Origin: a virus
Taxonomy: Duplodnaviria; Caudoviricetes
Virus record (IMG/VR): IMGVR_UViG_3300020045_002438
Location: 1 to 39,470 of that record
DNA length: 39,470 nt
Strand: one strand, 5' to 3'
This document shows positions 1-39,470 of this stretch, piece after piece. The notes beneath the pieces were generated by a model. The model was not told the DNA's origin. It saw only the letters and a program-made list of their open reading frames with translations, and made no database searches. How positions within the stretch are numbered: position 1 is the stretch's first letter; each line of letters opens with the position of its first letter. A program made the position numbers and the translations under genes.

Positions 1-121
1 TTATCTTGGGACTAATAGCTCTATCCTACAATGGGGCATGATGGCAGTAGTTGGCGTAGACTCCACCTCTATATCCTATATCCCAACAACCACCGCAGCC
101 GTAACACGCGCAGCCGACGAA
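1..121. repeat. Terminal direct repeat (assembly overlap), copy 1
   Basis: 1..121 is identical to 39350..39470 and lies inside an ORF that reads through the junction in frame, so it indicates a circular or circularly permuted genome. Confidence 0.95.
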
Positions 122-298
122 CTCACAATCCCCATTCCTGCGGCTGTCACATCGCTGGATATCGTGCATGCCGACGATACGGTTACAACGGTCGCCAAGT
201 CTGCACTGACTGACCTAGGCGGTGGCCTGTACACGCTCACGGCGGTTAACGCTGCGCTGACACAATACAACATCAAGCAAATCCGCGAGGCCACATAA
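2..298 (+). CDS. C-terminal part of the Ig-like/head-spike-fibre protein starting at 38397 (416 aa across the junction)
   Basis: In frame with the 38397 ORF once the 121-bp overlap is removed; contains SYIPTTTAAVTRAAD, typical of phage fibre/spike carbohydrate-binding domains. Confidence 0.85.
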   Translation, partial: YLGTNSSILQWGMMAVVGVDSTSISYIPTTTAAVTRAADELTIPIPAAVTSLDIVHADDTVTTVAKSALTDLGGGLYTLTAVNAALTQYNIKQIREAT

Positions 299-564
299 TG
301 GCAAAGGTAGATAACTACTTTGAGGGAACGCAAGCCGAGATGCTAGGGCTTGCGAGCAACTTTAAAAACTGCCGGATTTACGAAGGAGACAACGGGCTAT
401 GGCACTGCCAAGTCAAGACCGCCAAGATCAAGACCGTCGGCAAAGGCAAGCTGTCCACAAAGACCAAAATAAACAAAGCCATCGCGCAAGAGGCCGATAA
501 ACTAGCAGCTAAGGCCGCAAAGAAAGCCGCACGTAAAGCAGCACGCAAGGAGGCCAAGCAATGA
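298..564 (+). CDS. Small basic protein with Lys/Ala-rich tail (88 aa)
   Basis: TAATG coupling to the previous gene with GAGG RBS; C-terminus AAKAAKKAARKAARKEAKQ. Confidence 0.75.
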   Translation: MAKVDNYFEGTQAEMLGLASNFKNCRIYEGDNGLWHCQVKTAKIKTVGKGKLSTKTKINKAIAQEADKLAAKAAKKAARKAARKEAKQ

Positions 565-848
565 CAGCACACGTCATACACCTAAAATCAACTGACAAGG
601 CCGCGCTGTTGGACTTTGTGGATGACTACAAGCTTTGGCTTGAGCCACAAGAAGGCCGCGCCGCTGTGCCTGAGACAACGGACGAAGAAGGCAACGTCAT
701 CCCTGCACAACCAGCTTACGGTTTGGTTGGTACGTGGTACACAACACTATTATTCAACACGCCGATTGAGATAACCATAGGATCTCCCGTGTCTTTTGCA
801 ACAGATGACGCTGACAACATCGCACAACTATGTGGAGTTTGGGCATGA
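561..848 (+). CDS. Hypothetical protein (95 aa), possible fibre-associated protein
   Basis: ATGA overlap and AAGGAGG RBS; acidic DEEGNVIP motif. Confidence 0.75.
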   Translation: MTAHVIHLKSTDKAALLDFVDDYKLWLEPQEGRAAVPETTDEEGNVIPAQPAYGLVGTWYTTLLFNTPIEITIGSPVSFATDDADNIAQLCGVWA

Positions 849-1048
849 AACAAACCAAAGCCATCAACGACACGGTAGAGGCGTGTTTCTCGGATAGCAC
901 AGAGGGCTTCAAAGACTGCGCCCGTATCGTTCTGACACGGCTTGTGGACGACCGGAATGCAGGGTTTAACGTACAGCCTGAGCGTCTCAGCCTAGTCAAT
1001 CGGGTGATGTGGAAGACTTACAACCTCATTCTTGCGGGGCCGAAGTGA
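845..1048 (+). CDS. Hypothetical protein (67 aa)
   Basis: ATGA overlap with GGAG upstream; stop overlaps the GTG of terL. Confidence 0.65.
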   Translation: MKQTKAINDTVEACFSDSTEGFKDCARIVLTRLVDDRNAGFNVQPERLSLVNRVMWKTYNLILAGPK

Positions 1049-2436
1049 CGGCTTGTGTTGATTTAAAATCCACTTCGTGCCTAACGCCGCCCTTCAGCCT
1101 GACACTTCCGGCGATCTTGCAGATGCCGGAAAAGCTTATTCCGATGATAACGAGGTTCAACGAGTTCACGCTTTTCTTGTTGGAAGGTGGGCGCGGTTCT
1201 GCGAAATCTCACTCGGTAGCTCGGTTCCTTCTTTTCCTCGGCGAGAAACGCAAACTGCGTATTGTCTGCGGTCGTGAAATCCAAGCCAATATCGAAGAAA
1301 GCGTATATACGCTCTTGAAGGATTTGATCGAGCAGTATTCGCTTTCATATGACCTTTTCAAACACAAGATCGTGCATAAGTGGAGCGGGACAGAGTTTCG
1401 CTTTAAGGGTTTCCGCGAGCAGGGAAACGTCAGCGTAAAGGGTCTTGAAGGCGTTGACATATTGTGGATTGACGAAGCTCAGTCGATCGCGAAGCCAACG
1501 CTTGATATTATCATGCCGACGATGCGTAAAGTCGGGGCTCGCGTGTTTTTCACGATGAACCGATATATGCGCGATGACGCTGTGCCGGAATACTGCATCG
1601 GGAACGATGACTGCCTGCACATCAAGATCAACTATCACGAAAACCAGTTCTGCCCGTTGTCGCTGAAGGTTCAAGCTCAGGCAATGAAGGAGAAGAGCGA
1701 GCGCGACTATAATCACATTTGGATGGGTATGCCGCTGCAACAGGCGGATGACTATCTTTTCAACCTTGATAAAATCCACGCCTCCTACGATCTTGTTGCG
1801 TATGGCGAGAGATACGGGAGGCAGCGCGTTCTTGCGATTGACTTCGCGGCGCAGGGAAACGATCAATGCGTTGCGACTGTCCTTGACCGTCTTACAAACC
1901 AGCATTGGAAACTGACTGAGCGCATTCCGTGGGATGAGCCCGATACGATGGTTTCAGTTGGGCGCATCGTCGCGCTTATCGGCGAGCTGAAGCCTGATGT
2001 TACGATCCTTGACATCGGAGGCATGGGCAAGCCTGTCTATGATCGGTTGATCGAAATCGGCATGAAGATAATTCCGTTTGATGGTGGATCGACTGACGGG
2101 ATTGAAAAGGATCACTACGGCAACTGGCGAGCGCAGGGATACTACACGGTTCGCGAGTGGTTCGATCAAGGGTTTCTGATCATCAATCGTAAGGACGCAG
2201 AGGTCGTAAAACAGCTCGAAAAGATCAAGATGAAATATCGTTCGAACGGTATTCGAATGATCCAACCAAAAGTTGATATGAAAAAAGACCTTGGTTATTC
2301 GCCCGATGACGCTGACAGTTTGATGATGGCGATTGTGGGCGCAGCCTTCCATATGAGCGGGTCTGCCAATACGATCTCCGGCACGACTGCGAAGCAATAC
2401 AAACGGAAGACTGAAGGTTCTCGACGTAAGTTGTAA
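1045..2436 (+). CDS. terL: Terminase large subunit, PBSX-like
   Basis: Walker A EGGRGSAKS, CGREIQ motif, Walker B LWIDEAQ, nuclease AIDFA...D and SPDDADSL; start uncertain (GTG 1045 or ATG 1123). Confidence 0.95.
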   Translation: MTACVDLKSTSCLTPPFSLTLPAILQMPEKLIPMITRFNEFTLFLLEGGRGSAKSHSVARFLLFLGEKRKLRIVCGREIQANIEESVYTLLKDLIEQYSLSYDLFKHKIVHKWSGTEFRFKGFREQGNVSVKGLEGVDILWIDEAQSIAKPTLDIIMPTMRKVGARVFFTMNRYMRDDAVPEYCIGNDDCLHIKINYHENQFCPLSLKVQAQAMKEKSERDYNHIWMGMPLQQADDYLFNLDKIHASYDLVAYGERYGRQRVLAIDFAAQGNDQCVATVLDRLTNQHWKLTERIPWDEPDTMVSVGRIVALIGELKPDVTILDIGGMGKPVYDRLIEIGMKIIPFDGGSTDGIEKDHYGNWRAQGYYTVREWFDQGFLIINRKDAEVVKQLEKIKMKYRSNGIRMIQPKVDMKKDLGYSPDDADSLMMAIVGAAFHMSGSANTISGTTAKQYKRKTEGSRRKL

Positions 2437-2470
2437 ATGGTGTTAAGCTGCGCGGCGCAAAGGGGTTCTC

Positions 2471-2953
2471 ATGGACGTTAAAATCTCGACAGTAGGAAGC
2501 GAAGACACTCAGGCGATCAATCAGGTCGTGGAGCTTTCTCGCGTGTTCACGGACGAGTGCCTTCTTTATCGCTCATTGGGCTTCAATCAGGACAAGTGCA
2601 AAGACTTCGTTTCCAAGTTCACAATCGTTGGCACGTCCTTGCTTCTGGCGCACGTCGATGGGGTTCCGGCTGGGTATTCCGCCGTTGTCGCCGACGATAT
2701 GCTGACAGATAAACCAAGGCTTGAAATGGTGACGTTTTACGTTCATCCTGATTTTCGGAATACAGGAGTTGGGGCGGCTCTCGCTGATAAGGTTGTAGAG
2801 TTGATCGAACTGAACGGGAATGGATATTCGCAGTTGTCCATTTGCGCTTATTTTGAAAATGATCGCGAGTTGATCCAACGCGCAACAGAACTTCTCTTCA
2901 AGAGAAGGGGCTTCAAACAAGTCGGTGTCATCCTCGGAAGAATGGGAGAATAG
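2471..2953 (+). CDS. GNAT-family N-acetyltransferase
   Basis: Acetyl-CoA motif FYVHPDFRNTGVGAAL and C-terminal FKRRGFK; AAGGGG RBS. Confidence 0.85.
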   Translation: MDVKISTVGSEDTQAINQVVELSRVFTDECLLYRSLGFNQDKCKDFVSKFTIVGTSLLLAHVDGVPAGYSAVVADDMLTDKPRLEMVTFYVHPDFRNTGVGAALADKVVELIELNGNGYSQLSICAYFENDRELIQRATELLFKRRGFKQVGVILGRMGE

Positions 2954-2956
2954 AAA

Positions 2957-3151
2957 ATGAAGTTTATCAGTCAAATGTTCGGCGGTGGCGACACGCCAAA
3001 GGTTTCAACAGCAGCCGCAACGGAAACCGAAGCCGAAAAGAGAAAGGCCAACACAGGCCGCTCGGCTCTTTACGAGACAGGCGGCGGCGTTACTGGCGCA
3101 GAGCTTGACCCTGAGCAAGTTAAACGCCGCAACACGCTTCTCGGTAACTAA
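2957..3151 (+). CDS. Small pre-portal virion protein (64 aa)
   Basis: Starts MFGGG and ends TLLGN, as seen in small proteins just before portals in podoviruses; GGAG RBS. Confidence 0.7.
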   Translation: MKFISQMFGGGDTPKVSTAAATETEAEKRKANTGRSALYETGGGVTGAELDPEQVKRRNTLLGN

Positions 3152-3172
3152 AACACTAAGGGAAGTCGAGCC

Positions 3173-4981
3173 ATGAAATCACACTTTGATAATACCTACG
3201 AACTCTATACGTCATGCAAGACGGAATGGGAGCGCAACAGATCAACATGGATCGACATCTCTCGCTTCGTTGGAATCACGGTTGACACGAATTACGTCAA
3301 CAACAGGGGGCAGAGCGGCAGAAAAGGAACCGATCTTGACACGTTTGTCGATGATCCGACTGCCGCGCTGTGCGTCAATCAGGCTGGCGATTATGTCATG
3401 GGTATCATGTGGGGAACTGGTGAAGGCGTGTTCGACCTGAAGCCGTCACGATACGTCACGGAATTGATCGACGCTGAAGCTGTTGCGGACTTCTACGATT
3501 ACGCGACAGACCAAACGCTTTATCATATGAACCACGCTGACGCTGGGCTCTCGACATCTCTGAAGCCTTACGCATACGATCAGCAAGGGTTCGGGACTTC
3601 TGGCGTTGGCACGTTCCTGAATAAATCGTTCATGAATGGCGTTGCGGATAATGCCTTGATCTTCAGTAACTACGGCGTTGACAACCTGATGATCGACGAA
3701 GGCAAGGGCGGACAATGCGACATCGTATTCGTCACATACAACTGGAAGGTTAACCGCATCGTCGGCGAGTTCTGTATGAGCAACGGTGATGTTGACGAAA
3801 AGAAGCTCGCGAAGCTCCCCAGCGTCATGAAGGATGCCTACAAGAACGGCAGCTTTAACGACAACTTCACAATCGTCTTCGGGTTTTTCCCGCGAGATGA
3901 TTATGATCCGAAGTTGAAGGGGAAGCGCGGCGCACGATACAAGGGCGTTTGGTTTATGGACGATGCGCGTGACAATAAGACGTTCTTTGAGGAAGATTTC
4001 CTTGATCGTCCTATCGCCGTTGCTCGCGCCATTAAGGTTCGCGGTGAGGTTTATGGCAGAGCGTCCGGCACGTTGCTGAGCAGCACGATCAAGAGCGTGA
4101 ACTTTATCGTCGGGACAGCAATCGAAATCGTCGAGAAGATGGCTAACCCTTCTCTCGGCATTTTCAGCAACTCAATCTTTGGTGACAGCGTTCTCGACAG
4201 TTCACCGAACGGCCTAACGGTCTTCAATCAAACGATGGCTGGAAACTCGAACACGCCTGCGTTCCCGCTTTATGATGTTGGCGATCCTTCTGCTATCCTT
4301 CAATTCATCGTGCCATATTTGAACGAGAAGGTAACGACAGGCTTCAAGGTCGATGCGTTGCTCGACTTTTCTTCGGCGAAGGAAATGACGGCGACAGAGA
4401 GCCTTCAGCGTTACGCGATCCGTGGCAAGTCGCTCGCTGGTATGCTTTTGCAGCAAAAGAACGAGTGCTTGATCCCTATGACGAAGCGTTCTGTTTCGCT
4501 TCTTATGTCGATTGGAGAGCTTGGCGTTGACCCGATTGATCTGAAGCGCGTGAAGGCTCTTCGTGAAGTTGGTCAGGAACGGCGCGTTATCCCTGATGCT
4601 GTGCTTCAAGTTATCAAGAGCGGTCGCCCTTGGTATGAAATCCGCTGGAACAACGAACTAGAAAAGCTCGTTCGCACAGAGGCCGTGCAGAACCTCATCC
4701 AAATCATTCAGGCGATTACGGCGATTGCCGCTCTGTATCCTTCGATTGTTGAGGCCGTAAACTGGTATAAACTTTTGAAGGACATCAACGACAATCTCGA
4801 CGTGAACAACCAAATCCTTTTCTCGGAAGACGAGTTCAAGCAAAAGATTGCTGAGGCCGCTGAGCGTCAGGCGCAGATGTTGGCGTTGCAGGCTGGCGAG
4901 AGCAGCTCGAAGACATCGGCGAATATGGCGAAGGCCAAGAAAGACAACGAGGAGGCAAAGAATGTCGGAACCGGACGTTAA
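3173..4981 (+). CDS. Portal (head-to-tail connector), T7/BPP-1 type
   Basis: 602 aa; motifs GFGTS, GEVYGR and EMTATE; Gln/Ala-rich helical C-terminus; position after terL. Confidence 0.92.
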   Translation: MKSHFDNTYELYTSCKTEWERNRSTWIDISRFVGITVDTNYVNNRGQSGRKGTDLDTFVDDPTAALCVNQAGDYVMGIMWGTGEGVFDLKPSRYVTELIDAEAVADFYDYATDQTLYHMNHADAGLSTSLKPYAYDQQGFGTSGVGTFLNKSFMNGVADNALIFSNYGVDNLMIDEGKGGQCDIVFVTYNWKVNRIVGEFCMSNGDVDEKKLAKLPSVMKDAYKNGSFNDNFTIVFGFFPRDDYDPKLKGKRGARYKGVWFMDDARDNKTFFEEDFLDRPIAVARAIKVRGEVYGRASGTLLSSTIKSVNFIVGTAIEIVEKMANPSLGIFSNSIFGDSVLDSSPNGLTVFNQTMAGNSNTPAFPLYDVGDPSAILQFIVPYLNEKVTTGFKVDALLDFSSAKEMTATESLQRYAIRGKSLAGMLLQQKNECLIPMTKRSVSLLMSIGELGVDPIDLKRVKALREVGQERRVIPDAVLQVIKSGRPWYEIRWNNELEKLVRTEAVQNLIQIIQAITAIAALYPSIVEAVNWYKLLKDINDNLDVNNQILFSEDEFKQKIAEAAERQAQMLALQAGESSSKTSANMAKAKKDNEEAKNVGTGR

Positions 4982-5276
4982 GAAAAAGCCGACGACAACG
5001 GCTGAAAAACTCCTGTCACAGCAGGCCGAGCGCGAGCAGAGCGAGATTATCGCCAAAGAGCGCATGGCTGAATACAAGAAGGCTTTGAACGGTGTGGCTG
5101 CAACGCCAAACGGTCAGCTTGTCTTGAAGACGTTTATCAAGGCATTCGGTGTTTTCACGGTGAAGCCGAACCGTGACGGCATGGCCTTGGTTAGAGATGC
5201 GGCCTTGCGCGATTTCTACTTGTCGCTCGTCCGGCCTCACCTCGACGACGACCTTCGGCGTGAAATCGAAACTTAA
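4962..5276 (+). CDS. Conserved post-portal protein, Bbp19-like (104 aa)
   Basis: GGAGG RBS before ATG 4962; YKKAL...TPNGQLVL pattern; between portal and scaffold. Confidence 0.7.
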   Translation: MSEPDVKKKPTTTAEKLLSQQAEREQSEIIAKERMAEYKKALNGVAATPNGQLVLKTFIKAFGVFTVKPNRDGMALVRDAALRDFYLSLVRPHLDDDLRREIET

Positions 5277-5291
5277 TGGAAAGGAAGAACA

Positions 5292-6188
5292 ATGCCTGAA
5301 GAGAACCAAGGTGGTTCCCCCGCTGGTGCGGATACGGGATCAACGGGCGCAGGCGGCGCACAGCAAGGCTCAGGAGAGGGTCAAAGCAGCCAGAGTGTGC
5401 AGACAGGCGCAGGGCAGCAACAATCAACCCAGACCCCTGATTTCGTCGTTCCTGAAGCATATAGGGAGCGCGGTTGGGCAGGGAAGGTAAAGAGCGTTGA
5501 TGATGCCTTCAAGCTCATCGACAACCAAGACCAGCTCATCGGAAAGAAGGTCTTGACCGCGATTGATTACACGAAGGCAACGCCGGAGGAAATCGCCGAG
5601 CACCACGCCAAGCTCGCGCCGCAGGACAGATCGGCATACAAGTTCAACAAGCCCGACGATCCTGTCTCAATCGCTGTCGCTGACGTTTTCATGAAGGCTG
5701 GCATCAACGAGCATCAGGGCAATCAAATCCTGAGCCAGCTTCATCCAGTCATCATGAAGATGCAGGAAGATCAGGGAGCGCAGGCAACATCCGAAGAGGG
5801 TTATATCAAGCTCTCTCAGGAAGCGTTCGGAGATAAGTTCAAGGAGACTTTGGGGCGTGTCGAAGCTGTCCTGAAACAGAACGCGCCGGATGATGCAAGC
5901 AAAAAGGTTTTCGATGATCTCCCGAACGATCAGCGTATTGCGGTTGATAAAACCGTGAATAAGATCGTAGAAGGATACGAGAACCGTATCGCTCAAATCC
6001 TTCGAGAACACGGCATCACGGAAAGCGGTGCGCAGGGTGAAGGCGGACAAGGAAAGGTTTCGTCGAGCGTTGACGATCAACGAAAAGACTTGCGAGCCCA
6101 GATCAGGAAGATCGACGCTCGGCCTCACACGGCTTCTGAGAAGCAAGCCTTGATCGACAAACTGAACTCAACCTACAATCAAAAGTAA
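5292..6188 (+). CDS. Capsid scaffolding protein
   Basis: Low-complexity G/Q/S N-terminus, helical body, position upstream of capsid. Confidence 0.75.
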   Translation: MPEENQGGSPAGADTGSTGAGGAQQGSGEGQSSQSVQTGAGQQQSTQTPDFVVPEAYRERGWAGKVKSVDDAFKLIDNQDQLIGKKVLTAIDYTKATPEEIAEHHAKLAPQDRSAYKFNKPDDPVSIAVADVFMKAGINEHQGNQILSQLHPVIMKMQEDQGAQATSEEGYIKLSQEAFGDKFKETLGRVEAVLKQNAPDDASKKVFDDLPNDQRIAVDKTVNKIVEGYENRIAQILREHGITESGAQGEGGQGKVSSSVDDQRKDLRAQIRKIDARPHTASEKQALIDKLNSTYNQK

Positions 6189-6201
6189 AGGAAACTGAAC
6201 C

Positions 6202-6891
6202 ATGAAAGCTCTGAAACTTACAATCTCCGGCTCTTATCGCAACGCAAAGCGCGAAGCCATCGACTTCGAGAACGTGACTGGACTTGTTCCAGTTGTCGAT
6301 CACGACATCGCGATCTATCATATGCAAAGTCGCTATGCGATGCGCTGGATCAAGGCCGCAAAAAATGCCGAAGGTGAACGCCTGTATCCTGAGCGTATTG
6401 AAGATATGCGCCAGACCTTCACGGACAGCATCGAAGAAGTCGAAGCTGATTTTTCGTTCATCGGTAAAAACATCAAGGACATGGACGCAGCTGAAATCCA
6501 AGACCTTGCCACGTTCAAAGACCTTCGGACGATCCCGCTCCCACAAGAGGCTTCTGGCGTTTCGTTGCGCGAGCTTCGTGTCGCAGCTTATGCCGCTTAT
6601 TCCGATGCCTTCCACGGAACCAGTCTCATGAAAGAAAAGGATCAAGAGGGGTTCAATTACGCCTCGCTTCCAGCTCTTTCGGTTGCCGGAGCTTCTCGCC
6701 GCGATCCAACGATCAAGTTGACGAACGACGAGGTGCTTGAACAGGAGCAAAAAAAGATGGATGTAGCCTCGACCCCAAAGTCGAATATGACCATCGACGA
6801 CCTTCGTAAGATGGCGAAACAAAAGAACATTTCGTTCTCTGCGAATACAGGGTTTGACGATCTCTACGCAAAGATTTATGGTGCTTCATAG
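6202..6891 (+). CDS. Hypothetical protein with HeH/Rho-N-like small helical domain(s) (229 aa)
   Basis: AAGGA RBS; C-terminal MTIDDLRKMAKQKNISF...DDLYAKI resembles HeH/LEM/Rho-N motifs. Confidence 0.7.
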   Translation: MKALKLTISGSYRNAKREAIDFENVTGLVPVVDHDIAIYHMQSRYAMRWIKAAKNAEGERLYPERIEDMRQTFTDSIEEVEADFSFIGKNIKDMDAAEIQDLATFKDLRTIPLPQEASGVSLRELRVAAYAAYSDAFHGTSLMKEKDQEGFNYASLPALSVAGASRRDPTIKLTNDEVLEQEQKKMDVASTPKSNMTIDDLRKMAKQKNISFSANTGFDDLYAKIYGAS

Positions 6892-6915
6892 TTCCTGATG
6901 GTTGGTTGGGGAGAG

Positions 6916-6945
6916 AAAGGGCGGCTTTCGGGTCGCCCTTTTTTT
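6916..6945 (+). terminator. Rho-independent terminator
   Basis: AAAGGGCGGCT-TTCG-GGTCGCCCTTT followed by further Ts. Confidence 0.85.
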
Positions 6946-6950
6946 ATTAC

Positions 6951-6978
6951 TTGCACAATAGTTAATTTGTGGCATACT
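6951..6978 (+). promoter_or_regulatory. Sigma70-like promoter for the capsid operon
   Basis: TTGCAC-N16-CATACT with TG extension, immediately after the terminator. Confidence 0.55.
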
Positions 6979-6980
6979 CC

Positions 6981-7077
6981 TGCGCGGATACTCGCGTCCT
7001 GCGACCCATGATGGCGACCAGCCGAAAATGGTAGAAAGCCCGAATTATCGGACACCTTTCGGAAAAAAATAATCGCA
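6981..7077 (+). ncRNA. Putative structured cis-regulatory leader RNA of the capsid gene
   Basis: Three hairpins; two carry the same AYAC/C 4x1 internal loop next to a GG/CC pair; possible closing stem TGCG(6981)/CGCA(7074). Confidence 0.55.
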
Positions 7078-7105
7078 CATCAACATTTAGCAAGGAGATT
7101 GGAAC

Positions 7106-8035
7106 ATGCCTTCCAACACATATAGTCCGAGCATCGATCAGGGCGCAAAACTGAACTTCATGGACAGCTTTTACGAACTGGCTCAGCAAACAAAGTCCCA
7201 ACTCGTAGCCACCGGAGCAATCAAGTGGCTTCCGTCGAAGGGAAAAACAAGCAACATGGCTCGCATCGGTAAGATCGAACTCGCCGAAGTTGCTACACGA
7301 AACCCTGACAAGGCCTACGGCGATTACGCGCTTGATAACCGTCAGTTCTCGAAGAAGCGTTTCACGCGAACTGTCACCATCGACGCGAAATACGACATCA
7401 ACGAATTGCTGAAAGACCCGACATCGGACATCTTGACGCAGTTGAACAACGCCAAAGAGCGCGTTATCGACCGCATCGCGATTGCCGTTGCCTCTGGTGC
7501 AGTTCTCGTTGGTGCTCCTGATGCGGCTCCTTCTTCGATCTCGGCGGCTACTGACGGCGTTCTTACGATCGACGGCACGGCTGGTTTTGTTTACACGACG
7601 GTTCAGAAGATCACGCAGAACTTCATCAACAACGACGTTGATATGATGACTGCCCTGCGCTCGACGATCTGCATCACGGGTAAGGAAAACACCTCTCTGA
7701 TGGGCGAAGATAAGTTCATCAACTCGCGCTTCATCAGCGGTCAGCCCGTTGAAGAAGGCGTGATGAAGAAGGCTGGGGCTTACCCAATCGTTCTGTTTGC
7801 TGGCTCTGAAAACGGCGGCATCCAAGTCCAAAACCCGATCCTGCCTGAAGGCTCGACCACGCGCTCTTGCGTTGTGCTCGCTCCTGAAAGTGTCGCGATG
7901 GCGATGGAAATTGGAGATGTAGGCGTTGAAAAGTCCAGCACGAAGGTGAACTCTTTCGACATCACGATTGATCTTTGGATCAACGGTATGCGAACTGAAG
8001 GCGTTAAGGTTCAGCTTGTCACCACAACGATGTAA
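7106..8035 (+). CDS. Major capsid protein (BPP-1-like family)
   Basis: 309 aa; AAGGAG RBS; LAQQTKSQL N-terminus and GMRTEGVKVQ C-terminus; position between scaffold and cement. Confidence 0.9.
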   Translation: MPSNTYSPSIDQGAKLNFMDSFYELAQQTKSQLVATGAIKWLPSKGKTSNMARIGKIELAEVATRNPDKAYGDYALDNRQFSKKRFTRTVTIDAKYDINELLKDPTSDILTQLNNAKERVIDRIAIAVASGAVLVGAPDAAPSSISAATDGVLTIDGTAGFVYTTVQKITQNFINNDVDMMTALRSTICITGKENTSLMGEDKFINSRFISGQPVEEGVMKKAGAYPIVLFAGSENGGIQVQNPILPEGSTTRSCVVLAPESVAMAMEIGDVGVEKSSTKVNSFDITIDLWINGMRTEGVKVQLVTTTM

Positions 8036-8037
8036 CG

Positions 8038-8057
8038 GTAGCGGCTCAGGCCGCTAC
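8038..8057 (+). other. GC-rich hairpin after the capsid gene (stability or attenuation element)
   Basis: GTAGCGGC-TCAG-GCCGCTAC perfect 8-bp stem, no U tail. Confidence 0.5.
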
Positions 8058-8084
8058 TATTAACTGCTATGAAGGAGAAAAAAC

Positions 8085-8600
8085 ATGGCTGATAAAGTAA
8101 ACGCTCTGCTTACTGCGAACGATGCAAATCCTCGCTTTGAAAGCGGAAAATACACGCGAACAGTAGAGTATCAAGCGTCAATCACGGCTGCTAATTCAGC
8201 TGATGGCGACAAGTTGGTTCTTGCTGGCCCACTATCGTTTGGCGACCGTATCGCCTCAATCCGCACTGGTGGTCAGGGTACTCCTGCACTTACTGGCGCT
8301 ATCGATAATGACCTTGGGTTCTGGTACAAAAACACAGCAGGCACGTTTGTCGAGCTTGATAAGGACATCCTGTGGGACGGCATCACGCTTGCCTCGGCTG
8401 TCACCTATCCTGACCTTCTGACTGGCTTCAACTCTGCGCTTGACCGCTCGAAAAACATCGGGCAGTTGCTTGGTAAGGGTGCGGATCAGGCCCCTGCTGG
8501 TGGTGTTTATCTCGTCTTGCTTGAGACGGCTAAAAACACGGCTACTGGCCCTCTGTTGCTGAACTTGTTCATCGACATTGACGAAGCTACCACAGCCTAA
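8085..8600 (+). CDS. Capsid cement/decoration protein
   Basis: 171 aa, beta-rich and rich in A/G/T; AAGGAG RBS; directly after the capsid gene. Confidence 0.7.
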   Translation: MADKVNALLTANDANPRFESGKYTRTVEYQASITAANSADGDKLVLAGPLSFGDRIASIRTGGQGTPALTGAIDNDLGFWYKNTAGTFVELDKDILWDGITLASAVTYPDLLTGFNSALDRSKNIGQLLGKGADQAPAGGVYLVLLETAKNTATGPLLLNLFIDIDEATTA

Positions 8601-8610
8601 AACGTGTTTG

Positions 8611-8637
8611 GGAGAGGGTGTAAAAACCCTCTCCTTT
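8611..8637 (+). terminator. Rho-independent terminator
   Basis: GGAGAGGGT-GTAAAA-ACCCTCTCC-TTT. Confidence 0.7.
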
Positions 8638-8664
8638 ACGTCTTCTTGATAAACGAGGTTCGCT

Positions 8665-9294
8665 ATGGCGATTAATTCTGACGCTGATTTGTGCAACATG
8701 GCATTGGGACACCTCGGAAACTATGGAACAATTTCCAACATACAAACCCCGACGAATGATAAAGAAATTACATTCGCACTTTGGTATGACATTTCCCGCC
8801 AAACATTTCTGAAAATGACGATGCCGAACTTTGCTCTCGCTCGCAAAATCGTGTCGCGTAAAATCATGGCAGCACCTTTCGGCGCAGACCTTGGTTATCA
8901 ATACGCTTACGAATATCCAAACGATTGCTTAAAGGTTCTCGGCATCGGCGAAGTTATGGACAAGGAAAACAATTACGCTATCGAGGGTCGCTGTATTTGG
9001 ACTGATGAGCTTTACGAAACCGGACTTCCTGTTCGCTACATCAAAGACATCACAGACGTGACGATCATGTCGCCTGAGTTCAAGATGGCGTTTTCTGTTT
9101 TCCTTGCGTCGAATGCCGCGATGGACATTACTCAGGATGCGACAAAGGCAAGCGCAATGCTGAAGATGCTTCCTGAAAAACTCGCTTCTTTGAGTGCATT
9201 GAACGCTCAGGAGAATATGCCAATCAGGATCAGCCACTCGCGCTTTAAGGAAGCGAGGTTTAACGGTTTTGTCGGAGGGGCTCGTAAACGATGA
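8665..9294 (+). CDS. Tail tubular protein A / adaptor (T7 gp11-like)
   Basis: DLCNMALGHLG N-terminus, YAYEYPNDCLKV and YAIEGR motifs. Confidence 0.88.
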   Translation: MAINSDADLCNMALGHLGNYGTISNIQTPTNDKEITFALWYDISRQTFLKMTMPNFALARKIVSRKIMAAPFGADLGYQYAYEYPNDCLKVLGIGEVMDKENNYAIEGRCIWTDELYETGLPVRYIKDITDVTIMSPEFKMAFSVFLASNAAMDITQDATKASAMLKMLPEKLASLSALNAQENMPIRISHSRFKEARFNGFVGGARKR

Positions 9295-11342
9295 AACTCG
9301 TAACAATCTATAACAACTTTGCTCGCGGAAAAGTAGATCACGATATGATGGGAAGGTTTGATCTTCCCATTTACAGATCGGGCGCAGATGTCATTCAGAA
9401 CTTTTTCACCAACTTCAAGGGCAACGCGATTTTTCGCACGGGACTTGAGGAGATGTTGGGAGAGGCGTTTCAAGACTGCGTTTTCCAAGAGTTCAGATTT
9501 CGGGACGATCAAAATTATCTGCTTGTGTTTTATAACACGAAGATCAGGTTTCTTTCTTTTGACAGTAACGGAAACTTCGGATGGGTTCTCAACGGTGGCA
9601 GCACTATTCTTGAGGTCACTACCCCATACTCGCTCGCCCAATGTCGTGAGTTGCAGTTTACGCAGAATGCGGACGTTATGGTCATCACTCACCAGTCGTT
9701 TGCACCGAAGGCATTGACCCGTGTTTCGGCAAACAGCTTCACGATTGCTGATTACACGTTCACGGGTGGCACAGCACCATTCGGCGCAAGCCAATATCCA
9801 AGCTGTTGCCTGTATTATAAAGGCAGACTTTATTTTGCAGCAACCGCAGCAAAGACAACTACGATCTGGGGAAGCGAGAGCGGTCAATACAATAACTTCG
9901 TTATCCCGACAACGATCACAGATGCTTCGCCTCTTCAGTTCACGATTGCCGAAATCACGCAGCCTATCTCTTGGTTGTATGGCGGAGATAACTCGCTTAT
10001 CGCAGGAAGCGCGGATGGTCTTATTCCGATCAATGGCGGTTCTGCAGGCGAGGCGATCAAGTCCGACACGATTGAGGCCAATCTTTCTTCGGCTGATGGG
10101 TGCAACAAAACAATTCCGTTTAAAAAAGATGGACTTATTTTTTATGTCGGGAAGAACAGCCGAAACGCATATTATTTCAGCTATGATTTGCTGACGGAAA
10201 GTTTTCTTGGTGAAGATGCAAACTTCGTTTCTTACGACATCACAAGAGGCGGTATCGGAAAGATACGTTGGAAAAAGGATCGCGACGATCTTGTTTACTG
10301 TATCCGTGGAGATGGTCAGCTTATCTCGCTAAACTTCAAGCAGAAAGAGAACATCATTGGTTGGCACTCGCACAAAACGAGCGGAACTATAAAAGATATT
10401 GCCGTCATTACAGACAACCAAGGGAACCCGCAGTTGTTTACGTTGACCTATCGCAACTCAGCTTATTACATTGAGAAGGCGGCGGATCACGTTCAGTTTG
10501 AAGAGCGCGTTAGCTTCTTCTCTTATGATGGTGTCGAAAATCCGATAGAAGCAAAGGCGCGTGACGACGAGGCATATAACCGCTATGTCGCCGAGCAACT
10601 TCGTGACTGCGTTTATCTTGATTGTGCGTCGAAGGTATCCAACCTTCAGAGCAACGCGATCACATACAGTTCTGTGAGTGGTCAAATTGTTGCGACGAAC
10701 AATGTGTTTTCGGCTGGCGATGTAGGCAAGCACATCTCTTATAAAACCATGACAGGATATGAGAGCGGAAGGTTTGAGATTACTGGTTACGTCGATGCAA
10801 AAACCGTTTCTGTCAATGTCCTTCAGCCTCCAACATCTGACACATACACGGACTGGTATCTTTCGTTTTCGACGATCTCCGGCCTTTCGATTTATAACGG
10901 AAAATCTGTTGGAGTTGTAACGGACGGTGGTTATCTCGATGAGTTTGAGGTTTCGGCTGGCTCTATCAATCTCGGATCGCAAGTTCTCTCGGCTGTCGTT
11001 GGTTATCGCTATATGGGGATCATCAAGTCGTTCTGCCTCGGATTGCAGATCAACGCCGACAACACGCAAACGACGATGAAGTCAATCTCTCGCGTTGGCC
11101 TGAGAACCGTGTCTTCGGCAGGCGGTAAGTTTGGATCGTCCCTGTATAAGCTGGAAGACGTTCAGGAGCTATCGCAGCGCGACATCAACTACCTTCCTCC
11201 TATCCCTATGGACGGGACGAAATATGTTGCCTACGTCGATGACACGGAAACTGACAAGTTCTTTTATGTGGTGCAAAGCGAGCCGTTGCCGTTTATTATC
11301 ACAAGCGTTATGGTTGACGCATCAATGGCGTTGACGCGATGA
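9291..11342 (+). CDS. Tail tubular protein B / nozzle (T7 gp12-like)
   Basis: NNFARG start, TQNADVMVITH, YPSCC..YKGRLYF, GWHSH; 683 aa. Confidence 0.9.
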   Translation: MKLVTIYNNFARGKVDHDMMGRFDLPIYRSGADVIQNFFTNFKGNAIFRTGLEEMLGEAFQDCVFQEFRFRDDQNYLLVFYNTKIRFLSFDSNGNFGWVLNGGSTILEVTTPYSLAQCRELQFTQNADVMVITHQSFAPKALTRVSANSFTIADYTFTGGTAPFGASQYPSCCLYYKGRLYFAATAAKTTTIWGSESGQYNNFVIPTTITDASPLQFTIAEITQPISWLYGGDNSLIAGSADGLIPINGGSAGEAIKSDTIEANLSSADGCNKTIPFKKDGLIFYVGKNSRNAYYFSYDLLTESFLGEDANFVSYDITRGGIGKIRWKKDRDDLVYCIRGDGQLISLNFKQKENIIGWHSHKTSGTIKDIAVITDNQGNPQLFTLTYRNSAYYIEKAADHVQFEERVSFFSYDGVENPIEAKARDDEAYNRYVAEQLRDCVYLDCASKVSNLQSNAITYSSVSGQIVATNNVFSAGDVGKHISYKTMTGYESGRFEITGYVDAKTVSVNVLQPPTSDTYTDWYLSFSTISGLSIYNGKSVGVVTDGGYLDEFEVSAGSINLGSQVLSAVVGYRYMGIIKSFCLGLQINADNTQTTMKSISRVGLRTVSSAGGKFGSSLYKLEDVQELSQRDINYLPPIPMDGTKYVAYVDDTETDKFFYVVQSEPLPFIITSVMVDASMALTR

Positions 11343-11355
11343 ATGGGGTGTGGCT

Positions 11356-11862
11356 ATGGGTGTAACAACAGCTATTATGCTTGGTCTGACGACTCTTTCC
11401 GCAATGAGTTCGATGAGCAACGCGAATAAAGAGGCCAAGGCCGCTATCGCCGAAGGCAACATCGTCGCCGCGAACAAGGCAAAGGAAACAAAGCTGAAGG
11501 CGGCTCGCCTGCAAACGTCCTTCCTTAACTCCGGCTTGACGCTCGAAGGAACGCCAATGGCGGCTATCGACGATACGTTCTCTACTGGACTTGCTGACAT
11601 CGGACAGATCAGCTCGAACTATAACAACAAGGCAAAATCGGCAATCAACAAGGGAAGATCGCAAGCTCTTTCCGGCTTCGCCTCTGCGTTTATGGGGATG
11701 GGTATGTCTCAGGGTCTTGGCGGATTGAATGAGATGTTTGGCGGAGCCACATCAATGAACCCAGCTGCAGCTTCTGTTTGGGAGGCTGGTTCTGCAAGTG
11801 GTGCAGGCTTCTATGAAACACTTCAGGGAGCAAAAACTGCTTCATTCTTAAATCCGGTGTAG
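11356..11862 (+). CDS. Internal virion (ejection) protein, gp14-like
   Basis: Ala/Gly/Ser-rich, hydrophobic N-terminus, SGLTLEGTP motif; follows the nozzle gene. Confidence 0.75.
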   Translation: MGVTTAIMLGLTTLSAMSSMSNANKEAKAAIAEGNIVAANKAKETKLKAARLQTSFLNSGLTLEGTPMAAIDDTFSTGLADIGQISSNYNNKAKSAINKGRSQALSGFASAFMGMGMSQGLGGLNEMFGGATSMNPAAASVWEAGSASGAGFYETLQGAKTASFLNPV

Positions 11863-11869
11863 GTGTTAA

Positions 11870-13321
11870 ATGGCACAACGCAATCTCGTAAATATGCGTG
11901 AGGTAACTCAGGTCGTCGCCGAGAACCCGAACACGCTCCTTGACGCTGGTGTCGAAATCGGACAGGAGATCATGCGCCAGAGCCAAGAGGCGAAGATCAA
12001 CGAGAGCCTGTCGCAAGCGCAGCTTGATTTGAATGCGATGCAGTCACAGTATCAAACTGACTTCGAGGCCGATCCTATGGGCGGATTGACAGAATATAAG
12101 AAAAACCGCAAGGCCGTGTTCGATAAATATGCAGAAGGTATCTCTCCGCTTTATCGCCGGACATGGGAAGACAACGCCCGTAAGATTGCGCAGCAAAATG
12201 ACGCGACACAACAGGGCTGGGCTCTGAAGCAAACGCGAGTGAACACAGTCAATTCGATTAACAAGAGCATGAAGAACAACTTCCTTCAAGCGAACCTTGA
12301 CGGGCAAAAGTTTGGCGGAAGCGATGATGGTGAAATCTCTGCTTTCCTGAACTTTGAAAACTCGAAGAAGAGCTTGATGGAATGGGGATCGAAGAACGTA
12401 GGCCAAGAAACAACAGAAGGTATGCTTGAGAACTACGAAAACGATTACCTGAAATCTTTCGTTTCAGGCGTTTCTGATAGTAACCCGCAAAAAGCTGCCC
12501 GTCTTCTTGAGGATGAAAAAATCAGGACTCGATTTAAGTCTGATGAGATAGACACGATGGAAAACGTCATAAAGAAAAACATAAAACGACAACAGATCGG
12601 AAAGCTTTCAGAAGAAGTAAATAACGAAGATCAGTTGTCTGAGCTTGTTCTCTCTGATGGTGGTGATTATTATACTAAGCGTCTTCAGATCGACACTATG
12701 GAAATGAGCGGAAAGATTTCTACTACCTCGGCTGCAAAAGCTCGCCGTGTTCTGACATCACAAAAGAATGTTGATGCTCTCACAAACTCGGACGACATGG
12801 CTGACATCGTTAATCAAATGTATGATCTTAACGCTATGGCTGACACGAGCAGCGAGGATTATCTTGTCGGCATCCGAAACGTGCGCGACCGTATCCTTTC
12901 AGATCAGGCGGCTGGTAAATTGAAGCCAGACGATGCCAAGAAGCTCAATAGCCAGCTCCGCACCCTGACTGCCCAGAAGACATCGCAGGCCACTACAAAC
13001 GCAGCTATGGGCTTTTATGATAGCAATCAAAAGTTCTCCGCTCTTCCGCCTGAATATCGTGGCGCGGCTACGAGAGAACTGTTCTATAAAAGCCATGGTC
13101 AGGATTTCACTCCTCAGCAACTTGACATTGAAGCAAACAAAATTATCGACAACGTGAAGCGCGGGATCAGAACTGAAACCGTAAAGCGTTTGGATAATAT
13201 GAAGCAGCCTGATGTAGAGTTCTTGAAGACAAAAGGATACACGATGGATGATGTCGCAGAGACAGCAAAGATTTATGGCATCTCCGAACAACAAGTAATC
13301 CAGCGCATGAAGGCTCGGTAA
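11870..13321 (+). CDS. Internal virion (ejection) protein, gp15-like
   Basis: 483 aa helical protein between the gp14-like and gp16-like genes. Confidence 0.7.
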   Translation: MAQRNLVNMREVTQVVAENPNTLLDAGVEIGQEIMRQSQEAKINESLSQAQLDLNAMQSQYQTDFEADPMGGLTEYKKNRKAVFDKYAEGISPLYRRTWEDNARKIAQQNDATQQGWALKQTRVNTVNSINKSMKNNFLQANLDGQKFGGSDDGEISAFLNFENSKKSLMEWGSKNVGQETTEGMLENYENDYLKSFVSGVSDSNPQKAARLLEDEKIRTRFKSDEIDTMENVIKKNIKRQQIGKLSEEVNNEDQLSELVLSDGGDYYTKRLQIDTMEMSGKISTTSAAKARRVLTSQKNVDALTNSDDMADIVNQMYDLNAMADTSSEDYLVGIRNVRDRILSDQAAGKLKPDDAKKLNSQLRTLTAQKTSQATTNAAMGFYDSNQKFSALPPEYRGAATRELFYKSHGQDFTPQQLDIEANKIIDNVKRGIRTETVKRLDNMKQPDVEFLKTKGYTMDDVAETAKIYGISEQQVIQRMKAR

Positions 13322-16300
13322 TGGTCGATATTTTCAAAAAAGAAGGCATCAATATCGACGCTGTAGGTGAGGACGCTCAAACGTCTGCAAAGGATATTTT
13401 TGCAAGCGAGGGCATCGCTCCGCCAACCGTTTCTGAACAGAACAATGATGCGCTAAGCGCAGGCATTCGACTTGACGCGCCTTCTGGTGAAGACCAAGAG
13501 TTTGTTGCGAAAACAGTAAAGCAAGACATTTCAGATATGGAAGTCATTGCGAAATCTCGCTTCACACCAGAACAGATTGAGGGCTTCAAAAACAATCCTA
13601 TTGGTTTTTTTGAAGGCTTCAAATATCTGCGCAAACAAGATGTTCTGCCAGCAGGAAGTCTGAAGACGGCTTACGATCTTTTTGATGTGAACAACATCGC
13701 TAAGAAGATGGAAGCAGGAGAGGCGATTTCGGATGCCGAAACTGAAAAGCTGAACGGTTTTATAGATCGTGAAGTCGAGATGTCGCTTCGCGGGTTTTCA
13801 ATCGGAGGCGGTGTATCTTATGGGCTTTCTCAGGTTCCTGCGTTCGGCGTTGAGTTCTGGGCTTCTGGTGGTGTAGGCAAGATCGGGCAGACAGCCGCAA
13901 TCAAGGGCGCGGAAAAGTTTATTACAAAGGCGGTTGTGAAAAAGGCCGTCGGTCTTACGGCGAATGTTGTCGCTCGAACCGCAGTAATGCCGACACTCTA
14001 TACGCCCAAGTTCGCAGAGCGCAGGCTAAATGACTTTGCCGCGATCACGGATAAAGGCGAAATGATCTTGGCGCGCGGAGAAGAGAGCCCAGCAAAATCA
14101 GCTCTTCTTGCGTTCGGGTATTCTTCTGCTGAAGTCGCGAGCGAGATGTCGGGCGCGGCGTTGGGGAAATACGTCCTAGACCCGATTAGAGGCGTTCTAA
14201 AAACCCCGCTTGTTGCAGCAGTAAATAAATTGCCGTCGAGCGTGAGAGAGGCGGTTTATGCCGCATACAAGAAAATCAATCCTAATGCTCAGGTGTCAAA
14301 AGTCTTTACCGCAGCTGGTTGGAATGGCGTTGTTGAAGAGCTTGGAGAAGAACAAGTTAATCGCATCATGCAGTCAACTATGGAGCTTGCGGGAAATGAC
14401 AAGCAGGCAGCAACAAAAGGCGATTATTCTTTTGACGATTATTTGAACAGCCTTACTCCATCCTCGGATCAACTGTTGACTGAGGCCGGAATTGTTGCGC
14501 TGTCAGGAAGCGTAAAAACATCGGCAGACATCACGTTCAATCTTCTGAAAAACAAAGGCGTTGAAATCGCAAAAGCTAGGCAGATGGTCGATACGATGTC
14601 TGCGAACGAGCAGGAGCAATTCGTCGCAGAAAATATGCAGGAGCCCGTTTCTGGCTTCGTTCCAACTGTCGGTGCTGAGGTTGCAAAGCCAGTCGATATT
14701 AAGGATGAGAGCGTCCAATACATCGTTCAAGGAACGTCAACGATTGAGATCACGGAACAGGAAGCACTTGCTGACGGAGTTAATCCATCTCCATTTTTTC
14801 TTGAAGGAGAGGTTTCGCAATCACAAATCGCAGCTGTCGAAGTCAACGATCCACCGAAGATCATCGACGATGAAAGCACGGCAAACAAGTTCATCAGGGA
14901 GTGGGTTAACGAACTTGATCCAATCCAAAAACTTCCTGAGATGGCTCGCCAGCGCGGTATGAACATCTCTGAGATCAACGACACGAAACTTCTTTCCTCT
15001 ACATATTCCGGCATCCTTGGTCAGATCAGGCAGAACCTTCAGGTTAACACGTTCTCAAAAGACGCGAACGGTAACAACGTCATCACGGGAAAATCTCTGA
15101 AGGCAACGATGGATGATTTTGATAATATGTTCATCGCTTCAGAGCCAGTAAGGAAAAACAGAGAGCAAGACTTTTCTGATTACCTTATGGCGCAAAGATA
15201 CCTTCAAGACCTAGACCCAAGAGATGATGTCGAAGTCACAGAAGAACAGAAGGCGAAATCTGTTGCAGACCTCGCTCGCCTCGGACAGAAATATCAAAAT
15301 GACTTTGGTTTTTTTGAAGTTCTTGCGCAAGAGGTTTACGACTTTCAGCGGCGCATCCTGAAAAACCTTGTTGATAGCGGCGTTATGTCGGAACAGGTTT
15401 ACGATGGCATTTTGGCAAAGAACAAAAACTATGTCCCATTCCAGCGCGTCCTTGAAGAAGAAACATTCGCTGGGTCAATCTCGTCGAGCGCGGTGTTTAG
15501 CGACACAAACGCGAACAGGATTATCAAGCGAATTGCTGGGTCTGATAAAGAGGTCAAGAACGTCTTTCATTCGATCATCAAGAACACGGCTCGCATAATT
15601 GATATGTCTGCGCGGAATGAGGTCGCGAAGTCGATTGCCAATCTTGAAAGCGTTCTTCCTGAATACATCCAGCGCGTAGAAACGCCGATGATTAAAAAGG
15701 GAACAGCCAAGGTAAAGGTCACGTTCGATAAGCGGTTGCGTGAAAAGCTAGAGCAAACGATCAAACTCTTCGGCGAGGAGTTCCAACAAAAGAAGACGCT
15801 CAATAAGAGGGGGCAGCGCGGATATATTCGCGGCGACTACTCTCCTATGGAAAAACTTGTTCGCCTTCGCCTCGGATCGTCTGACGCTGTTTTGACGCAT
15901 GAGGTCGGACATATGCTCGACTTCCGGCTTGGCTTGAAAGACAAATTGCTCGGCGACCCAGAAATTAAAAAACAACTTATCAAGCTGGCAGAGCAACGCC
16001 TATCTTCTCAAACAGCGACAATCCAAAAAGGACAGTCGATCAACTTCGAGGAAACTCAATCGTTTTCTGAGAGCCAGAAGCACATTGATTATGTGAAGAG
16101 CGATAGAGAAATCCTTGCGAATATGTTTGATGCGTATGTCAACGCTCCCGATCTTTTGAAAAAGCTGGCTCCGAAGGCGAAGAAAGCGTTCGAGCAAATT
16201 ATCGACAACAACGAGGAGCTTGCATTCATAAAACAGATCAAGCCTTCCCTTGAAAGAAGCGAGGAAGAGGTTGAGCAGGATGTTTGGGGAGCCGCTGAAT

Positions 16301-17955
16301 ATGCCCCGCCTAATACGATAACTGTTCGTCGCAACGGGGTGAAAGAGTATTATCGTGTCGCGAAACCAATCCTTGCCGCTATTGAAAGCATGAACCCGTC
16401 GAAGCTGAACGTGATAGAGAAAATCTTCACAGCCTCGGCGAGCTTGCTTCGCTCCGGCGCGACACTCGTTCCTGAGTTCTGGGTGCGAAACGTCCTGCGC
16501 GACCAGCAGACCGCGCTACTTCAATCAGGCGTGAAATACAGGCCAACGGATTTTGTCCGTGGCCTCTGGGCTGTCGTGAGCAAAAACGATCTATACAACG
16601 AATGGGAGCGTTCAGGAGGGTCGTTCAACTCTTACATGGAACTGAACGATGACGGACTTGAAAAGGCATATCAGGAGCTATTCAGGCCGGAAGGCAAGCT
16701 GATGCGCTACATCAAAAACCCGATCAATGTCGCCGCAGATATTTCAAGCTCTTTGGAGCAGGCAACGCGCATCGGTGTTTTCAGCAGGGCGCAAGAAGGT
16801 GGTCAGTCTGACATTCAATCAGCGATGACATCACGCGATGCAACGCTTGACTTTTCTCGTCACGGCTCCGAAGGAAAACGCATCAACAGGTGGGTTCCGT
16901 TCTTCAACGCTGGCATACAGGGAACGGATAAACTTCTTCGCACATTCAAATCAAATCCAGCGGCGGCTACGTTCTGGGGGGTTGCAACTATCACTTTGCC
17001 AAGCGTTTTGATTACGGGTTATTATCTGTATGGCGCACCAGAGGATGAGAGGCGCGAATATCTTGAGGTTCCTGAGTGGCAGCGCGATATGTTTTGGATC
17101 GTGAAGGTTGGCGACGAATGGAAGAGATACCCCAAGCCTTTCACATACGGGTATTTGTTTGGTTCTCTTCCTGAGAAGATGATGCTTTGGATGTATAAGG
17201 GAGACAAGCCAGAAGGTAAGGCGGCGTGGCTTGATCTTGTTATGGGCTTAGGTGGTTCGTTCTCTCCTGTTTATGACGCAAGCTCTTTGATCCCTCCTAT
17301 AGCGAAGGTGGCTATTGAGGACGTGTCGAATTACAACTTCTTCACGGGACGAAACATTTATCCTGAATGGATGGAACGTCTTGACCCTGAAATGCAGGCC
17401 AGTAAATACACAAGCGAAACTGCAAAGTTTTTAGGAGAGAAGTTTGGCGTTTCCCCTGCGAAGATTGAAAACACTTTAAGGGGTCAGATCGCTGGTGCTT
17501 CGGATTACGTTACTGGTGCTGGTGATATGATCCTAAAGAAAGTGAAAGAATGGAATGGTGAAAAGGTTCCTGAAGAGCCGCTCACTCCGTCTGATATTGC
17601 TGTGCTTAAAGCATTCGCCGTCCGCCGTCCTGCTGGCTATCGTTCTCAGTCTGCAAAATACTTCTTCGAAAACTTTGATGAGGTTCAGAAGAAGCAAAAC
17701 ACATCTAAGAAGCTGGAAGGTGTTGAGAAAAAGGAATACGATCAGAAGCACCGTAATGTTATTTCTCAATACTCTTTTCTGTCCAGTTCATTCAAGGGAA
17801 TGAAGGGTTTTCAGAAGCAAGTTGATGAGATTTATGATAACAAAAGTATGTCGTCTGAAGAGAAGGTGAAGCGCATAAATGATCTCGAAGACCGCATCAC
17901 GGAGATTGCAAGACGGGCAAACACAAGCTACAATCGGAACAAGGGGGACAAGTAA
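13321..17955 (+). CDS. Large internal virion protein with zincin metallopeptidase and LPD38-like C-terminal domain
   Basis: 1544 aa; THEVGHMLD plus downstream REILAN; RDATLDFSRHG...VPFFNAGIQG and W.R.PKPF motifs typical of LPD38 ejection proteins. Confidence 0.82.
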   Translation: MVDIFKKEGINIDAVGEDAQTSAKDIFASEGIAPPTVSEQNNDALSAGIRLDAPSGEDQEFVAKTVKQDISDMEVIAKSRFTPEQIEGFKNNPIGFFEGFKYLRKQDVLPAGSLKTAYDLFDVNNIAKKMEAGEAISDAETEKLNGFIDREVEMSLRGFSIGGGVSYGLSQVPAFGVEFWASGGVGKIGQTAAIKGAEKFITKAVVKKAVGLTANVVARTAVMPTLYTPKFAERRLNDFAAITDKGEMILARGEESPAKSALLAFGYSSAEVASEMSGAALGKYVLDPIRGVLKTPLVAAVNKLPSSVREAVYAAYKKINPNAQVSKVFTAAGWNGVVEELGEEQVNRIMQSTMELAGNDKQAATKGDYSFDDYLNSLTPSSDQLLTEAGIVALSGSVKTSADITFNLLKNKGVEIAKARQMVDTMSANEQEQFVAENMQEPVSGFVPTVGAEVAKPVDIKDESVQYIVQGTSTIEITEQEALADGVNPSPFFLEGEVSQSQIAAVEVNDPPKIIDDESTANKFIREWVNELDPIQKLPEMARQRGMNISEINDTKLLSSTYSGILGQIRQNLQVNTFSKDANGNNVITGKSLKATMDDFDNMFIASEPVRKNREQDFSDYLMAQRYLQDLDPRDDVEVTEEQKAKSVADLARLGQKYQNDFGFFEVLAQEVYDFQRRILKNLVDSGVMSEQVYDGILAKNKNYVPFQRVLEEETFAGSISSSAVFSDTNANRIIKRIAGSDKEVKNVFHSIIKNTARIIDMSARNEVAKSIANLESVLPEYIQRVETPMIKKGTAKVKVTFDKRLREKLEQTIKLFGEEFQQKKTLNKRGQRGYIRGDYSPMEKLVRLRLGSSDAVLTHEVGHMLDFRLGLKDKLLGDPEIKKQLIKLAEQRLSSQTATIQKGQSINFEETQSFSESQKHIDYVKSDREILANMFDAYVNAPDLLKKLAPKAKKAFEQIIDNNEELAFIKQIKPSLERSEEEVEQDVWGAAEYAPPNTITVRRNGVKEYYRVAKPILAAIESMNPSKLNVIEKIFTASASLLRSGATLVPEFWVRNVLRDQQTALLQSGVKYRPTDFVRGLWAVVSKNDLYNEWERSGGSFNSYMELNDDGLEKAYQELFRPEGKLMRYIKNPINVAADISSSLEQATRIGVFSRAQEGGQSDIQSAMTSRDATLDFSRHGSEGKRINRWVPFFNAGIQGTDKLLRTFKSNPAAATFWGVATITLPSVLITGYYLYGAPEDERREYLEVPEWQRDMFWIVKVGDEWKRYPKPFTYGYLFGSLPEKMMLWMYKGDKPEGKAAWLDLVMGLGGSFSPVYDASSLIPPIAKVAIEDVSNYNFFTGRNIYPEWMERLDPEMQASKYTSETAKFLGEKFGVSPAKIENTLRGQIAGASDYVTGAGDMILKKVKEWNGEKVPEEPLTPSDIAVLKAFAVRRPAGYRSQSAKYFFENFDEVQKKQNTSKKLEGVEKKEYDQKHRNVISQYSFLSSSFKGMKGFQKQVDEIYDNKSMSSEEKVKRINDLEDRITEIARRANTSYNRNKGDK

Positions 17956-19394
17956 TGGCAATCTCTGATAACTACGCACCTGACGTAAACGCCTGTGACG
18001 GCGCGACGACATCGTTTAGCGGAGACTGGAAAGTCTTGAACGCTTCTTATTTTCGTTTTGCGCTTGAAGATGTTGCGACTGGCGTTCAAACGCTTCTCAC
18101 ACTCGGAAGCGATTACACACTCACGTTCGGAGAGAGTGGGTATGTAGCGATCACGGCTACTGCGTATTCTTCTGCATATAAAGCGGTTCGCTATCGTGAA
18201 GTTGCGCTTGACCAAACAGACCCATACCGCACATCGAAGGGTTTCCAAGGCAAGGTTATCGAAGACAGCTTTGATAAACTGACGGCGATTGAGCAGGATC
18301 AAAACGATCAAATCGGTAGGTCTTTCAAGGTTCCTGTTGGTGAAGACCCTACAGGTTTTCTTCCTTCTGCTTCGATGCGTGCTTTGAAATATCTTGCGTT
18401 TGATGCAAGCGGAAATCCAATTGCGAGCGATGGAACAACAGACACACCAATCTCTTCAGCTATGGAACCTGTTGTTAGCGCGGCCACACTCGCCGCAGCT
18501 CGCGCTGTTCTTGAAGTCTATAGCGCCGCAGATATGGATTATGCTTTTTCGCTTAGGGACGCAAAGTTCTCTAACGGGCAAGCAGACGGAAGGCTAACAT
18601 TAACAAGCGGCGTCCCTGTAACGACTTCTGATGTTACGGCTGCTACAACGCTTTACTACACGCCGTATGTCGGTAATAAAATCTCGCTATACAGCGATGG
18701 ATTGTGGAACACAGTATCGTTCACAGAAAAATCAATAGCCGTACCAGCTGTCGCAGACAAAATGTATGACGTTTTCGCGTACAACAACAATGGCATTCTT
18801 GATCTTGAGCTTCTTGCGTGGACAAACGACACGACAAGGGCTACCGCGTTGGCGCGGCAAGACGGGGTTCTTGTTAAAAACGGCGACCCAACAAGACGTT
18901 TTTTGGGCGTGATACGCACTCTTCTGGCTGGCCAGACTGAGGTAAGTAAAGCAAAAATGTGTGTGGCAAATGAGTACAACGCTGTGCCTTATGTTCTGAA
19001 TTACATTGATGCCGTTGGCGACCACACATACACAACGGCAACATGGAGGTTGTGGGGTAATTCATCTGCGGCGCAGTTGTTCTTTGTTGTCCCAACAAAG
19101 AAGCACCCATGTGAAGCAAGAACTCAGGCCATGGTTCGCAATACAAACTCAAATGTTCAGGCTTGGATTGCCGTAGGTGATGATGCAACCGGAGTAGGCT
19201 TTACAACAGAAGGTCATCTCAATGCGCAGATGAACACGCAGGCCGCAAACACAAACGCGATGGCTTCAGCGAGCAGGCTTAAAAAGTTTGCGGAAGGCTA
19301 CCACTTTGTATCGATGCTTGAGTATTCGGCGTCAACTGGGACGACTACGTTCGTTGGTGGACAGGCGGCAATAACAGCGGAGGTGATGGGATGA
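17955..19394 (+). CDS. Tail fibre protein
   Basis: T7-type N-terminal anchor (LTLGSDYTL...EDSFDKLT..Q); Thr/Ala-rich beta C-terminus. Confidence 0.85.
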   Translation: MAISDNYAPDVNACDGATTSFSGDWKVLNASYFRFALEDVATGVQTLLTLGSDYTLTFGESGYVAITATAYSSAYKAVRYREVALDQTDPYRTSKGFQGKVIEDSFDKLTAIEQDQNDQIGRSFKVPVGEDPTGFLPSASMRALKYLAFDASGNPIASDGTTDTPISSAMEPVVSAATLAAARAVLEVYSAADMDYAFSLRDAKFSNGQADGRLTLTSGVPVTTSDVTAATTLYYTPYVGNKISLYSDGLWNTVSFTEKSIAVPAVADKMYDVFAYNNNGILDLELLAWTNDTTRATALARQDGVLVKNGDPTRRFLGVIRTLLAGQTEVSKAKMCVANEYNAVPYVLNYIDAVGDHTYTTATWRLWGNSSAAQLFFVVPTKKHPCEARTQAMVRNTNSNVQAWIAVGDDATGVGFTTEGHLNAQMNTQAANTNAMASASRLKKFAEGYHFVSMLEYSASTGTTTFVGGQAAITAEVMG

Positions 19395-19546
19395 CGATAG
19401 AGGAGCTTGACGCACTTGTTAAAACTATTTGCCCAATCCTAGGCTTGAGCGAAAAGGGTGAGATTTGGTTCCATGAGGATGCAACGGAAGAGCAGAGAGC
19501 TTCCGCTTTTTCAGTTGTAAACGAAAACGTAGGTTTGCTTCAGTAA
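19391..19546 (+). CDS. Small protein (51 aa), possible tail-fibre chaperone; below the ORF-track cutoff
   Basis: ATGA overlap with the fibre stop and GGAGGT RBS; MTIEELDALVKTICPILG... Confidence 0.65.
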   Translation: MTIEELDALVKTICPILGLSEKGEIWFHEDATEEQRASAFSVVNENVGLLQ

Positions 19547-19557
19547 GGTAGTGTGTG

Positions 19558-19800
19558 ATGGAACCTGTTCGCGTTGACGGTATCTTGATGAAGGTTGCGG
19601 AACAGGGTGCGTTGTGCGCCTTCATGCTTCTTGTAATCATAGGGATGGCTTTGGTTGCAAAAGCGATGTATAATAGGATCATTCAGCAAGCGGATCAGCA
19701 GCAAAAAGTCCTTATCGACAGCACCCTCGCGATCAACAATAACACAACTGCCTTGGGTGCTTTGACAAAACAAGTCGAGAGGTTGGCAGATGTTCGATAG
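19558..19800 (+). CDS. Putative holin
   Basis: Single TM segment followed by a coiled coil, upstream of the endolysin. Confidence 0.6.
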   Translation: MEPVRVDGILMKVAEQGALCAFMLLVIIGMALVAKAMYNRIIQQADQQQKVLIDSTLAINNNTTALGALTKQVERLADVR

Positions 19801-19987
19801 AATGAAACAGAAATTGTTTCCATCGGAGCAAAGCCTTGAAGCTCTTCGCGCCATCCATGCTCAAAGCGTCCAGTTGAATATCGCCGCGCAGGAACGTCTT
19901 ATAAAAGCGTGTGAGAAAAAAGAAACGTGTCCCCTTGTCGATAGGCGCGTCGATCCGAACAGACACATATTCCGCTGCATAGGGTGA
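19790..19987 (+). CDS. Hypothetical lysis-cassette protein (65 aa)
   Basis: GAGG RBS; overlaps the holin end and abuts the endolysin. Confidence 0.6.
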   Translation: MFDRMKQKLFPSEQSLEALRAIHAQSVQLNIAAQERLIKACEKKETCPLVDRRVDPNRHIFRCIG

Positions 19988-19990
19988 TCC

Positions 19991-20392
19991 ATGTTTCAAC
20001 TAAGCCAACGAAGCCTTGATAAAATCGTTCTTGTCCATCCGGCTCTTTACGATGTCGTGCTCCGCGCAATACAAATCACAGAGATCGACTTCTGCGTCAC
20101 AGAGGGCAGGAGGACGAAGGAGCGGCAAGAGAAGCTGTTCGCTTCCGGCGCAAGCACGACCATGAACAGCCGCCACCTGACAGGCCATGCCGTCGATCTT
20201 GCGGCGATGATCGACTTTGACTGTGACGGGAAGCCGGAGGTTCGCTGGGACTGGCCTCTTTATGAAAAGCTGGCTGTAGCCATGAAGGGCGCGGCGCACG
20301 AGCTGAACGTCCCTATCGTCTGGGGCGGGGACTGGGTTTCGTTTAAGGACGGGGCTCACTTCGAGTTGGACAGAAAGGTGTATCCGGCATGA
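19991..20392 (+). CDS. Endolysin, M15-family peptidase (L-Ala-D-Glu type)
   Basis: EGRRTKERQ, SRHLTGHAVD, WGGDW and DGAHFEL motifs. Confidence 0.93.
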   Translation: MFQLSQRSLDKIVLVHPALYDVVLRAIQITEIDFCVTEGRRTKERQEKLFASGASTTMNSRHLTGHAVDLAAMIDFDCDGKPEVRWDWPLYEKLAVAMKGAAHELNVPIVWGGDWVSFKDGAHFELDRKVYPA

Positions 20393-20856
20393 TCGCTTGG
20401 TTGCTAAAGAACGCCCTGCCAATCAGCGCAGGAGCCTTGCTGGTTGGTCTTACGGGGTTCGCCATGCATACCCTAGCCATGAACCATCAAAAGGCTTCAT
20501 ACGAGCGGAAATTGACGGAACAAAAGACGGTCTTGACCGAACAATGTGAGGCTTCAAAAGCCGTTACCGAGGAGGTGTCTAGTGAATACCAAAAGAAACT
20601 TGCTGAGCGTGATAGCTCTCTCGCTCGCGCTCGCCGCCTGCTCAACACCCGATGCGAGGCAACCGTGGTCGTCCACACCCCCACCGGATATAATGGTTCC
20701 TACGGCGAAGGAAAGTCTGCTGGACAGGATGATCGCAGTCTTAGGGCTGATGCCAACGACATCATCGACCTTGCCGCAGAAGGCGAGCGTTACCGCCTCC
20801 AACTGATAGGTTGCCAGTCGTTCGTGGAAAAAAGCCGATCACTCAGGACGCAATAA
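20389..20856 (+). CDS. rz: Inner-membrane spanin (Rz-like)
   Basis: N-terminal TM segment, periplasmic coiled coil, C-terminal L..CQ.FV. Confidence 0.8.
   Translation: MIAWLLKNALPISAGALLVGLTGFAMHTLAMNHQKASYERKLTEQKTVLTEQCEASKAVTEEVSSEYQKKLAERDSSLARARRLLNTRCEATVVVHTPTGYNGSYGEGKSAGQDDRSLRADANDIIDLAAEGERYRLQLIGCQSFVEKSRSLRTQ
20582..20806 (+). CDS. rz1: Outer-membrane spanin lipoprotein (Rz1-like), embedded in Rz in the +1 frame
   Basis: GGAGGT RBS then GTG; signal peptide MNTKRNLLSVIALSLALAAC with lipobox LAAC; Pro-rich mature part. Confidence 0.8.
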   Translation: MNTKRNLLSVIALSLALAACSTPDARQPWSSTPPPDIMVPTAKESLLDRMIAVLGLMPTTSSTLPQKASVTASN

Positions 20857-20890
20857 AAAAGGCTCACAGCATGAGGTCTGTGAGCCTTTA
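20855..20890. terminator. Bidirectional terminator between the convergent late and early arms
   Basis: 12-bp stem AAAGGCTCACAG/CTGTGAGCCTTT flanked by A and T runs. Confidence 0.85.
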
Positions 20891-20893
20891 ATT

Positions 20894-20968
20894 TGGGTGC
20901 GGGGGTCGGACTTGAACCGACGACCTTCAGTTTATGGGACTGACGAGCTGCCTCTGCTCCACCCCGCG
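20894..20968 (-). tRNA. tRNA-Met(CAT), initiator-like with atypical features, CCA encoded
   Basis: Cloverleaf CGCGGGG-TG-GAGC AGAGGCA GCTC-G-TCAGT CCCATAA ACTGA-AGGTC-GTCGG TTCAAGT CCGAC-CCCCGCA-C-CCA. Confidence 0.92.
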
Positions 20969-20976
20969 CACGAAGA

Positions 20977-21198
20977 TTATTCCGATTTCTCTTCCTTCTT
21001 GTCAACATCTTCTTTGAAGATGATCGCACGAACTGCGCAGTCCTTGGCTTCAAGCAGGCGGCGCAGCGCGACACTCTTCTCTGGGTTCTCAGGAAGATGC
21101 TCGTTCATTTCGATAGCCAGATCGCCAAACTTTTTGCTGACAGACTTCATCGGCTCAGGTAGGTGGTCGTAGCTAAAAAACTGCATGATCTTTTGCAT
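20977..21198 (-). CDS. Small helical phage protein, possible Acb2/Tad1-like nucleotide sponge (73 aa)
   Basis: FFSYDHLP...LPENPEKSVALRRLLEAKDCAVRA; AAAGGGA RBS. Confidence 0.6.
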   Translation of the reverse strand: MQKIMQFFSYDHLPEPMKSVSKKFGDLAIEMNEHLPENPEKSVALRRLLEAKDCAVRAIIFKEDVDKKEEKSE

Positions 21199-21209
21199 CG
21201 TTGTCCCTT

Positions 21210-21395
21210 TCATTTTATTGCAGCTTTATCGTTAAGTGCATCCACCGCGCTGCAAATAGCGGTGATGACTATTGCGTGAAATGCTATACAGCCAACCAAA
21301 GCGAGGACGATAGGCCAGTTGAATGACCTTAGCTCCACCATCGTAACGCGACGATCTTCCGGTTTGGAATGAACGAGGCGAAGATGGGGCTTCAT
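21210..21395 (-). CDS. Small single-pass membrane protein (61 aa)
   Basis: TAATG coupling to the upstream gene; one long hydrophobic helix. Confidence 0.65.
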   Translation of the reverse strand: MKPHLRLVHSKPEDRRVTMVELRSFNWPIVLALVGCIAFHAIVITAICSAVDALNDKAAIK

Positions 21396-21589
21396 TACAT
21401 CGCGTCCTTGTTCTTGTAATAATCCTCGACGATTGTGCGAACAACCTCTGACGGAGTGGCGAGATATTCGCGCTCGTTCTCTGCGTCTTTGGTGATCCGA
21501 TCCCAAAGCTCAGACGAGAAGCGGATGCCCCTTGCAACGAGCGTAGGTTTTTTCTTCACAACCTTTTTCTTCTTTACAGATTTAGACAT
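21395..21589 (-). CDS. Arc/ribbon-helix-helix DNA-binding protein
   Basis: RGIRFSSELWDRI...TPSEVVRTIVEDY fits the RHH pattern; basic N-terminus. Confidence 0.75.
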   Translation of the reverse strand: MSKSVKKKKVVKKKPTLVARGIRFSSELWDRITKDAENEREYLATPSEVVRTIVEDYYKNKDAM

Positions 21590-21780
21590 TCTCTAACCCT
21601 TCTTCTGATTTGAGCCCTGACATTCAGCTCAGCTCTTTTATATCCAGCCTTCCCGTTGACGGGGAATATCCCGCATAATGCCCCGCCGACGAATATCTTA
21701 AAGTGGCGTGTTCCGCGCTCTATGTTGAATGGAACACCGCAACCTTCAAGCTCTTCCTTTATCGTCGGCGGGACTTTCAT
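21574..21780 (-). CDS. HicA-like dsRBD-fold protein (68 aa)
   Basis: G..F.IERGTRHFKIF motif and C-terminal helix N.RAQIRR. Confidence 0.55.
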   Translation of the reverse strand: MKVPPTIKEELEGCGVPFNIERGTRHFKIFVGGALCGIFPVNGKAGYKRAELNVRAQIRRRVRECLNL

Positions 21781-21783
21781 GCT

Positions 21784-22197
21784 TTAGTAATCGCGGCGAA
21801 GAACGCGAGCGATTTCGTGCAGCTTGTCGTCGCCTTTATCCTTCGGAGACAGGTCGATGTGGTCGCATTGCATCCGGCCTGTATTTTCGAGAGCAAGAGA
21901 CAACGCGCCCTGCGCAGAACCGATAACACGCTGAAGCGATGCTACGTTGATTTCATTAGGTTGGACGCTGTGAAGCTCCACAAATGCGCGTTGGACAGAC
22001 GTTTCGATAACGCTGTTCCTGTTCATCGAAAGACCAGCCATCTGATCGTTGGTCGTCTGGCCTTTCTGAAAGCGAGCCTCTGCGTCCTGAGCGCGGCGCA
22101 TCCAGTAGGAAGCTGTTGCGTCCTTCTCGTTCAACGCTTTATTGAGGTCTGCATTTTCAGACTTCAGTTTTTTGATGGTTGGATTTTCTCTCTTCAT
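21784..22197 (-). CDS. Hypothetical coiled-coil protein (137 aa)
   Basis: AAGGA RBS with C/A-rich spacer before ATG 22197. Confidence 0.65.
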   Translation of the reverse strand: MKRENPTIKKLKSENADLNKALNEKDATASYWMRRAQDAEARFQKGQTTNDQMAGLSMNRNSVIETSVQRAFVELHSVQPNEINVASLQRVIGSAQGALSLALENTGRMQCDHIDLSPKDKGDDKLHEIARVLRRDY

Positions 22198-22217
22198 TGG
22201 TTGGGTTCCTTCGATGG

Positions 22218-22349
22218 TTAGAGGTGGCATTGTGCCGGACTGTGAACCAAGACGCATAGGGCGGCTAGAAACAGATAGGCTATAACGATGAATGCAGAGA
22301 AGACTATAAGCTCCCCCAAACCAATCGCTATTTCTTTTAGGGTAATCAT
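22218..22349 (-). CDS. Small hydrophobic membrane peptide (43 aa); below the ORF-track cutoff
   Basis: AGGAG RBS; MITLKEIAIGLGELIVFSAFIVIAYLFLAALCVLVHSPAQCHL. Confidence 0.55.
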   Translation of the reverse strand: MITLKEIAIGLGELIVFSAFIVIAYLFLAALCVLVHSPAQCHL

Positions 22350-22376
22350 AAAAGATACTCCTGTCAAACAGTTTGT

Positions 22377-22571
22377 TTAACGCTGTTTAAGCGTCACTTC
22401 CTTTTTCGTAACAACCAAGATGCAGCCGTCATCTCTCACGATCTTCACGTCCTCGGATGTAAGACCTTGACCTCGAACGTATTCCTTCGCTTTTGAGATT
22501 GCGTCATCGTCCTGCCCTGTCACACAACACAGGACGAAGCGCGGTGGATAGCGTGTAGGTTCGCGCATCAC
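22377..22571 (-). CDS. Hypothetical protein (64 aa)
   Basis: Overlaps the stop of the upstream gene; GGAG RBS. Confidence 0.65.
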   Translation of the reverse strand: MMREPTRYPPRFVLCCVTGQDDDAISKAKEYVRGQGLTSEDVKIVRDDGCILVVTKKEVTLKQR

Positions 22572-23194
22572 ATCTCCGGCGTGTCGTCATCGAACGGGAC
22601 TTCTTCGGGCTCCGGCTTAACAACGGCCTTGGCCTTATCAGACCATGCCTTGTGAAGCGGTCTTACAGTTTCCTTCACCTCCGGCGTGAGAGTTGCGAGC
22701 CAATCGGTATAAGCCTCTACCCCACGAGCTGCGGCCTCGTCACCAGCAGCCTTGACGGATGGGTCTATAGCCTGCGCTGGCTGCGCTGTGGTGGCCTTAG
22801 TTGTGACAAGAGGCTTGACGGTGAAGGGTTTCTTATTCGCCTTCGTAGCGGTAAGGGCGAGCGTCCTCGGCGCGGATAGATCGCTCATGTGACTGATGCG
22901 GATACCTCCGACCTCGACCCCGCCGAACTTGACCTTTGGATCGCAGTAAATCGTCATCGACTTACCGACATACGCCGCGCTGTCCTTTCCCCAAATCTCA
23001 ATCAAGACACGCCGCATAGACTTGCAGGGCTTGTATGGCTTCCCGTTGTCTCCCTCGTAGTTTAGGGTTGCTGGCTGGTCTTCGCCCTTCTTAACGCTTG
23101 CCTTTGTGATCTTGATCGTCATCGTCTTGCCGCCGATCAGATCGTCCGCATTGAGCTGGTCGCTCTTTGGGATTACCGTTTCCATCATGTCCAT
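22568..23194 (-). CDS. Conserved exonuclease-partner protein, candidate ssDNA-annealing or ssDNA-binding protein
   Basis: IPKSDQLNADDLIGG...KPYKPCKSMRRVL...FGG..VGGIRISHMS; coupled to the YqaJ gene; acidic C-tail. Confidence 0.7.
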   Translation of the reverse strand: MDMMETVIPKSDQLNADDLIGGKTMTIKITKASVKKGEDQPATLNYEGDNGKPYKPCKSMRRVLIEIWGKDSAAYVGKSMTIYCDPKVKFGGVEVGGIRISHMSDLSAPRTLALTATKANKKPFTVKPLVTTKATTAQPAQAIDPSVKAAGDEAAARGVEAYTDWLATLTPEVKETVRPLHKAWSDKAKAVVKPEPEEVPFDDDTPEM

Positions 23195-23880
23195 TAGATC
23201 ATCTCCTCTTCAATAACCCGCTCTGTTGGCAGGAGGTTAAGTTCTCTTATCGCTGCATGATACTCGGCGATCTTATCGTTCACCTTTCCCTCGAATGCAG
23301 TCGATGCGCGAATGATGGATTCCTGCATTTCAAAGTTCGGAAGGATGCGAGCAACCATCATGTGCATACCGCCGTGATAGCTCAGGAAATCGCACCACTT
23401 GCGCTTCGTCACGAGAAGGCCAGTTTGGATTTGGATCATGCAGTTCAGCTTCTTATTCTCCGGCATCCCACGCGAGATGATGGTTTCAAACTGATACTTC
23501 TGCTTGCGCGATTTGCATTCAATCAAGCCGTCATCTCCGACAAGTCCGTCCGGCGAATAACCAATCGTGAAGCCCCACTCGTCGTTTGTCACAAAGCCGA
23601 CATCATCAACAGGAGAATAGTTCTCGCTGTATTTGATGCGAGCGAGGACTTCTTCTTCGTGTCCGCGCATCATGTCGTCGCCGATATAGGAAGGTTCAAC
23701 GTATTGGTTCACACGTTGTGCCGCTATCTCATAGACGTGCGAGCGCGTGTCGTCGTTGTCTGCAACCTTCAGCGTTGGCGTGATGATCTTGCTCATCTCG
23801 CTGGCTGTCAGCTTCCCGCAACGGATGGCGAACCATTCGTCGCTGCCTTGGATAAGGTCTTTGTGGTAGGTGATGGTCAT
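23194..23880 (-). CDS. YqaJ/lambda-type exonuclease
   Basis: QGSDEWF..R.GKLTAS, GYSPDGLV, IECK, QIQTGL, WCDF. Confidence 0.93.
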   Translation of the reverse strand: MTITYHKDLIQGSDEWFAIRCGKLTASEMSKIITPTLKVADNDDTRSHVYEIAAQRVNQYVEPSYIGDDMMRGHEEEVLARIKYSENYSPVDDVGFVTNDEWGFTIGYSPDGLVGDDGLIECKSRKQKYQFETIISRGMPENKKLNCMIQIQTGLLVTKRKWCDFLSYHGGMHMMVARILPNFEMQESIIRASTAFEGKVNDKIAEYHAAIRELNLLPTERVIEEEMI

Positions 23881-24047
23881 GTTGTTTCCTCTTCTAATGT
23901 TACAAACTTAATTGGCTTGAACGTGTCTTCCCCGTCCACTACTTCATGAACATAGACGGCGTGTTCGCAACCAATAAACAGCCTTCCTTGATGTTGGATC
24001 ATGCCTACTATTTTCATGTCAGTAGTTGCTACAAGCTCGAACGCCAT
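23877..24047 (-). CDS. Hypothetical protein (56 aa); below the ORF-track cutoff
   Basis: GAGGT RBS; ATGA overlap with the exonuclease start; MAFELVATTDMKIVG... Confidence 0.6.
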   Translation of the reverse strand: MAFELVATTDMKIVGMIQHQGRLFIGCEHAVYVHEVVDGEDTFKPIKFVTLEEETT

Positions 24048-24055
24048 TACTTACC

Positions 24056-25171
24056 TCAATAGTTGATCTTCGTGTGTGGAACCTTGCCGGATGCGATGGC
24101 GACGACGATTGCTTTTGCAGTTGCCTCGACACCAGACGTTCCTTCGATTGCCTTCATAATAGCGGTCAAGACCTCGTTGTTCACCTTGGCCTTGTGCTTT
24201 TTATCGGCTTCACGAGCGGCTGTTGCAGCGGCTTCCTTCTTCCGCTCTGCCTCAATACGCTCGCGCTCTTCACGAGCGGCGCGTTCTATGGCCTCTACCT
24301 TCTCTTTCTCGGCGCGTTCTGCATCAGCCTTACGCTCAGCTTCGACGGCTTCGGCGCGAGCATTTGCCTCTTCGACTTCCCGCTCAGCTCGTTCCTTGGC
24401 AACACGCTCATCTTCACGGCGTTGCTCTTCAGCACGAAGCTCAGCAGCGGCCTTCTCCTTTGCGGCCTTGGCCTCGGTAGCCGCACGTTCCTCTGCCTGC
24501 TTACGGGCTTGCTCTGCGGCTTCATGGGCGATCTGCTCTTCGCGTTGTTTTCTGCAAAGCTCTTCCTGCTCGGCGCGAAGACGGTCAAGCTCTGCCATGT
24601 CTTCATCATGCTTTTTTCGCCGAGACAAAAGACCTTCGAGAACTGTTCTGGTTTGCTCAGCCGTTGCAGCCGACCTCATTGAGAACTCTTGCCAATCAAA
24701 GACTTCAAGTTCTTTTAATTGGTCAAGGTGCGCTTGGATGATTTCAGCAGTAGCATCAGGCATCAACGGTGAAGCCTTCAACACCATCTCGCTGATACGC
24801 TCCTCTCGAACACGCACACGCTCTTTCTCAGCGTTCTCAAAATCTGTAAGAGGTTTACGAACTTCTTCCTTCAGCGCATCGCAAGCGTCACGGATTTTCT
24901 TGCGCTCGCTATCGACAAGATCAACCATCTTCTGCATCTCTGACTTCAAGGATTTTCCTTGATCGTCGAGAGCCGTCTTCGTCCTAGCAATTTTATATGC
25001 GACAGACTTAATTTGATCACGGCCTTTCTCGGTCGATATGTCCAGCTCTAATCCGGCGACCTGTTTGCGGATGCTATCAATAACGCTTTCGCTTCCGCCT
25101 TCTTTGCCGAACACAGTCAAGGCCGTGATTGGTTCGATGACGATTAAATCGTTTCCTAATTCCTCTGACAT
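24056..25171 (-). CDS. Conserved phage coiled-coil protein (E/A/R/K-rich, often mislabelled TolA-like)
   Basis: LDISTEKGRDQIKSVAYKIARTKT N-domain, long charged helix, C-terminal IASGKVPHTKINY. Confidence 0.8.
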   Translation of the reverse strand: MSEELGNDLIVIEPITALTVFGKEGGSESVIDSIRKQVAGLELDISTEKGRDQIKSVAYKIARTKTALDDQGKSLKSEMQKMVDLVDSERKKIRDACDALKEEVRKPLTDFENAEKERVRVREERISEMVLKASPLMPDATAEIIQAHLDQLKELEVFDWQEFSMRSAATAEQTRTVLEGLLSRRKKHDEDMAELDRLRAEQEELCRKQREEQIAHEAAEQARKQAEERAATEAKAAKEKAAAELRAEEQRREDERVAKERAEREVEEANARAEAVEAERKADAERAEKEKVEAIERAAREERERIEAERKKEAAATAAREADKKHKAKVNNEVLTAIMKAIEGTSGVEATAKAIVVAIASGKVPHTKINY

Positions 25172-25233
25172 TTCTTTCCCCTTTGGTTGGTTGGGTAAGG
25201 CGAGTAGTTTTTCAACTTGCTCAGGTTGGTTCG

Positions 25234-25431
25234 TTATTCGATCTCGGCTTCTTCTTCGTGCGCGACCTGTTCGATCTCGATTGTTTCCTTGCGAAGAACT
25301 TCAGCGAGGCCGACTGCGTTGAGCGGCTTGATCGTAACCTCGGAACGCATCACGAAATTGATAGCGGCCTTTTGGTTTGCGGCTTCAATAAGGCGTGTGC
25401 CTTTCGATGTTTCCATAAGATAGATAGGCAT
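25234..25431 (-). CDS. Hypothetical protein (65 aa)
   Basis: AAGGAG RBS; RLIEAANQKAAINFV. Confidence 0.7.
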   Translation of the reverse strand: MPIYLMETSKGTRLIEAANQKAAINFVMRSEVTIKPLNAVGLAEVLRKETIEIEQVAHEEEAEIE

Positions 25432-25434
25432 TGT

Positions 25435-25626
25435 TTATTCTCCTTTGTTTTCGGTTTGTGTTCTGATCAACACGTCTGCTTCTAGCAGCTCGTCTGCTCG
25501 AATAAGACGCATCTCCGTTTCTTCTAAGCAGATTACCTTTTTACCCTCTGCCTCGAAAAGCTCTCTTATTTTCTGCATCGTTGTTGTCTTGTAGTTTCCT
25601 TTGATGATAATCTCTGTCTGAACCAT
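25435..25626 (-). CDS. Hypothetical protein (63 aa)
   Basis: AAGGAG RBS before ATG 25626. Confidence 0.65.
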   Translation of the reverse strand: MVQTEIIIKGNYKTTTMQKIRELFEAEGKKVICLEETEMRLIRADELLEADVLIRTQTENKGE

Positions 25627-25682
25627 TTGGTATCTCCTTTTGTTTGCGTTTGACATCGTGTTCACGAATTGTCAAACAATGT

Positions 25683-26060
25683 TTACACGGTGGTTTTGTA
25701 TCCGTCAATCTTTTTTTTCAGATCGGCAGGATTATTTAGAAAGAAGGCGATGCCCCCGTTCATATTGATAAAGTTGATAAAGTTCTCCTGCTTCTTTTCA
25801 TGTTCTCTTGTCGGCTTCTTCCAGTCTGATTTTTTTGTTTCGACGCAGAGCAACACGGCAACAGTTCTTCCAACCATCTCTGGTGTGATGACAACGGGAG
25901 CGAACCCGACAAGATCGCTCGCCCCCTCAGCTTCAAGCCCCGCCCGTGTCTTCCTTCCATCCATCGTGTAAAAGAAACCACGGTTATTCCTGAACAGGCG
26001 GCAACCAATTCGGCTTGCAGCAAGTCTTGTCTCTTGCAGGATTGGGGCTTCAAGCGTCAT
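25683..26060 (-). CDS. VRR-NUC domain nuclease (probable Holliday-junction resolvase)
   Basis: LFRNNRG, GASDLVG, VETK, QENFI...GGIAF (PD-D/ExK). Confidence 0.88.
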   Translation of the reverse strand: MTLEAPILQETRLAASRIGCRLFRNNRGFFYTMDGRKTRAGLEAEGASDLVGFAPVVITPEMVGRTVAVLLCVETKKSDWKKPTREHEKKQENFINFINMNGGIAFFLNNPADLKKKIDGYKTTV

Positions 26061-26068
26061 GTCATCAC

Positions 26069-26629
26069 CTACAGAGCAAGAAGAAGTGTGTATGCCAGAT
26101 CGTAGCAGAGCAGTCCTGTCAGAACCTCGCCCCACTCAGTCCAACCCTTCGCGAAGACAGAAGGCTCTTCGTTGCTTTCGATAACCCACAATGGGCTCTC
26201 GTTGTATTTTACAAGCCTTGCATTCTTGACGTGGTAGACGCCGAGATCAACATCATTCAGCAAGTTTCGCCCGACAGCATACATTCCGCCAGACAACAGA
26301 CCGAGCAAGCAAATAGGTGTAAGCTCAGGCATGAAGTAAAGAGCGGGAGCCATCCACAGTCCGACACGCACGAATGCGATAAGCGACATATAGATGTATC
26401 CCCAAGGCGGCGCGATCTGCCATGTGAAGCCGTGCGGTATCATGCGCCCAGCATAAGCAAGGAAGAACGATGTGACGAGAACGACACAAGCGTCATCCCA
26501 TCCAAAGCCCTTCACGATCATCACAAAAGCAAGATAGGCCGCTGCGATTGCAGAGAAGATAAGGCGCGTTTTGAACGTCCCATCTTGCGTTATGAACCCG
26601 CCGACGAAGCGGTAAACAAATGTTAGCAT
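26069..26629 (-). CDS. Multi-pass membrane protein (186 aa)
   Basis: AAGGAG RBS; four or more hydrophobic helices. Confidence 0.7.
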   Translation of the reverse strand: MLTFVYRFVGGFITQDGTFKTRLIFSAIAAAYLAFVMIVKGFGWDDACVVLVTSFFLAYAGRMIPHGFTWQIAPPWGYIYMSLIAFVRVGLWMAPALYFMPELTPICLLGLLSGGMYAVGRNLLNDVDLGVYHVKNARLVKYNESPLWVIESNEEPSVFAKGWTEWGEVLTGLLCYDLAYTLLLAL

Positions 26630-26659
26630 AGCGTTTCTCCTTTCAAGGTTGAACCATAG

Positions 26660-27124
26660 TCACTTTGTTTTTTTAGGTGATAAATTCTCCCTCCTTTCCA
26701 TTGTTCTAATTCTATGACAGCAAGCGCAAACAACCTCGCACCTTTCTATCTCTTCAAGGATTAGGTCTATTTTATATGCTTGAGAATACATACTTGCTAT
26801 ACTCTTTCTTTTTCCCTTGATGTGGTCAAAATCCATAGCAACAGGATGAAACTTCCTTCCGCAATCACAACACGGAGTTTCAGATTTTATCTTATCAATA
26901 ACCAGCTTTACAGCTTGTCTCCTTTTGCTCTGTTCGGTAGCCTTTTTAGTCCTGTTTTTTATATTATATTGTTTCCTGTATGCTTTCATTTTCTCAAAGT
27001 TGTCATCTTGATAGGACGCTCTACATTTCTTGCAAACAGTCCTTCTTCCTATCCTTCCATCCCTGTGTTTATATGTGGCAAAAGCCCTATCTTCCGTTTG
27101 CTTTCCACACTTGGAACATTCCAT
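26660..27124 (-). CDS. Free-standing HNH endonuclease
   Basis: CSKC...CKKC, PCCDCG...DFDH...CEVVCACCHRIRT; visibly AT-rich; GGAG RBS. Confidence 0.88.
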   Translation of the reverse strand: MECSKCGKQTEDRAFATYKHRDGRIGRRTVCKKCRASYQDDNFEKMKAYRKQYNIKNRTKKATEQSKRRQAVKLVIDKIKSETPCCDCGRKFHPVAMDFDHIKGKRKSIASMYSQAYKIDLILEEIERCEVVCACCHRIRTMERRENLSPKKTK

Positions 27125-27227
27125 ATTATAATCTCCAATGAAGGTTTGTGTATAGCCACCATCTCATAAAATAATTATATAAACAAGAAAATCTTGTCGA
27201 AGGCTGTTATCTGTTGACCGGAAAGCA

Positions 27228-27314
27228 TCATGACTTGAACCCGTTGCAGGAGTTCGCGTATTCCCTTCCCATGCTGTACCCAAGCCAAAACATATACCAA
27301 TGGAACGGTGTCAT
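27228..27314 (-). CDS. Possible 28-aa peptide
   Basis: ATGA coupling to the upstream gene with AAGGGG RBS; MTPFHWYMFWLGYSMGREYANSCNGFKS. Confidence 0.35.
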   Translation of the reverse strand: MTPFHWYMFWLGYSMGREYANSCNGFKS

Positions 27315-27484
27315 TTCTGCGCCCCTTCTGCTTTACAAGCGTTGACTATCAAGGTTTGTTTGGTGTCCGCATCATAACCGCCGATGCGAATATCGACAGA
27401 GCCACCAGCGACGAAGTGCTGTGCGATCTCATCAGTTAAAACAAACGTAGCCGTTCTGTCTTCGACCTCAATAAAGATTTTCAT
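27311..27484 (-). CDS. Hypothetical protein (57 aa)
   Basis: AGGAG RBS; ATGA overlap with the helicase stop. Confidence 0.6.
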   Translation of the reverse strand: MKIFIEVEDRTATFVLTDEIAQHFVAGGSVDIRIGGYDADTKQTLIVNACKAEGAQK

Positions 27485-28983
27485 TGTGCCGCGCTCCTGT
27501 TCGATTGTTTCACCTGACGCGCTTGAAAGATACGAGCCGCCCACCCAACGGGGTGTTTGTATCCCCGTGTTCTAGCTAGCTTGATAAGGTCGTCCATTGT
27601 TTCGGCCTTCTGTTGTTCGTCGAGCTTCTGATATTTCTGCTCCTGCTTCATGCGCTTCAAAGCGTCCTTGTCGATTTTGATTAACTCGCCGTCGATCTCT
27701 TCGATCTCTCGGCTGTCAACAGGATAAACGAACGAGCATTGAGGGCATTGCGCTGCTGGCGTGTGGACATAGTAGCACATCGGGCATTGCCTCGTCTTAG
27801 GTGCTGGCTCTGAAGCTCCGCCCTTGCCCTTCTTTCGGCTTTCCAAAGACCACTCACGTTCCGAGCAAGGAAGGCCGTGTTCAAGATAGTTATTCACATG
27901 ATCGTTGATGATCGCCGGATAATCCTTATACCGCAACACACGCCCCCAAAACTGAAGCTGCGCGGCAAGGGATTTCGTAGGCTTCAGGTCACTCGCGCTA
28001 TCAATACAGACATCCATTCCTGACGCTTGCGAAAGATCGAAACCAAAATTGAGAAGGTCGCAGAACGTCAAGACCATGATCTCGCGCTTGGCATACGCGA
28101 CAAAGATGCGCCTACGTTCTTCCATAGGCGTTTCTCCGTCAACGTGCTGTGCAATGACACCAGCCGCCTTGAATGTCTCGGCAACCATCTGCGAGTGCTT
28201 GACCGAAGCGCACCTTACAATATGCAGCTTGCCAGAACACCGCCTTATATAATCGTTCACGCAGTCGCCGATGATAACGCCCTGCTGTTCCATGTATTGA
28301 CCAAGCTGAGATTGATTATAATCTCCGTCACCGACTTTGATACCTGATAGGTCTGGCTTTGTGCGCCCGTAATAATAATCGTAATCTGACAGGCGTTTGT
28401 TTTCGATCAGCCATTGTATCGGCTTGCCTTCGACCATGAAGTCATACCATATTCCAAGACCCTGACCGTTCAACTTCCACGGCGTAGCGGAAAGCCCGAT
28501 GACCCACGCGCCTTGCTTTTTATAAAACTCAATCAGCTTACCGAGGTTCTCTGACCCGAAGTGTGTCTCGTCGATCAGAACGATATAGCCTTTCGGTAAT
28601 TTACTTGACGTTAAAACGCCCGTGTCTTTCTCGCATTCGATGCGCCCCGTCATAGTTGGAACCATTCCAATATAGACTGGCGCGGAAGGATCGAACTGCT
28701 TTCCCGCCGCGAGATAGCTGTGCTGAATGTTGTAGCTTGATAGCGTGTCGCTCGTCTGTTCGAGAAGGTCTTTGCGGGGGACTGTGAAGATGATCTTCCT
28801 GTCCTTCAGGCGTTCAAGGTCGCTCTGCTTTTCAACGGCCTTCAGTATCATGTAAACAGCCATAGCCGTTTTTCCCGATCCCGTTGGCGACTGCAATAAG
28901 ATAGCTTTGTGCTTTCTCATGGCTTCCCGAAGTTTCAAGATCAGCTCTTGTTGGTCTGGGAATAATTGGAGAACCTTAATCAT
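27481..28983 (-). CDS. Superfamily 2 DNA helicase (RadD/YejH-like) with C-terminal Zn finger
   Basis: SPTGSGKT, LIDETH, GLSATP, Q..GRVLR, CPMC...CPQC. Confidence 0.93.
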   Translation of the reverse strand: MIKVLQLFPDQQELILKLREAMRKHKAILLQSPTGSGKTAMAVYMILKAVEKQSDLERLKDRKIIFTVPRKDLLEQTSDTLSSYNIQHSYLAAGKQFDPSAPVYIGMVPTMTGRIECEKDTGVLTSSKLPKGYIVLIDETHFGSENLGKLIEFYKKQGAWVIGLSATPWKLNGQGLGIWYDFMVEGKPIQWLIENKRLSDYDYYYGRTKPDLSGIKVGDGDYNQSQLGQYMEQQGVIIGDCVNDYIRRCSGKLHIVRCASVKHSQMVAETFKAAGVIAQHVDGETPMEERRRIFVAYAKREIMVLTFCDLLNFGFDLSQASGMDVCIDSASDLKPTKSLAAQLQFWGRVLRYKDYPAIINDHVNNYLEHGLPCSEREWSLESRKKGKGGASEPAPKTRQCPMCYYVHTPAAQCPQCSFVYPVDSREIEEIDGELIKIDKDALKRMKQEQKYQKLDEQQKAETMDDLIKLARTRGYKHPVGWAARIFQARQVKQSNRSAAQ

Positions 28984-31855
28984 CTAGCGGAACCTCTTCC
29001 ATGTTGTCGTAATTTGTTTCTGGCGCAGGCTTGTGGAATGCAAGGTCTGGCTGGATGGTGTTGAGAAAGTGTTCAAGTGGAACCGAGATGGCTGACGTTC
29101 TCACGCCGCTTGAAAAGTAAAACGTCTGGTTGTGCTTCGTCGCCCCTTCAAGTTCGGATAGGCGCGATTGATAGCTATCAACCCACTCAGTCCCGCGAAG
29201 CAAACGCTTTATGTTCTCGTGCTTCGTGGCGAACAACACATAGTTCCCCATCTTAGCGATACCATGACGGCGCAGGAACTTGTCTTCGTCAGAGTTCTTT
29301 GTTCCGGCTTCAATAATCAGTTCACCGATTGATATATCCTTCACGATGCCGCCAAACTGTGCGCGAACGAGAGAGGCGCAAAGGTGTTGTAACAACTTCT
29401 CCGGCTCGCTCTTGTTTTCAACTGTCGTGTGGTCGTTCCAGTTATATTTCTTGATCCATTCAAGCGCGGCTTCGTCGGTTATTAAATCGGTTGAGTGCAA
29501 TAGGTAAAGACCAGCAATCATCGAACCGATCTGTTCTCCGGCTCTCGCGCTTCCAAGGACTTTTCGCGCCGCCCGTTGGAACGTCAAGATGTTCTTCAAG
29601 AGTGTCTTCATGTGCTTGATGGTTCTGGCCTGAAGGCGGCGCGAGAACTCGTCCGTTATATGTTCATCAAGCAAACGAGAAAGTTTGTCGTAATCATCCA
29701 TCGCCGTTGATTTTCTGTTTTTCTTGATGCGCAGAAAACTGATGCGGCTTTCATCGGCTGACTTGCTAACGGGAGGATTGATCGAAGAGAAGCAGGCGGC
29801 GAAACGAATGCGGCTCTCACCCTGCCCGAACTTGCCGACGATGCCGCCTGTGGTAGCCTTACGAGCGAGATCGACAATCGCGAGCATGGTTGGCGTTGGC
29901 TCCGCTTCGTCATAAACAAGCGGCCTTGCGTCACAACCCATCGTCTGCCTGATTGATGCCTCCGTGTATCCACCGTCAGCCCTTATGCCGATGCGACCAA
30001 GGATGACCCTTACAATTCTTCCCAAGACGGTTGACTTTCCGCTTTCATGTTCGCCTGTCAACCAAATGTGGGGGCGATATTCCATCCCCTTTGTGTATTC
30101 CAACGCGCCGCATACGGGTGCGATGACAAGCCATCCCGCCAACAGGGAACCCGACAATTTATTTTCCCACGTCACCATCTCACACACGCGACGAAGCATC
30201 ACGGCCTCGCTTGTGGTGAGCGGCTCGACATCATAAGGGCGCATCATCTCGACTGTCTCGACGTAGCAATACTCGCTCTTAAATAGGTTGCTTGGAACCA
30301 AAACACCGTCAACAAAAAGTTTGCGTCCGCAGTTGATAACGATCCGTCCTTCGTCCATCCACGCGCCTGCGCCTCGGATGTAGTCATGCTCTTTGAACAC
30401 GCCGATCTGTTGGCACGTTTGGATCATCGCGTTCTGCGCGGACAAGGCCAGCTTCTTATCTGAAATGTCCCCTTTGTTTCCGAACGGTGAGTTGTGCCAG
30501 TTGGAAAGAGTGTCAAGGCGTAAAAGATTTTGGATCGTGTGTTGTGATGCGGTCAGGTGCATCGGCCTTCTCTCTCTGAAGCTGTAATAAAAATAATCGC
30601 CGCAGTAGTGACCCAAACACCGGAACGAAAGGCCGAAATGTCCCTTCTCCTCGATCTCTATCGGCTCGACCGTTTCAACGGGAGGATAATCGGGAGAGAG
30701 ATATTCTGGGTTCGGTGGAAAATAATCACCGCCGAGGGGGTGCTGATCTGGATCGCGGGTTGCGTCCGTCCCCTCGGCGGCTTCACCCCTTGCGGGGATT
30801 GCGTTAACCGCTGCCATGATATGTTTGGCTACGGCTTCCTCACCAGCGAGCGCGGCAAGGTCGTTAAAGTCTGTCGGCTTGTCGGCTATTGATAGCCCGT
30901 CGAAATCTGGCGCGACAACTGACGCGCCTCCGGCCTTCGCCGCTGCCTGTCTTGCTTTGTCGATCCCGACATTCCAAAGCATACCAGCCTCGCGCCACTC
31001 CAACCAACGCGCATCGTCGGCGGGGATTTCTCGCGCCACAATATCCTTCGGCCTCTTGCCTTCTTGAAATGTCCACGCATCGTTATCAGCGCAGATAACA
31101 AACTTCGATTGTGGGAACTTCAGCTTGAGCGTGTGAAGAACGTGAAGAATGTTTCCGCTGTCGATTGCCGCCGCGACTGGTAGCCCTGTCGCCTGTCGTA
31201 TCGTCGCGCCTGTCGCGAAACCTTCGCAGATTAAAATAAGCCTGAAGTCCTCGCCCTTCTTCGTGAACGGGAAATAACAACCTTTCTTTTTCCCGCCCGT
31301 GAATAAAAACTTCCGGCCTTCTTGCGTGATGCGCTGCACCGTGAACACGCGACCATCGGGGCCATATATGGGGATGATAAGTTCTTTCCCCTTGTGCCTG
31401 TATTTTATTCCGTGCGGTTGTATTCCCTTGCGTTCAAGATATTTATGTTCCCATTTTTCTGGGTTGTATTTTGGAAGTTTTTTATAAGCCGCAGTTAGCA
31501 TGAGAGCGAGGCGTTTGTGCTTGCGCTCTAGCTCAATCATCTTTTCGGCTTCGTGTTCTTCCATTCGCTTTTTGCGAGCGCGGCGTTCCTCTGAAGTCAT
31601 CTTGACCGATGACTTAGAATGCCACTTAAACTTTTTGTCGGGGTCTTTGCGCGTGAAGTAACAACCGATTGCAAAATCTCCGTCAACAATCTTGATCGTG
31701 TATGCGCCTGAGCATTTTGTGCCGCGCTCGTCGCCATACAAACAGGGATGCCATTGGTCGTCGGCTTTGATAACGCCGTTGATTGGATTGAACCCAGCGG
31801 CGACAAGCGCAGAATGAAACTCTTCGATGAAGTCGGACAATTTTTTCTCCCGCAT
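28976..31855 (-). CDS. DNA primase-helicase (TOPRIM plus P-loop ATPase)
   Basis: YLERKGI, ICEGFATG, ICADND, TDFNDL; GEHESGKS and VYDEAE; ATG 31855 preferred over the upstream TTG. Confidence 0.9.
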   Translation of the reverse strand: MREKKLSDFIEEFHSALVAAGFNPINGVIKADDQWHPCLYGDERGTKCSGAYTIKIVDGDFAIGCYFTRKDPDKKFKWHSKSSVKMTSEERRARKKRMEEHEAEKMIELERKHKRLALMLTAAYKKLPKYNPEKWEHKYLERKGIQPHGIKYRHKGKELIIPIYGPDGRVFTVQRITQEGRKFLFTGGKKKGCYFPFTKKGEDFRLILICEGFATGATIRQATGLPVAAAIDSGNILHVLHTLKLKFPQSKFVICADNDAWTFQEGKRPKDIVAREIPADDARWLEWREAGMLWNVGIDKARQAAAKAGGASVVAPDFDGLSIADKPTDFNDLAALAGEEAVAKHIMAAVNAIPARGEAAEGTDATRDPDQHPLGGDYFPPNPEYLSPDYPPVETVEPIEIEEKGHFGLSFRCLGHYCGDYFYYSFRERRPMHLTASQHTIQNLLRLDTLSNWHNSPFGNKGDISDKKLALSAQNAMIQTCQQIGVFKEHDYIRGAGAWMDEGRIVINCGRKLFVDGVLVPSNLFKSEYCYVETVEMMRPYDVEPLTTSEAVMLRRVCEMVTWENKLSGSLLAGWLVIAPVCGALEYTKGMEYRPHIWLTGEHESGKSTVLGRIVRVILGRIGIRADGGYTEASIRQTMGCDARPLVYDEAEPTPTMLAIVDLARKATTGGIVGKFGQGESRIRFAACFSSINPPVSKSADESRISFLRIKKNRKSTAMDDYDKLSRLLDEHITDEFSRRLQARTIKHMKTLLKNILTFQRAARKVLGSARAGEQIGSMIAGLYLLHSTDLITDEAALEWIKKYNWNDHTTVENKSEPEKLLQHLCASLVRAQFGGIVKDISIGELIIEAGTKNSDEDKFLRRHGIAKMGNYVLFATKHENIKRLLRGTEWVDSYQSRLSELEGATKHNQTFYFSSGVRTSAISVPLEHFLNTIQPDLAFHKPAPETNYDNMEEVPLDD

Positions 31856-31904
31856 TACCAGATCAGCGGGTGGACTTTGCCCCCGCGAAAACAATTTGTC
31901 AAAC

Positions 31905-31936
31905 AAAAAATGAAGCCCCGTTAAGAGGCTTCATTT
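31905..31936 (-). terminator. Rho-independent terminator
   Basis: 10-bp stem AAATGAAGCC/GGCTTCATTT with T run on the minus strand. Confidence 0.7.
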
Positions 31937-31948
31937 CATTGGCTTACC

Positions 31949-32842
31949 TCAAAACTCTGTCTCGTCCGCAAGCGTCCGCAGAGCGTCTTTGTTGGCCTCC
32001 TCTGTCGCGACATCCTCCTTCCATTGTTCGTCGTCGATCATGGCCTTGACATTCTTTTCGATCAGCCCAGCGATAACTTTAGGTTCAAGCGCGTCAAGCT
32101 CCCAAGATTTCTGACCGAACATCTTGACGTATCCTTCAAAGCGGCTGTCTGTTGACTTCGCGGGGTTGGGTGGTGGCTTGTGCTTTCTCACTTGATCCAT
32201 GTTGAGCGCGAGCCTGTGAATATGGAACTTCTCAACCTCGGCGTTCTGACCGATAAACATTCGCAGTCTGTCTTCGTTGTCTCGCGTCATGTCGATACCA
32301 GATGGATCATGGTCGCCGAAGTGGAAGATGTGAACCTCCTTCCCGTTGTTTATCTTGCGAGCCATACGCCGCCCCGCTTCCCATTGCTCCGACTGCGAGG
32401 AATATCCACGGCAGGCGAAGAACGGAACGCGCAGCTTCTCGCAGATTGGTTCGATCACGCCGACAAGCGCATCCTTCTCGATCCAAACCTCGCAATAATT
32501 TTCTTGGCTGTCCCAAAGATCGCGGCGAAACGACGAAGCCGCACTATACAAAATATCATTTGGACTGTCCCAAGAATTGACTGAGCGAAGGTTGCGCGTC
32601 CGGTCTTCGATGGCAACCCATGAGATAAGGCCAGCGAGCCGCGCATCATTGATGACAGACCCAAGCCGCTTATACTCGCTCTGTTTGTTTGGCAACAGAT
32701 CACGCGAAACAAACTGGTAGTAGAGCTGACGCAGCGTGAGGGAAAACCCTTGCTTGCGATATTCTTCTATGATGTCCTGCGCTTGAAGGATCATCTTCAT
32801 TGAAGCGGACTTGAACCGCTTTTCTGTGTAGCAGATTTTCAT
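31949..32842 (-). CDS. Topoisomerase VI subunit A / Spo11-like TOPRIM protein
   Basis: LTLRQLYY winged-helix Tyr motif, EVWIEKDA, RGYSS, FGDHDPSG, WELDAL. Confidence 0.8.
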   Translation of the reverse strand: MKICYTEKRFKSASMKMILQAQDIIEEYRKQGFSLTLRQLYYQFVSRDLLPNKQSEYKRLGSVINDARLAGLISWVAIEDRTRNLRSVNSWDSPNDILYSAASSFRRDLWDSQENYCEVWIEKDALVGVIEPICEKLRVPFFACRGYSSQSEQWEAGRRMARKINNGKEVHIFHFGDHDPSGIDMTRDNEDRLRMFIGQNAEVEKFHIHRLALNMDQVRKHKPPPNPAKSTDSRFEGYVKMFGQKSWELDALEPKVIAGLIEKNVKAMIDDEQWKEDVATEEANKDALRTLADETEF

Positions 32843-32851
32843 TTTGTCCCC

Positions 32852-33118
32852 CTAGTTTTTAATTCCATGTGAGATGTTTTCCGGCAAGTTACCAGTTGCC
32901 TTGCGCTCTAAAATTGCGAGCGCGGTTTCTGGGTAGTGCTTCATTATCGCGAGGATGACGCAAGCCAACATATCCGCCGTTGCGCCTTGGCATCCGATTT
33001 CAAGAACGCCGCCGCCGTCATTCGGCTTTATCGCGGCTGTGAAAATGTCGCATTCGTTGTCATAGTAACGCGCCATTTTTGCGAGAAACTGTTCTCGCGT
33101 TAATTTTTCCTCTGGCAT
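32852..33118 (-). CDS. Hypothetical protein (88 aa)
   Basis: AAGGGG RBS before ATG 33118. Confidence 0.65.
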   Translation of the reverse strand: MPEEKLTREQFLAKMARYYDNECDIFTAAIKPNDGGGVLEIGCQGATADMLACVILAIMKHYPETALAILERKATGNLPENISHGIKN

Positions 33119-33191
33119 GGTTTCCCCTTTCGTTTGATCCCGCATGATTGCAGGCTAGAGCCGCCCATTCTTGAGCGGCTCCGGTCTGTAA

Positions 33192-33851
33192 TCAAGTGCG
33201 CATCGGCATCAACACGGCTAGGTATGGGCTACCATCGCCAAGGGTGACAAAGGCGGGGGCTTTGTCGTCAAGCATTTCGATCTTAACGCCAGCACCGCCG
33301 CGCCCGATTATCTTGTTCACCTTCGCAAAGTCGCCAAGCAATGCAGGATTGAAGCCGCATGAAAAAGTAGAAGGTTGATTTACAAGCTCGCTCTTTGTCA
33401 TATCGTCTCGCTCTTTTTCGACCCTCTGCGTGTGCGTCTCTTTGTCCGGTATCACGCGCTCGTAATCGTGGAACGTGCCGTCTATCGCTCGCATGGAATA
33501 GCTTGCGCCGTCATAAACCAAAGTCAGCTCTGGCGGACGGTCAAGGGTTTCCGTTCCCTCAACAGTAAGGTGCGCCCAACAAAGTGTTTTCCCGATCTTC
33601 ACTTTTTCGATCAACTGCGCCGGAATGATGAACTTTAGCGTTTCCTCTCTTGTCCCTTCTGCAAAATCAAAATCCTTTCCCTCTTTCTGGGAAAACTTGA
33701 TTAAGCGGTGTCCGTCTGTTGCGACGAAGTTTAACTCGCTTCCCTTCATCTCAAACAAAACGCCGTTCAAATAATAGCGCGTCTCCTCTTTGCTGGCGAA
33801 CACGTTCGTGGCCTTCAGGTTCGCGATCTTGATTTGGATGGTTGCTTTCAT
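33192..33851 (-). CDS. Shortened DNA polymerase III beta-clamp (DnaN)-like protein (219 aa)
   Basis: ASKEETRYYLNGV, VATDGHRL, IDGTFHDYERVIP, GFNPALL, VLMPMR; AAGGA RBS. Confidence 0.88.
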   Translation of the reverse strand: MKATIQIKIANLKATNVFASKEETRYYLNGVLFEMKGSELNFVATDGHRLIKFSQKEGKDFDFAEGTREETLKFIIPAQLIEKVKIGKTLCWAHLTVEGTETLDRPPELTLVYDGASYSMRAIDGTFHDYERVIPDKETHTQRVEKERDDMTKSELVNQPSTFSCGFNPALLGDFAKVNKIIGRGGAGVKIEMLDDKAPAFVTLGDGSPYLAVLMPMRT

Positions 33852-33865
33852 GGCTTGGTTTCCTT

Positions 33866-34054
33866 TCACAAATAGCCGTAGTATTGAACGCCGTTTTCAA
33901 TCCACAACGGAACAAGCGGCGAGGACAAGTTTCCGTTTAACTCTTCGTGCGTTGTCTCCACATAATTTTCATTAGGTGGATTTTCAGCAATACACGCCAC
34001 GATGTTTGTGCATTCATATTCGCGCTTGACGAAGTTTTTATTTCTGAAAAGCAT
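33866..34054 (-). CDS. Hypothetical protein (62 aa)
   Basis: GAGGGGG RBS; fills the gap between its neighbours. Confidence 0.65.
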   Translation of the reverse strand: MLFRNKNFVKREYECTNIVACIAENPPNENYVETTHEELNGNLSSPLVPLWIENGVQYYGYL

Positions 34055-34055
34055 T

Positions 34056-35021
34056 TTACACCCCCTCGACATATTGAGCCATCACCGCGCTTTTCAGAAC
34101 GCAATGATTGAGCGACCAAAACGCATTTGGCGTTAGCTGACGCTGCCAAGCGCAATTCCTTGGCGACCACTTGAACCCGCTGGACTTCAGGACGGCGCGG
34201 ACATTCTCTTCCGGCTTTCCATCGAATACCAACTGCAAGCGATCCTCTTGATAGTTTTTTATGACCCGCATCCCATTAAACTCGCGGACTTCATCAACAC
34301 CGCTCGCGGCCTTTTCGGTTTTCGCTTCAAGGATTGACACCCGCTCTTTCATGCGCTTGATGTTTGCGAGGTTGTTCGATAACTGCCACGTTTCGAAACC
34401 AATGCGCCCCATGTAGTTCGCATTTCTGAAGTGCGCCAACATACTCGCGCCATTCCCGCCGTAGTAATCGGCAAAAAGTTTTTCAAGATCGCTTTCGTTT
34501 TTCTTCCGGCTCGCGGCGTTTGTCGCCTTCATAAAATCCTGATAGCGTTCGGCCTGCGCGACCTTCGCTTTCATGGTTTCAAGTTCGCTTTCCTGCTTTT
34601 CCATTTTCGGAATAACACGATCAAGCGACTTTTCCGCATAACGGCGCATCGCCTTCGCAAAGAAAATTAATTCGCCTGCCCTGTTGTGTTCTGAGGCGTT
34701 GGCCTTTTCTGCGCGACGAACTGGAAAGTTTGAACCGCCCGTGATCATCGAAGAGATGCAACGAGACTGCGCGGCGATCCATGCCATATACTTTCCACGA
34801 AACTTTTCGCGCAGGAGGTCAAAAATCTGTTGCGCCGCTTCCTGTTGTCTTTCGTCTTTCGCATATCCTTCGATGTGCGCGGCGAGCTGTTTCAACTCTT
34901 CGACATAATCGGCGACAACTCGATCACCTCTTTTTTCCGGCGAGAAGCTCACGCCGTCAAATGCGCGGCGAGCGGTTCCCAGCGGAATATCGTTTTCTAT
35001 CCCTGATGTTTCGATTTTCAT
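34056..35021 (-). CDS. First early-arm protein, DUF3560-like/polyvalent-protein-associated (321 aa)
   Basis: SFSPEKRG, SSMITGGSNFPVRR, LSNNLANIKR, RLQLVFDGKP...LKSSGFKWSP...AWQR. Confidence 0.65.
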   Translation of the reverse strand: MKIETSGIENDIPLGTARRAFDGVSFSPEKRGDRVVADYVEELKQLAAHIEGYAKDERQQEAAQQIFDLLREKFRGKYMAWIAAQSRCISSMITGGSNFPVRRAEKANASEHNRAGELIFFAKAMRRYAEKSLDRVIPKMEKQESELETMKAKVAQAERYQDFMKATNAASRKKNESDLEKLFADYYGGNGASMLAHFRNANYMGRIGFETWQLSNNLANIKRMKERVSILEAKTEKAASGVDEVREFNGMRVIKNYQEDRLQLVFDGKPEENVRAVLKSSGFKWSPRNCAWQRQLTPNAFWSLNHCVLKSAVMAQYVEGV

Positions 35022-35057
35022 TGCGTCCCCCTATGGGTTGTGTTGATCTTATAACAC

Positions 35058-35086
35058 AGTCTAGACCGTTTCTTTTTATCTGTCAA
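35058..35086 (-). promoter_or_regulatory. Leftward early sigma70 promoter
   Basis: TTGACA-N17-TAGACT on the minus strand. Confidence 0.8.
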
Positions 35087-35101
35087 ACAATTTGTTTGAC
35101 A
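35081..35101. promoter_or_regulatory. 21-bp palindrome containing both divergent -35 boxes (candidate operator)
   Basis: TGTCAAACAA-T-TTGTTTGACA. Confidence 0.75.
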
Positions 35102-35124
35102 ATTTCAAAAAAATATGTTTCAAT
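35096..35124 (+). promoter_or_regulatory. Rightward sigma70-like promoter
   Basis: TTGACA-N17-TTCAAT with TG extension. Confidence 0.55.
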
Positions 35125-35158
35125 CATCACAACCTAGACCAAACAAGGAGTTAACCAA

Positions 35159-35368
35159 ATGCCTACGAAAATCATCATCATCGCCGCCTTATTTGCTGTC
35201 ACAACGGGAGCCGCCTACGGTGGCTTTCTCGCGGGATCGGCTTACACGGCGGATCATTACCAGCGCGTTGCCATCTCTCGCGGGTTCGGGACGCTGGACG
35301 AAAAAACGCTCGCCTTCGGGTGGACGGAAAGCCTTGCCATGAAATTGCCAACCAATGCGACAAAATAA
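35159..35368 (+). CDS. Small membrane or exported protein (69 aa)
   Basis: AAGGAG RBS; N-terminal hydrophobic helix. Confidence 0.7.
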   Translation: MPTKIIIIAALFAVTTGAAYGGFLAGSAYTADHYQRVAISRGFGTLDEKTLAFGWTESLAMKLPTNATK

Positions 35369-35397
35369 CCACACAACCAGAACCAAAGGGGTGCTAT

Positions 35398-35607
35398 ATG
35401 TCAAACTTAGACCCGACCTACAAACTGATGCGCGGCGCGGAAACAGTTATGATCGGCAGGCAACCGGACTGCATGGCGTTTCTAACCCGCGCCGTGGGCT
35501 CACAAACGACTGTGGGCGAGCTTCAGGCGCAAGGGTGGCGGATCGTGCCTGCCAAGCCCTCCCCCCTATCTGCCGCGCTTCTGGCGGTGTCTGGCTGGGC
35601 ATCATGA
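35398..35607 (+). CDS. Hypothetical protein (69 aa)
   Basis: AAGGGG RBS before ATG 35398. Confidence 0.65.
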   Translation: MSNLDPTYKLMRGAETVMIGRQPDCMAFLTRAVGSQTTVGELQAQGWRIVPAKPSPLSAALLAVSGWAS

Positions 35608-35900
35608 ACAAAGCAATCGACATCGCCTGCGATCACATTGCCCAAGCCTTCAGGCAGGAGCGAAAGGACTGCGACCGGATCATTCTCAGCATGGCGCAAA
35701 ATGCCGAGATGAGAAAGGCAGGCCGAACGGTTGACGTTAAACAAGATGACGTTTTATCGTTAATAAATGCCGTCAACTTCATCATAAAGGATGATGAGGA
35801 AATGAACCTAAAGTTCAACACGGATATTCATCACCTGAAGACGTGGCAAAGGGATACGCTTTCTTATTGGCTTTCTGTTATGGATAAACTACCAAACTGA
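35604..35900 (+). CDS. Hypothetical protein (98 aa)
   Basis: ATGA overlap; ends at the bidirectional terminator. Confidence 0.6.
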   Translation: MNKAIDIACDHIAQAFRQERKDCDRIILSMAQNAEMRKAGRTVDVKQDDVLSLINAVNFIIKDDEEMNLKFNTDIHHLKTWQRDTLSYWLSVMDKLPN

Positions 35901-35903
35901 TAT

Positions 35904-35939
35904 AAAAAACCCCGCCTTAAAAAAGCGGGGTTTTCTTTT
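35904..35939. terminator. Bidirectional terminator
   Basis: AAAACCCCGC/GCGGGGTTTT stem between convergent genes. Confidence 0.85.
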
Positions 35940-36198
35940 ACTCAAAATCTTCATATTCAGGCTTCGTTTCGTGCCGCTTCATTCTTTCCTTGGTTAGTTC
36001 ATTAATCGCCCTTGCCTCTTCCTTTCGGCGTGTGGCTTCAGCCTCTTCCGCTATCTTGATTTTCATTTCAAGGGCGGCGTGTTCGATGTCGATCATCTCT
36101 TCGAATATCGCGCTGGGCTTCATTCCGCTGAGCAGCATGGCTCGTTTGAGCTTTTTCATAGCCTCGTTTGAAACGTAAAGATGTAGGTGGTTTTTCAT
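35938..36198 (-). CDS. CopG/RHH-like DNA-binding protein (86 aa)
   Basis: HLHLYVSNEAMKKL...GMKPSAIFEEMI fits the RHH pattern; GGAG RBS. Confidence 0.65.
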   Translation of the reverse strand: MKNHLHLYVSNEAMKKLKRAMLLSGMKPSAIFEEMIDIEHAALEMKIKIAEEAEATRRKEEARAINELTKERMKRHETKPEYEDFE

Positions 36199-36211
36199 TT
36201 CTCATACTCCG

Positions 36212-36257
36212 TTGTGTTTGTTTCTAAAACAATACACAAGTTTATGGGTTCTGTAAA
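36212..36257 (-). promoter_or_regulatory. Promoter of the RHH gene overlapped by an inverted repeat
   Basis: TTTACA-N17-TATTGT (36257 to 36229); IR TTGTGT-TTGTTT-CTA-AAACAA-T-ACACAA at 36212..36239. Confidence 0.6.
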
Positions 36258-36277
36258 GAAAATACAATCAAGTTTCG

Positions 36278-36369
36278 GTGTGTGTTTCCATATTCAAACA
36301 CAAGTTCATGTGTAATCTCAAGCCTCTGTGCACACATGAACTTGTTTACAAAACATAAAAAACACACAC
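36278..36369. repeat. Nested inverted repeat (10-bp outer and 14-bp inner stems)
   Basis: GTGTGTGTTT/AAACACACAC and ACAAGTTCATGTGT/ACACATGAACTTGT. Confidence 0.8.
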
Positions 36370-36393
36370 GATTTCACCGTTTTTTTTATGGCT

Positions 36394-36928
36394 CTGCGTT
36401 TTCCTGCGTGTTTCTCTGCGTCTTTTATTCAATCATTTCAATAGGCATCTTTTTTCTTCTGCGTAGTTTCTGCGTTCTACAAAAACGCGCAATCCATTCA
36501 TAACAAACAAACAAATATCAAAAAACAGCCAAAATCAGAAAAACACGCAGCGCAGAAATCAAAATAAGAGCCTCATATACACACATGACACATTTTCAGA
36601 AGTAAGAAAGCGTCAAACCCTCTCGTGACCCCCTATTTTTTCAAGATATTTCCTGCGCTTTTCTTATTATTATTATTATTATTTAATAAATATATATATA
36701 TAATAAAGGCTTATAGCTTTTTGTTTGACGCAGAAAACCACGCAGAGCAAAAATGTCACACTTTTAATAGTTTCATGTTTTGTAGCCTTATATCAACAGG
36801 TTATCGCAAAATAAAACACGCAGGATTTTTTCGTGTCAAACGCAGAAGCCTTTTTACCCCTGTTTTCATGGGTTAATTTTATTACTTTCACGTTTCTTCG
36901 GAAAAAATTGGCTCAAACACAGGCGCAG
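36394..36928. other. Putative replication origin: CGCAG iterons around an AT-rich core
   Basis: 13 CGCAG/CTGCG copies in about 540 bp; TTA/TA repeat tract at about 36664-36707. Confidence 0.6.
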
Positions 36929-36984
36929 GATCGGTATCGAAACGATTATTTTATCGCGTTAACGATTGTTAATGATATTAACTG

Positions 36985-37014
36985 TTGACGAATTGTGTGA
37001 TTTTGGCTTAGGTT
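36985..37014 (+). promoter_or_regulatory. Possible late-arm promoter
   Basis: TTGACG followed by TTAGGT/TAGGTT at 17-18 bp spacing, upstream of 37056. Confidence 0.45.
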
Positions 37015-37055
37015 TTGGGCTCTAAGACCGCCAACCAACAACAAGAGGAAAAACC

Positions 37056-37439
37056 ATGCCAATTTATCCAATGCTAAACGAAGCCGTTACCTACGCTCGC
37101 GCCGATGAGAAAGGCGAGGTTCATACAGGATCGGGAAAGGTTCAAGCTATCTTCATCGGAAACCCTGATAAGAAACTGCTTGTTCAAGTCAAAGACGGTG
37201 ACAGCGCGTGGAATGTTGATCTTGCAATGGTAAATTACACGCCGGAGAAGCTCGAAGAGTATCGCGCCGCCGTGTCTGAGGTGCAGGCTTTGACCGACGA
37301 AGGAAACGAGATTGTTCGCAAGACGATTGACGAGTTCAACGCGAAGGTTGCGGCTGTGTATGTCCGAGTTTTGGGCGAGACGTTCGACGCTGAACCCGTT
37401 GGCGATCTTCCCTCGGATGGCGAAACGGCTGCGGAATAA
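37056..37439 (+). CDS. Hypothetical protein (127 aa)
   Basis: GAGG RBS; first gene of the + arm. Confidence 0.75.
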   Translation: MPIYPMLNEAVTYARADEKGEVHTGSGKVQAIFIGNPDKKLLVQVKDGDSAWNVDLAMVNYTPEKLEEYRAAVSEVQALTDEGNEIVRKTIDEFNAKVAAVYVRVLGETFDAEPVGDLPSDGETAAE

Positions 37440-37456
37440 CACGAAAGGGCGGCGCG

Positions 37457-37975
37457 ATGTTGGCGAATACGCTAACCGACAAGGAGCGTAGGTTCTGCGA
37501 GGAATATATCGTAGATTATAACGCCAAACGCGCCGCCACTATCGCTGGTTATACTGCTGATTGGGCTGGAGAGGCTGGATATCAGGTTTTGCAGCGACCA
37601 GACGTTATCGAATACCTAAACCACCTGAAGGGCGAACAGACCATTCGAACGAAGGTGAACGCTGATTACGTTCTGAATGCGATTGTCGAGACGTTGGAGC
37701 GGTGCAGGCAGGAAGTTCGACCTGTTCACACGAAAAGCGGTGGAGTTTTTGTCGTGCAGGATGCGAACGGCGAGCCTGCAAACGCTTTCAAGTTCGACGC
37801 AAAGAACGTGCTGAAGGCTGCTGAGTTGCTTGGCAAACATTTGGCAATGTTCACAGACGTTGTTGACAACCGCATGACGTTCACGCAAATGACAGAAGTC
37901 AAGATGGGAACACCTGAAGGCGAGGTCAAAGAGCTTTCGTTCGAGGTTGGCGGCGACCCGCTAAAAGCGCGTTGA
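37457..37975 (+). CDS. terS: Terminase small subunit
   Basis: LTDKERRFCEEYIVDYNAKRAATIAGY HTH; KAAELLGKHLAMFTD. Confidence 0.93.
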   Translation: MLANTLTDKERRFCEEYIVDYNAKRAATIAGYTADWAGEAGYQVLQRPDVIEYLNHLKGEQTIRTKVNADYVLNAIVETLERCRQEVRPVHTKSGGVFVVQDANGEPANAFKFDAKNVLKAAELLGKHLAMFTDVVDNRMTFTQMTEVKMGTPEGEVKELSFEVGGDPLKAR

Positions 37976-38033
37976 CTTTTTCGGTTTTTTAGTTAATTAT
38001 ATTTAGTAATTTGAAACATTAGGGGGTAAAGTC

Positions 38034-38396
38034 ATGCCACAAGTACAATTTGCAAGCGTTGTAATTCCTGAAGATGGCACAACTTCGAACTCTATACATA
38101 TCCCCAATTATCTTGATGATAATGGAATAAATCTGCATGGAGATAGCCGCCTATTCGCCATTGAAACGCCAGCGGCCCTGACTGGTACGAGCTTTGGCGT
38201 ACAGGTTAGCACAAATGGCGGCGTTAGTTATAAAACAATGCGAGTAGATGGTGCAGCTTACGCACTCACGGTTGAGGCTGACGGATATTATCCCGTTGAT
38301 CCTGCAACCTTCGCGGCTGTCACAAATCTAAAGCTGGTTTCCAACGCAGAGGAAGCCGCAGCACGCACAATCACGCTAATCCTACGGGCGGTGTAA
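38034..38396 (+). CDS. Small beta-rich structural protein (120 aa), possible spike base
   Basis: AGGGGG RBS; TPAALTGTSFGVQVSTNGG jelly-roll-like composition; abuts the fibre gene. Confidence 0.7.
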   Translation: MPQVQFASVVIPEDGTTSNSIHIPNYLDDNGINLHGDSRLFAIETPAALTGTSFGVQVSTNGGVSYKTMRVDGAAYALTVEADGYYPVDPATFAAVTNLKLVSNAEEAAARTITLILRAV

Positions 38397-39470
38397 ATGT
38401 CATCCCTCCTCCTCCTCTTCGGCGGCAAGAAAGACTTGGCAACGGCGATACCGGTTAATACGGTGGTGCCTGTCCTGTCTGGCATCCCCACAAATGGCCA
38501 AACACTGACTTGCTCGACTGGGACATGGACAGGCGGCGGATTGTCATTTGCGTACCAATATCAGCTTGACGGTTCCGATATCACGGACGAGGAAGCTGCA
38601 ACGTATCTTGTCGATGCGGAACTAGCGGACTCGGTAACTTGTGATGTGACAGCCACGAATACAATTGGAAGTGCAACAGCAACGAGCAACGCGCTGGAGG
38701 TTGTGTTTGATTTTACGCCGCTTGCCTTGCCAACCGATGTAACACTTGCTCGGACGCAGACGGCGGATTACACAACATTCTTTAACTCTTCGGGTGTGAT
38801 GGAATATGCGTCATCTAACGAGGCGAGATTCAATCACACATTTGATGGTACGGATTGGACTTTCGGTGGGTTATTGCTTGAGCCAACAGCGCAGAATAGG
38901 CATTTAAATAGTGCAGCTTGCAACTTATATGCACAAACAAAATGCACAACATCCGCTAATGTTGAAACATCTCCAGACGGGACTCAAAACGCTGATCGTA
39001 TTGTCGAAGACTTAACAAGTGGGGTACATGGTGCCTATACATCTTTCTCAACTTCAGGTGTTGCTATTGGAACAGTCATTTATGTTTCTGGATTTTGGAA
39101 GGCAGAAACAAGAACCTGTATGCAAATAGACCCGTCTAATGGGCTTGTCGGGTCTGTAAACTGGGCTGATTACGATATTGCAAATAGTGTAGTTGGTAGT
39201 AAAGGTTCTAGCGCAGTTTCAGAAGTGCAAGATGTTGATAACGGGTGGCTGTTGTGTAAATTAAAGGCTGTAACAATAGGAACAGGTTCTACGACATATA
39301 CAAATGCGAGGATAATCACTAGTCCGACAGTTAGTCCAGCTAGCGCATCTTATCTTGGGACTAATAGCTCTATCCTACAATGGGGCATGATGGCAGTAGT
39401 TGGCGTAGACTCCACCTCTATATCCTATATCCCAACAACCACCGCAGCCGTAACACGCGCAGCCGACGAA
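38397..39470 (+). CDS. Ig-like plus head-spike/fibre protein, continues through the junction to 298 (416 aa); missed by the ORF track
   Basis: ATG directly after the previous TAA and open to the window end; PVNTVVPVLSG...GQTLTCSTGTW...AYQY...CDVTATN Ig-like domain; GLLLEP..QN and SPDGTQNAD fibre motifs. Confidence 0.85.
   Translation, partial: MSSLLLLFGGKKDLATAIPVNTVVPVLSGIPTNGQTLTCSTGTWTGGGLSFAYQYQLDGSDITDEEAATYLVDAELADSVTCDVTATNTIGSATATSNALEVVFDFTPLALPTDVTLARTQTADYTTFFNSSGVMEYASSNEARFNHTFDGTDWTFGGLLLEPTAQNRHLNSAACNLYAQTKCTTSANVETSPDGTQNADRIVEDLTSGVHGAYTSFSTSGVAIGTVIYVSGFWKAETRTCMQIDPSNGLVGSVNWADYDIANSVVGSKGSSAVSEVQDVDNGWLLCKLKAVTIGTGSTTYTNARIITSPTVSPASASYLGTNSSILQWGMMAVVGVDSTSISYIPTTTAAVTRAADE
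39350..39470. repeat. Terminal direct repeat (assembly overlap), copy 2
   Basis: Identical to 1..121. Confidence 0.95.

Follow-up and report, generated by a model that had tools for sequence, protein, structure and literature searches.

The window analysed here, a stretch of 39,470 nucleotides, is a complete phage genome (39.5 kb, with a 121-bp terminal overlap) in which packaging, head, tail and lysis genes occupy the plus strand up to position 20856 and replication and recombination genes run along the minus strand from 35021 to 20977. The junction of these two arms holds a tRNA gene, with a gene for a 73-aa protein upstream of it and a spanin gene on the other side (Table 1). The closest cultured phages are at most 50% identical to this genome, and the terminase homologues found carry no organism names; related sequence is present in wastewater runs, one of them perhaps the sample of origin. 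A search with the spanin found no relative. Elsewhere in the genome, a GNAT acetyltransferase is encoded between the terminase and portal genes (2471-2953, plus strand), a 1544-aa protein carries an LPD38 domain (13321-17955, plus strand), and another protein has a DNA polymerase III beta-like domain (33192-33869, minus strand).

Table 1. Features at the junction of the two gene arms, in window positions.
Feature	Position	Strand	Basis
Rz-like spanin at the end of the convergent late module	20389..20856	+	phrog_1327, E 5e-4
Intrinsic-terminator-like hairpin, 12 pairs and T tail, 4 nt after CCA	20858..20889	-	terminator scan
Initiator-type tRNA-Met(CAU), encoded CCA, 7-nt D loop	20894..20968	-	ARAGORN, Rfam, sequence
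G at -1, where transcription is inferred to start; possible partner of C73	20969..20969	-	sequence and spacing
Predicted -10 hexamer AATAAT, 18-nt spacer, overlaps the upstream ORF's stop codon	20976..20981	-	promoter scan
73-aa helical-hairpin gene, PHROG 1761/5120	20977..21198	-	homology, fold prediction
Predicted -35 hexamer TTGACA, within the 3'-terminal part of the upstream ORF	21000..21005	-	promoter scan

The tRNA gene appears to be a transcription unit of its own. The TTGACA-18-AATAAT site, 7 nt upstream of the gene, is a predicted sigma-70-like promoter and the only site in the genome with at least 11 of 12 matches on either strand of the 39.5 kb; in 30 shuffles, sites of this quality arose anywhere in the genome 0.63 times on average. 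The -35 hexamer sits in coding sequence, which is a caveat, and a relative lacking the tRNA (L154) also has a near match to the promoter. With the usual spacing of sigma-70 promoters, transcription would start at G-1. Neither the site nor G-1 figured in the original prediction. The convergent lysis transcript probably ends at the terminator-like hairpin as well. Since the scan called no terminator separating the tRNA from the upstream ORF, read-through from that ORF may add to the tRNA transcript; the original prediction, which made the tRNA the last unit of the early transcript, is not supported as the whole story for a gene with its own predicted promoter. Two sequencing runs labelled as RNA are probably DNA, and their contigs show no ends.

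ARAGORN calls a tRNA-Met(CAT) at this position as the sole tRNA of the window, Rfam RF00005 matches it with 54.5 bits (E 3.5e-9), and the fold of lowest energy for the 75-nt gene is the cloverleaf, at -27.8 kcal/mol, where a cellular alphaproteobacterial copy has -28.0. The sequence has a C1:A72 mismatch (20968/20898) and keeps A11:U24, G2:C71, C3:G70 and the CAU anticodon. C1:A72 together with A11:U24 excludes an elongator-Met identity and, given the general features of Ile2 tRNAs, an Ile2 identity as well. The bacterial initiator marks described in PMC9976931 (CAU, a 1:72 mismatch, R11:Y24, G2:C71 and C3:G70) are all present.

The anticodon arm and the discriminator depart from this pattern. 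The stem reads UCAGU/ACUGA, so that the pairs at 29-31:39-41 are A29:U41, G30:C40 and U31:A39 and only the middle one of the three G-C pairs of a bacterial initiator is kept; position 33 is C (20937), and the discriminator is C73 (20897) instead of A73. All of these bases had been read correctly in the original prediction, as had the initiator hallmarks. In the cellular initiators compared, 29-31:39-41 is GGG/CCC in E. coli (L400) and AGG/CCU in two Alphaproteobacteria (Novosphingobium, L399; Azospirillum, L401), whereas the phage tRNA has AGU/ACU. Read at the sequence level, what is new in relation to the alphaproteobacterial type is therefore U31:A39, C33 and C73 only, and A29:U41 is ordinary there. 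The description of an arm with no three G-C pairs was consequently overstated: U31:A39 does depart, but G30:C40, the pair found essential in PMC5389676, is retained, and a loss of initiator stem identity does not follow. The wider claim of an initiator-type tRNA with compensated changes is supported by comparison: this arm is absent from the housekeeping initiators of the genomes searched, and alterations at 31:39, 33 and 73 are far more frequent in viral initiators than in the cellular ones checked. The gene is a real, intact and phage-adapted tRNA of the initiator type.

The closest cellular tRNAs are alphaproteobacterial (85.7% identity) and enterobacterial (84.4%), and the tRNA alone suggests an alphaproteobacterial-like character. 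Across 185,579 cellular genomes, the exact arm pattern occurs in 10 stretches, nine of them in cyanobacterial accessory arrays of 20-27 tRNAs, with U33 and A73, and one not a tRNA; in none of these genomes does a housekeeping initiator have the phage arm. The initiator-like tRNA of the cyanobacterial arrays (L023-L030, L032) combines the UCAGU/ACUGA stem with U1:C72 and A73. As far as these genomes go, the gene is not a copy of a host initiator. Best matches as low as these leave some room for a passive relic, either a copy of the initiator tRNA of an unsampled host or an attachment-site remnant, and the genomes of uncultured hosts often miss tRNAs. We nevertheless consider this origin very improbable, as the 54 ORFs scanned in this complete genome include no integrase, no 14-mer of the tRNA has a second copy in the genome, as an attP-type remnant would, and the gene is full-length with a predicted promoter and terminator.

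The single changes are widespread in viruses. A position-blind sample of viral loci (120 loci from 2 of 64 parts, of about 4300 in all) yielded 109 parsed tRNAs, 104 of them distinct and initiator-type, with G30:C40 fixed by the search pattern and host copies in proviruses included. The 31:39 pair is altered in 16 of the 104 and still paired in 15 of those, C33 occurs in 6, and 10 are without A73; at least one change at 31:39, 33 or 73 is found in 29/104, and two changes in 3. By comparison, the 150 spirochaete initiators listed of 354 matches, read by eye, all have GGG/CCC, U33 and A73 (29/104 vs 0/150, Fisher p 4e-13), a cellular baseline which for positions 33 and 73 is one phylum and not that of the host. 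Viral initiators vary at 1:72, 27:43 and 28:42 as well.

Pattern scans returned 22 viral stretches for the arm with U31:A39 (U33 in all), an estimated 420 or so for C33, and 100 for C73-CCA in a scan that left G30 unconstrained. Among viral tRNAs with A11:U24, the 31:39 pair is altered in 20/46 with C73 and in 15/94 with A73 (p 7e-4), and G30 is retained in 42 of the 46 C73 tRNAs. Because G30 is conserved in this way, the viral sequences point to continued use in initiation. In metagenomes, C33 together with U31:A39 gave six matches, of which five are tRNAs, all with A73, and only one further distinct parsed tRNA (L051/L174) is changed at all three positions. Judged by these sequences, each single change is a recurring viral trait and the triple combination is rare; the substitutions, for which a search of other phage tRNAs had been proposed originally, are found beyond this phage as well. 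Among cultured phages, CcrSC and CcrColossus of Caulobacter have initiators with C73 and U73. We know of no function for them. In six viral C73 tRNAs with a U31.G39 pair and a CAU anticodon (L173, L183, L204, L220, L223 and L259), a near-consensus sigma-70 promoter lies 10-11 nt upstream of each gene, the same stand-alone design.

The nearest viral tRNA (L011) shares G-1, C73 and U31:A39 with the phage tRNA. If G-1 were retained, it could pair with C73 as in bacterial tRNA-His, and thereby alter processing or permit histidine charging of a tRNA that reads AUG; G-1 is indeed the inferred transcription start, and a G-1:C73 pair confers histidine acceptance on minihelices (PMC9976931). However, G-1 shows no significant covariation with C73 (5/49 C73 vs 8/162 A73 viral tRNAs, p 0.19), the pair adds no stability (-27.5 vs -27.8 kcal/mol), and the anticodon is CAU, not the GUG of a tRNA-His, the anticodon also being read by HisRS (PMC9976931), all of which makes this the least probable of the readings weighed.

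How well such a tRNA works can be gauged from E. coli mutants. The middle G-C pair is essential and suffices for growth, au/GC/gu and cg/GC/cg stems sustain the cell at a cost, and ua/cg/au fails (PMC5389676); the au/GC/ua stem of the phage does not appear among the mutants listed there, and double flank mutants grow poorly in that work. A73 is a MetRS determinant and a minor Fmt determinant (PMC9976931), for which reason a functional cost is expected, and the three changes together may weaken the tRNA. Eukaryotic initiator tRNAs normally have C33 (PMC9023262), which should therefore be tolerable in a P-site tRNA, a point that fits drift equally. The RNA could also act as a decoy or inhibitor, in which case an abundant RNA and poor initiator would titrate a host nuclease or toxin or stall 30S/70S initiation complexes. 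Mutants of the three G-C pairs do become formylated yet pass the 70S step slowly, and toxicity is seen in some of them (PMC5389676); the missing entry for this exact stem and the promoter of the tRNA's own would also suit a decoy. Nonetheless, one would expect the host recognition site to be kept in a decoy instead of changed, and the essential G30 is preserved in 42 of 46 viral C73 initiators, so that a decoy is decidedly unlikely.

The preferred reading is that the gene supplies an intact replacement initiator tRNA-fMet, likely working and likely resistant to a host defence that cuts or modifies tRNA, a combination to which we give about equal weight for and against. Host RNA polymerase would transcribe the gene from the sigma-70 site, MetRS would charge the product through its anticodon, Fmt would formylate it, somewhat less well without A73, and the tRNA would initiate at reduced efficiency. 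A39/U31 and C33 would spoil the site read by anticodon-arm nucleases of a VapC-like or Toprim-like kind, C73 would spoil recognition by acceptor-end toxins, and the initiation of phage proteins could continue once the host tRNA-fMet was lost.

NTHi VapC reportedly requires G-C pairs near the loop to recognise tRNA-fMet. Bacteriophage T5 uses a tRNA-Lys with A39 against PARIS (PMC11464382), and the change of U39 to A alone abolishes cleavage of tRNA-Lys by AriB, though tRNA-fMet is not among the targets reported for this enzyme (PMC12409363). VapCs cleave tRNA-fMet where the anticodon stem joins the loop, with specificity for both sequence and structure, and an alphaproteobacterial VapC lowers tRNA-fMet (PMC8522696); A39 lies at this junction, in the region of the VapC cut. 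At the acceptor end, base 73 is a determinant for the nuclease CdiA-CT EC869, which cuts tRNA-fMet too (PMC9071432). In view of the AriB, VapC and CdiA-CT precedents, escape would most likely be the cause of the changes, with no specific enzyme nameable. Two candidates leave their determinants in place. Resistance to AtaT, part of the original prediction, finds no support in the sequence, since AtaT reads G4G5G6:C67C68C69 and C1:A72 (PMC7595197), all intact here, and the paired CNG motif that P2-OLD cuts (PMC12445682) is still present at 28-30/40-42, by our own placement of the motif. Enteric phages mostly avoid encoding tRNA-fMet (PMC10264068).

Against escape, an excess of change is also predicted by relaxed selection. 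The tRNA could simply enlarge the fMet-tRNA pool and have drifted within what translation tolerates. Such a supply gene would agree with the predicted strength of the promoter, with the variation of viral initiators at 1:72, 27:43 and 28:42, with the tolerance of C33 seen in eukaryotic initiators (PMC9023262), and with the U31:A39 tRNAs of cyanobacterial arrays, a kind of array reported to be induced under translational stress. Yet U31:A39 takes two compensating substitutions, the changes at 31:39 and 73 co-occur, and all three changes weaken known identity elements or put them at risk, an outcome that selection for supply alone would not favour. Extra supply with drift is thus a rather unlikely account, and replacement with escape is the reading retained.

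The gene upstream of the tRNA had been proposed as an anti-defence gene, and this stands as a lead only. Its family is widespread in phages (464 IMG/VR stretches and 319 cultured records), and its predicted structure is a helical hairpin (pLDDT 93). A homodimer was predicted with a score of 0.65, the best control reaching 0.00, and with model contacts in agreement at 95% or more and pLDDT of at least 77; the mark for this score is reached by 20/30 solved pairs and 1/23 single chains. The match to PF24729, the Acb2/Tad1 hairpin, has 14.5 bits (cut-off 27, E 0.042) and recurs at E<=0.05 in 4/51 family members, and the Atlas score for likeness to the Acb2/Tad1 hairpin is 0.94, with PF24729 on 12-45% of cluster members. 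PF21825, the Sequestin sponge defined in 10.1101/2025.07.12.664507, matches 0/51 members at E<=0.05. Fold and sequence searches against solved structures gave generic helices only (best Z 7.7, rmsd 2.1, 69 aligned), with Acb2 and Tad1 absent among the matches listed, which does not speak against a fold of their kind; PADLOC had no match for 12 nearby or small ORFs, and NCBIfam gave sub-threshold matches only.

In the best 80 homologue loci, a tRNA lies within 1.5 kb of the hairpin gene in four, and in three of these it is a Met tRNA with C1:A72 ending 17-29 nt before the hairpin start codon. A scan that left the type of tRNA open (a tRNA 3' end with CCA, then 30-60 nt, then the hairpin motif) returned 89 loci, with true homologues at 5, all five following a tRNA-Met(CAU) with C1:A72 and A73; among the 84 other loci, a tRNA was called at 31, and two of these were Met (p 6e-5; with only the two cases that this open scan added, p 0.011). 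Met may be common among solitary phage tRNAs, a possibility that this control covers only partly. Several of the five paired tRNAs have altered anticodon arms (A31/A39, C31:G39, U37-C38), and one is without R11:Y24. By our own reading of their ORFs, the records differ from one another: one phage is AT-rich, one is Mu-like, one is complete at 33 kb, and the other two are related proviruses with tRNA arrays. Two of the five have no tRNA besides the Met tRNA, which in the arrays is one of 27-32 matches. The gene order in the window is the reverse of theirs. In the Mu-like phage (L537; L574:2755-2829), an initiator-type tRNA with its three G-C pairs intact and a loop of U32-U33-CAU-U37-C38 directly precedes the hairpin homologue. 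Just upstream of the tRNA-Met in L573 (G405:C1:29863-29963) lies a 101-nt tRNA-like element (Rfam 40.5 bits) not called by ARAGORN, and in Mesorhizobium phage Cp1R7A-A1 (L576:1678-2087, minus strand) an unannotated permuted tmRNA call abuts a hairpin homologue.

The hairpin proteins of Met-tRNA loci are 42-81% identical, and in a quick tree of 79 hairpin proteins, with 57/76 inner branches unresolved, these loci are scattered (6 changes, against a shuffled mean of 5.9). This recurring pairing is a new lead. Hairpin and altered initiator tRNA might be the two parts of a counter-defence cassette that has come together several times in phages unrelated to each other and is directed at an unrecognised immune pathway which destroys or disables tRNA-fMet; in this cassette the hairpin would soak up an activating nucleotide signal or block the effector directly and the tRNA would bypass the damage. 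We regard such a cassette as unlikely. Against a tight module, about 99% of hairpin homologues show no such tRNA, and the relative L154 has the hairpin gene alone; moreover, an adjacent tRNA-Met was found in 0/4 cultured-phage homologue loci checked, and no cultured phage covers 80% of the L423 cassette.

The close relative L154 shares 41-86% amino acid identity with the window over common ORFs and keeps the gene order, but its record, 91% complete, yielded no tRNA, for which reason the tRNA is seen as an accessory gene. The slot is taken by a 15-codon basic, lysine-rich ORF (10435-10482, plus strand) with a strong Shine-Dalgarno sequence, and the terminator after it is a different one. Contigs related to the window in wastewater run X1 vary in the D loop and the promoter spacer, and base 39 is invariant (other bases 0 of depth 53). 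Among the differences listed for these contigs, those in the promoter fall in the spacer (20995, 20997, 20998) and none in the hexamers, which lie in coding sequence. A contig from a second study (run X6, record 32) is identical over 63 nt (window 20906-20968) with its first 143 nt unaligned, which suggests that this tRNA also occurs in a different or diverged setting.

Escape as a strategy has precedents among elongator tRNAs, and each of the changes taken singly is common in phages. Phage-tRNA escape has been proven for elongators (Lys, Thr, Asn), and no test of whether a phage initiator tRNA withstands a defence was found in the literature searched, which took in few subscription journals and no supplements of PMC10264068 and PMC5389676; the abstract and a term search of PMC13692257 mention neither fMet, initiator, discriminator nor sponge. 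The initiator is the one tRNA every protein needs, and this gene offers a clean test case: one tRNA, its own predicted promoter, three revertible bases and a relative without the tRNA. On a broader scale, variation at 31:39, 33 and 73 is found in hundreds of viral initiators, which mostly keep G30 and thus provide a map of pressure that could help to find unidentified defences targeting tRNA-fMet, as well as natural alleles for how far the rules of the three G-C pairs and A73 bend. If the pairing with the hairpin is functional, it would be an undescribed link between nucleotide signalling and attack on the initiator tRNA.

Set against known systems, the 73-aa protein is weakly like the Acb2/Tad1 sponges (PF24729), being likewise a small phage protein, with a predicted helical hairpin and a predicted homo-oligomer, but it stays below the gathering score. 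The initiator-like tRNA of cyanobacterial arrays (array kind: PMC8421152) has the UCAGU/ACUGA stem, A11:U24 and a 1:72 mismatch in common with the phage tRNA, and differs in U33, A73 and its place as one of 20-27 tRNAs. The tRNA-fMet genes of CcrSC and CcrColossus (MH588547, JX100810) are likewise initiator-type with a pyrimidine at 73 and G30:C40, but belong to phages of 280-317 kb and keep G31:C39 and U33. As in T5 tRNA-Lys(UUU) (PMC11464382, PMC12409363), A39 stands in a still-paired anticodon stem, beside the cleavage site there and beside a putative one here; the tRNA of T5 is an elongator whose nuclease is known and whose resistance is proven, whereas the present one is an initiator-type tRNA known from its sequence, which differs from all cellular copies checked. 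The closest likeness is to the alphaproteobacterial initiator (L399, L401; PMC5389676), with which the phage tRNA shares the acceptor stem, C1:A72, A11:U24, U27-C28-A29-G30, the variable loop and CCA, with seven differences outside the D loop from the Novosphingobium copy, and from which it is set apart by U31:A39, C33, C73, a shorter D loop and changes in the T arm.
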